DNA of 64,000 bases from Sphaerodactylus townsendi (taxonomy: Eukaryota), in contig NC_059425.1 in assembly GCF_021028975.2 (NCBI RefSeq), positions 102,734,001 to 102,798,000 of the forward strand, in the 5' to 3' direction. This document shows, piece by piece, positions 1 to 64,000 of the stretch. The notes beneath the pieces are model-generated. The model did no database searches and had not been told where the DNA came from. It saw nothing but the letters and a program-made list of their open reading frames with translations. How positions within the stretch are numbered: the stretch's first letter is position 1; every line of letters begins with the position of its first letter. A program made the translations under genes and the position numbers.

Positions 1-715
1 TCCTGCTCTCTTTCCCCCGTTTGGACTGGAGAGCTTATCCCAGTCCAAACAGGCGAGAGAAAAGGGGGCGGCAAGCAATTCCTTGCCTTTCTTTTCTCTG
101 CTCTTCCCGTTTGGACTGGAGAGCTTATCCCAGTCCAAACAGGCGAGAGAAAAGGGCGGCAGTCAGGGTTCTCTGTTCTCCCTGCTCGTTTGGACTGGAG
201 AGCTTATCCCAGTCCAAACAGGCGAGAGAAGTAAGCAAGGCAGCAGGTGGTGGTGGTGGGGCAGCTAGGCACTTCTGTCTTTTTTTTCCGCTCAGTTTGG
301 ACTGGAGACCTTATCCCAGTCCAAACAGGCGTGAGAGAGAAGGGGGCAGCCAGGCTCTCTACCTTCTCCTCATTCCTCTTTCCCTGTTCTGGATTCGCCG
401 GGGAGAGTTTATCCCAGTCCAAACAGGCGAGAGAAAGGGGGGGGGGGGGGCAGCCAGGCTCCCTTCTGCTCTTCTCCCCGTTTTGGACACTGTGAGAGTT
501 TTATCCCAGTCCAAACAGGCGAGAGGTGCAAGCATTAGGTTCTCTGCTCTTCTTTCCTTAGCTCTTTGGACTGGAGAGTTTATCCCAGTCCAAACAGGCA
601 AGGAGAGAGAAAAAAGGGCGGCAGGTGGGGCGCAGCCAGGTGCTCCTTCTGCTCTTCCTCTTCTCTCCCGTTTGGACTGGAGAGCTTATCCCGGTCCAAA
701 CAGGCGAGCGAAAAC
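1..715. repeat. Tandem array of ~80-107 bp units with a conserved palindromic core (8 copies visible; may continue past the window edge)
   Basis: Core GTTTGGACTGG-AGAGCTTATC-CCAGTCCAAAC at ~19, 109, 188, 295, 386 (degenerate), 480 (degenerate), 564, 670, followed by AGGCGAGAGAAA-like sequence and variable GC/CT-rich linkers. Confidence 0.95.
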
Positions 716-1189
716 GGCACCACATTCTAGCTTAATATTTTATTGTTCAGACCTCAGATGTTTCTCATAAGTCTTAAGCAGTTCTGGTGTGCCCTGCTGT
801 CACGTTGGAGGCCAAACCCAAAATGTAGGAAGATGTAAAATTTCTAGAAATTTTGAAGGCATAAATTCAGTGGGAGGGGACTATAGACAATACTTCCCTA
901 TCAAACCTAAACTTTTTACCGATATAACATAAAATCAGGAAAAAGCGAAAGTATTGGTTAGCTGTATTACTCTGCATAGGAATTCATGGCATAAGAAGTC
1001 ACAAAAGTTCATATACTAGAACAGATTTTTGTTAATCTGTATAATGCCTCAAAAGATAACTTGTACTCCCATTAGTAAGCAATGTCGAAAAGTGCCTGGA
1101 ATATCACATAAATAATAGTTGCATATCCTTGAAAGAAGGGACACTAAGCAAGAGACCCTTTAAAAGCCCTTGAAGCATGCACTCTTTAT

Positions 1190-1810
1190 CACCCTTCCGC
1201 ATCCGCCTGGCTAAAAAGCACACTTTGCTGTCACATGATCCTTGGTCGGGCGGCGCCACGGACCTACGCAAGTGACATTGCGCAACTCCGCTCTATCTTC
1301 CGCCCTCTAGCGGCGGAGAGAGTGAATCAAGGCACAACTTCTCTAGACTGCTAGTCCGGAGGGTTCTTAAAGGGCCAGGCCTCTCCCATGCTGTTCCGTT
1401 TCGGGGTAATTTTGCCCGCCAGGCTGGCAGAAGGCGGCACGGCGCTATGTCTGTCAGGCTCGCGCCCGGAGCTGGGTCACTGGGACCCTCAGCACGCCTT
1501 GACCATGAAGCCGGCGCGGCCACTAGCTCCTCTGCCTGCTCAAGAACCGGTGCTGTGGCTCACGGAGGTGGCCCTTCCCGAAGAAGAGGCCGCGTGCACG
1601 TTCTGGTACAAGTTCCTCAGGCGGCACGAGACGGGGGAGACAGTCTGGGAAGGTAACGGCCCAATCAGGACAGGCGCCGCCCGACTCGTCTTTCTGAATG
1701 GCGCGCATCTGAGGCTAGAATCTGAGGCTAGAGCGTGTGAAGCCACCTGCCCCTCCTCTGTCCTGTCCACTAGCCCTGTAGGGGACGTGACAGCTACTGC
1801 CATGCGCAGT
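1190..1810 (+). promoter_or_regulatory. CpG-island promoter of EPM2A
   Basis: CpG-rich stretch spanning the start codon. Motif matches: GTCACATGAT E-box (1230-1239), GC-box-like GGGCGG (~1248), ATTGCGCAAC C/EBP-like (1277-1286), CCGCCCTCTAGCGGC CTCF-like (1300-1314), CCAATCAG (1661-1668), NRF1-like GCCATGCGCA (~1799-1808). Confidence 0.75.
1388..1652 (+). CDS. EPM2A: EPM2A coding exon 1 (CBM20 N-terminal part)
   Basis: ATG at 1388; [10 protein letters not shown]...LGHWDP...FWYKFLRR...VWEG; donor GAAG|GTAACG with GT at 1653; phase 1. Confidence 0.96.
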
Positions 1811-2126
1811 AAGGATAAAGGGGAGGAGCAGTTAGTAAGCTAACACGGTAGTAAAACATATACGTTATATAACCACAAATATGTTGCCTTGCCATACAAT
1901 ATCCAGAACGTCACCTACTGAGCACTCCTTCAGCTTCCAAATCTTGACTAACTAGGCATTCTTTCTGTGCAATAGAAAAGTTTTATTGCGCAGTCTCATG
2001 GCCAGAAATTTCTGTTGTGGGGGAAGGTGGGACAGACAATAGGGGAAGGCAGCCTGCCATACCACAGGTCTGGTTTAGCACAGCTGCAAGCCAGTTTGTA
2101 GTGCAATGACTTTATAGTATTTTACC

Positions 2127-2166
<40 letters not shown>

Positions 2167-5100
2167 CAATTTGTGTGCATTGCCAACCGTTCCTTCAGTC
2201 TCAGGACAGCTTCCAACATAAATTCACAATCCAATTAAAATCCCATATTGCACTTCTACTTAGAAATAAATACTGTGACTGCTTTCCAATTAAGTATATG
2301 GTATAATAGAAATACAGTCTGCTAAAGCTCTCAGTAAATTAAAGGACGGCAGGTGGGGGGGGGGCAGCCAGGCTCCTCTGCCTTTCCTTCCCCGTTTGAA
2401 CTGGAGAGCTTATCCCTGTCCAAACAGGCAAGAGAAAAGGGCGGCAGGTGTGTGTGTGGGGCAGCCAGGGAGCCCTCTGTTCTCTTTTTCTCCCGTTTGG
2501 ACTGGAGACCTTATCCCAGTCCAAACAGGCGAGAGAAAAGGGCGGCAGGTGGGGGGGGGGGGCAGCCAGGCTCCTCTGCCTTTCCTTCCCCCGTTTGGAC
2601 TGGAGAGCTTATCCCAGTCCAAACAGACGAGAGAAAAGGGGGCGGCAGGGGGTGGGGGGCAGCCAGGTCTCCTCCCCCACCCCACACTCTCATTTCACTA
2701 CAGGGACAGACACAGTAATAATCATATAGATTGTTTATTTTTAGGAACATTACTGATATTATGTATTCATTGATTTTAATTGCAGATACTTTTGTTTGGA
2801 ACTCAAGTGAATAAATTCTGGGCAGCACACCTAATTTGGCCCTGGAGCCTTCAAAACCTATGTTGTTTACCGTGAGCCTGTTGTGTTTTTAGTGAGTCAT
2901 AATTGCCATTTCTTCCTATTTGCTAACTTCTAAAAACGTTTATTCTTCCTCATATATCATTCCTCCAGACTTACTCAAAAGGTTTTTAAATCAGAATCTT
3001 CAGTCTTTTTAAGCTTATTATTCCCACAAGATGGCACTATATTACTTGAGTACAAGCAAAAACTCTGTTTTTCTTATATAGAGTAGCACCATGAAAGCTT
3101 AATCAACTTTTACTGCAATCTATTCAGTGTTTTTGTTGTTGATGCTAAAAAGTAAATTTTACCTATTTTAATTTTGTTGTTTTCATTCCTTTTAATAAGT
3201 GAAAAAATATTAGGCCTTTATACACTTTCAGATGCAAGGAAATCTTGATAGGACAGAACAGAAATCAACCAAAAATCTGTCACAGAACCATTTTTTCCCA
3301 TGTGTGTATAATTACACAATACATTTGTGCCGGAAATTAACATTTTGCAGTGATATATAATGATGTAATGCCATATCAATATTGAATGCAACAATTAAAC
3401 AGTCATATGAGAGTCCCTTGACATGAACTGAGCTTGAGATTCAAGATGGTTTAAGAACTGCTTACAATTGGTTTATGCAAGTTCTTCATTTTGACAGCAA
3501 AGGGATCATTACTTGCTGAACAGATCTGGATATTACACATACTGTGAGCATTCTGTCTGTCAATCTCTGAGTAGCTCAGGTGCATGGGTCTGTCATGCTG
3601 CATTTTATCGTAACAACAACATGGTGAGATTCACAGTGTGCCTGGCATAAAAGAAACCTATGTCCAGATGGGGGAGCCAATGGCCTTGCAAGTGCTTGCC
3701 AGTCCGGTGCTGGGTTAGACTACAATGAGGGATAGCTGCCCATGGAAATTTAGTCAAATATTTGGGCTTTGAACCACATGCTGCCAGTGAGTAGGGTTGG
3801 CTGATCTGGGTTGGGAAATACCTGGAGATCTTGGGGGTACACCCTTAGAAAGGCGGGATTTGGGGAAGGGCTTCAATGGAGTAGAATGCCATAGAGTCCA
3901 TCTTCCAAAGCAGCCATTTTTTCCAGGGGAACTGACCTCTGTCTATGATCTCTGGAGATCAATTGTAATCATAGGAGATCTCCAGCCACCATTTGGAGGT
4001 TGGCAACCCTACCTGTGGGTTAGATGTTGTATACACATGGCAATTTGCTTTCTTGGTTTGCATGTTTCTTCATGAAAACATTAGAATTAATAGAAATTGC
4101 TGTATATCAGACTGTTTATGTTTTCCAAATGTGGACAGATTTTTGATAGATTTCCAGATCCAAGCCACCGTTTCTCACATGTCCTTACAGGAAAACTCCA
4201 TATTCAGGGAAGCATCTGAAGTCACTGAGAAACATCTACAGGGTTTTTTTGTCAATTCCCTACCCTCTAGTTCAGGGGTCAGCAACCTTTACCACCCAAA
4301 GAGCCATTTGAACCCATTTTCCATGGCCCTGAAGATCTACTGAGCTGGAGAGGCGGCTCCACTCCAGTTTGGCCCCTCCACTCACCTTTCCTTCCAGCCC
4401 TGGGAGGCAGATGCGCCGGGCAGGGAAACCCCCTCTGCCCTACGGAGCAGGCAGCCGCCTGCTCCGTGGGGCAGAGGGGGGGATGGCGGCCACAGCCTGC
4501 CCAGTGCCACCACCTCTCGCGCTGCGGGAGGCAGTGGCTCCGTGGGGCAGAGGGGGGATGGTGGCTCCAGCCTGCCTGGTGCTGCCACATCTCGCACTGC
4601 AGAAGGCAGAGGAGGCAGGCAGAAAAAACCCCTCTGCCCGATGGAGCAGGCAGCTGTCTGCTCTGTGGGGCAAAGGGGGGATGGTGGCTGCAGGGATGGC
4701 AGGGGGGATGGCGGCTGCTCTGGAGGGACATGCCCACGCTACCCTCTGACCTCCAGGGCTCGTCCCTCCAGAGCAATGCTGGAAGGAGAGGGGAGGGGAG
4801 GGGACACGAAAAGCAGCACCTTCACGCACAGAGCCACCTCCGGTTCGGCCCTCCATTCACCTTTCCTTCCAGCGCTGCTCTGGAGGGCTGGAGGGACATG
4901 CCACACTACCCTCCGACCTCCAGGCCATGTGGAGCTGCAGTATAAGGCTGAAAGAGCTGCATGCGGCTTCGGAGCCACAGGTTGCGGACCCCTGCTCTAG
5001 TTCATAGGAAAAGAATATAGAAGTATGGGACAGAACTGAAAGGGATAGGGTCTGAGGTAAGGAGACAAAGGGAAGAAAAACAGAAGCAAGGGTGTCAGTA

Positions 5101-8100
5101 ATATACCAAGGGAAGAAAAAGTAGTACTGAGAAGAAGCTGCGAGACAAGGAAGCAATCAAAGAAAAGAAGGGAGGCATAGAAGGAAAGGAGGGATGAGGT
5201 GGAGAGTTTGCGAGTCCTTATTATTGTTCTGATGTTAATTGATGTAAAGAATCTTTTTAGCCTGATCTCATTTTGTTTGTTTATACATTTATTTACATTT
5301 ACTGCTTTTGAAATAGTGTTGATTTTAATATTCAGATGCTGTTCTGGATTGGGTTTGGAATATAGTAAATTATAACTGCTTACAGGGAATATGCAGATAA
5401 ATCTGGTGTTGAGTATCACTGCCAGTCTGGTGCTCAGGATTTAGATAGCAATCCATCTTTCCTTATAAAGAAGATTAAGGCTCTGACTGTGAGCATTTCT
5501 GGCAAAATATGTTGCTATAAAACTTCAAAACTGTTGTAATTTCAATTTGCATTTTTGATGGATATAATAGTTCTTCTTTTAATGAATTCTGTAATTTCCA
5601 TTCATGTTTCTTACAAATAGTACATTTATCATTCTGTATATTTTTTTAAAATAATTTTTACTGATTTTCTCAAAATAGTTATACAGAAGAAGATGGTAAA
5701 TAGAAAAACAAGTAAAATAAAACAGAAACAGAAAAATACCTAACCATAAAATTAAACACAACTACCTTCTTTTACCCCATCTAGCATTCTGTTCTTCAAT
5801 TATTTCATTAGCACCTATTGATATGTATCAATTTAACAAATACTTATAACCTGAACTATTAACATATTTATGTTATTGATTCAGCCTAATACTGAAAAAA
5901 ATGCTTCCCACTTCTGATCAAACTCAGATTTTGACTTTCTGTTTACAAAGTTTGTCAGTTTCGCCATTGTAGCATACCCTTACTTTATCCTCCCAAGTTT
6001 CCATATTTGGGCAACTCTCCGTCTTCCAGCTAGGTGCTGTTAACACTCTGGCAGCCATTAGCCTATATACCAATATAATTCATTAAAGTTTTTTTGTAAG
6101 TTCTCAGAGAGAATACCAAGCAAGATTATTTTAGGAGAAAAAGGGAATTTTGTCTTAATTTTTTTTGCATTTTCGCATAAAACTCTACCCAATACTTTTC
6201 AATTATTTTACAAGTCTACCACATGTGAAAGAAAGATCTAACTTCTTCTTGACATTTCCAGCAACTATTTTTGCTCATTTGCTTAATGTCTTTGGGAATC
6301 ATAAACCATCTGTACAACATTTTGTACCAGTTCTCTTTTAACATTTGACATGTCGTAAATTCAATATAATGCCTCCCATTGTTGAAAGGTAATTTCTTCT
6401 TGGAGGTTTTGCATCCATGTATTAATGGCAGTGCTAATAGAAGTGACTTGTGGGCCAGAAATTCTCAGCTAACTCCTCACCCATTTGAGAGTCCTATGTG
6501 CCACCATGCTTCAGCCAAGCGCACACAGATTTAGCTAGGAGAAAAGGCACACCACACTGTTAGCCAGGTGAGTGTGGAGCCTAGAGGCAGCAACACAACT
6601 AGCAGCTGTCTGATCTTCCCTCTCTCCTTTTTGGGGCAACAAAGGCATGCCAAGCTCCCCACCATCTTGAACATTCCCCGAGCCACCATGATTCAGTAGG
6701 GCACACACAAACTTGGGCAGCAAAGTTGGCACAGCCCTGCTATGAAAACAGTGGGTAGAGTTAGTATTAGTGGCAGCAGAGTTGGATACTGGTTAATTTT
6801 CCTTCCTCCCTTCTTCATGTCGATGGGGATGGGAAAAGAAGGCCAGGTAAACATGTTCCCATTGGTGGCACTGTGGCCAGGGGCACCCCTTCTGGTGCTG
6901 CTTGCTGCCCCTGCTGCCCCCCTGCTTGGAGCTATCTACTAGGTGGACTGCCCCTAGTACTAAAGAATCAAAGTAGGTACAGTATTTTAAAGATAAATTT
7001 ATGTTAAGATCTTTGTTTTGTTCCTCCACATTTGGAAAGAAGATGGATGATCTTGGTGATTGGGCCTATTGTGTGGTAGCACTGAGGCGAATTCGCAGGG
7101 GCCAAAAACAGCGTTCCAGGGATGGTAAAAACACTGTCCCTGGAACGCTGTTCACACGGCTGCCACCTTCACAACGAGGCAGTGCCGTGCTTCCCCCCCC
7201 GGGCAGAAATGCTGTTTTTGGGAAACAGTGTTTCCCTGCTGGCATCATGCATTCAGGTTGAAGGCGCCGCTTTTCAGCACCTCCATTTCCCCCCACACTT
7301 ACCTTCTCTCCCTGCAGAGCTCTGCGGGGAGTGGCTCATGCGGAATCTGCCTCTGACTTTGGAATATGCTGTGTGACTTCATTTATCAAGGTCCCGTGTA
7401 ACCCCTATGTTCAGAATGGGTGGAAACTGAAAGCAGCAAGAGGCTGCAACAACGCATGAGGTTGGATGAAGCAAGGCTACCAGGCTGGAACCTTGATTGA
7501 TTTGTTTATAAGCTCTTAACACCTTGTTTAAGGTAACTGCAATGTTGTTGGGAACTAGTGGGAAGGGAGTTGTTTATTTCTGCTATATTGTAAAGGTTAG
7601 AATTTATTGTTTCAGGGTAATTGGTGAGAGTTCTTTTGGGGACGTTCATCATCTCAACTTCAGTTCACCAAGCCTCTGGAGTCTTCATGAGCCACCCACC
7701 AGCAGGAAGAAATGGACTTGGCATTATCAGACTGTAATAAGAAGGACTTGGAATGAAACTTGAACAGAACCTTGAAGTGTTATGTTAAATGTTAATTTTT
7801 GATAAGTGTCATATGTTAAGGAAAAGTAAATCTGCTCCACAGAACCCACAAGCAGAAGTTATACTTACATTATTAAATTTTTATCTGATTGGTCAGCCAC
7901 TTGGTACATCGTTCTTGCCTCTTATTTTGCATAACCCCTTTTAATTTTTGAAAATGGTGTTAGCTTTGAAAGGCAGGATATGAATATTTTAAATAAAATG
8001 TTAAAAAATACATTATGTAAAAAACAAGATAATGACAGTGAAATTAAAATCCCTGTCTACCTGCATCCCAGTCCCACCTTAATCCCAGCCACCAATGGAA

Positions 8101-11100
8101 AATTTGTTTTACAGGTTTCTTGTACCTGCCCATGGTATACTTTCATTCCTGCTATCATTACAGACAGACAAAGAGGCATTCTTGACCATTGTCACCATAG
8201 TTCTATGACGTCCAAATTGGTAATATCTGGTTACCATTTCCTTTCCAAAGCAGAACTGGAAACCAAGTTCTCATTGGTTTCCAGTTCTGGTTTGGAGATA
8301 GAAGGCTAACTATTTTTTGTCAGTGCCGATGTAATAGAAAAGGAAAGTTTGCAATCAAAAGGGAATTGAAAGGAAAACCAAATAGGGTGGGAGTGTATGA
8401 GCTATTACCTATTTTTAATCCACAACCTGGAGGACTGAGTATGTTTTTATAGACTGTGTATACTAGTAGGAAACTTCTGTCAACTTCCCAAGGATCCGTT
8501 TTGTCAACTTCTGTCAACTTCCCAAGGATCCGTTTTGGGACCAGTGCTCTTTAACCTATTCATAAATGACCTGGAAGTAGGGGTGGGTAGCGTGGTGGCC
8601 AAGTTTGCAGATGATACCAAATTATGTAGGGTGGTGAGAACCGCAAAGGATTGCGAAGAGCTCCAAGCGGACCTTGATAAATTAGGTGAGTGGGCTCAGA
8701 AATGGCAAATGCAGTTCAATGTAGCAAAATGTAAAGTGATGCACATAGGGGCAAAAAATCCAAACTTCACATACACGCTACAGGGGTCAGTGCTATCAGT
8801 CACAGACCAGGAAAGGGATTTGGGCGTCTTAGTTGATAGTTCCATGGGAATGTCAACTCAATGCATGGCAGCTGTAAAAAAGGCAAACTCTATGCTGGGG
8901 ATAATTAGGAAAGGAATTGAGAATAAAACTGCAAAGATTGTCATGCCCTTATATAAAGCAGTGGTGCGACCGCACTTGGAGTACTGTGTCCAGTTCTGGT
9001 CGCCGCATCTCAAAAAGGATATTGAGGAGATAGAAAAAAAGTGCAGAGAAGGGCAACAAGGATGATTGAGGGACTGGAGCACCTTCCCTATGAGGAGAGG
9101 CTGCAGCGTTTGGGACTCTTTAGTTTGGAGAGGAGGCGGCTGAGGGGGATATGATTGAAGTCTACAAAATTATGCATGGGGTAGAAAATGTTGACAGAGA
9201 GAAATTTTTCTCTCTTTCTCACAATACTAGAACCAGGGGACATACATTGATTGAAAATGCTGGGGGGAAGAATTAGGACTAATAAAAGGAAACACTTCTT
9301 CACGCAATGTGTGATTGGTGTTTGGAATATGCTGCCACAGGAGGTGGTGATGGCCACTAACCTGGATAGCTTTAAAAGGGGCTTGGACAGATTTATGGAG
9401 GAGAAGTCGATTTATGGCTACCAATCTTGATCCTCCTTGATCTGAGATTGCAAATGCCTTAACAGACCAGGTGATCGGGAGCTACAGCCGCAGAAGGCCA
9501 TTGCGTTCACATCCTACATGTGAGCTCCCAAAGGCACCTGGTGGGCCACTGCGAATAGCAGAGAGCTGGACTAGATGGACTTTGGTCTGATCCAGCTGGC
9601 TTGTTCTTATGTTCTTATGTTCTTATGTCCTTAGTTTTGGAAATGATAATGTCGTTCAAGGTGATTTGTCACAATGTGATCCTAATAAGATTGCCAAGTA
9701 TCCTCTGGCAACCAGTGGGGGGATTTACTGGAAGAAAAACAGAGCCTTAGGCTAGCAACGCTGGCCACATGGTGATGTCACTTCTGGTTGTAACTATTTT
9801 TGATGGCCCTGATCAGAAATACCTTTTGAAGTCAAAAACAAAACCTTTGTGAATTCAGTAACACTGTTGGAACATAGATCTAGAATATTGGTGACAGATT
9901 TCTGTCATCAAGGACAAGAACTCCTAATTTTTATATTATAATAGTATATATATGGGGGGGGGGGAGGAAATTGCTTGTTCACTACCATGTGAACTCCATT
10001 GTACAATGGTTAAAGAAGCCACCACTTTTAGGGGAAATATGCTGTCCCAATCCACATTTACAGCCCAATCCAGAGGAGGGAGATTGAATCTGGAAAAGAA
10101 ATGGTAAAGGGCCATGCCAATGAGTTTGACCCCTCCACCACATAAGGGGCAGCCCCGCCAGCAGAGTAGGCAAACACACCACCAGCTGGCCACCCCTCTG
10201 CCCCATGGTGCTGAAATGCGGAAGTCCAGGGCACCACGGAGCTGCGGTGACATTCTGAGCAGATGCCAGCATGGGGCAAAGGCTTGGAGTGGTGGTCCTG
10301 GGGGTGGAGCCATTATTAATCAGCTTCCTTTGGCATTCCAGTGCAGGAACGCCAGCTCCCTGGCTCTTGGACATCTTGCAGTTTGATGCTTCATGAGCCA
10401 TTGTGGCCAGTGGGGCGATCTGGGCAGTGGGAGGGATTTCAAATTTCCCTTCCTGCTTCGCCATGCAAATACCCTTTTGGAGGAGATGCAGCACTGCCTT
10501 TCCTGTGCTGCCTCCAGCTGATACAGCACAGATCTACAAACCGGATTGCTGGTTTTTTTGTACTTTTGCCTCTTGTCGCTATACTTTTAAAAGGGATTTT
10601 ATGTATTTGTTTATATTTCTGGGCTTTTCATCAACTCCTATTTCAACCTTAAGAGATGTCCCATAATTTTTTTTATAAACATGAGGCTATTTTGAAAATG
10701 GCAGTACTCTTATGCCTGCACTCAGAACACCATTCATTTTGGTGGGGGTGGGAGGGAGAACTGAAGTGGCCTTTATTCAGTGCACACAAACACACGCACA
10801 CCAATAAACTGGTGGTTGGCATGACTGGCGGGGCACATGCAGCTTCAGTCCAGCAAGTGGAACCTTCATGGATCTTTATGGGCCATTGCAGTGTTCCATC
10901 TACTGGAATAGGCCACGCAGCACCAATTTGTGCATACAATTTCAGATCTGTGAAATGAGGAAGTCTGCTATTGCCCTAAAAAACCCTTTTAATTCAATAA
11001 AGAGTGCATGTGATAAGTAATGTCTTCAGCTTTCTGGTTTCTGGATCTTTTAACAACATCGCCATGGTTGCTGTTGCTCTCTGTGGCTGGCTGTTAGAAG

Positions 11101-14100
11101 CTCCTTCATCCTCAAAACTTAACTGGGGGAAGGAAGAAGGAATAGAAAAACAAATAAAGAAATAAGGGTTAGTGGAAGGCTTGCAAGTTATACTGATTAG
11201 ACAATTTGTAATACAGGTCTCTGTGCAATGGAGTCTTGCAGTCTTAAAGTTCATCTTTTTTGATGTTTCCTCTCTTCTCCCTTCCTAGTGGCGCTTATGT
11301 TTTTCTTGCCATTGCTGATCCTTGGCTAGTTTGGATTACTTTTCCCTTCTGATCATTTCTTACATACTTTTTGTATTCTTGTTTGTTCTTCTCTCCCATA
11401 TGAGCTGAACATTGCTCAGAGATCTTTGTTTTAATCTGCTTTGCAATAAAGCCAATGGCTTTTTGATATGTCAGTTTGATCATCTTTCTTACATATCATG
11501 CCAGGAGCCATCTGTGCAGTCCTGAGGGCTTTAAAAGGAATGCTGTTCACAAAGATTGATTTGTAAGGCGGACTTATTGGATTGCTTTGTTCTTGTGTAA
11601 GTTGATATGCAAGCAAATTGCATGGAAAAGTTTTTTTAATCAACATAGGTATAGAAAATATTCCAGTTCAGAAGCCAGCCCCAAATAATAAATATTCCTT
11701 TGTCCTTTCTAAAATAATCACGTTTGCTTTCTGTATATCTCATCATAGAACATTCAAGCCATGTGTTAACTGGGATCTGTTTAGAAACGCACCTGTGCAT
11801 CTTCCTTCTTCAAACGAAAACCCTACATGGAGAATCTAAAAAATGTGTTATTGGTGCTATATAGAATAGAATAGAATAGAATAGAATCTTTATTGGCCAA
11901 GTGTGATTGGACACACAAGGAATTTGTCTCCGGTGCATATGCTCTCAGTGTACATAAAAGAAAATACATTTGTCAAGAATCATAGTTATGTTTGATTTCA
12001 TGTTACAAGATTGCATTAAAAAGCCATCTTAAAGCAACATTTCTGCAAATAGGAGAACAAAAGAAATCAAGATTGGAGAGAAATATGTTTGTAATTTGAT
12101 TTATGTTTTACAAATAAACTCTTTATTTTTGATGTAGCCCTAGGGCAATTTTTGTGCATATTTGATGTATTTTTTTTAGCAAGTGTAAAAGTGTGTGGTG
12201 ATGATTGCCAGATCTGGTCTGGCAGCCAGCAGGAAATTGGGTGCCCTTGTGTGAGTAGAATGTTTGATTAATTTATTTGTTAAACTCTAGCTATGAGTGA
12301 GGAAGAATATAGAGAAACTGAAATGTTAAAGATTTACCGTAACACCCCAGGTTTCTGGCACTGGGCATTATCTATATTTTTAAATGAGTGTTGCTAAAAG
12401 CTATAAACTGAATAGTAAATCATAGTTCTTCCATAGTAATCTCAATGTCATGTGTGAGTAAACTGTGAAATACATTGATATGACTTTCCAGTGATAGTTC
12501 TTTTTCCCTTGAAATTCTCATGGGAGTGCAGTTTTGGCACTTGAAAAGATGGACTGGAAACTCAAGATCTCTTGTTCTTAACTTGATAAGCATTATGTCG
12601 TTTTGAAATGGTTGAATTTGTCTCTAAAATGGGATCGGCGTAATGTGTAATTTGGCTCTTAGGTTACTCAGAGAATTAATGGCTGTGCTGACATTTGAAC
12701 CCAGAATTTTTCACTCATCGCTCATCTTCTTAGCCACTTCCACAACATCTCAAATGGTGTTGTGGAAAGTGCCATCAAGCCACAGCTGACTTTTGGTAAT
12801 TCCTTAGGATTTTCAAGGCAAAAGACATTTGGAATTGGTTTGCCATTGCCTGCCTCTACATGGGCTGAGAGAGTTCTGAGAGAACTGTGACTGACCAAAT
12901 GCACACGACACACTTTTTGTGGAGCAGTGGGCAATCAAATCTGGTTCTCCAGATTAGAGTGCATTGCTCTTAACCACTATAAGAGTAGATAGGGTTTAAT
13001 TAGAAAGAAGAATTACAGGCAGAATTTTGAAGTAGAGTTAACTGGGGTGGTGGAAAGTGCCATTAAGTTGCAGCCAATTTATGGAAACCATGTAAGATTT
13101 TCAAGGCAATAGATGTTCAGAGTTGGTTTGCCTGCCTCTTCTTAGCAATCCTGGACTTCTTTGATGATCTCTTCACCAGATACTAAGTAAGGCTGACCCT
13201 GCTTAGCTTTCAAGTTCTAATAAGATCAGGCTAGCCTGAGCCATCCAGGTCAGGCAGAGTTTATCTTAATCAGTATATCTAATTTTCAGCGTGGCCAAAT
13301 TTGTGCATACTTAAATTCAGAGACTGGAGCTGTGAACAGACACAACAGACCTTTAAACAACAATGGCAAAATAGCAAGCTTGGTCAATAAAAAACCCAAT
13401 CAAGAATTTCAAGATAAATGGAAAGCATACTTCTCATATTATTGTTAAATGTAAAAGAAGCAATGAAATGAAAAATACACAGCGGAATGTTATATATATA
13501 TATATATTTATGTAGAGAGAGAGAGAATCAATGAAATGAAATGTACATAGTAGAAATGTTATATATATATATATGGAGAGAGAGAGAGAGATTAATAGGT
13601 GCAGGCAGCAGTATTGTGATATATTGTGATAAGTGCACTGGGGACAAAATAAGTTTTTAACTTGCTAAGTTTCATAATGTTGTAAGCAAACATTTAGAAA
13701 ATAACAATCACAGTGACTATACACCAGATAATATCTGTTATTATCCAGCTTATGCCCTTATAGAACACTATTTGTACAGCTGTGTAGCTGTCTATATTTG
13801 AATTGCAATTAAGTTAAGCTTCATTCTTCGTTCCTATTTTTTTGTTTAACTGCTTTTATATTGCTGTTACTATGTTATTTTTTTAAAAAAGACAACCCCA
13901 AAAAACACCCCAGTTGCCAAAAAATCTGAAATCTTTAAAAAAAAATTGATGGGTGAACCCACCCCAACGATAAAAGTAGCACCTGTAGCTTTAAGAAACA
14001 GACGGCCTCAGTAACCACCACAGCATTGCTAGCTTTCAAAGCTCTATTTCTGTCAATAAAAGACAGGGTATGGGGGCAGGGCCTTTTCCAAGGTTTTTTT

Positions 14101-17100
14101 TTGCCCTTTTAGAGAGGACTCATTGGGCCAGATCTGGCAGCAACCACCAATGAACATTCCTATCTGGGGTGGGGAGAGGGCTTGAAGGAGCAATGCAACC
14201 TTGCGCCAACACGTTTGCCCTCCCCAGGGCACTTACTTGGTGGAGGAGGCAGATGCGCCAGTGGCCACCCATTCCTCAGCACTGGCATTCTGATTAGATG
14301 CCAGCATGGGGGAACAGGCTGGGGTATTCTCATGGGTGTTAGTTGGCTTTCACACAGGGTTTACAGCCAGGAGCATGGCACTGTGGCCTCATGGTATATG
14401 TCCTATGGAGGACTTTCCTACAGCGGCGGGGGAGGGGAATGTTGCATTTTTTGTTTCCTGTGCTTCTGGCAAGCACTCTTGAAGGTGGCAGGGCACTGTG
14501 ATACCGCATCCTATCAGCGAGGACTTTGGATGGGGATGTTATTGTCTATTACCTGACTTGCACAATTTACCTAGACCTGGTTACTTGCAACTGAAAATGG
14601 GGTGGGGGTAAAAAGCAGGTTGGTAGATGGCTAAGATGGAGAAAGCAGAAAAAGAGGAGAGGATATTGGAGTTGACAAGAGAAGAGAAAGTGAGGTGCCC
14701 ATGTTCTTGTGGGTTCTCTATCTTGCAAGTAAGCATGGCCCTGTGGCTGGCACCACACAACTGGATGATAGTTTTCCTAGGTAGAGGTTGCTCGAGGGGG
14801 GAAGTTGACAGGGAACAGATTAAAGTTGGTTGGCTATTGAGTGGGAGGAAAGAAGGAAACAGGAAAAAGGAAGAGACTATGGGGGAGTTCAGGGAAGGAA
14901 AAGGGGAAGGAAAAGGGAGAGAAAAATGAGATGCTCCCCACAAGTCCTTGTGGATTGTCCATTTGTATATTCAACAGTTCTTTTTGGTCAGCAACCTGTG
15001 AACACAGTATTAATTTTATGTAGTTTAATCTGTTTTTAAAAACAAATATATAAAAGGTGATAAAGTCAATTTCAATGAAATTACAGAACAACTTATTGTC
15101 AAAGGCTTTCACAGCTGGATTCAACTGGTTGTGGTGGGTTTTCCGGGTTGTGTGGCCGTGGCCAAGGGAGGCAATTTTGCTGTCACTCACACCAGAGTTC
15201 CCATGGAAGACATCATTGCTACTGTAGAATCAGCCCTCTGACATCTTCCAGAAGAGGAATCAGAGGAACTAAGAGGAGAAACATCAAGGATATTACAAAA
15301 AGCAAAACTTCCCTCCAGCAGTATTACACGAAAGGAAAGAAATTCCATTAAGCTCAGATCCAGAAATCATCATACTTCAAGCAGACAAGGGAAATGCCTC
15401 CGTAATAAAAAAAAACCTGAACAATATAAAGAAAAATATCAGAGAACTCCTGGCTCCTACAACATACAAAAAACTAAAACAAGACTCAACCAAGAAAATC
15501 ACTCGCCAAACCACCACATTGATTAAGAACTCCACCATTCAACCAGACACATGCCATTGACTCTGTAAGTCAGAAGCTCTTCCACCCCGGTTATATGGAC
15601 TCCCAAAAATCCACAAGGACTCCATTCCACTCAGACCTATTGTGAGTGCAATTGGTTCCCCCACATATGAACTGGCAAAATTCAACACTGCCTAACAACC
15701 AGCTACTTCCAATGGGACAATGATTACTATGAGCAGACAGATGGGGTAGCCATGGGAAGCTCCCTCAGCTTGGTGGTAGCCAATTTTTGCATGGAACATT
15801 TTGAGAAACAAGCCCTCAAAACAGCACCCAGGAAACCTGCAACTTGGTTCCAATTTGTAGATGACACTTTTACAATCGAGTCATGGCGAGGAGGAACTGC
15901 TGAATTTTCTGGACCACTTTAACAGCATCCACCCAAACATGCAATTTACCATGGAAGCTGAAAAAGAAGGAAAACTGCCTTTCTTAGATGTCTTGGTCTT
16001 TCGCAGACCCAACCATCAACTGGGCCACACAGTATACAGAAAACCAACTCATACAGACCAGTATCTACATAAAAACTCCAACCACCATCCACAACAGAAA
16101 AGGGGTATAATCAAAACTCTGACAGATCGGGCAAAACAAATTTATGAACCTCACCACCTCCCTGATGAAATCAATCATCTAGAATGGGCTCTTCAGGCTA
16201 ATGGCTACTCCACAACGGAAATCAGAAGAGCTTTAAGACCAAGAGAACCCCTGAGGATTGAGGAGAAACAGCCCACCACAGGAAAAATATTTCTACCGTA
16301 CATCAATGGAATCACTGATCAAATAGGGAAACTGATGAAGAAACATAACCTACAAACCATCTTCAAACCTACCAGAAAAATACAGCAGATGCTACTCTCA
16401 GCAAAGGACAAGAGAGACCCCCTCACTTCTGCAGGAGTCTATCGTATACCCTGCATCAGTGGAAAGGTCTACATAGGAACCACAAAAAGCAGCATCCAGA
16501 CTCGTATTAAGGAGCATGAAAGACACTGTTGGCTTAACCATCCTGAAAAATCTACAGTTGCAGAACATGTCTTAAACAAAATTGGATGTAACATTTTATT
16601 TGAAAATACTGAAATTCTGGACAATTCAGAAGGTTACTAAGTCAGACTGCACAGGGAGGCCAGTGAAATTCACAAACACCAAGACAACTTCAACAGGAAA
16701 GAAGAGACTCTGAGAATTAACAAAGCTTGGCTACCAGTACTTAAAAACACCAAAAACAAACCCCAAGGGCATGCTAAATTCATGAACAATGGACTCCATC
16801 CAAACACAGGATTTGCATTCACCAATACTGCTGCTGCAGGGCATGAAAATGTGAATCACTTCCTGGACTGATAAACCCCACCCGCAATACAATACTATCA
16901 ACCACCCAAACACTTACTGATTGGTATCCCACCCTGGGGCATGGACAATATATACCCCACTAAACATTCCCTTTTGACTGGACACAGTGTGTAACAGACT
17001 TCCTTCTGTGATACACCTCTGAAGATGCCAGCCACAGATGCAGGCGAAACGTTAGGAAAAGATCCACCAGACCACAGCCACACAGCCCAGAAAACCCACC

Positions 17101-20100
17101 ACAACCAGTTACAGAACAACTGTTTACAGCTAGAATTGCAGGTGGCAGCTGTGGTCAGGCGGTTGGTTAATGAGCTGCTTCGATTGGTTAATGAACTTCT
17201 ATTGGTTAATGTGCTGCAGCCTTTCCCTTTCCTGACAAAAAAAGATCTGGCTGCTGTGGTGCATGCCCTGGTTACATCTAGACAAGTTATGAAAAGTTGC
17301 TCTAAGTCGGTCTGCTGCTTGAGAAGTTTTTGAAAACTTCAATTGTTAAGGAATGCTGCAGCCAGTACGTTGACTGGAGTGTATCGAAACGACCATATCA
17401 CTCTAGTCTTGGCCCATCTACACTGGCTCCCAATTTGTTTATGGGCACAATTAAAGGTTCAAGTATTGACTTCCAAAGCCATACACAGTTGGAGACCAGT
17501 ACCTGAAGGGCCACCTACTCCCTTATGAATCAGTGCCTGACCTCTATGGTTATCTTCAGAGGCCATGCTTCAGATGTTACCAATTTTTGAGATTAAACAG
17601 GTGGTAACTCGGGAGAGGGCTTTCTTGGTCATGCCACCGAAGTTCTGGAACTCTCTCCCCAGGGAGATTTGTACCCTTCTGTTGCCATCTTCTGCCAGTA
17701 CCTGGACACTTTTTTTATTTCATTTGGCACTCCCTTAATGATACCTCCCTAACAATACTTTTATGTTTCATATATATTTCAACTCTGTTTTTTATTGTTT
17801 TCATTATGTGTGTTGGGGTTGACTTTAATTGTTTTAAAATGAATATGTTTTAAATTGTTAGTCAATGGCCCTTGTAAGGGCAGAAAGGCGGGATACAAAT
17901 TTTGTAAATACATAAAATAAATAGAATTATATGATAAACCGAAATATCGTTACATTTTTTGAAAACATTGTAAGGCCACAAGAAAAGGAACTTCTTACTA
18001 GTTTCCTAAAAGTAGGGAAGCAAGAGCACAGACAAACCTTTGGCAATGAGGCAAGGGTGGAGTAAAAACAGGATTTCTATAATCAAGGAATCACCACCAT
18101 AAGGGCTATGGTCTGAGCTGTGATATCTGACGCAGGATATTTCCTTGAGATCTGAAATTTTTGTATAGGATTTCAATATAATGAAGCTGTAATTCCGAAC
18201 AAACATTCTCAGGAATAAATTGGTGAGATTTAGCCTTGAGTGCACGATTATGGGACAGAGCCTTTGCTCCACTCTTGATATTTATTCAAATTTCTTTTTA
18301 TAAATGTGGCTGGCTGGTAGGATCATGCTCTTCCACTACATTACATCTCTCTTCAAATGTAGTGAACTCTTTCATCAGCAACATGTTTACATGTTGTGAA
18401 AGGCTGTGTTTAGCTTTTTAAATTTGATGTCAGAGTTAGCAAATTCATTCAATAAATTTTGAAAGTGATCTGTGCCAAAATACTGGCACACTTTTTTTTC
18501 ATGCAGCAGATGGCACTGTTACATCCTGAAATAGGAAAAGACTCTACTGATAAATTATACCTGTTTACAGTGTTGAAATATCCAGTGAAAAATTAGTGCA
18601 GAGTGGTCTTGAGGTTTAGGTCATTTCACTTAGAACATAAAATGGCACTTATCTTTTCATGAGCTCTTACCAGATCTGTAACCTAGGATGATAGACTTTG
18701 AAGAACATCTTGGAAAATATTGTACATGCCAAAAGATATTTAGAAGATAGTGGTATAGCAACATCCTGCACAGGTAATAAAGGGTTTTGAATGTGCTGGT
18801 TGGTTTTCTGATGAAGGAATTCTGAAGAAAGTTAAAGAGAACATCTTTTCTTTTGCATCTATGTATATACTCTCAAGACACAATTAGGTATGAATTTCAG
18901 CAAATTTAATTATTTGAATGGGTTTCAGTATTTCTTGTTGTTGGATAGAATCATAGAGTTAAAAGGGTTGAAAGTCTGTTTAATCCAACCCCCTGGTCAA
19001 TGCAGGATCAGCCTAGAGAGCACCCCTGACAAATGTTCATCCAGTCACTGCTTGAAGTTTGCCAGTGAGGGGGAGCTCACCACCTCCTCAAGCAGCCAAT
19101 TCCACTGTTGAACTACTCTCAGTACAAAAATGTTTTCCCTAATATCCAGACAATACCTTTCTTCCCATAATTTAAATCCATTATTGTGAGCACTATCCTC
19201 TGTTGCCAACAGGAATGGATCCTTGCCCTCCTCTAAGTTACAGCCCTTCAAATACTTAAAGAGATCCATGATGTCTCCGGTCCCAACTTGGGCTACTAGG
19301 TATCAAGTTACAGCAGGGAGCTGAGTCTAGTCTGGGAGTCCATCAAGCAATTTCTGTCAAAAGTCCTGTCTGAGGGTCAGAATGCACAGAATCAACAAGT
19401 CAAAAAAGCACTGCAGAAGTCACATGCTTTGTTGCATCCTGGCTGGTATGCTCTGTGAACCTGCTTAATATTGTTGGGGAATTGTTTCCCTATTTGGGTA
19501 ATAAGCAGAGTGAGAGGAAAGACCAGGAGACTTTTGCTGTGATTATAAAAAGAAACTTTACTTAACTAAATCAGGGTAGGGTATACATGGCATATACATC
19601 ACAAATCCTTACTATTCTAGCACAAACTTAGTTACAGAACTTAGGCACATGTGAGCCCACATGTGGCCTAGGCGTTCACCTCTTAAGGTGAATCCACCTT
19701 ACAGGTACAAAAGAAAAACTCGTGTGCTGGTGCACTGTGAAACAAAGAAACATAGTTAACTTTATAACCTCTGACCTACAATGTCGGATTAACTGCCCAA
19801 TGACTAATCAATGAATAGATAGCAAGACACTGACCTCACTAGCTAATTAACATGCACACAGTTAACCCCTTGTTGTCAGGATTGTGACAGACACTTGCAA
19901 ATCCTAACAAATATAGGGTCTTCTAGCATGTTAGGCTTCATACTGTGAAGACTCTGCTTCCCTCTGCTGCAGAAGGTGCCTACTAGGAGGTAGCAGGCAC
20001 ATGCTTCTTTGTTTAACTTGCAAAGCCTCCCTGTGTTGCTGCCTCTGTTGCCATGTGGGCTCAGGTAAGCTAGGCACATGAGTCTCTGCAGCTGGAGCAG

Positions 20101-23100
20101 GGCTGGATGCACAGCCTGCTTCTGGAGGCACTTTGGGTTCTGAATCCTGACCTGCCTGTAGAGCCTGTAGGGTCCTGGCTGCTCCAAGCCCAGCCCTTGT
20201 TAGTTCGCAACCTGGTTTCAGCCTACTAGGCTCTGCTCATCCCCTAAGACTCACCACTCTCCAGGGATTGGCCCAGAACATCTCCCCTCAACCTCTTCTT
20301 CTCTAGATTGAACATTCCCAAGTCCCTTGCCCTTTCCTCGTAGGGTCCCGATGGTCACAAGAACATAAGAAAGAACACAAGAAAGAGTCTGCTTGGTCAG
20401 TCCATCTAGTCCAGGATTCTGCTACTTGCAGTGGCCCACCAGATACCTTTGGGAGCTCACATGCAGGATGTGAAATCAATGGCCTTCTGCTGCTGTTGCT
20501 CCCGAGCACCTAGTCTGCTAAGGCATTTGCAATCTCAGATCAAGGAAGATCAAGATTGATAGTCATAGATCGACTTCTCCTCCATAAATCTGTCCAAGCC
20601 CCTTTTAAAGCTATCCAGGTTAGTGGCCATCACCACCTCCTATGGCAGCATATTCCAAACATCAATCACACATTGCGTGAAGAAATGGTTCCTTTTATTA
20701 GTCCTAATTCTTCCCCCCAGCAGTTTCAATGTATGCCCCCTGGTTTTAGTATGGTGAGAAAGAGAATTCTCTCTGTCGCCATTTTCTACCCCATGCATAA
20801 TTTTATAGACTTCAATCATATACCCCCTCAGATGTCTTCTCTCCAAACTAAAGAGTCCAAAATGCTGCAGCCTCTCCTCACAAGGAAGGTGCTCCAGTCC
20901 CTCAATCATCCTCCTTGTCATTCTCCACCTGCTCCATTCTTCACATCCTTTGAGGGATTCTTCACGTCCTTTTTGAAGTGAGGCCTCCATAACTGCACAC
21001 AGTATTCCAGGTGTGGCCTGATTAATGCAGTGAACAGTGGGACTATGACATCTTGCAATGTGGATATTATGCCTCTGTTGACACTTCAAGATTACATTAG
21101 CCATTTTTTTACAGCTGCATCACATGGGCTGCTCATGTTTAGCTTATGGTCCACCCATACCCCAAGATCTGGTTCACACACACTATTACCTAGAAATGTA
21201 TTCCACATTCAGTATGTGTGTTTCCCATTTTTGTTACCTAGAAGTAGAACTTTGCAGTTATTGTTGAATTGCATCTTGTTCATATCACTCAATTTTCCAG
21301 TGCATTCAGATCTTGTTGATTTCTCTCTCTGTCTTCTGGTGTGTTTGCTGCTGCTCCCAATTTGGTGTCATCTGTAAATTTCATGAGTAGTCCCTCCACT
21401 TCCTCATCCAGATCATTTATAAAAAATATTGAAAAGTACGAGGTCCAGAACTTGGCCCTGTGGCATCCCTACTGGTATTTCCCTCCATTCAGATGTGGTT
21501 CTCCAAACAGTTCCCTATCTACCTAACTATCCTGGACTCCAGTTCACAGTGCTCCAGTTTACCCATCAGAATATGATGGGGAAACCTGTCAAAAGGTTTA
21601 CTGAAATCCATGTAAAAACCATCAACAGCAATCCCTCGATCCAATAAACTTGTCACTGAATTAAAGAAGGAAACAAGGTTGATCTGGCAGAACCTATTGG
21701 GGACAAATCTGTGCTGGTTTCCCCAGATCCCCAAGTTGTCCAGATGCTTGCAAATTAATCCCTTTAAAAATTGTTTAATATCTTCCCCGGAACAGACTAG
21801 CCTGTAGTTTCCTGGGTCATTCCTCCTCCCTTTTTTTGAAAATTGGGATAACGTTCGCTTTCCCCCAGCCTTGTGGCACATCTCCCATACTTCAAGAGAT
21901 CTTGAAAATGATGGGCAAAGGCTCTGCAAGCCCTCTAGAAAGTTCTTTGAACACTCTGGGATACCATCTGGCCCAGAGAATCTGTACTTATCCAGTTCAG
22001 CCAGGAACCTGTCAACAATCTCTCTGTCCATGTGAACTGGCAGTCTAAATGCCATGCCTTGCCTACTATCATCTCCACATACGCTTGTTTTCAGGGGAAA
22101 AAACTGAAGGAAAATAGGCTTTGGGCCTTTCTGCTTTCTCTCTGACTTCTGTCAGAGTTTCTCCATTTTTAATCCTCACATACCTGAATATTTTTTTGTT
22201 ACGGCAAGCTTCCCTGGATGGTGCTGACATATGATAATTAACTCTGATGGTAGGGTTGCCAACTTTTAGGTGGGAATCAACCATCAAAAAATTGGTAGGT
22301 GCACCTGAAAGGTTGAATAAATACCACACTGTCCCGAAACGCGTAAAGGTGTATTAATACCTGTAAGCCTTTAACATATAGTCACTAAAATAACTCTTAC
22401 TCTTTCTTTATTTTACAGATAATAACTCAAGATAATCCAACTCAAGATAATCCAATAAACAAAATTAACAGGGGCCGTTTCTGCATTTTGGTACTATCCA
22501 ACGCCTGGCAAGAATTCTGCGGCGTGGAGGCGGAAGGCCGCTAATGCAAGCATTGACCTCTGGAGAGCAGGCAGGCGGCAGGTGGCTCGCGATGGAGCTG
22601 CCTCTTCCCCTCCCGTCAGAGCTCACCTTGTCCCGATGCGACCTGCCTTTGGCCGTCGAAGCCCATGCGCTGCCCTCCGACCTCCAGGTCGAGGAGGGAC
22701 AGCGTGAAGCGGGCTTCCAGCAATGGTCATGATCGAGCGGCAACATGTTCGGCCCGTTGCTGTTGTACCCAGCCGCCCGAGAACAAGCTGTTCTTGGAAA
22801 AACAACCCTTTAAAGGGTTGTTTTTTCAGAAGCGGCATGACGCCGTCCTGGGGAGGAGAGCGACGCCAGGTTGGTGCTGCTGCTTAGCAGCAGCGCCGCC
22901 TGTGCGAATGGCTCCCTGGGAACGGCGTTTTTACCGTTCCCAGGGCGCCATAAACAGGCCGTGCGGAAATGGCCAGGATGTTCTCTGATCTTGTCTCATT
23001 AAATATCAATGTATATGCAACACTCTCCAGCACTTTCATCGTCTACAGTGAGGCATATCACTGATTTACCTTTCTTTGTTGACCTACATTCTAAGTCTCT

Positions 23101-26100
23101 CCAAGCAAGTATTTTCAGTATGTGTTTTATTAATGGCTTATATATAAAATTAAGCTCATTTATTATTATTTTAGACAAAATATCCAGTATATTTCCTGGG
23201 AAACCTTTGGAAGTCTAGCATATTTATGCACTTTCAGAAAGCTCATTAGAGTAAGTGTTTTGAGAAATTAGTTTACATACCATTGAGTTTTACATAAGGG
23301 ACCTGGTTTTGAAACATTACTTTCAGGAATTGGGCTTGAAGAAGGTGATCTGAAATAACAACCTATCCAGAAGTTATATCGTCCTAATTATATACATTGA
23401 GAATATATATATATTTTGTTGGACATGTTCACAGCAGAAGATCAGGGTTTGTAAGAGGCTTCTACTGCATATGATAATAGTTTTGTTAATGAGACAAAAT
23501 CAGAGAACATGTTGTTAATTGTGTTTATTGAGAAATATCAATACAGTCTACTTAGCTGGATTATCTTGAGTTATTATCTGTAAAAATAAAGAGGAAGAGT
23601 TATTTAAGTGACTATATTAGTTAGGTGTTAATGCACCTTTATATATTTTGGTGCAACATGGCATTTACTTAAACTTCTAGGTGGGATCTGAAGATCTCTT
23701 AGAATTGGAGAAAATTGTTGCTTTGGAGTATAAACTGTGGTTCTGCCCCTCCCTAAACCCCTCCCTCCCTATATTTTTTAAACACTTTGGTTTCATGCAC
23801 ATAAATTATATTGGAATTTTGTGTGTTATTTTTTTCAGGCAATGGACCTCACCATGATCGATGCAGTGTTTATAATCCAAGCAACTTGGTTGATGGAGTT
23901 TACTGCCTTCCAATAGGGCACTGGATTGAAGTTTCTGGACATACTGATGAGATGAAACATACAACTGACTTTTATTTTAATATAGCTGGACATCAAGCTA
24001 TTCACTACTCCAGGTAAAAATACATACAGAATGAAGTACTAATTATTTTAGGATTTTTGGGGGGGCGGGGGGGGTATTTGAGGAAGAAGATAGAAGGGAA
24101 TTAACAGCATGATATATTGAGCATATTACTCAAAATAAGTTTACTTCCATAGAACTTACTCCCTAACTATTGTGCCTAGGATTGAAGGCATAGCTCTTCA
24201 TCTCTAGCTGGGCACATAAAGAACTTGTTCTGCACTTAGCTGATGGCACAATAAGCTTCCTTATGGTCACACACAGCTAGCAGCACCTTAGAGACATACT
24301 TTCACAACATGGCTGCAGTTATAAAGACCAGGAACTTACATTTTATATAATGTAAGGAGTTAACAGGTACACATCTGTATTTCTAGTGATCTTAGTCTCC
24401 TATAAGAGAGAAAGAAGGGATATAAATCCAAAACTCTTCTTAGAAGACAGTTTTTGAATGCTTATATGAAGAATTAAACAAATTTACTTACTAGACAGGT
24501 CAATAGTTAGGAATCTGTCAGTATGAAAATCTGCTCAGATAGTTTACTTATGAAACTCTATAAACCTCTGACATTATGTGGTTTGTTAATTTTAACAGTG
24601 AATGCTGTTTGCTTTATTTGAATATCAAACGGGAGTCCATGCTTTCTAGTATATAATACATATATTATGTCTGGTCAACAAGATTTTGAATGGCATTTTA
24701 TAAAACCTTTATAAAATGCAGTTCAATATGTTGACTGATATAGGTAATTACAAATGCCAGGTAAATGTAAAAAACAAATGAGATGAGATAAGGAACCTGC
24801 TATCAGACAGGAATGATCCAAGTCACAAGCTGTCAGTAGAAGTAGAACCCAGAGTCATATTCAGCAAGCTGGGCAGCCGTAAATATCAGATTGGAAGGCT
24901 GGTACAATGCCAGGAGGATATTACTCTTAGATGAGCCAAAGTTGTTTTTTTTATATAAATTAGGCCAAGAAGTTGTAATAATGCAGGTACAAAATGCTTC
25001 CTGGCATCTTTAGTAACTGAGGATGACTAACATAAAACAAACTAGGTGGAGCTGTGAGTTCACCATATGCCAAAACTTGCTCTTTAAATATTCTTCTCTG
25101 TAAAATTTGATTGAGTTGTAACTAATGCCTAGCAAAAGTTATATAATAAAGCAGAAGGAATATCATACTCCTTATTTTGCATGACAATTCTCATGTATGA
25201 AGGAGAAACCACTGGTGTATGTACAGTTGTGGATTTTGAAAGGAAGCAGAAAAGACAGATTTGCCACTTTGTATTAAGGAGCTAACACTTGGTAAAAGAG
25301 AAGACTCAAATTAAGATTTAATGAAATGTGACCTTTTTGATAGGCTTGGTTTATTTCAAGTCTGTGTAAAAGTCACAGCAATGTATATATATAACTTTCC
25401 CAGCTACATAACTTTATAATCCCAGTCTAGTTCTAATTACACAGAACAGCAAATTGGCCATTCCCATATGCCCTACTAGGCACAAGAAGCCAGGTTAAGG
25501 GGAACTGGATGAGCATTGTGGTGCAGGTGCATATTCTCACTTGCCATGTGAACAATACTTCTGCATGGAAATCTGTGTTGCTAAATCAGAGGTTTTGTGT
25601 TTCACACAAAAAATACTTTATCAAATGAAGAATAGAAACTAGTAATTATTTAAAATAGCAAAGGAATCAGTAGATGGTAGTCTGAACTCAGATGCAGCCA
25701 GTAGATAACTGTTGTGTGATTCACCAGATTCCACTTATGCTCTCAATCCAGTGTTGTGTAGTGGTTAAGAGCAGGTTCACTCTAATCTGGAGAACTGGGT
25801 TTGATTCCCCACTCTGCCCCTTGAGCTGTGGAGGCTTACCTGGTGAACCAGGTTAGTTTGTGCACTCCAACACATGCCAGCTAGGTGACCTTGGGCTAGT
25901 CACAGTTCTTTGGCGCTCTCTCAGCCCCACCTACCTCACAGGGTATTTGTTGTGAGGGGGAAGGGAAAGGAACTTGTAAGCCTCTTTGATTCTCCTTACA
26001 GAAAATATTTCCTCCTCCTCCTCCTCCTCCTCCTCCTCCTCCTCCTCCTCCTCCTCCTTCTTCTTCTTCTTCTTCTTCTTCTTCTTCTTCTTCTTTTTCA

Positions 26101-29100
26101 ATCCAATGTTTTCAGTTCCAAAGAATCAATGGCAGCATCCCTAAATAGTCTTGACAACATGGTCCTGATGTAGATCTGATTGCCAGACATTCATATGTGA
26201 ATGTGTGCAGTGGTATTTCAGTGCCTCAGACTTTGGAAATGGATGCTAAACTTGAATGGGAATGCCACCTTGGAGACTGTTATAAGTAGTTTTCAAGATT
26301 GCTTTATTTCTTACCTTATAAAGAGTCTTGTGCTCAAAAGACATTGGATTTTATCTCTTTGGAAAGTAGGTTATGTGAAACATTTTTATGGTAGAAGATT
26401 TTTGTGGTACAGCAGTTTCTACTTCAGTTTCTGGTGTGCCTCTTTGCTTTGCATCTACAAAATCCATGGAGTCAGATTATTTTGAAGGCTATTAATGTTC
26501 TCACTGATCGTTAATAAAATTAAAGTCAGCACTGAATCATACAACATGAACCTCTGGAAGAAAAACTGTCTTTTTGTTTGATTTGAATATGAAAAATGAA
26601 AAAAAAAACACTTTCAGCTGTTTAGAGAAAAATAACCTGTGTGCTAAGTGTCACCCTGGAGTGGTTTTTTTATTGCTGAATTACAGCATGAAATGTGGTG
26701 AGGAAATGGATGACTTTTAGCTGGAATTCAGTGAACTGTGCCATTTGAGCAGAAACTTAAAATGATGCCCTGTGGATAAATAATTAATTAAGAACAGAGC
26801 TATGGTACCTACTGGGATTTCTCATTTTGGAACTAAATTCTGAAGCTCTTTTTTTCTCTTTTTGGCTATAGGAGTTCAATAGCAATGGCATCAGTAACAA
26901 GGCACAAAAATAATGAGCTACAGAGCAAAAGGCATTGATTGTATTATACGTTTTAAAGAGACTCTGGATACAGGCTCTCATTTAAAACAGGGGTACAAGA
27001 CTTAGGTTGCTTTTAATGCATGCTAATGGGTATTTTCCTGGGCTTTTGAAAGCTGGTGGAAATTTTGCCATTGATTTCAGACTGAATAGTGCTGACCCTC
27101 CTAATGACTCAGGAAAGTTAAACATTCAGTATGTCATTTATCAATTAAATGACCCAAATAAGTAACTAACAATGCAGTCCTTTGTTGAGTCATCCCAGTC
27201 AAAGCATACTGAAGTCAAGGGTCTAGAGCAGGGGTAGGGAACCTGTGGCTCTCCAGATGTTCAGGAACTCTCCAGCATGGCCAATTGGCCATGCTGGTAG
27301 GGGCTGATGGGAATTGTAGTTCCTGAACATCTGGAGAGCCGCAGGTTCCCTACCCCTGCTCTAGAGTAACTTTGCATAGGATTGTGCTATAAATGACAAC
27401 AGTAGTATAGATTTATATAAAATAATGTGACCATAAATATTTATGTTATTAGGGTGTAGTCTCAAAACTACTTGTGGGTAATCTGAGCTTGATTCTATGG
27501 ACCTTAGAAGTTACATGGCAGTCAAGTTTTTGAATATTTTTAAAATCATCCATATGGACTTGTTCTGAAGTAAGGACACATAGGATTTATTTTATTTAGG
27601 AGAATTTCCTCCTAAGATCCCAAAGTGACTGATAACATATCACTGAAATAAATATGTGACAAAAATTCCCCCCATCCAAACAAAGATTGGGTTGGTTGTC
27701 ATCACTGCGTGGATTACTCAAAGCTCTATATTATTTTATTTAAGCGTCTGGGGATTTCTTTCAGTGTTTCAACACGGGTATCTTATGGTTAAGTATCTGA
27801 GGTGAGAATCCACCGCAGATACAAATAATGCTGCTCAACCAGCTGGAGTGACTGTTCTGCTTGCCACAGATGGAATAAAATTATCTTTGGCAATTCTTAT
27901 AGAATTTGGGAGTTCACTTTACAACCTGCTTATTATTGGAAAAGTAAGTTGGTGTGGCTGCTAAGAACATCTTCTTCCAGTTACATCTTTTTTATAAGTT
28001 ATATCCCTGCCCCCCATCTGCCCATTTGGGCTCTACAGAGACCTGTGATCCCTTTGCATCAGTGCCCAAATTGGTTCCAGCCTGCTGGCAGTGTGAGGTG
28101 CTGTGAGTAGCAAGAGTCTGTACATGCTACCAGCCAGATATTGCTGTGTCACAAGATTCTTTTGAGGCATCTTCATCATCCCAGTTTTGACGATCATCAT
28201 TGAGTTCTCCAGGCCAGTTGAGATCAACCTCTCAGTGCTGTGTCATTGGCAATTGGCAAGAATCCTGCTTGTCTTCTGGGTGCATCAGCTCTTGTGACTT
28301 GACCATTAGTCATCGCTACAGCAAGTCACCTGTTAAGTACTCAGACATTGTGCAGCTGGACCTGGAGTGGTTGAAAAGCATTGGTGCAGCTGTGCTCTCT
28401 ACTCAGTTGGAACTGGAAGTATCAACCAAGAGCCGTTCCATGCTGATCAATAGATGAGGATGTAGTCATTGTCACTGTAGATTCACCTCAGGGAGCTTCA
28501 GCGTTGGTGGAAACCTCAGCATCGATAGCTAAGGAACCAGCAAAGGAGAACCCAGCACAATGCCATGAGTTCTCCAAGTTGTGGGAATGCAGTTCAGCTG
28601 GGATCCTTGCTGCTTGTGGGGCCCAAAAAAGTACATAAGAACATAAGAACAAGCCAGCTGGATCAGACCAGAGTCCATCTAGTCCAGCTCTCTGCTACTT
28701 GCAGAGGCCCACCAGGTGCCTTTGGGAGCTCACATGCAGTATGTGAAAGCAATGGTACAAATTCCACACTTCTCCTTTATGGTCAAGGTCTTCATTGATA
28801 GAGGAGAGATATTGTTCTTCAAAATGGTATCATAAGGATTTGGGCAATTGATGTCAGTGCTGATCTGTTTCTTGGCACTGAGATGACCACTTGGCATCAT
28901 GGAGTCCCCATGCTTCTTCTTGGCATAATGGAGACAGTACAGCATTAAGGTCCCATCGATGCTTAACTTCTCTGTGCTGTGATTGATGCTGTGACCCAGG
29001 ACTTGAACGATAGACGCCAATTTAAGTGTGAGCGGCGTTGCTCTAATTCCTGCAATCCTTCTAACTGTCATTCAGACACCACTTGGGGAATTCGTCTTCT

Positions 29101-32100
29101 GATATTATGAGGGATGATGTTTCGGGATCATTCCCAGATGAAGACTTTGGACACCCTATGGGGGTATCCCCATCTGATCATCTAGTCCTGTATACTGAGT
29201 AGCTCATTTGCATGGGGAATCCTCTTCATTAGTCTGTTCTGGCTTCTGATGAGACCTCAAATGATCCTATTGAGGATGTATTACACCATTCTTCTAGCGA
29301 TCCTGTGGCATTGCCCATGGCGAAGGTTTTTCTGAACATTTTGGCTAAAAGTGGCCCTGTATGAACTCTCTTTGGCTCCTGCTGCCTCTACTTCTGAAAT
29401 TTCTAAAGCTTCTTTGGTGAGCTCTGCCTCAGAGAAATTTACCGCCCTCCCTTCCTATTAAGAACTGGGAGAAACATAATATGGTCTTGGGCTCTTCTTA
29501 AAAAAATTGGAAAACTTGTACAATGTACGTCTCTTTCATCCCCCCCCCCCCCCCCACTCAGTTCCAGGTAGATTGCTCCATTCAGGTTCAAGCACATTCC
29601 ACATGAGCACAAGCTGCCTCTGCTGCATTCCTAGCCAGAGTGGATTTTGGGGACATCTGCAAGGCTGCTACATGGGCTTCTGCTTCTACCTTGGTGAAGT
29701 ATTACACTATTGGCATGGCCTTCTGATGTGAAGCTGTCCTTGGGAAAGCAGTCCTGCAATCACCATTCTGTTGAAACAGTGAATAAAACATAAATTTGGT
29801 CATTCAGTTTCTCCGGAGTGCCAGATTTCACATCCCTCCATTCTCAGTAGTGCTTGCTTGCTGCTATCCCATGAGGGTCCTCACAGAAGACCACAAATAG
29901 GTAGAACAACATTCAACTTACCTGTAATTGTTGTTCATGGATTTGTCTTCTGTGCAGGCACACACATCCTCCCACCTTCCCTGCTGAAATATTTCATCTC
30001 TGGATGAATGTTGTGCCTCTGCAGTGACTCCAAGGTTAACTGCGGGGAGCATTCTCTCCATCTTCTATTCAGGTGACATTTGGGTGGGAAAAATTCCGTC
30101 TTCCTATCCAGTGGGAGAGGGAGAGAACACTTGGGAGAGCTTCTAGTAGGTTCTTTCAAAAGCTGATCAATCTTCTTTATGGCCGGCCTGTCCCTGTGAA
30201 GACCCATATGTGCCTGCATAGAAGGCCACTATATGAACAACATAAGTAAGTGCAAAGTTGTTCATACTCTCCATAGCTTTGCTTGCTATCGTGTCAGTCT
30301 CATCATTACCATTCTTTGTCTCAACACCATCCAACTCCACAATGTAATCCACCAAGTTGTTATTCACCAAGCCACTACTCTCTATACCAACAATGAATTC
30401 TGCCCATCCCACTCCAGGGACTGCTACTGCAGGTTTACTCTTAGAATGGACTACATCCCTAAGGCTGGACTATAGGCAAGAGTATCAAGAACCCCTGAAC
30501 CCCTAATTGGTTTTTACTACTATGCCACCCACTTTACAACCAGTGAAAAGTCAACCTCCAAGCATCCCTATCACCAGATCAAGGAACCCTAGATAGGCAT
30601 CTATTGTCATTGCTCCCACAAAGCAGAAGGCCCACTCACTACCATAATCAGCAGCAACCTTAACAGCAGTGCTTTGTTGAGCTACTTACCGTGTTTCCCC
30701 GAAAATAAGACAGTGTCTTATATTAATTTTTGCTCCCAAAGATGCGCTATGTCTTATTTTCAGGGATGTCTTATTTTTCTGTGTTCTGTTCGTCGGGCAT
30801 GCTTCCAAACAAAAACTTTGCTACGTCTTACTTCCGGGGGATGCCTTATATTTCGCACTTCAGCAAAATCTCTACTACGTCTTATTTTCAGGGGATGGCT
30901 TATATTCGGGGAAACAGGGTAGCACCTGTGATTGATGGGGAACCACAGATTTCATTAACAGCTTTCACGCTGTTTCTAGGAATGCTGAAACAGAATGAAC
31001 TCAGATATAGAACAACATTCTCTTTGATGGCTCTTTATCATTAATTCTGGACCACAAGACCAGTGAGCTCACAGTAGAATGTCTTCTCAAGCACCTCATA
31101 TGCAGTCGATTGATCATCATGCAAAGACGTTCAGATTCTGGTGGGCAACAAAATCTTCAGTTGAGATTATATTATGTCTTTGGCCTGTATATTGACCAGG
31201 ATTTATTTAAGCTTTTATATTTTAGCAGGTAAAGCTGCATGTAGTTTACCAGAAACCAAACTTAGAGTTTAGGTTTCTTATAAGTCCCTAGAACAACACT
31301 GTATTGTTTCTGAAGTAAACAGACATTACAGAATTATTACTATCTTTTCCCAAGAGACTTCTTGTTTTTACAGAATAAAAAAAATCCCAAGCAGTTGAAT
31401 TGCAGCAGTGTTTGTAGAAAGCACATTTAAGAGGCTCATTTTAAAAAAAAACTCCCATTCCCAACTTTAAAGGCATGCAGTGGGAGATTTATTGTGATAC
31501 TCAGGGGGGCAGATATATAACTCATATAACAGTTAAGAATATTTTTCAAATCCTCTGTGAACTATGATCAAAACTGAGCTCTGTCAGTTTGCCAACCTGC
31601 CTGAAATACGCATTTCATTTTCTTTTTTATTGGTAAAAAAAAAACAACTTGAACATTGAGAACTTGAAAACCAGGACGTGTCTCATTCCATATTCTTCCC
31701 CCAAAATATTTTAACAAGATTATATTTTAACAGATAAAAATGTGAAGAAGTTTGCATTTTCTCACATTAAAATTAAGCCCAAGAAAAGGGGCCATAATGA
31801 TACATATTTCATTACAATAAAGGTTAAATTAACCTTTACCACAAAAAGTTCAACATCAAGATGTGCTGCTACACATTAGTATAAAGCTATGCTGCAAAGT
31901 GCACTCCACTCAATAGGATAAATCAACAAAATGCAGCCTCAGTGCTCACCATAGATATGTAAAAAAGGATGTTCCGTAATCAGTTCCCCATAACAGGAAG
32001 GCCCTGATTCTTTGCCCATCCATCCTACTTCAGAAAGTGAAAGCACCTCTAGTGTCAGTATTTTGGTGTCATCTTTTGAGAATGGTGACAACTGCAAATG

Positions 32101-35100
32101 CACTCTTTTTTCTTTCAAGAATGTGGATTTCTGCTTTTCTCAGAATAAACTATAGCCCCTTCTCTTGTAAACATCCTTTGTATTCTGCTATGCATGCAAA
32201 AAGCAAAAAAAAATTTTTCCTTTTGGCCAAAATGCTCATGGGTAAAAGTATTAGCCTTAAACAATAATGTCTAAGTTTTAAAGCTATTCCCTTGTCAAAT
32301 AGGTGAACTGGTTTTCATCCAACTAGCAGTACCTTGGGCCCCTGCTGTAAGGTAAAAGGTAAAGTTTCCCCTTCAGTCGTATCCGACCCTGGGGTACCAC
32401 TGCAAGCAGTGATTTCATAGGCAATCCATTTTTGTGGGGTAGTTTGCCATTGATTTCCCTGGCTATTCTTTACCCCCTAGCTATGAGCTAGGTACTCGTT
32501 TACTGACCAAGGAATGGATGGATGGCTGAGTTGACCATGAGCCAGTTACCAGGATATCTGGCCCCTGCTGTAAAGATGCTCAAAGAAAAGGGTTAACATA
32601 ACAAAGCTGCTGTTAAAGATGTCAGGAAGACGGATGTTAGAATTCACACTCAAGCCCTTCTGAGTAACTTACAAGGACATCTTGTCACCCTGTTCATCAC
32701 CACTGGGCTATAATAATGCCAATGTTGCTTTTATCAGCACTTGAAAGATGAGAACCATATATTCTTTTGTCAAAACAGATTCAGGCTGGTGGTGGTGAGG
32801 CCTACAAAATACATCTATGCCAGTTATGGCTGGTGAAAAGCCAGTAGTGGCAATGTACAGGGCACTCCTGAAGGACATTATAAATCTATCCCTGAGTCCC
32901 AGGGTCTTTCTGGAGAGAGGAGGGGCTGAAGGAGACAGTGGACCCTTTGGATCCAAGCAACTACTGCCCAGCTTCTCATTTCTGGGAATGGTAGTTGAGA
33001 GAGTGGCAGCTGATCAGCTTCCTAGAGGATGCATCAGTGCTGGACACATTCCACTCTGACTTTCGTCCTGGCCACAGGATGGAAATGACTTTGGTTGCTT
33101 TCATAGATGATCTCTAGAGGCAACTATTGGAGACTGTCATGAGTCAGTTCCAGGAAAGTGGAGATGCATCAGAGAAAGATCTGGTTAGGAAGGTAGCAGC
33201 TCTGCCAGAAACCTGAACAGGAGAGGCTAAGGAGCAGGAGGAAGTTTTGACAGAAGCTTTTCAGCTTTGCAGGCTGTTCCTGTCACCCCATTGGGCGCCA
33301 GCTGAAGGAGGCCCTTAGTCCTCCAGACTCACCTGCAGAAACGATGCCAACAGTGTTCTCAGGAATGAATTGCAAATTAAAAGACACAGTGCCAGACTCA
33401 TGTAGAAACAATGCTTATTTGAAAGCAGTGAATCATCACAGGATGAGAGCTAGTCTGCCCAGTCAGCTACAAAATAATGCCAGATCAGCAGGCAAATTGT
33501 GGCTGCAACAGTGTGAATTCCCCATTGTCATGCTTGTACTTTTCTGACTGATCTTCATGAAATCCTGATCCTCAGACCAGACCTGTGAGATCTTGCTATT
33601 CAACTTGCCCCTGGTTGCATGATGACTGCTTTTGGAACACCTGACAAATGGACTGAAATAGACTTTCTGAATACAGTTCTCCATTTGTGTATGTCTGCTC
33701 CTTGGGCTCAACTCGAAGCACTGAAACCATCCTGGAGCTCTGCCCGAGCTTGTAGAAGGACAGAGGGTAGCATTAGGGGAGCGGAAGTGTGGGATCCCAC
33801 AGGGAACAGTCCTCTCCCTGATGACATTTAACATCTAAATGTGCCCTCTTGCCCTGCTGGTCCAGAAGTTTGGGCTGGGCTGTCACTAATATGCTGATGA
33901 CACTCAGCTGTATCTGTTAGTGAATAACCAGCCACGTGCCACCCCAGATATATTGGCCAGTTATCTGGAGGTCATGGTGGGATGGATGAAGCAGAGTCAG
34001 GAAATCAAATCCAGTGAAGATTTTGTTGCTGGTTCTTGTTGCTGGTTCAGGGAGGGGGAGGGGGAGAGTGCCAGCTTCCAGCCCTGGATGGAGTGCAACT
34101 GACACCTAAGGTCTCCATCAGGAGTCTGGGCATGATCCTGGATGTCTCCCTTTCTATGGAGGCCCAGGTCATGAATGTGTCTACATGAGTTTTGTTTCAC
34201 CTATGCCAGGTTAAACAATTAATACCCTACTTGTCCTGCCCTGAACTAGCTACAGTGATTCATACAACAGTCCTTTCCGGCTAGACTACTGTAAATTTGC
34301 TCCATGCTGGGCTGACTTTCAGTCTGCTCCAGAAACTCCATCTGGTGCAAAATTCAGCTGCCTGGGTCCTGATTGGATCACAGTGGAGAGCCCACATCTG
34401 TCCATGCTCTATCAGCTGCACTGGCTCCAGGTGTAGTACCGAATCAGGTTCAAGATTTTGGTTGTAACCTTCAAAGCCCTAAACAGTCTGGGACCTTCAT
34501 TTTTATGAGACCACCTCTCCCAATACACCATCCCCCAAAGAGCATCACAGTTGTCCAATAACAACTTATTTATGGTCCCTGTCTGTCCTCAACTAGAGCC
34601 AGAGCTTTTTAGGCTCTATCTCCTGTCTGGTGGAACACCCTGTCTAATGGGTCCAGGGACCTGTGGGACTTACCACACCAGGGCCAGTAAGTTGGGACTG
34701 TCCCTCTATGCCTACAGTTGAGGACAGGGTAGTGCTTATTGCATTTTAGCTGGCCTCCCTTTCTTTCCGTTGTTCTTTTTTTTCTGATTGATTGGATCCA
34801 AATGATTGTACTAAGATGACTAGCCCATTCCTTGCTAAAATTGTTCTTAGGCACCATGGTCATAGTGTATTTTATAGTATTTATAGTATTTTATATATGT
34901 GTATATTTATTGTACGCCTGTGTTCAAAACTGCTCTGAGACTGTGACAACAGGGACAGTGGAATAAAAATCAAATAAATACATACATTAAATATTTCCTG
35001 TGTCATACTTTTAGTTGGCATTTTTAAATACATTGTCTCTTTGAAGTCAGTAAACACAGAGTCTTCAAATACTTTTAAATTTTGATATATGTATACCAGT

Positions 35101-38100
35101 ATATCTTGATTATCTTTTGATTCTTGGTCTTTTATTTTCTTCTCTTAAATTGCCAAATTGAGAAGGAATCTTTATAGACTTCTCACATTGTGGATGACTA
35201 AACTGGACTTTTGCATGTTGCAAAGCACTGTTTTAAAATTATTGCATAGTGTTCAATATTTGCACTGTTCAGTGATCACAAAAACAGGTGTCTCGCTTTT
35301 GTTGCCAGGTAAGTTCCCATGTGAATATTTCAGATAAGTAGATTAAATTGCATCTAAGAAGAAAATTTGCCAGTGCTTAATTACTTTCCGTCATGGTGCC
35401 ACCAAGTAAAAAGAGGGGGAAATGAGCATGTATTGTAGCCTAATTAATTCCACTAATTTAAAAACCCTGCAGTAGAATTGTCTTATACTGTGTGGTTTCA
35501 GTAGTAAGAATACTGAATTCTATTCACCCTGAACTTGATCAAAATCATGAATAGCATTCATAGTTTTTTCAGGAGTGCTGTTTTTGTAACATATACGTTT
35601 TTCATTCATCAATCCCGTTCTTTTTGTTGCTGTTTTTGCATAAAGTTTGCATAAAATCTGCAGACTAAAATATAATTTGAAGTGAGCAGATCATTCTACT
35701 CGCAAGTATCTGCATTTTCCCTCATCAATTAGATAAGCATTACACCTCACGGTCTGCACAGATGTGTTGACCCAACCATTTTATTGCAAAAGGACCAACC
35801 AAATCCTTTTTTATCACCCTACAAGAAGCCCTGACATTGCACAGGACCCTTGGAGCAGGGATGCACTTCCCAGGGGGACATATGGGGTCAAATGTCCCTG
35901 GGCTGCAGCCATTTAGTCATGTTGGGGGCGGAAAATTGCTCCACACACCCCTCCTCCTTCCCCCTGGGTCCATACACTGACTTCAAGACCTGGTGCAAAA
36001 AAAGTTGTTTGGTGGGGGGAGGGTGGCCACCCATATGGAGGGGGGACTCAGATTTTGCACCGGGCTACATTTTCCCTAGATATGCCTCTGCCTTGCAGTG
36101 CATGATAGCATTCTCACTGAGCACCATACACTATAAAAATCAACTATGAATGTCAGGAAGGCAAAATTGCCTGTAAGTATTGAAATCAATGGACATAGGC
36201 ATGCCCAACTACAAGAGACCTGATCAGTTGTACTTACCATGTGAACATTTCTAAGACACCCTGGAAGCATGCTTGCCAAGTAAAATTCAAAGTGAGTTCA
36301 AGAGAGTGAATCAGAATGTTTTGTTGGCCATGCAGAAAAAGATCTGTAGTTCCTGAAAACTTAGGGCTAATTAAGTAGATAGTAAAGGAAGAATTCATTG
36401 CTGCTAAAAGTGCATTGGCTTTCATCTAAACAAAATCAGCAATGTAAACAAAGTTAATACTGGTGAATGGCTTTCTTGCCCATTTCTTCTGCAAAGCAGC
36501 TTAGTTTTGACAAGTATTTAGCCTTGACCATAGGTGTTGGCCAAATAGTGTCTCATTATAGATAAGCAAGTTAAATGCACCACTTAAAGTCTGCTTACAC
36601 AGAGCTGCTTTTACAAGCCGTCTGGATAGAGATGAGTTGCTCATGGGACTAGAAAGAATTTTATGAACCTGATAATTTTTTTAAGGCTTCAAAGTGGCAA
36701 TTGTAGAGTGTCACAACAGCAGTGATCTTTTACAGCTTTGGATCCACAATATCTCTGTGGGTAAGATGATGATTCAAATAAGTATTGATTAAATAAAAGA
36801 ATTTGTAGCTTCAGCTGTTTCCAAAGTGAACTGTCGAATTTAATTAAGAGTGGGCAAAGTTGGGAAGGGAATCATCCAAGCATTCATGCTTTGACATCAT
36901 TAAATGATTAAAAGGCTACGGACAGGCAAAAGTGAATTGTGAATTTGATTTAGCAGAATTTTGTGTTGGCGCCAGTTTCAGAATGTTACCAACTCCCCAA
37001 ACTCCAGTCATGATTGAGAAAAAAGGATGTCCCTTTCTCTACAAATTGTTCCACATCCAGTGTCATGGAGAGAGAAAGTATGCCTGATCCGATTTGGAAG
37101 AATTTGTTCTGAGGCACTTTCTTGAGAATGTCCTGTCATCAGTGGGAATCTTTTTGCAGAAATTCCTATGGGTATCCAAGACTGAACTGATACTGTTGAG
37201 AGCTGCCTTGCTATTCAGCCTTTCTGGCAAGCTCCTGTTTTCAACCAGTGGCCAAAAAGATGTTGATCACAACTGGTAGCCAATATTTTAGGGCTGAATG
37301 AGGTCCAGCAATAGTATTGTTCACTGCTCTCTATTTTCTTGACTTGCTATGATTTGATTTTGAATACCTTTAATGGCATATAGACTTGCTATGATATGTA
37401 CCCTGTTTCCCCAAAAATAAGACCTAGCCCGAAAATAAATCCTAGCATGATTTTTCGGGATTTTGGAGGATGCTTGAAATATAAACTGTAATCCAAAAAT
37501 AAACCCTAGTTACAGATTCCCCAACGCAGCTGATCTGGTCACGAGGGGGGCACAAAATCATGGAAAAAATAAGACATCCCCTGAAAATAAGCCCCAACAC
37601 ATCTTTTTGGGGAAACACGGTATGCTTTCATTTTGTACATCTCAATTTCCCTTTAGATTTGGAGCTAATTTAGAGTTGGATTCTACATTTGATAGATATA
37701 AGGAAAAAATGTATATGAGAGCTACCTGACTTAGAATGCAGGAGAGGAAAACAACAAAGGCAATTGCTTTTTTGAAGATGAAAGCACCTGTTAGGGTCAA
37801 AGCAAATGAGATACTGGAACTTAATAGCAGCCAGAGTGAGTTCAATTCAGTAGGAGAAACCATATATTGGTTAAGTTCTCTCTGCATTAAATAATTAAAC
37901 TCTGTGTCTTTGTAGCACCACTTGGTTGAAATTTATTAGATGATGCAAAGGTCTGATCATGGTTCTCCCAACATCTGGTCTGTTATGACCTTTAGTTCTC
38001 TTCCATTCTCCACTCCTGACAGGTTTTTATGTGCACCTGAGGCACTAATGTCATAGCAGCAGGGCCAGGTGGACCCTAACTAACTGGTCTGGAAAGGTTT

Positions 38101-41100
38101 AGTCTTCTAACATTTTTTTAACAACATCCCCAATTGTAATTAGTGCTTTCTGGAATAGAGAGATATCCAGTGTGACTAAACAGCTAACTTCAAAATATAG
38201 CGGGTGTAGTCAGAAAGGGATATTATTTTCTTGACAGCTAGATTTCTTGATTTTTTGGAAAGAAAAATAAAGAATATAATGAAAAACTGTTGTTTATCAT
38301 ATCTGTGTTGATTTTCTGAAGTGTTCTAGTAAAAAACATCAAGTTACTATCAAGATAATAGTGAGAGGGAACAAATTATTTTAGCAGGCTTATTTACGTC
38401 TATGGAAGTCTGAACAGTTGTTTCCTTGCTGCTTATGATAACTTTTAACAACCAATGGACCAGTTGGTTTTAATGAACCAATGTATACGTGGTGTAACCA
38501 GGAGGCCTCTGTCAAATCCCTCCCCCCACCCCGGGTTCCCTTTGGTTGTCTGTCAGTGTCACCTTATGCTCTTTGCATGTGTTTACTCACATTTTTTTCT
38601 GCTGGAACAGTAGGTTATCATCCCCATGACTGCCACAACAAGATTACCAAGATGAGAGCACTGTATTAACTAAGTAAAAATGGATTACCACAAGTATGTA
38701 CAGCCTGTTCAGTAATGTATGCTGCTATTGCAGCCATAGCTATGCTTCTTGTTATATGCAGTATTTTAACATATTTATCCCTGACAGAATTTTGCCAAAT
38801 CTATGGCTGGGAAGTTGCCCTCGTCAAGTGGAGCATGTGACTGTGAAGCTAAAACATGAGTTGGGGATTACAGCTATAATGAACTTCCAGACTGAATGGG
38901 ATATTGTTCAGAATTCTTGGGGGTGTAACCGCTATCCAGAACCTATGACCCCAGAAGTTCTCATGAAGTTGTACAAAGAAGAAGGCCTTGCTTATGTCTG
39001 GATGCCAACTCCAGACATGAGTACAGAAGGTAATGCTTAGATTGTACTATCAGCAAAATATGCTGGAGAAACAAAAATCTGTCAAGAATATATCTGCATC
39101 ATGTGAATAATTGGCTATAACATTCATGTTACTGTTATCCCCATGCAAATAGTTCAGAGATTAATAAGCCATATACGAGATGTTTTGCTCCTTGGCTATG
39201 CCTTGATCCTGCATTTATTACCTTTTGGCTTGCTCTGCATCTCTGTGAATCATGGCTAGTCTGTTTGCTTGTTCCTTGCATTTGCTTTTAGTTCTCCTCA
39301 TATCCTGTTATACCACATTTGAACATTCACTTCTTCATTTTCAAACATGGTTATAGTGAACCTGGCTTGTTTTCTAAAAGTAAAACCCATCAATTACTAC
39401 TAATCTTAATTAAAATATATTAAAAGCCTGAAATAAAAACTGATGAGTCTTACTCCATCTCTTTTATCAAAAGTAATTTAAATAATTAACTGTACTTAAC
39501 TTACAGTGTTACCCTCACCAAAGTTACACCTTTGGGACAATTTTGAGTAAAGAAAAAATAGATGAGAAAAGTAATGGGTATGGGGGGAGGGGGGACTGAG
39601 GCAACTGTCCACTGCACTGGGGAATGTTTAATCCTCCATCTCTTCTGTGGATTCTTTATATCCCAATAGTTCACATTAGGTAAAAAGGGGCACACAAGCT
39701 TTAATTAAAGGATCTCTTATTTGGAAACCTGCTAGACCAAGTCTATTTATGAGGTAATTAGAAATCAGTTTTTCATCAATATTTGACTAGAGAATGTTTA
39801 TTTAACAGAAATGTTTATTTAACAGAAAATAAAGTATTAAACATGCTAAGGATTTTTTGTGGAAATGCTTAGAAGATCAGCTTCACTTCCATAGGTTACA
39901 GTTTTTTCCAAACAAAAAGTAACCATTTGATATCTGAACTTCAGTTAATGTAAATAAACCTGAAGGGCAGTTTGATTCCACTTACACCAGAAAGGCTGCC
40001 TCAGTTTAACAGGTTTCACTGGAACCGATTTCCATAAAAGACAGGATCCTTTCCAGTCTCAAAGTTGCTTTTTTCACACAACAAACTCCTGTCTACAGAA
40101 CCTGCACATGCAAGTTAAGAACATTGGGTCCTTATCAGGATGTTTATATGGCTAACTGAAACAACTCCCCTCCACAAGCCTACTCCAAACCCTAACTAAA
40201 AGCCTAATAAAAACCCAACTGATGCTCAGAGCCACCAAAACTCCCTGTTTGCCACTTGAGGGCAAGATCGGTACTACTCAGAGTCCCCAAACCACAATAA
40301 TGAGACAATGCTCTTGTCTGTGGGGTAAAAATTCTGGCCATAGTCAAACTGTTTTATTGACAAAGGATGAAAAGAAGCATGAGGTGCAGCATAGGATCTG
40401 ATCTGTACACTGGGCAGCCCAAATGCTGTCCCCCCCAGTGAAACTGTTAACCTTGCTCAGCACTTGTGGAACTCAGCTGGGCAGAAGGCCTCTAGCTGGA
40501 GATCTGTTTTGCATAGCACAGTAATAGTGGAACTCAGTTGGGCGGATGGCCTCTTGCTGAAGAACTGTTTTACTGCTAAGGGGCACAAGCCTCAGTAGCT
40601 CTCACCTAGGTGTTCCTGACTCATGGCTTGGTCCACCCCAAACCTCTGAAGGAGTTACCACCAAAGAGGGTGGCTCCCCAGCTCCCCTCACTATCAGATC
40701 AGATCCCATGCGCAACCCGCCGACCTGGCTATGACAGCGAACACATGCATTAGCATTGTCCAAGGGGGAGAGGTAGGTGGGAAACTTATTGCCGCCACAC
40801 ATGAAAAGAAGGGGCCCAGGGCCGCGTGAAGCCTTATAAAGGCTCTCAGCCAGCCCCTCTTGATGACATCATGACGCCATGCTGGTGTCACAATGTCTTC
40901 GCCCATAATGGGCATAGCCGCTGCCTGCCTTCCACGCTTCTAAGAGCTGTGTTTTGATTTTTTGAAGTGTTTTCTTTTGTATTTCATATTTTTGTTTTGT
41001 ATTAATGTAATAGTAGTGTGAAAGTATATATGGTTTTTGTGCATGTTGAGGAAATTTAAAAATATACATTAAATTAATTGTTACTCATAACTGCAAGATT

Positions 41101-44100
41101 TTTCTAAAAATTAACAACTTTCACTATTACTTTAATCTCATTTTCTGATTTATATTATTTGTTTTTTATATTTTTATGCAGCACAATTTATCTGCCTTGG
41201 AGAGCAATCCTGAGCAGGTCTACTCAGAATTGTGCTCAGGCCTATTTGATGAGGCTTAGTGTCAGGATAATTTTCTTAAGAGTGGACTGTTCACCACAGT
41301 GGCTGAAGTAGCTTGGGTATTTGCTAAACGAGGCAAGAGTCATCTTACTTTGTTTCTGAGATTACACTCTTGACTCCTCCCACCTTACTGTAAGAAACTG
41401 GCAATATAGGCTAGGCTGGATCTTCTTGTTTCCTCATGCTTGAAAGAATCCTACAGAAGTCTAGTTCCTCATGGTCTGTGACTGTCTCTTGAGATAAAAC
41501 TATAATTGATTAATACATCTTTGTTTTATTATGGGCAGCACTTCATCTGCTGTGCCTGCTTTCTTAGGAAGTTCCATCTCATACTTTGGAAGACATATTC
41601 CCATATATCACTTCGCTCAATAAATGCTGATCTCATGTAGTATATTTATTTATTTGAATTTATTTATTATATTCTGTTTTTCAGGTGATATAATTTCCAA
41701 AGCAACTATTAATGAGATAAACTGTAATGATATTATCCATAAGATTAAAAAATTGTGAATAATTATCAGTAAAATACTAAAATAGAGTAGTTTGATTTAC
41801 CATTGAAAGCTTTAGAACAAAAAACAGATGTAAAATAAGCTGTTCCAGGTGATGCCAGCTGTTAATGCCTCCAGTTTAGCATTGCCAGCTGTGGGTTGAA
41901 AATTCCTAGAGAACTGGGGGTAGTGATTGGAGATGACAGAGTTTGAGAAGGGGAGGGAACTCAGCAGGTGTATGTGGTGTCAATACAGAGCAGTGATTCC
42001 ACCTTCCCAGAGAGACAGGTTGTGAAACTTCAGCTTCTTGTTTCTGGTGGGTCATACCTCTTCCTCTCTGTTTCTTTCTGCCTACTATCCTGATTATTGA
42101 CTTTCCTTTGCTCTCTTTTATCTTTTTTTCTATTTGACTATACTTTCCTCTATTTAGCTCTCAACCAGCAGACTTTAGTATCTACACCAGGCTAGAATTT
42201 GGCCTTAGTGGCACTTTTTCAGCTCGATCTTGGCTGCAGCCAAGGAGCACTAGCTGGCAGGCTTTCCAAAAGGCATGAAGCTGACGATGACCAATTGCAG
42301 CTCTGAGGAATGCTTCCTCTCTGGGGATGAACCTGGGGCATCCCTAATGGCCATGGAAATATGGCCCAAGTCAGCACATCCCCTGAGGGGGCTGCTCAAG
42401 CTTCTGTGGGCCAGACAGCAGCAGCCATTTCCTGCGCTGCAGCTAAGCCCGTCAAAGAGGCATGAAGCAAGAAAATGGCCACTATGAGGGAGGATATGGA
42501 CTCCCTACTGGAGGAAAGGGGTTTAGCGCTTTCTCTGGGCTCTTCCAACCCTGAGCCTTCACCCTCTCATACCAGAGGGAGCGGGGAAAGAAAGCATAAA
42601 CCTAGACCAACTTCTGAAACAACCATTTCCTCCATGGGAAGTGAATTCTGTAGACTGGAAATTAGTTACATTTCCAGAAAAACTTCTAGCCCTACCTTGA
42701 GGTATTCAAAATTCCTCCTCTAACAAATTTGAGTGGCTTTTATTTTTATTGAGCTTGAGCTGTTAAGTTTGCTTCTGAGCTGTTGTCGTCAATTTGGTGG
42801 ATTCAACACAGGCCAAATATAGCATCTGCAGAATGTTAAAAAAGGGGGTGGGGGTGGGGGGGAGGGGGCTTTGCACAGGTCTCATTCCCAAAATGAGTTT
42901 GGCCTAGTTTATTCTCTTCAACCCAGGATTTTCAAAAATCGCTAAACCAGTGATCCTTTTGCATAATCCTGGGTTGGAGGCGCTCCTGCACGAACACAAT
43001 AGGCATGAGAATCTTTATTTCCCTCCCTTCCACCCATTCACTTTAAGTTCCTCGCCATCCACTATGTCAGGGAGAATCCATCCATTCACCACCATTCTGT
43101 GCACTCAGGTTGCTCAGCACATTGTGGGCAGATTCTCAAAGTTTCCAACAGTGCACAAAGTCCCTCCACCACATTTTCTCCGTGGCAGCTAGTATAACCA
43201 CCCTATAGATCTACAGCAACACATTCATTATTGCCCAGTCACTGCAGGGTGGTCCCTTTTTCTTCTTTTCTTTTTTGTGTTGCACATGCGCAGCCACGCA
43301 GGTGCAGCTGATTAGATTGTGGGACAATTAGCACAGCTGTGAGGATTCATTTCTGTATGCCTGTGCTGCTATGCATGTGTTACAGAAATTAAAAGAGAGA
43401 GAAAAGTCTCCATGTGAAGGCACAAAAGCAACCCAAATTGTTTCCATGGGCTCAAATCACTGCCTGAATGGGTGAAGGGCACACATGCAAACCGGAAAAA
43501 AAGATAACGGGTTCCTTTATAACTGTTAGATCTCAGTCCTTAAGCCAATAAACAGACTCTTGATGGTTGATCAGAAGCATTTATTGTAGGCAGTAAGGCA
43601 GTAATTCCTAGCTTGAGAAAGCCAGTTCTGGAGTCCTGGCTTTCCTAGGCTGTTTTATCCCCGAACCAACGAAAGTGTGAAAAGGATTGTTTAGGAGCCT
43701 AGGCGTCTCAAGGACACAGAAGGGAGAAAGTTATGCCACCTGCAAAACCTCCCCCCTGTGGTACAACGGACATATCCTGTTGACCGAGGGTTGGATGTTT
43801 CTCAGGGACTCGCCTGGTTATCTACATTTGTTATCAAGCAATAAACATCAAAGGCGAAATAGAGGAAAACAAGCAACAGACCCCTTTTACATATCAGTCA
43901 GTAGGTACATAAATCAGATCAGACATAGAGCAGGCTACATAGTTGCCCCAGTTCCCATCAAAAGCAGGTTCTGACAATAACAACTGCAACCTGTTATAAA
44001 TATGCTGTCCAGAATCCACCTTTATAAAAGTTGTGTCTGTCACCATACCTCATTTTAAATCTATGTTCTTGAGGAGGCTTTGGCCAAATTACTATTTGAA

Positions 44101-46539
44101 TCTATCCCTCCTTACAGTGTTGTTATCAGGATACATATGATAAGAACTGCACAGCACTTTGTAAATTTGAAGATGCAACAAAAATTATTAACAGTCTGTG
44201 ACCTTTGACATCCCAGTTAATGTAGCCATTTTAATAGAAGCAGCTACATAGTGTATGAAGTGAAAGTCATTTAGATATCAAACAGTATTCAAATTACACT
44301 TCAACACTGTGCTACAACAGCATTGCAATGTTATGCATTTTCTCTTTCTCTCTTCCATAATTTTGGCCAATCGCTTACTTCAGGCAGTCATATTTCATGG
44401 TGAAGCTGACTTGTTTGGTAGGAAGTAAGCAAAAATATTAAACTTAAAAGAGCATCTGATATATAATTGGACTGGTAACAAGCACTATATTTGCAGGAGG
44501 TCTTTAAGCAATGATTTATATTTTTATATCATCAGTGGAATTTTTAGTACATTTGTCTAAATTGTCTCCAATCAGCATATATTTAACATTCTTTGCAAGA
44601 AAAGTTGTCTTGAAAAACATCAGTAGATTGGTTTTTTTACCAATTATACTAAACTAAATGAAACTTTTGGGTTTGTGTTGGCAGAAATCTTATTCAAGTC
44701 TTTAAAAATTATAATAAGTTGGAAGGCATTTAAGTGGCTTCAGATATAAACTGCAAATGAAAGGGTTTTTACCTCTATGAATAAAAGAATAACAAACCTT
44801 TAAAGAAAAAGTTTGTGTAGGCATCTGGCCCAACCTGCCTATCTATCTACTGTTGATATACCTGGGGCAGTATATGCTAAGGTCACTCATCACTTGATTC
44901 AATTTATTGAGGCAAATAATGTTGTGAACAGCTGTAGATGTTTCACTCCAAGTGTGGAAGTACTCATATACATGAGCTCCTTCCAGACCCTCCATATAAT
45001 ATGTATGATGTACAATAGCCCAGGCTAGACTCATCTCATCTGCTGAGCAGGGTCAGCTCTGGTTAGTACTCAGATGAGAAATCTCATAGGAAGTGTAGGG
45101 CTGCTACGCAGAGGCAGTCAAGGGCATACTGCCTCTGAATATCTCTTGCCCTGAAATCTGTATGAGGTTGCAATAAGTCAGCTGAAATTTAATGGCAAAA
45201 AAAGGAGCAGCAGTGGCGTAGGAGGTTAAGAGCTCGTGTATCTAATCTGGAGGAACCGAGTTTGATTCCCAGCTCTGCCACCTGAGCTGTGGAGGCTTAT
45301 CTGGGGAATTCAGATTAGCCTGTACACTCCCACACACACCAGCTAGGTGACCTTGGGCTAGTCACAGCTTCTCGGAGCTCTCTCAGCCCCACCTACCTCA
45401 CAGGGTGTTTGTTGTGAGGGGGGAAGGGCAAGGAGATTGTAAGCCCCTTTGAGTCTCCTACAGGAGAGAAAGAGGGGATATAAATCCAAACTCTTCTTCT
45501 TCCAGTCCTTGAACTCTTTAAGGAGCAATAGTAGAAAGAATGCTAACAGTGGTACACTTTATTTTTCTGGAGCAAGTCCTATTGTCCTGAAGTGTTTGAA
45601 AACCACTGCTTTCAGATTAAGAATGGCTGGTAAAAATGCAGAAATGAGGTAACTCTTAATCTCTCCAACATGTATTTGCTTTGTAGTCACCATAAAGTAC
45701 AATCCATTTAGGACTGGTTTGTTTGAATGGTTATTGAACACATGGTTTCTACATTGGGTCATTCCTTTATATATACAGGATGGGACACATGTTAATTGTC
45801 ATAGTGGAACATCAAAAAGAGGATATTAAATGGGTGTCATAGGTAGAAACACAAATATGGGGGTACAAAACTGCTTGAAAAAAATAATGTGTCACTTTAA
45901 AGAATTGTTGAGTTGTTGCTCAGTCTAGCAAACAAAGTTGTACACTGATATCCTAGGACTCAGCCTATTATATTGCCTAGGGCAAGATTCCTAGAAAAGG
46001 CTGCAGTTTGAAAACCCAGAAACTGGCTCTTCTGCAAATCCTTGGCTTGTCATTATAATGCAGTCCCTTAGTGCAAGTCACAAGATGAAAAGTGTATGTG
46101 TGTGTGTGTGTGGGGGGGGGGGTGTTAAACCAATGAAAATGTGAACTATATATAGCTTGATCTGAATCTATGTTTACATAGCTCAGTGAAGTTAAAGATA
46201 TAATATTGACAAAGCTTACTAGGGTTTTTTGGCATGTATTTGACAGTTCTGTTTTTATTCATAGGTAGAGTACAGATGTTGCCTCAGGCTGTCTGTCTCC
46301 TCCATGGGTTGCTGGAGAACGGGCACACTGTCTACGTTCATTGCAATGCAGGTGTTGGCAGGTCCACAGCTGCAGTTTGTGGCTGGTTAAAATATGTGCT
46401 GGGATGGAATTTGAGGAAAGTGCAGTATTTTGTGGCTTCCCGAAGAGCAGCCATCTACATTGACGAAGAAGCTCTCATGTCTGCTGAGGAGGATTTCTTT
46501 CAGAAATTTGGATCTCTTCATTCTTCATGCAAGCCTTAA
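1388..46539 (+). CDS. EPM2A: Laforin (glucan phosphatase), spliced CDS join(1388..1652,23839..24013,38788..39029,46265..46539), 318 aa
   Basis: Exons of 265+175+242+275 = 957 nt splice in frame at GT-AG sites. N-terminal CBM20 ([33 protein letters not shown]) is followed by a DSP domain with HCNAGVGRS, the recognisable laforin sequence. Confidence 0.98.
2128..2166. repeat. (GTT)n microsatellite
   Basis: Direct read. Confidence 0.95.
2346..2680. repeat. Second array of the same hairpin repeat (3 cores), in intron 1
   Basis: Cores at 2394, 2495, 2593, same orientation as the upstream array. Confidence 0.95.
3792..4011. mobile_element. Non-autonomous hAT-type MITE (TAGGGTTG...CAACCCTA termini)
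   Basis: Terminal inverted repeats; degenerate 8-bp TSD CCAGTGAG/CCTGTGGG. Confidence 0.75.
4273..4994. mobile_element. Non-autonomous hAT (Charlie-like) element with GC-rich internal tandem repeats
   Basis: TIRs CAGGGGTCAGCAACC / GGTTGCGGACCCCTG; perfect 8-bp TSD CTCTAGTT (4265-4272, 4995-5002); internal repeats GTGGGGCAGAGGGGGGATGG. Confidence 0.9.
5570..6425 (-). mobile_element. L1-clade LINE 3' fragment (ORF2 C-terminus and 3' UTR), decayed
   Basis: Minus strand reads [17 protein letters not shown]...CWKCQE...FFHMW*TC, the ORF2 CCHC region, followed by a T-rich UTR. Confidence 0.75.
8521..9627 (+). mobile_element. Young 5'-truncated CR1 LINE (RT C-terminus, 3' UTR, (TTCTTATG)n tail)
   Basis: ORF 8535-9065: [45 protein letters not shown]; frameshift in an A-run near 9035; octamer tail. 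Confidence 0.95.
11861..11985 (-). mobile_element. LINE 3' end with (ATTCT)n tail, probably Rex/Babar-like
   Basis: (ATAGA)n followed by TCTTTATTGGCCAAGTGTGATTGGACACACAAGGAATTTG; family assigned from recall only. Confidence 0.5.
12755..12982 (-). mobile_element. Decayed tRNA-headed SINE
   Basis: Reverse complement begins TAGTGGTTAAGAGCAATGCACTCTAATCTGGAGAACCAGATTTGATT (A/B boxes), matching the heads at 25750 and 45205. Confidence 0.7.
13045..13255 (-). mobile_element. 5S rRNA-derived SINE (SINE3 / 5S-Sauria-like)
   Basis: Reverse complement CAGGCTAGCCTGATCTTATTAGAACTTGAAAGCTAAGCAGGGTCAGCC resembles the 5S rRNA internal promoter region. Confidence 0.65.
13330..13890 (+). mobile_element. Probable L1 3' remnant containing a ~68-bp tandem duplication with (TA)n(GA)n
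   Basis: [14 protein letters not shown]-like ORF2 end; CAATGAAATGAA..GTTATATATA..GAGAGAGA occurs twice (13461, 13529). Confidence 0.45.
15094..17108 (+). mobile_element. Penelope-like retroelement (RT + GIY-YIG endonuclease), decayed, with inverted pLTR segment at the left end
   Basis: [69 protein letters not shown]; 15094-15163 is the reverse complement of the pLTR end; 13-bp TSD TTACAGAACAACT (15081-15093, 17109-17121). Confidence 0.93.
17016..17056 (+). ncRNA. Minimal type-I hammerhead ribozyme motif (Penelope pLTR)
   Basis: CCT-CTGAAGA-T-GCC(AGCCACAGATGCA)GGC-GAAAC-GTT-AGG: both core boxes, stem II, and stem I CCT/AGG. Confidence 0.7.
17130..17925 (+). mobile_element. L2-clade LINE 3' fragment
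   Basis: [37 protein letters not shown] motifs; T-rich UTR. Confidence 0.8.
19279..20280. mobile_element. Solo-LTR-like insertion in the old CR1
   Basis: 5-bp TSD TCTCC (19274-19278, 20281-20285); ends in ..AGAACA; starts GG rather than TG. Confidence 0.6.
19472..19909. mobile_element. Solo LTR nested in the previous element
   Basis: TGTTGGGGA...TCCTAACA termini; 5-bp TSD AATAT (19467-19471, 19910-19914). Confidence 0.8.
20359..20918 (-). mobile_element. Young CR1 3' fragment (same family as 8521-9627)
   Basis: AAGAACATAAGA tail; [26 protein letters not shown]. Confidence 0.9.
22301..23683. mobile_element. Foldback/long-TIR element (~200-bp imperfect arms) inside a TAGGGTTGCC-type hAT MITE
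   Basis: 22301-22470 plus 22975-23005 is the reverse complement of ~23476-23683 (e.g. TTACAGATAATAACTCAAGATAATCCA / TGGATTATCTTGAGTTATTATCTGTAA). Confidence 0.75.
22473..22974. mobile_element. CpG-rich PIF/Harbinger-like MITE
   Basis: TIRs GGCCGTTTCTGCA / TGCGGAAATGGCC; 3-bp TSD AGG. Confidence 0.85.
23839..24013 (+). CDS. EPM2A: EPM2A exon 2 (end of CBM20 and linker)
   Basis: Acceptor tttttttcag|GC; encodes [59 protein letters not shown]; donor CCAG|GTAAAA; 175 nt. Confidence 0.97.
25750..26003 (+). mobile_element. tRNA-derived Squam3-like SINE
   Basis: GTGTAGTGGTTAAGAGC (A box)..GGTTTGATTCCC (B box)..GTGACCTTGGGCTAGTCAC..CCCCACCTACCTCACAGGG. Confidence 0.85.
26010..26095. repeat. (CCT)n(CTT)n compound microsatellite at the SINE tail
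   Basis: Direct read. Confidence 0.95.
27229..27358. mobile_element. 130-bp palindromic hAT MITE
   Basis: TIRs CAGGGGTAGGGAACCTG / CAGGTTCCCTACCCCTG; 8-bp TSD GTCTAGAG/CTCTAGAG. Confidence 0.92.
27960..30260. mobile_element. Decayed DIRS-like retrotransposon remnant
   Basis: Mutually complementary terminal-type motifs ACTTACCTGTAATTGTTGTTCAT..TCTTCTGTGCAGGCAC (~29915) and GTGCCTGCATAGAAGGCCAC..ATGAACAACATAAGTAAGT (~30210); no intact ORF; left boundary uncertain. Confidence 0.5.
28634..28755 (-). mobile_element. CR1 3' UTR fragment
   Basis: CATAAGAACATAAGAACAAGCCAGCTGGATCAGACC is the reverse complement of the tail at 9580-9627. Confidence 0.9.
30689..30919. mobile_element. Tc1/mariner (Tigger/pogo-like) MITE
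   Basis: TA|CCGTGTTTCCCCGAAAATAAG...CTTATATTCGGGGAAACAGGG|TA. Confidence 0.9.
32351..32559 (-). mobile_element. 5'-truncated Sauria-type SINE
   Basis: GGTAAAAGGTAAAG (ACCTTT-type tail on the minus strand); 14-bp TSD GGCCCCTGCTGTAA (32337-32350, 32560-32573). Confidence 0.75.
32830..34985 (+). mobile_element. Decayed L2-clade LINE (RT region to 3' end) with an unrelated insert at ~33135-33590
   Basis: [52 protein letters not shown] motifs; AATAAA-type end. Confidence 0.75.
35856..36090. mobile_element. hAT-type MITE
   Basis: CAGGGATGCAC...TATGCCTCTG termini; 8-bp TSD CCTTGGAG/CCTTGCAG. Confidence 0.7.
37401..37620. mobile_element. Tc1/mariner (Tigger/pogo-like) MITE, opposite orientation to 30689
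   Basis: TA|CCCTGTTTCCCCAAAAATAAG...TTTTTGGGGAAACACGG|TA. Confidence 0.88.
38788..39029 (+). CDS. EPM2A: EPM2A exon 3 (DSP domain N-terminal half incl. D-loop PDMS)
   Basis: Acceptor ctgacag|A; encodes [43 protein letters not shown]...[11 protein letters not shown]; donor GAAG|GTAATG; 242 nt. Confidence 0.97.
43524..43976 (-). mobile_element. Solo LTR
   Basis: TGTTAGA...TCTGACA termini; 5-bp TSD ATAAC (43519-43523, 43977-43981); minus-strand AATAAA near 43580. Confidence 0.85.
45015..45203 (+). mobile_element. 5S-derived SINE
   Basis: GCTGAGCAGGGTCAGCTCTGGTTAGTACTCAGATGAGA resembles 5S rRNA; A-tail. Confidence 0.65.
45204..45502 (+). mobile_element. Full-length Squam3-like SINE at the tail of the 5S SINE
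   Basis: GGAGCAGCAGTGGCGTAGGAGGTTAAGAGC..GAGTTTGATTCCC..ATAAATCCAAACTCTTCTTCTTC. Confidence 0.88.
46265..46539 (+). CDS. EPM2A: EPM2A exon 4 (catalytic CX5R loop to stop)
   Basis: Acceptor tttttattcatag|GT; encodes [41 protein letters not shown]...SSCKP*; HCNAGVGRS at 46339-46365; TAA ends at 46539. Confidence 0.97.
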
Positions 46540-46995
46540 CAGAAAAAAAGAGGAAATCAGTAGAGCTGCTGTCAAACCCAAGCATTTGACAAATCAGTGA
46601 CATGGCTCTCAAAATGGCATGAGTGCCTGAAGAAAAGAATAGATTGTTATTACTCATAAGAATAAGAAGCATGATACGCCCTCTGAATGCATGCTTTACA
46701 TTTTTAGTTTTCCTGAAACAATTTAAGCATAAGGACTTTAATTCAACTGTGCATGCAGGCAGAGCCAGGGCTATGAGTGAGTGAGCAGTTCTGTTGAAAA
46801 GCAATAATTATTGCTAAGCAGGATGGTAGAGAGGGCAACCATGGGAAACTAAATCCACCCTATCCTTTTCCTCGCAAACAGTTGCTGAAGCACTATTTCA
46901 GTTTTTTAAAACTGCATTTTCCATACGCAGCCCCCAGCAGTAGTAAGCACACTACATATGTGGACACTCTGGTCCTCTTCCACCTAGGGAATTAT

Positions 46996-47956
46996 GGCCT
47001 TTTTTGCATGGCACAATTACATCGGGGTTGAACTGGATCATATATACTTGGGCTTTTAATCCTGGTTTCTGCCTATGCACAGCTCCCCACTTCTGCCCAG
47101 GTGCAGAGTTAGGACCAGTAGGAAATGCTCCAGTTTGCTCCGCATGAGCTGGACTTCTGTATTTACTTTGGAGGCTTGACTGAGCATGCCCAGTGTCCCG
47201 TGTTCTGATTGGCTGTTGTTTTTGAATGGCAGCTTGAATGGATGTCAGGCGGAGAGATCAGGCGGCTGGGCAGGAAAAATACACTTGGTCTGCTCCCGGT
47301 TGGTGTTTTTGTGTATGTGCTGTGGGTATGAAAGAAATTGATCTGTGTTTTTAATGGTTTAAGGTAAGATTTTGATGTCAGGGAAAGAAACTAATGAATA
47401 GATCTGCTAATTAATTTAAAATAAAGCTTTTACTGAGGAAAATATACCAAGTGATTGTTCTGATTGGCTGCTGTTTTTGAGTGGCAGCTTGAATAGACAT
47501 CAGGTGGGGAGATAAGGTGGTTGGGCAAGAAAAATAAACCAGTCCTGCTCCTGATTGGTTTTTGCAAGGTAGCAGGCACAAGCAGGCTCACACCAGGATT
47601 TTTTAAAAGAACCTCCAAACTGGCGATTTTTGAAAATCCCAGGCTAAAGTTGATCTCAGATTACAAATGCCTTAACAGACCAGGTGCTCAGGAGCAGCAG
47701 GAGCAGAAGGCCATTGCTTTCACATCCTGCACGTGAGCTCCAAAAGGCACCTGGTGGGCCACTGCGAGTAGCAGAGTGCTGGACTAGATGGACTCTGGTC
47801 TGATCCAGCAGGCTAGTTCTTATGTTCTTAAAGTAAATATTGTGGGGCAACACTGGGACAGACCCTGTGCAGCTCCGGGAGCTGTGCAGAATTCCCAGCT
47901 GAACTGGGATATTTTCCATGCTCACCCCAGAATATTTTGACCATGCAAAAACAGCC
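46996..47956. mobile_element. PIF/Harbinger-like non-autonomous element carrying a CR1 tail (47652-47830, +)
   Basis: TIRs GGCCTTTTTTGCATGG / CCATGCAAAAACAGCC; 3-bp TSD TAT; internal ~110-bp duplication (47202, 47458). Confidence 0.8.
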
Positions 47957-48777
47957 TATGAATTCTCTTGCTGGATCAGGATGAAACTCTTCCTAACTTA
48001 CTACACACAGACACCCCAAACAATTTCATACAGTAGTATACTGAAAATGACAAGTATGGGGTGTGTAAGAGAAAAGAGATAGAAAGGTAGAAAAAAAACC
48101 CACAGAGGAAGCTATTACACATCAGTAAGTGTTCATGGTTTTTCACACAGGTAGAACAATTTGGTAATTTCAAAGGGGACTCATGGAGTGGAATGAAGAA
48201 ACATTAAAGTTGTGTAATACTCTCATTGCATTGGTTCATTTTTTGTGATGCATGACTAAATCCTTATCTTACAACATGTGTAATGATTTAGATTTTAAAT
48301 ATAAATTTTAAAACTAGCTGCTAAATTGATTTTAATGTGTGTATTTTAAGTATGGGATTTTCAGTTGTGATTCTTGTTGTGTATATTGAAATTTCAATTT
48401 TTTATTAGCTAGTTTTTAATTGTAAACTCTCTAGGGTAGGGAACTGTTTCACTTTATAGGATGAAGTTGTACATCAATAACAGACAGTTAATTGCTGAGC
48501 CTGCCCTATTGGCATTGTGTGAGTGCTGAGTCACCTTTTGGCTACACATATGATAAGGAGAAGCCTCCAAGCCTCTATTTGGGTGACAGGCAGCACCTTA
48601 ATCCTTTCTTCTCAAGAAATCTTTTGTGCTCTTGATAGGGTAAGTCTACATGTAGAAACCTCTTTCTTCATATGGATAGCATTTTCTAAATCAAAGTATG
48701 ACTGTGTTCCCATAAGCAAGAAGCATATATTCCAAAGGAGATATAGATAATTGCTACGGGAAGCTCCAAATGACAAA

Positions 48778-49293
48778 GGCCGTTTCCGCATGGCAGCGGA
48801 AACGGCTGGGTCAGCACTTCTCGCGCCCACCCGAAGATGCTGGGACCGTCCGCACGGACGGTCCCGGGAAGAGGCGGGCAGCCAGCGCCACGAAGCGCCG
48901 GCGCCCGCATGACCCGGCTTGTCCCTGGGCCTCCGGCGTGTCGCCGAGGCCTGGGGACACGCCCCCCCTGGCCCTGCGCGCCTGCTCGAGCGGCGCAGGG
49001 CAGGGGGTCTTTCCCCAAATATCAGCGACAGTACCGGAGGCCCAGGGACAAGGTGAGTGCCGGGTCGGGGAGGCACCGTGAAGCCGCTGCCGTTGGCTCG
49101 GCAGCGGCTTCACGGCGGCGTATTCCGAAAAGAATGCTTCTTAGCGTTCTCGGAATACGCCGGCTGCGGGCCAGCTGGGCGGCGCGGGGGCGGCACCGCT
49201 GCGCTGCAGCTGCGCCGCCCGTGCGAATGGCAGCCTGGAGACGGCGTTTTTAACGTCTCCAGGCCGTCATTTTCCGCCCATGCGGAAACGGCC
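48778..49293. mobile_element. CpG-rich PIF/Harbinger-like MITE
   Basis: TIRs GGCCGTTTCCGCATGG / CCATGCGGAAACGGCC; 3-bp TSD AAA; shares GCGCCGCC(C/T)GTGCGAATGGC with 22473-22974. Confidence 0.9.
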
Positions 49294-51189
49294 AAAGAGA
49301 GTGTAGAAGGACACGAGAAAAAGATAATTGAAAGACAAATTCTGAGACAGAGATACTGACAGAAAAAGGCAGAAAATAAGAAAATAAATTAACTTTAATA
49401 TTGACAATAGTTTCTAAATATTTCATATTTGTAGCATATTTATCATATTGCATATTTGCAATATTGCATATGATGTGGGATGCTGAGGATGTGTCCTTTA
49501 AAAATGTAATTAATGTGATGTTTCATGTTGTTTTATTAAAACTGGGAAAGCTAAAACCTCATTCTCTTGACTCCGGCCCATTATGTTTGGAGCACTTTCT
49601 ACAGTGCTCCTAGCCCTGAGGTCCCTTTGTGGTGGGGTCTCCTTGTGTTTCCCTGTTTAAATGTGAGGAGCTCCATTGTCAGCTGCTCAGCCATGATCAA
49701 GCTTGTGGCTGCCTGCCCCCACTCAAAACACAAGATATTACCTTGCAAAGGTAGCATCAATGTTGTTTACATCAACATCAATTGCTTTTGCATTTTTAAG
49801 AAGAAACCAGCCATGTATCCCTGCTGGGGAGGAGGGCAGTGTTACCCATTCCTGTCAGGGATCCATGGCAGGTTTTTCCCTAAAAATTCAAGAGTAATGA
49901 AGAGCTGCCTCAACAATATCAATATAAGTAATATCAGTATTACCTTTAAAGAAACAAAACAGGAAACCTTCACCTTGCCTTTTGACTGCAGTAATTCAGA
50001 AGGAGGGAAACCCCGCAGCAAGAGGGAAACCTCACTGTTTCCCTTTGTCTTGCAAATTACAGGGCAGCCAGGATCTCCAGGGAGGCAACCTTAATGGTGT
50101 CTGCACAAGAATCTCAACCCTGCAGGAACCATGTCCTCACTGAGGGGCAGAACACCAGTGTGTAATCATCATCAAAGTGTTTCACCGAAATTAAATTTGA
50201 GATCCTGAACAGTGGTAACCAAGAAACTTCTTCAGTCTAGGTAACCACTTGTTCTGGCTAGCTCAGCATTTGTGTATACAGTTCTCATCACTAAGTCACT
50301 TCCCAGAGATTTGCAGCTGACTATGTGAGCTGTATCCATAGAAAAGTTGTGGTCTTCACCAAAGAATTGAAGGAAGAGACTAGATTCAGCTGAGTAGTTA
50401 CTGCCAAGGTGGACCCTCTGATCATGTGTTTGGTAGTGATCATGTAGTTCACATTCAGTGACAGAAACCACACCTGAGGTTCTGGATACTGGTTTCATGG
50501 ACAGGTCATGGAAGTCATTCTTATAGCACCATTGTGAATGTGTTGTCCCTGATTCAGTATTCAGGAAGAAGTCTGCTGTGTCACTACATTCTGCCATTTT
50601 CACTATTGTGCACCACCCCCATGCCCTTCCTTAATGATTCTGGCCACTGCGGAACATGGGTAGACAGGGCAGATGAATGGAGGCCATCATTTGTGTGCTG
50701 TAGTGTATTTCAATGGAGCCTATGCAAGTCACTTGGCATTCTGGGCTCCCATGGTATCCAACGGAGCTTCTGGCATCTCCTATTGTTTCCAATGGGCATC
50801 CCTGTTAATCATTTTATTAAAACCCATCCCCTTATTTGCTAAGCTACTCTATGCTGAACAATTGGCAGTTATAGAAAGGTTAGAAAAAAACCCCAAATGA
50901 TCAAACTACAGCACTGAAATCCCAAAAATGTGTTTATAACAAAGAAAAGCTGATCGAAAACAGTCTATCTTGAAGACCCACTAAAAAGCATGGCACTTCA
51001 CAGAAAATAACAATGTGAAAGGAGACAGGTTGTTGATAAAAGATGACCCAAAACTTCCATTAGAACCTAATGTATTAATATACACTTCTACTAACTCTTG
51101 TATCTTTCTTGAAGATAAAAAGAGCTAGAAAAGAACTCTATAAGTCATCAATAGTGGCATTCATTATAAGAAATCATAAGGCAGGTTCC

Positions 51190-51950
51190 AGTAAGATCAT
51201 GTCACTAAATGTTAATGGACTTAATGAACCCTATAAACGTTGTACATTTTTCCACAAACTTGCTAAAGAAAAAGCAGATCAGATCTTTTTACAAGAAACA
51301 CATATTCTAGATAACCATTCTCATTCTGAGGAATCAACTTTAGGCAAATTATATGTTGCCTCTTCAAAACAAAAATCAAAAAGTGTCGTTATCTATGTTA
51401 AAAATTCAACTGTTAAGATTAGTCAAAATCTATGTGATAAGGACAGTAGATTTATTTTAATTAAAGGACAGTTTCTTGGGGGGAAGTCACCCTTGGGAAT
51501 ATATACGCACCAAATAAAAACAAAGAAACCTTTTTGGATGATCTACATGAAGTCTCTTCTCTTTCTCAGAAGGTGATTTGTTGTTAGTGAGAAATTTTAA
51601 TGCTGAAATGAACCCAATTTTGGATAGGAGTTAAGATTAAAAATATTGCTTTACGGTTCTTACCTCAACCCCCCCCCCCCATTTCAGTTGATAGATATAT
51701 GGAGATACCATCATCCTTTAGAAAGGGATTATACATTTTTCTCATCTGCTCATAAATTGTAGTCTAGAACTGATTTCTTATCTCAAATCCACTGATAAAC
51801 AGAACAAATACTGTTCAAATTGGAAACTTTATATATGCTGATCATGCCCCAATTTATCTGGAATTTAATAAAATACATTCCAAAAGTCTTAGTATTTGAA
51901 TAATGAAATGCTGGTTTATATAAAAATTAAGGATGAACCAATCAAACAAA
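51190..51950 (+). mobile_element. L1-clade ORF2 endonuclease fragment, decayed
   Basis: KIMSLNVNGLN..IFLQETH..VVIYVK..DKDSRFILIKG; later ERDYTFFS, DHAPI. Confidence 0.85.
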
Positions 51951-51992
51951 AAAAAAGCTTTTATTGTTAACCATATTCTAACCATTTCTACA

Positions 51993-52212
51993 TGGGTGCT
52001 GTGTGGTTTCCGGGCTGTATGGCTGTGTTCTAGCAGCATTCTCTCCTGACATTTCGCCTGCATCTGTGGCTGGCATCTTCAGAGGATCGTCTGAAGATGC
52101 CAGCCACAGATGCAGGCGAAACGTCAGGAGAGAATGCTGCTAGAACACGGCCATACAGCCCGGAAACCACACAGCACCCAAGTGATTCCGGCCGTGAAAG
52201 CCTTCGACAATA
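51993..52212. mobile_element. Penelope pLTR remnant as an inverted dimer (91-bp arms), with a hammerhead motif on each strand
   Basis: Arms 51993-52083 and 52090-52180; Penelope terminus GTGAAAGCCTTCGACAATA; TSD CATTTCTACATG (51983-51994, 52213-52224). Confidence 0.92.
52087..52129 (+). ncRNA. Minimal hammerhead ribozyme motif (GUC cleavage triplet at 52123-52125)
   Basis: CTGAAGA(52091)-T-GCC..GGC-GAAAC-GTC-AGGA; mirror copy on the minus strand at ~52044-52086. Confidence 0.72.
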
Positions 52213-52399
52213 CATTTCTACATGCATTTTTTCTTCTAACAGTTATGTGCCTCTATAGTATTACAAACCATTTTATATTATTTAGACATTTATACCTGCT
52301 CTACATTACTTTTATTAACCCATCTTACTCTATCTAACTCTTCTTAAATTGGTCTCTTGATGTGTAATACTGTCTACCACTTTAAAAAAAACCCACCCT

Positions 52400-52797
52400 C
52401 CCATAGTTGGCTCAAAGTGCCAGGTGGGTGGCAACATATGACATTCCAACTGTGGCGGTCATGTGGCTAAGAACTATGGGTTGGGGAAAGACCTGGTGAC
52501 CTACCCCACAAAACCTTCACCATGAAACTCTATGGATCAGATTCAACATGCTTCAAATATGGTGCTCAACAGTAGGCCCCCCCAGGTTGAACAGCATCAA
52601 CCATGCAACTGGGGAAGAGTGAAGGAGGACCCAAAGTACTCAGGACAAGGATGACATAAATGGGAGAAACCCTTATAGGACCCCAATTGCTGATGTGGTC
52701 CGTGACCAAAAGGGTTACCTGAGCTGCAAAGATCGTTATATCATTGAAACACGGAATGTGAGAGGAATGTACATTGGAAGGCTGGAGACCATCAAGA
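52400..52797 (+). mobile_element. RTE/BovB-like LINE 5' fragment
   Basis: SCKDRYIIETRNVRGMYIGRLETI resembles the RTE endonuclease start (IGTWNVR); cut off by the CR1 that follows. Confidence 0.6.
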
Positions 52798-53468
52798 GTC
52801 ATGCCCTTAAATAAAGCAGTGGTGCAACCGCACTTGGAGTACTGTGTTCAGTTCTGGTCACCACATCTCAAAAAGGATATCAAAAAGATAGAAAAAGTGC
52901 AGAGAAGGGCAACGAGGATAATTGAGGGACTGGAGCACCTTCCTTATGAGGAGAGGCTGCAGCATTTGGAACTCTTTAGTTTGAAAAGGAGACATCTGAA
53001 GGGGAATATGGTTGAAGTCTATAAAATTATGCATGGGGTAGAAAATGTCGACAGAGATAATTTTTTCTCTCTTTCTCAGAATACTAAAACCAGGGGGCAT
53101 ACATTGAAAATGCTGGGGGCGGGGGCGGGGAGAGAATTAGGACTAATAAAAGGTAACATTTCTTCACGCAACGTGTGATTGGTGTTTGAAATATGCTGCC
53201 ACAGGAGGTGGTGATGGCCACTAACCTGGATAGCTTTAAAAGGACAGATTTATGGAGGAGAAGTCAGTCTATGGCTACCAATCTTAATCCTCCTTGATCT
53301 GAGATTGCAAATGCCTTAGCAGACCAGGTGCTTGGGAGCAGCAGCAGCAGCAGAAGGCCATTGCTTTCACATCCTGCATGTGAGCTCCCAAAGGCCACTG
53401 CAAATAGCAGAGTGCTGGACTAGATGGACTCTGGTCTCATCCAGCAGGCTCTTTCTTATGTTCTTATG
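52798..53468 (+). mobile_element. Young CR1 3' fragment
   Basis: [36 protein letters not shown]; TTCTTATG tail. Confidence 0.92.
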
Positions 53469-54120
53469 AGTCATGTTCAGTTTGTGGTCTACTAAGACTC
53501 CCAGATCCCTTTCGCATGTAGTGTTTTCAAGCCAGGTGTCACCCATCTTATATCTGAGCTTTTCATTTTTTTCTGCCTAAGTGTAGTATCTTATATTTAT
53601 CTCGGTTGAAATTCATTTTGTTTGTTTTGGCCCAGCTCTCTAATCTATCCAGGTCATTTTGAATTCTGACTCTGTCCTCTGGGGTATTACCTACCCCTCC
53701 TATTTTGGTGTCATCTGCAAATTTGATTAGCATGCCTTCTATTCCATCATCCATGTCGTTGATAAAAAATATTGAATAGCACTGGGCCCAGGACAAAATC
53801 CTGTGGCACCCCACTAGTCACTTCCCTCCAGGATGAAGATAAGCCCTTTGAGTTCAGTCAGTCAACCAATTAGAAATCCATCTAATAGTAGCATTGTCTA
53901 TTCCACATTTCACTAGCTTACTTGCGAGAATATTATGAGGCACCTTGTCAAAAGCTTTACTAACATCAAGGTATGCTATTTCCTTCATCTACCAAGCTTT
54001 TCACTCTATCAAAAAAAGATTAGTCTGGCAGTATTCCCTTATAAGTCCTGGCAGACCATCTGTTTTATTATCTGCTCCAGAAACTTCCCTGGTGTTGATG
54101 TCAGGCTGACTGGGCGGTAA
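53469..54120 (-). mobile_element. CR1 RT fragment (different subfamily)
   Basis: [40 protein letters not shown]; PGKFLEQIIKQ. Confidence 0.88.
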
Positions 54121-54959
54121 TTGAAAGTGCATTATTCTGCATGCGCGGAATGAGCCTTAGTGTTTGTCATGGATTATTAATGGTTTAAATGGTCAAAATA
54201 AAAGAAGGAAAAACGTTATCTAAAAAAAAAGAAGGTGCATATTTGTTGTTTACAAGAAATACATATCATTCTGCTTTGAGGTATTATAAGTGTTTGGCAA
54301 TGACTGGCATTGTTTCTTTGCCCCCATTATCTTTATTAAATATAATAAGTGAAGCTTTCCAATTGCAGTATAAAACTCTTAAGGTGATCCAATATAGGCA
54401 ATGATTCCGTATCGGATGTAGCCAAAATTAAATTAGTACAGCTGAATGGTTTAAAATAATACTACTTCAAGAGTTTTTAAAACATGTAGAAAGTTAAAAG
54501 TATAAAATCTTAGAGTGATTAGGAATTTCCAAAAATTGGATAATTTAAGGCTGCTACTACTGTGCTGAGGGCTACTCCCAATTCAGGTAAGGTGATAGCA
54601 ACCAATTAGCCATTCCAGAATACTCAGCAAATTAAAGTCTTTATCTTTCCTAGGGTGAAATAGCACTCTGAAGAAGAGGAAACAGTTTCAAAGTTGTCAA
54701 GCTCAAATTAGAAACCATCTAGTGCTCTGGGCAATACAGGCTAAGATGATAACAGAACGTGGAGAAAAATACCACATTTGCTGTTTTCCTCTCACCCGGA
54801 AGTTCCTCCATCATCAAATGTGGAAATTAGAACACAAGAGGTGTTAAATATTTTAAGAAAGAAATTTTGGATTAGAATTTATTTCAGGAAGAAATGTTGG
54901 TAAAAAATGTGGTGGTGTACTTTATGTTAATGGTGTTAATTATACTTTTGAGCTTTGTC

Positions 54960-57520
54960 TCTGATCAAAGACCAATAATGATGGCACTAAAAACCAAGAC
55001 AGGACAATCTGAATACAGATGGAGACTGAATGAATCTTTTCTATTGAATGATTCAGTAATTAATGATTGTAATATTAAGATAAAATATTTTGAGATTAAT
55101 AAGACTGAGGATTTGAATATGAAAATTGGGATGCATTTAAGGCTCATATCAAAGGTATTTTATTTCTCATAGTAGTAGAATTAAAAAAAGAAAACTGTAA
55201 GAAATATGATGAGAAGTAGTGAAATTGTTACACTGGGGGAAAAAGTTGGTGGAAGAACCTAATAACAAGGCAGTTATATTTTGTGAAACAACAATATAAA
55301 ACTAAATGGTCTGAAGAGTTAGGCAAACAATTAATTAGAACACAGCAGAAGTTTTTTGAGTATGAAAATAAGCCAAAATAATGGCTGGCCCAGAAAACTA
55401 GATTAAAACAAAGATGAAGTTGGATAACTAATATTAAAACCGAGAAAGAAATCCTTAATTATCCTGAAGAAATTAAAACTGAATTTCTGAAATTCTTTTC
55501 AAACTTGTGTGAAGAGAAAAATATAGGTCACTCAGCTTAGAATCAATTATTTGAGAAGTACCCAGTTGTTAGTGTAAATGAACATGATATAAAAGATTTA
55601 AATGCAACAATAACTAAAGAGGAAATAGCTCAGGTAATTAGGGAATAATTAGGGGATTAAAAGATAGTAGAGCACTGGGCCTGATGGTGTAACCAATTTA
55701 TTTTATGAACTTTTTAAATGTTGTTTAATGAGATTGATCTTTGAGAAATCCTGGAATCCTAGAAGGATGCAAGGATAACCTTAATTTCTAAATTAGACAA
55801 AGAGCTTCTGGAGTTTTCTAACTTTAGACTGACCTCGTTATTGAATTCTGATTTCAAAATTTTCACAGGAATTTTGACTAATAGACTCGAAGTAATTCTT
55901 AATAAATATATTCATGAGGACCAGTCTGGATTTCTCCCTGGAAGGTAGATTAAATATGTCAGAATAATATTTGATATTTTAGAACTATTTGAGCAGTCCC
56001 CTAATAGACAGCTAGCATTATTATTTATCAATATGGAAAAAGCTTTTGATAAACTCAGCTGGGACTTTCTCTTGGAGATTTGGATGGATGGAAATTTGGT
56101 GACAAATTAACTCTTCGATTAAACATATATATACAGAACAATGGGCCAGGTTAATTGTTAATATCTAATAAATTTCCAATAAAATTTCTAATAAAATAAA
56201 ATGGGCTGCCCCATTTTACCCTTATTGTTTATAACAGCTCTCAAATCTTTAAATGAGAGCAGTACAAGAGATCAGAACATTCAAGGTATAAAAATAAAAT
56301 ATGACACTAAGATAAAATATGGGTCTCTCAACGTGAAGCTCTATTAAGTAGGCACAACCCAAGTAAGAACTGGTTGAGATATTTGGATACAGTTATTAAG
56401 GAGGAAATAGAAGGAAAACGTAAATATAAATTGAAGGCTCAAGAAGAACTAAATTGGATCAGTTGGAATATTAATTGGTGGCTTTATTCATCTACTAAAA
56501 GATTGTTGGGACTCTGATAAAAATAAATTTTTAAAAATTAAAGAATTAGATAGTCTTGAAGAAAAATTATTGAAACAAAAGGACCATTTGATTAAAAAGA
56601 TGTATGACTTACCTTTAACTTTAGAGGTTGAAAATGAGTATGTTAAAGAATATATGATAACTTGGGCTATGGATGTGGGCTATAATATCAATTTGGAAAC
56701 TTGGAAAAATGTATATATAGATAGATATAGGATTTATAACCTGCCCTATTCCTGTGAGGCTCAGGGTGGGTTATGGAATATGAAATAAAGACCTGAAAAA
56801 CTCTAAGAGTTTTTATATAAGAGAAAACCACTATTTTTTCATTGGTATTATACACTTCAAAAGATTGCAAAAATAAAAAAATCTCCAGGACTTTGCTGGA
56901 AAGGTGGGAAACATCTGGGTACCTTTTCCCATAAATAGTGGAGCTGGGTTAAAGCTAAGAAATGTTGGAAAATCATATATAAAGAAATATTGATAATACT
57001 AAATTGGAGATTTGAGAAAAAACGGCGATATATCTTTTAGGGATTATTGATAAAAATATGAATATAAGACTACACTGTTTAGATATTTGTCAACAACAGC
57101 TGGGATACTTTGAGCTAAATATTGGAGAGTCAAGAAAACTCCATCAATAACATAATGGCAACATATAGTTATAAATATTGTTAGAACAGCCAAGCTTTCA
57201 AGTTATATAGATTATAAATTGGACTCTGATTTTAGGGAGGAATGGAGAAACTGAATAACTTATATAAAAGGAAAACCTGAATATAATCATGTAACTGTAT
57301 ATGGTATATACTTTTGCATTTGTTTTTTTTCTTTTTATTATTTTTATTGTTTTGTTTCTTTTAATATTATTTCTACTACTACTATGTATCTTCCCTTTAT
57401 TTTTATTTTCTTTATTTTTACTGTTATCATTTCTTTTTCTAGTTTATTTAATTGCTTGTTTTAACATGTGTTTATTTTTAAACAATGCAGTAGCTAGAAG
57501 TGCCTTTAGTTATAATGTAA
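54960..57520 (+). mobile_element. Decayed L1-clade LINE (ORF2 RT to 3' UTR)
   Basis: WRLNESFL, LLNSDFKIF, IHEDQSGFLPG, MEKAFDKLSW, GCPILPLLF, CWKGG..GTFSH motifs with many stops; T-rich UTR and AATAAA. Confidence 0.85.
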
Positions 57521-57738
57521 ATATTCTGTATCTATTTATGCATTGTATTTTGTGAATATTGAAATAAAAACTTATTGCTAAAAATATGAAGTGAATATGA
57601 AGTGAACAGTGATTCATGAAAGCAGTTGAAATAAATGTTATTAGTCTTTAAGGTGTCGCTTTTATGATTTTTCACACCATCTTGAGCTATTCAAAAGGGG
57701 GAAATGGAGAATGCTAATAAATAATAAACTAATGTGAG

Positions 57739-57911
57739 TGGTTGTGGTGGGTTTTCCAGGCTGTGTGGCCGTGGTCTTACGGACTTCCCTCTGTGATATA
57801 CCTCTGAAGATGCCAGCCACAGATGCAGGTGAACAAGATCCACCAGGCCACGGCCACACAGCCCGGAAAACCCACCACAACCAGTTGAATCCAGCCGTGA
57901 AAGCCTTCGAC
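57739..57911. mobile_element. Penelope pLTR remnant with inverted end and a degenerate hammerhead
   Basis: 16-bp TSD AATAAACTAA(T/C)GTGAG (57723-57738, 57912-57927); CTGAAGATGCCAGCCACAGATGCAGG present but GAAAC box lost. Confidence 0.9.
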
Positions 57912-59139
57912 AATAAACTAACGTGAGATTCCTGCTTTATGTAACAAGCCTCATGGAAATACTATTTTAATGCACTGCTAGAGGCAGAGTGGGGGGGGGG
58001 ACTGCCAATCAAATGAAATTAGATAGAAAGGAAAATGTCAATAATAAATAGCATCCTCCATTAGGCCACATAATGAGGTGGTCTCAAAGTGTTCAATTTT
58101 TTCCTGTTTCATACTTATACACTAAACCCAGACCTGGTACTCATCTATTAAAAACCTAATTTGAAACATGTTATTTTACTAATTGGATTATTAGACATTA
58201 TAATGCATAAACAGTGTGTTACTGGAATAAACAAATGAAGTATTTTCTTTAAATAATGTATCTGTATAGCTTCTCTTGAAAACCTTGCATAAAGGTGGTA
58301 ATGCTTTTTTTGGTAGCAAAAACTTCTCAAGTGTGAATTAGCCCATTAGCCCATTTTAATGTTAGCAAAATTGAGCAAAGGTCATGTGGCAAACAATGTA
58401 AGAGCTGAGTTGAGTCATTCGAAAAGGCATTACTAAAAGCAATAATTACCATTGCATGTTGAGCCAGTACGAAAAAAAACTTATATTGTTGGTTTAACGT
58501 TATTTTAAGAATAACAAAATTTGAGTTCAGTAGCACCTTAAAAACTGACAAAATTTTCCAGTGTATAAGTTTTTGAATCAAAGCTCACTTCGTTAGATAT
58601 CTTTAAAATATCTGGAAGATTTGTTGATACTACCGGACACAAATTTATTCTGCTACTGCAGACTAACATGGCAACCCAACCCGAAACTGTGTTAATATTA
58701 GAGTATTTGTCGAACAGAATAACACTGTTCATAACTCTAGGCAGAACTTATTTATTCAGAACTTTCATAGTGACACTCAAAACATAGGCAGCCATATAAA
58801 GCAGTTTTAGTAGCCACAGGTGGACACAGCTTTGTAAACAGATCTCAACATGATGAGAAACAGTCCAGAGCTTTACTTCATTTGCAGCCCCATCCAAAGA
58901 TATGTGTGTGGGGGGGATGACTAGTAGGAGCAGCACACCCTGGCACCAGCATGTTCTCCTTGCCAGGAAACTTACCCAGGCAGAGGGCCAGACACGTCAG
59001 CAGCCAGTCGCTCACCACCACAGAACCTGGAAGTTTGGGCTGCAGCAGGGCTGCACTGGTGTCCCACTTGGACACCAACATGGGTGGGGGTGGACTGGGG
59101 CATTTCTGGGGTGCAGCCAAATTTAGTTGGCACCCTATG

Positions 59140-60360
59140 GGTAAAAGAGAACATCTTGTAATTAATGTTAATAAAACCAAAATAATGGCTTTTGGTAGTC
59201 ACACAAAAATCAGAAAGTGGAGGGTAAATGGTAACAAGATTGAACAGGTTACCAAATTCCAATATTTAGGGGTAGTGTTCCAGGCTTCTGGAGCAAATAC
59301 AGCACACTGTACAGCTGTAATAGAATGTGCTGAAAGGACGTCACAGGTGGCATTAAGATTTCTTTTACACTAAAGGGGGTCAATACATACCTGTTGCGTT
59401 AAAACTATATAACTTTAAAATATTGGCACAATTGTTATATGGTATTTATGGTACTTACTCTGGTATATCTAATTCATCCTTATCCCTCCTAGAAAGATTT
59501 CAGTCTAAATTTCTCAGAGCAATCCTTCAGAAGCTGCCCGGGATTTCCAATGCAATCCATGCCTGAAAACGGGCATAAAGAGAATGGAGGAAAAATTCTT
59601 TTACTTTCAGCCTACCAATGGCTTAGAATCTAACCTAATGCTGAGGGTCTGTTAGGATAAATTGCACAAAATTCTTTTCAGGCTAGATGGATGAATATAG
59701 TACAACTTGGACTAACAAAAATGGGACTGTCAACTAATAATCTTAGGTCAATAAGTGTGATACAAGCAAAAAGCCTTATTAAACAGAGATTTAATTAAAG
59801 CCCTGGATTTCCAGAGCCCTGAGACAAAGAGATACATTATGTCTCTAGCATCTTATTTAGTAAATTTAGATGCTCAGCCTTTTAGAAGGGCTTTTACTTT
59901 GGTTAGGTGTGCAGCATTACCTTCAGCAGTGGTGAATGGTTGATATGGGAGAATACCCCTAGCTGAAAGATGATGTGCACGCTCTTTGGGAGAGGTCGAA
60001 ACTATGAGTCATATTTTTTTTCAATATCCTTTTCATAATGAAATATGAACAAAGATTATTCAACCTCTTATTAATAAATTTTTGTTCCCATGAAACTTAT
60101 TTAGAAGAACTGTTAGAGGACACTGATAATTATATATCCAAGCAAGTAGCATTATTTTGTGCTTACAGTGTTAAACATCGTAAACAAGATAATTTAATTC
60201 AGATCTCATATGCAGTTGCTTGGTTAATAGTTTTAATAAATTGGTAATTTATATAGAAGATTCTATTATTGTTTAAAGATTGTGTAAATTTTTAATTCAC
60301 AATTTTAAGTCTTATTTAATTAATTGTTGGCATTTGATCTATGACTGTAAATAAACAATT
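59140..60360 (+). mobile_element. Decayed non-LTR LINE 3' fragment (clade uncertain, RTE-X-like)
   Basis: LVINVNKTKIMAFG..NGNKIEQVTKFQYLGV; later C/H-containing region; AATAAAC tail. Confidence 0.65.
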
Positions 60361-60629
60361 GAATGATTGCTCCCATATAGCATGGTGCACCTGCGCTCAA
60401 ACATACACCTGCCTTTCAGCAGTGTACATTCATTCAGTCCTATGAGCTTTTTGGAGGTAGGGAGATCCAGGGGTTTTCTGTGCCCCACGCATTTCCAAAA
60501 AGCCCCTCTGGAGATGGCAGGAGGGCACTGCATCAGTATTGAAGCTTGCTGCCTCCAGGTTTGGATGGGGCTGCCCAACTAAGTAAGAGATTTGCAGCAC
60601 CACTATAAGTAGTTACACCAGTGACATAG

Positions 60630-61877
60630 GTGTTACGGCCTTAACAGGGGTAAGGATTTTATTAAAGGGATTCTCCACCAGCTGCTAAAAGTGTAAACAG
60701 CACACATAGGATTTTAAAAGTAGCAAAGGGGAATGAACGCTCACGTTGGCAGAGAGAGGGGCCGAGAGGGGATCTTTTAGACTGTGTCTACGGGGAAGGA
60801 ATTCTAGCAATGGATATTCCACAGAGAAGCAAGAGTCCAAATTGAATTTAAATGCTTTATATAAATTTGTTTAAAGATACACACACCCAGTAAGACACAA
60901 GGGCACATACATTTCAAGTTCTAAGATATAGAAAGGTGTTAGAAATATAGATTGGAGATAGAAATGGAGGGTTTCAAGGGAAATACTTTACCCTATGATT
61001 CTTAGGAGGGTAGAAATTAGAAGGCAGGGATTCCATGCCAGCACAGGAACCCAATGAAGGGCCAGATCCATGTCTCAACACCACAGCAAGAGCACATGTG
61101 GCAAAGAGCACATGTGTTGGGGTGAACTGATCTTTTATACTCTTTTGCCCAGGAAGAGAGGCGGGGAACTGAGTGAGTTTCCCTTTTTTTTCTAGAAATT
61201 CTCTGGAATTTCCCATGCTGGAAAAAAAGCTTAGGGGTGCACTGAGAGTAATTAATCCAGCTCTTCTATTGTTCACCTACACCTTGGGATAATGGGAGTC
61301 AATTGGTCCTAGATTAAGTCAGGAGGCTTACCAGAATTGGCTGTCATGCAAAAGTAGCTCTGATTTTTGGGCTGAGACATTAGACCAGGGAAAGGGTGGA
61401 GTGCTTTAGGAAAATTCATAACAATGGGAGAGGAGGAGATGCAGAGAAGCAACCATCTGTTGATTAGGCGGTTTCCAAGAAGAGATAGGGGGAAATGACA
61501 GTATCTGATCCATATTCTTTGTTAACAGTATCTTTTGCAAGGTAGAGGTAATCAAGCATTCTAGTTGACTCAAATGAGGGGCCTCAGAGTTATGCTGGAG
61601 TAACTCATGATCTTAACTTTGTTAAAGAGTAGTTTTGACCCTTTTGACATGCTACCTACAACCCACTTAGAAGTGCTTTTTTGGCAACTAGCTTTTTGCC
61701 AATATGATTTTAAAGCAGAAATATATATAAATAATATTCTTGCAGGGTCCCTTTGGGTGCGTTGACAGATTCCCCAGCAAGAAAACCGTGGAGGCCCGGA
61801 GTGCAAGGAGTTTTTCTAAACAAACAAACAAGAGGAAGGGAGGAGTAGGGGGGTTAATACTCCAGTGGGCTTCCTAC
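60630..61877 (-). mobile_element. Possible ERV-type LTR
   Basis: Minus strand starts TGTAGGAAGCCC; TATAAAA on the minus strand near 61135; no TSD confirmed. Confidence 0.35.
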
Positions 61878-63499
61878 ACTATCAGGAATCACATCCCCTA
61901 GAGACCTAGGAATTGAATCCAGGGATGAATCCTTGCCGCTGCTTTAACATGAAGTAGCAATAAGCACAAAGCATATAGTATGCTAAAATAATCAATGGAG
62001 AACTTAACTAAATTCCTATAGCGCTTACCACAGCATAATAAGCAACAAATAAGAGGGATCAAAGGCTTTTTTTTGGAAGGGAAAGGGGAGAAAGAGATAT
62101 AGAAGAAAGCTTATTGGAACTGTAGAATGCAATTGAAATTCTTGGACTGGATTTACATAAATTCAAGTAAACAATAAACACTTACCAAAGGTAATATGCA
62201 GATACAAAATACATTCTATAGCACAATGCAACAGTTGTTTAATACATCAACAAAATGAATCACATTTTATTAGAAGCAGGCACCAAAGGAACCAATGTCA
62301 TGGATGGCAAAGTTTACTGAAAGTTCTTTTTAGCACCAATTTTGTAATAAAAAAGTTCTTTGTAGGGCACACCTACAGGTGAATGAGACTGTGGTAGTGA
62401 CAGTCATCTTGGAAACCAAGAGCAGCAATAGGGACTGCTGAGCAAGGCAATAGCAGTCAGCTGGAACAAACAACAAACACTTTGGTGGAGGGTGCCAAGG
62501 CGTGTTTAATAAAGCAACATTAAGTAAAAATTCCAGCCAACATCAGTTCTAGTGTCAGGATCTCAGTTCTCAGGTCAGTGTTGAAAGTAGAGCACCAAGA
62601 GGTCTGAGCCTACCATCTATGGGCTGGCTTGTAAGAATTGTGGGCATGCATCTTTAATTTTGAAGACTAAATAAAAATTTAAATATTGTCTGAAATTAAG
62701 ATATGGACAGATCGGAAAGAAACTAACAAAAAAAGCATGAAGGCATCTTGTGAAGGCACCATGAAAAATATTTAGAGCAATATATAAATCCTAATCACAC
62801 TATTATTCAAAAAAAGGTCTTTGAAAGGAGGTAGATGGTTGCAAAAATTATATGCTGCATATCTGATGCATGCTGAATGACAAAATTATAAAAACAACTA
62901 TATAAAATATAAAAATATAAAATGGAGATGCAAGATCTAAATCTCTTGTCCTTATGAGAAGGAGAACGCACTGAAGTGGAGGCTTTTCTCCAGTAACTAT
63001 AAAACAATGGCACAGCCGGGAAACAGAAAATGAAAGGTAAGAAGCGGTTCACCCAGCAGAGTGGGGGCAAAGGGATAAAGTGGAGCAGGGACTGTACTGG
63101 GCAAGGGGGGCTGCAGAGCTATAACAACACACATGATTGTAAGAGGCTGAAAACTGAGAGGTACATTGGGTTGAAGAGTCATGAGGCAGGCTCCATTCTA
63201 AAAAAAAAAAAAAAAATGAGAGGAGACAAATAAAACCAAAGGAGACTGATTGGGAAAATGAGTTCTCCTTCCTCAAAACACAAAAGAGAGAGGAGAAAGA
63301 CTTGGAAACAAAGTGGACCAGACTTAGGCACACCATTGACTGGATTGCAAAATACTGCAATAAAATATAAGACAAAAGCAAAAGTGAAAACAAATTGCAG
63401 GAATATTCTTAAAATAGTAGGCTTTCCTGTAAAGGCCACTTGCTATCCATTAAGAGGGTTAAAAAAGAAAATAAAAGCTTAAAATTAAATGAGTAAAGG

Positions 63500-64000
63500 C
63501 AAAAACATAGCACAAAGGCAAATGAAAAATCTCTCCACAAAAAAGAACACATTAGGAGTTTGTTTTTTGTTTTTTTAGAACACAACAGAACATAGAACAG
63601 GCATGGCACTATTGCCATTTGCTGGTTTGTGTTTTTGACTCAATTTTTCCATTCCTATCACCATTCAACTGTCTTTTCAAGCAAAAAACTTTCCAGATTC
63701 TTAATTCCAGCCATGGGTTTGGGCTATGGGTGGCCATTCCATAGATCCAAAAGCACCAGTAAATTTCATTTTTTCCGTGTTTCGATTTCCAAATCAATTT
63801 TTTTTTTTCCTCTGTATTTCTGTGAATTAACTTATTATGAGCTGCAGTCTCAGCAGAATCAAACACACCTTCAATACAGAATCAACTGAATTTATTCATC
63901 ATTGTCCAAAACAAACCATTTGGGATAAATGTAAAGAAAGGTTTTAAAACAACCACAATTGAGTGCAAACTATCCACAATACTTTTCACCACCTAAAATA
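63500..64000 (-). mobile_element. Probable decayed LINE (L1-like) 3' fragment
   Basis: Trp-rich minus-strand frame (IYWCFWIYG..PWLELRIW) followed by T-rich UTR-like sequence. Confidence 0.35.

Follow-up and report, generated by a model that had tools for sequence, protein, structure and literature searches.

Two hairpin arrays flanking the EPM2A promoter of a gecko are probably end-less fragments of the internal tandem repeat of a young hAT transposon

We analysed a 64,000-nucleotide stretch of the Sphaerodactylus townsendi genome (NC_059425.1, positions 102,734,001 to 102,798,000; hereafter the window), in which two arrays of a palindromic repeat lie on either side of the promoter and first exon of EPM2A, which encodes laforin and whose loss causes Lafora disease in humans and dogs. 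We consider it probable that a young hAT transposon carries this unit as its internal tandem repeat and that the arrays at EPM2A are fragments of that repeat lacking the transposon's ends; template switching, in break repair or fork restart, is the likely route by which they were inserted. There is so far no sign that the arrays affect EPM2A, and we regard them as a transposon-internal minisatellite with two orphan copies.

The upstream array starts 347 bp before the window (L013:9654) and its last eight units, of 12, occupy positions 1–722 on the forward strand. It is enclosed by a 143-bp host duplication, the first copy of which lies at L013:9511-9653 and the second at 723–865 (forward strand). 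The CpG-rich promoter and exon-1 region of EPM2A follows at 1200–1800 (GC 0.61, CpG observed/expected 0.76), with coding exon 1 at 1388–1651 on the forward strand, encoding the carbohydrate-binding module (CBM_20, E 2.5e-10), and the donor at 1652. The intronic array (2341–2675, forward strand, sense to EPM2A) comprises 3.4 units of ~100 bp with three hairpins; a (TTG)n microsatellite at 2127–2166 (forward strand), also in intron 1, is unrelated to the arrays. Further downstream are exon 2 (23839–24013, forward strand, end approximate), exon 3 (near 38800–39020) and the last coding exon with the dual-specificity phosphatase active site (46258–46530, bounds approximate, forward strand; DSPc, E 8.9e-11). 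Positions 866–1400 are single-copy in the assembly, and no second copy of the flanks of the arrays was found anywhere in it.

A preliminary description of the window had counted 11 palindromes, eight upstream and three in intron 1, at a period of ~80–107 bp, with the CpG island and exon 1 between them and the intronic hairpins ~700 nt past the first donor. Within the window all of this stands: 11 units, against a mean of 0.11 expected by chance, lie on the same strand at 1–722 and 2341–2675 with spacings of 79–107 bp, the CpG-rich stretch and EPM2A exon 1 lie between the arrays, and the intronic array begins 689 nt beyond the donor. Extension upstream, however, raised the upstream eight to 12, four of them before base 1. 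The 32-bp core, described as near-invariant, is identical to the modal 32-mer in four of the 11 units, but differs by an edit distance of 1–2 in five and of 6 in two; likewise, the 11-bp stem is perfect in six units and imperfect in the remainder. The flanks do extend the stem, as had been proposed, and the extended stem folds (z −2.5 to −3.6 in three clean units), as does the intronic array as RNA (z −2.9); folding of the two units at edit distance 6 was not above that of shuffles.

The hairpin unit is present at nine further loci of the genome, every one of them inside a young hAT DNA transposon or a related element; EPM2A is the tenth. Four of these loci (C4:27.15M, C4:133.23M, C10:3.317M and C3:122.66M) carry unit arrays with one common left end ~0.65 kb before the array, and the five others also lie within relatives of the element. 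Genome-wide mapping thus bears out the option, raised in the preliminary description, of an internal repeat of an unrecognised transposon; it largely agrees with the outcome named there as speaking against a selected unit, except that the copies are few rather than many. Two singletons from a 16-mer search (C7 and C15) lack the palindrome and are chance matches.

The donor element is 7.5–8.1 kb long and holds 0.1–1.9 kb of palindromic tandem array behind its own CpG-rich arm. Both ends were located in four elements, and all four show 8-bp target duplications (three exact, one with one mismatch); copies A, B and D have 12-bp imperfect terminal inverted repeats (9/12 matching), and the left end of copy G is a variant. 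Copy A contains an intact 922-aa transposase frame with DUF4371 and Dimer_Tnp_hAT, scoring 33.1 bits for PF05699 (cut-off 21.4) and 83.1 bits for PF14291, in which what we take to be DDE-type, CxxH and RW motifs are visible; a PDB sequence search with the transposase gave 0 hits. By its inverted ends, 8-bp duplications and dimerisation domain, the donor element belongs to hAT. We gave up reading the left end as Helitron or CACTA once we had the right end, the 8-bp duplications and the hAT domain. The accessible text of PMC3942097 gives the hAT superfamily (Ac, Buster and Tip groups) short terminal inverted repeats, 8-bp target duplications, a hAT dimerisation domain, an element size of 2.5–5 kb and many short non-autonomous derivatives. 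The donor element is alike in its inverted repeats, duplications, domain and short non-autonomous derivatives, but is longer than the range given in that text and carries the palindromic tandem array. The array is not an ancient conserved part of such elements: it was present in none of ten more distant transposase loci (55–76% amino-acid identity), with 10 kb upstream of each examined. A search of openly accessible papers returned nothing about this hAT element, nor about repeats at the EPM2A promoter of any reptile.

The two arrays at EPM2A are, in contrast, not transposons themselves. They have no termini and no 8-bp duplication around the insertion, and across 74 kb we found no transposon sequence other than array units, nor any terminal inverted repeat or hAT end with up to 4 mismatches allowed. 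The earlier statement that no TIR or TSD encloses either array is therefore right for inverted repeats and hAT ends, but a direct repeat, the 143-bp one that could not be seen from the window, does enclose the upstream array. It is unlikely that the arrays are remnants of whole hAT elements, inserted by transposase, that later lost their ends and gene. The family is young and recently mobile enough for this (intact transposase, clean target duplications, 69 left ends), and internally deleted and truncated copies exist in the genome. However, both arrays would have to have lost both flanks precisely to the array edge, with neither the ends nor the left arm nor any post-array sequence surviving in the 74 kb, whereas deleted copies elsewhere retain an end and lose the middle. 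Moreover, a duplication of 143 bp is not a hAT target duplication, given as 8 bp in the accessible text of PMC3942097.

The upstream array consists of 1,069 bp of hAT array, with one copy of the 143-bp host segment just before it and the other directly after; the copies differ at three positions (732, 783 and 797). It starts inside the loop of a unit, with a microhomology of only 1 nt at the left junction, and stops exactly where the hAT array naturally ends on its 3′ side, with the same terminal unit as the donors and CA(T) in common at the return point. Such a pattern is that of templated insertion accompanied by re-replication, a mechanism that we infer purely from the junctions. Having passed the 143-bp segment, synthesis would have switched from the host to a donor resembling the C10:3.317M copy, read 12 units there as far as the end of the array, and come back to the host 143 bp upstream via 2–3 nt of microhomology, so that this host segment was replicated again. 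The intronic array, near which no flanking duplication longer than 6 bp was found, would derive from a donor of this type, either in that episode or in a further local one, and would have had short homology to the unit at each end of the insertion.

Retro-insertions can also be cut at the 5′ side and flanked by a duplication, as the upstream array is, and both arrays are sense to the direction of the transposase. We nevertheless regard delivery of the fragments by an RNA copy of the transposon intron, or by an excised circle of units, as very improbable, because there is no poly-A or other tail at 722, because the usual duplications of target-primed reverse transcription are far shorter than 143 bp, and because a circle of internal units alone would omit the terminal unit, which the upstream array has. 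For templated insertion there is a precedent in the cycles and bridges described as somatic events in human cancers, in which a distant segment is copied in and a host segment re-replicated (PMC7025897, in the portion available). The geometry of the upstream array, with a distant template and a re-replicated host segment, matches that of the cycles described there, although here the event would be germline, in a lizard and from a repeat-array template.

Among potential donors, the C10 array has all nine of the window-array variants scored, copy A two, and copies B and D none; one right-flank variant occurs in 12 of 15 window units versus 2 of 58 other units. In overall identity, the intronic array matches copy B at 86–90% and C10 at no more than 84%. 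Chance sharing of variants is also more likely with the C10 array, given its length and noise. A tree of 69 of the 73 units (four partial or degraded units were omitted) was mostly unresolved, a single clade of window units being neither shown nor rejected (p-AU 0.059). We rejected an origin at EPM2A with later capture by the transposon: divergent subfamilies (period 138–180 bp) occur only inside elements, and the window units group with the youngest, ~97-bp type and include the donor's terminal unit. No orphan array was found away from EPM2A, which is the sole orphan locus.

The upstream array is noisy inside (core identity 0.84, linker 0.62), much like copies C and D, whose non-array arms have 27 and 26 gap openings per ~630 bp, compared with 2 in copy A. 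This noise fits an assembly artefact at one or both arrays, in which the repeat was read into a gap between contigs overlapping by 143 bp. Such an artefact, or the duplication of one array in assembly that had been considered earlier, is disfavoured by short reads from runs X1–X4 of one study (X1 and X3 are one sample, maybe the source of the assembly). Three of the four array junctions were checked and all three were crossed by contigs: the array-to-723 joint in X1 and X3, the 865-to-array joint in X2, and the 2340-to-array joint, left of the intronic array, in X2 and X4. In addition, the allele sets of both 143-bp copies are present in contigs, and the depth of X3 over 733–865, although not a strict copy number, is 120 versus 79 alongside, near the 123 calculated for two copies per haplotype. 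We therefore judge an artefact quite unlikely. Both insertion points remain putative, since no empty allele came to light. One contig of organism B continues without a break from 723 to the intronic array and has 31 unaligned letters ahead of 723. The left junction of the intronic array is shared with organism B, where the upstream array may be absent, and the two arrays may differ in age.

The preliminary description took a conserved stem-loop amid divergent linkers as the sign of a selected binding unit, a view that neither the identity contrast nor covariation supports. The contrast between core and linker is smaller in the clean copy and reversed in one subfamily, and is partly sequence error, because the array interior looks noisy. 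Stem covariation scored 0.118, which slid controls equalled or exceeded (0.119 and 0.136), and the inner 11-bp stem shows one two-sided change in 26 units. Rfam gave 16 weak hits, none near the gathering score; with no Rfam match and covariation at the control level, the units do not look like a conserved structured RNA or miRNA cluster. In favour of a selected element, two orphan arrays lie 1.6 kb apart round one promoter and none was found elsewhere, which is unlikely for independent random events. The units fold well, G-rich windows are common (a G4Hunter-type score of at least 1.5 in 18% of intronic-array windows versus 0.6% in the rest of the window), and the left junction of the intronic array is present in organism B. 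Yet one linked event explains the proximity, the window units are conserved no better than transposon units and some carry stem-breaking changes, and neither window array contains a canonical four-run G4 pattern. A selected regulatory element of EPM2A, acting as a protein-binding cruciform, G-quadruplex or serial RNA hairpins, is thus highly improbable, and the stem probably rides along as a passenger, promoting stalling and turnover of the array.

CRISPR arrays consist of palindromic repeats of ~30 bp at a roughly regular period, and the arrays at EPM2A, earlier called CRISPR-like, are alike in both respects. Their linkers, however, are homologous to one another (0.62–0.82 identical in the window arrays and copy B) rather than unique spacers, and the array belongs to a transposon, in a vertebrate genome. 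Other parallels are oyster Helitrons/Helentrons, with satellite-like arrays inside the element and standalone copies (PMC8268682, PMC7492417), other satellite-like arrays in DNA transposons (reviewed in PMC12692304) and tandem repeats derived from human transposable elements (PMC3389668). As far as the available text of these sources goes, the hAT array is alike in being a tandem array inside a mobile element that also occurs without the element's ends, but differs in that a cut-and-paste hAT whose gene is intact carries it, its repeat is a long hairpin, the loci number only about ten, and the standalone copy retains a breakpoint signature. The step from a transposon's internal minisatellite to a standalone array is usually just inferred in repeat-rich genomes; the present case is low-copy and traceable, with the donor family, a candidate donor and the breakpoint signature visible, and points to a lizard hAT family that is young and whose transposase is intact.

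Since the arrays flank the EPM2A promoter and first exon in direct orientation, deletion alleles are conceivable, although nothing in these data points to an effect on the gene. The geometry allows the recombinational deletion proposed in the preliminary description, but the longest exact match between the two arrays is 56 bp, and no contig joint could be read as such a deletion; joints from 713, 715 and 719 to 2347 or 2355 proved to be ordinary unit-to-unit paths. It is very unlikely, in our view, that the hairpin array acts as a donor-prone module, able to leave its transposon with no help from transposase and to land at open promoters, and that it was kept as a new control of laforin expression or splicing in this gecko lineage. 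In that reading, EPM2A would reproduce the native setting of the array, which lies in sense orientation directly after a CpG-rich promoter and the first donor.

The window, G000:C1:102734001-102798000, holds eleven hairpin units on the same strand, against a chance mean of 0.11, at the places and in the single orientation reported by the preliminary description, at spacings of 79–107 bp. Their palindrome had been called near-invariant. This holds for the four 32-mers identical to the modal sequence (edit distances 0, 0, 0, 1, 6, 6, 2 and 1 upstream; 2, 1 and 0 in the intron) but not for the set as a whole, as only 6 of the 11 have a perfect 11-bp stem and two lie at distance 6. Clean units folded, at z −2.5 to −3.6, with a stem lengthened to ~22 bp; no such fold was obtained for the two damaged units.

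The host gene is EPM2A, since exon 1 (1388–1651) matches CBM_20 and the last exon matches DSPc; exons 2 and 3 we take to lie where peptide motifs place them. Read on from exon 1, the start of intron 1 (1652–1662) encodes G-N-G-P, the same four residues as the exon 1–exon 2 junction (exon 2 side 23839–23850), which is either coincidence or a relic of the intron's origin. A 13-bp tandem duplication just within intron 1 (1707–1732) is absent from organism B.

A genome search with the exact 32-mer gave 15 matches at four loci, and looser searches added six loci (C3:122.66M, C3:20.44M, C4:72.64M, C9:23.36M, C9:64.59M and C13:2.47M), all counts being lower bounds. Nine of the ten unit-bearing loci lie within a hAT element or a relative; the tenth, in the window, is the one orphan detected, with arrays that lack transposon ends. 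The unit is almost certainly a repeat internal to a hAT transposon; the preliminary description had listed the internal repeat of an unrecognised transposon among its options. Copies A (C4:27.15M), B (C4:133.23M), C (C10:3.317M) and D (C3:122.66M) have one common left end, with the array starting ~0.65 kb after it, behind a CpG-rich arm and ~150 bp past a predicted splice donor. Copies A and B have a common right end, 8,136 bp downstream of the start in A and 7,558 bp in B. Target duplications of 8 bp flank A, B, D and G, a short copy at C9:23.36M. Full-length copy A (G000:C4:27146809-27154944; L026:669-3434; minus strand), with an exact duplication, has an open frame for a 922-aa protein that carries DUF4371 and a hAT dimerisation domain; B is frameshifted and C is without its 3′ half. 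The five element loci besides A–D match the left arm or the right end with 61–87% identity and carry 1–6 units of longer period. Copy A and its sister B, 96–97% identical outside the array, possibly represent a lizard DNA transposon active recently; among named relatives of the transposase, those nearest to it are annotated in a gecko and another lizard, and the host is accordingly a lizard. We found no publications on this element in searches confined to the open literature; hAT features were taken from PMC3942097. The array of copy B (L015, C4:133.229-133.230M) is a higher-order repeat, in which one unit, its left half-arm duplicated, comes back three times across 12 units, pointing to recent unequal exchange.

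The window arrays derive from this element. A span of 74 kb that holds them contains neither terminus of the element, nor its left arm, nor its post-array flank. The last unit of the upstream array is the terminal one of the donor and takes the form seen in copy C. Each of the nine variants that were scored in the window arrays is present in C, with two of them also in A and none in B or D, and one right-flank variant is found in 12 of 15 window units versus 2 of 58 others. These shared variants point to a C-like donor, short of proof, because they were picked after the units had been inspected and C is long and noisy. A tree of 69 of the 73 units set long-period subfamilies apart and gave no resolution among the remainder.

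In the ~630 bp non-array arm, copies C and D have 27 and 26 gap openings, versus 2 in A. Identity within the upstream array (core 0.84, linker 0.62) is as low as in C and D; in clean copy B it is 0.96 and 0.82, and in subfamily E of the unit 0.76 and 0.82. Thus, the reported contrast between conserved core and variable linkers is partly sequence error, and the interior sequence of the upstream array is suspect. Compared with clean copies, C and D (L016, C10:3.316-3.322M; L017, C3:122.657-122.663M) are densely marked by small indels of the sort usual in unpolished long reads, and frameshifts there may have arisen in the assembly.

That the arrays are real at the EPM2A locus is very likely. Contigs of four short-read runs from one study were placed on 690–2385, covering the inner junctions and a 143-bp segment; X1 and X3 are one sample of organism A, perhaps the source of the assembly, X2 a second sample and X4 organism B. 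Contigs of X1 and X3 cross the array-to-723 junction, in X2, 865 is followed by 30 letters from the start of the upstream array, and contigs reach 33 (X2) and 41 (X4) letters into the intronic array. X3 contigs break at 733 and again at 865, and depth over the enclosed stretch is 1.5-fold, matching two copies. Weighing against the arrays, no single run among the four gave both upstream junctions. In organism B the upstream array is possibly missing, as the X4 contig runs unbroken from 723, preceded by 31 unaligned letters. In X2 only, contig depth is 52 over 836–2118 versus 20–31 in neighbouring pieces, which could be either a duplication in the X2 sample or library bias to GC-rich DNA.

Templated insertion is the probable route for both arrays. 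The upstream one (12 units, 1,069 bp) starts at L013:9654, before the window, within a unit's loop, and stops at 722. A 143-bp segment of host DNA lies on either side of it as a direct repeat, the two copies differing at three positions. In PMC7025897, 'cycle' insertions place a distant template and re-replicate a host segment; the array resembles these and has microhomology at both ends (2–3 nt at the return point, 1 nt at the exit). The intronic array (2341–2675) has no long flanking duplication; it shares AAAGG with the unit at its left edge and ~9 of 10 letters at its right, and, judged from the filled allele, its target would have resembled the unit at both ends. The two arrays lie 1.6 kb apart and have variants in common, which suggests either a single episode or a second copy made locally. 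Their longest exact match, 56 bp, limits recombinational deletion of promoter and exon 1, a conceivable event that the preliminary description had proposed. Tandem repeats often arise from transposons (PMC3389668), and arrays found both inside DNA transposons and standalone, as here, are known best from oyster Helitrons (PMC8268682, PMC7492417 and PMC12692304).

A host function of the arrays is very improbable. The preliminary description had proposed a selected binding unit; in a set of 26 of the 73 units, selected for being cleaner, pairing holds for 87.5% of cells. The covariation score of 0.118, equalled or exceeded by 6 of 500 shuffles (an excess that relatedness by itself can yield), was not above slid controls (0.119 and 0.136), and the inner stem holds one two-sided change. 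Retention of the palindrome across subfamilies agrees with its serving the transposon or with palindrome self-correction, and does not speak specifically for a host function.

The left-end motif has 69 matches genome-wide. Six of seven further matches sampled share only the first 90–94 bp, the seventh being the C9:64.59M copy; judging from sequence, the short derivatives could be a non-autonomous family movable by this transposase. None of ten more distant transposase loci has a unit array within 10 kb upstream, so the array marks only the young hAT family. Related frames of 680–1040 aa and 59–70% identity (C9:32.93M, C3:8.29M, C3:12.98-13.05M, C4:44.53M and C1:15.95M), either active elements or domesticated genes, include three clustered on C3, and some have coding tandem repeats close to the N-terminus.
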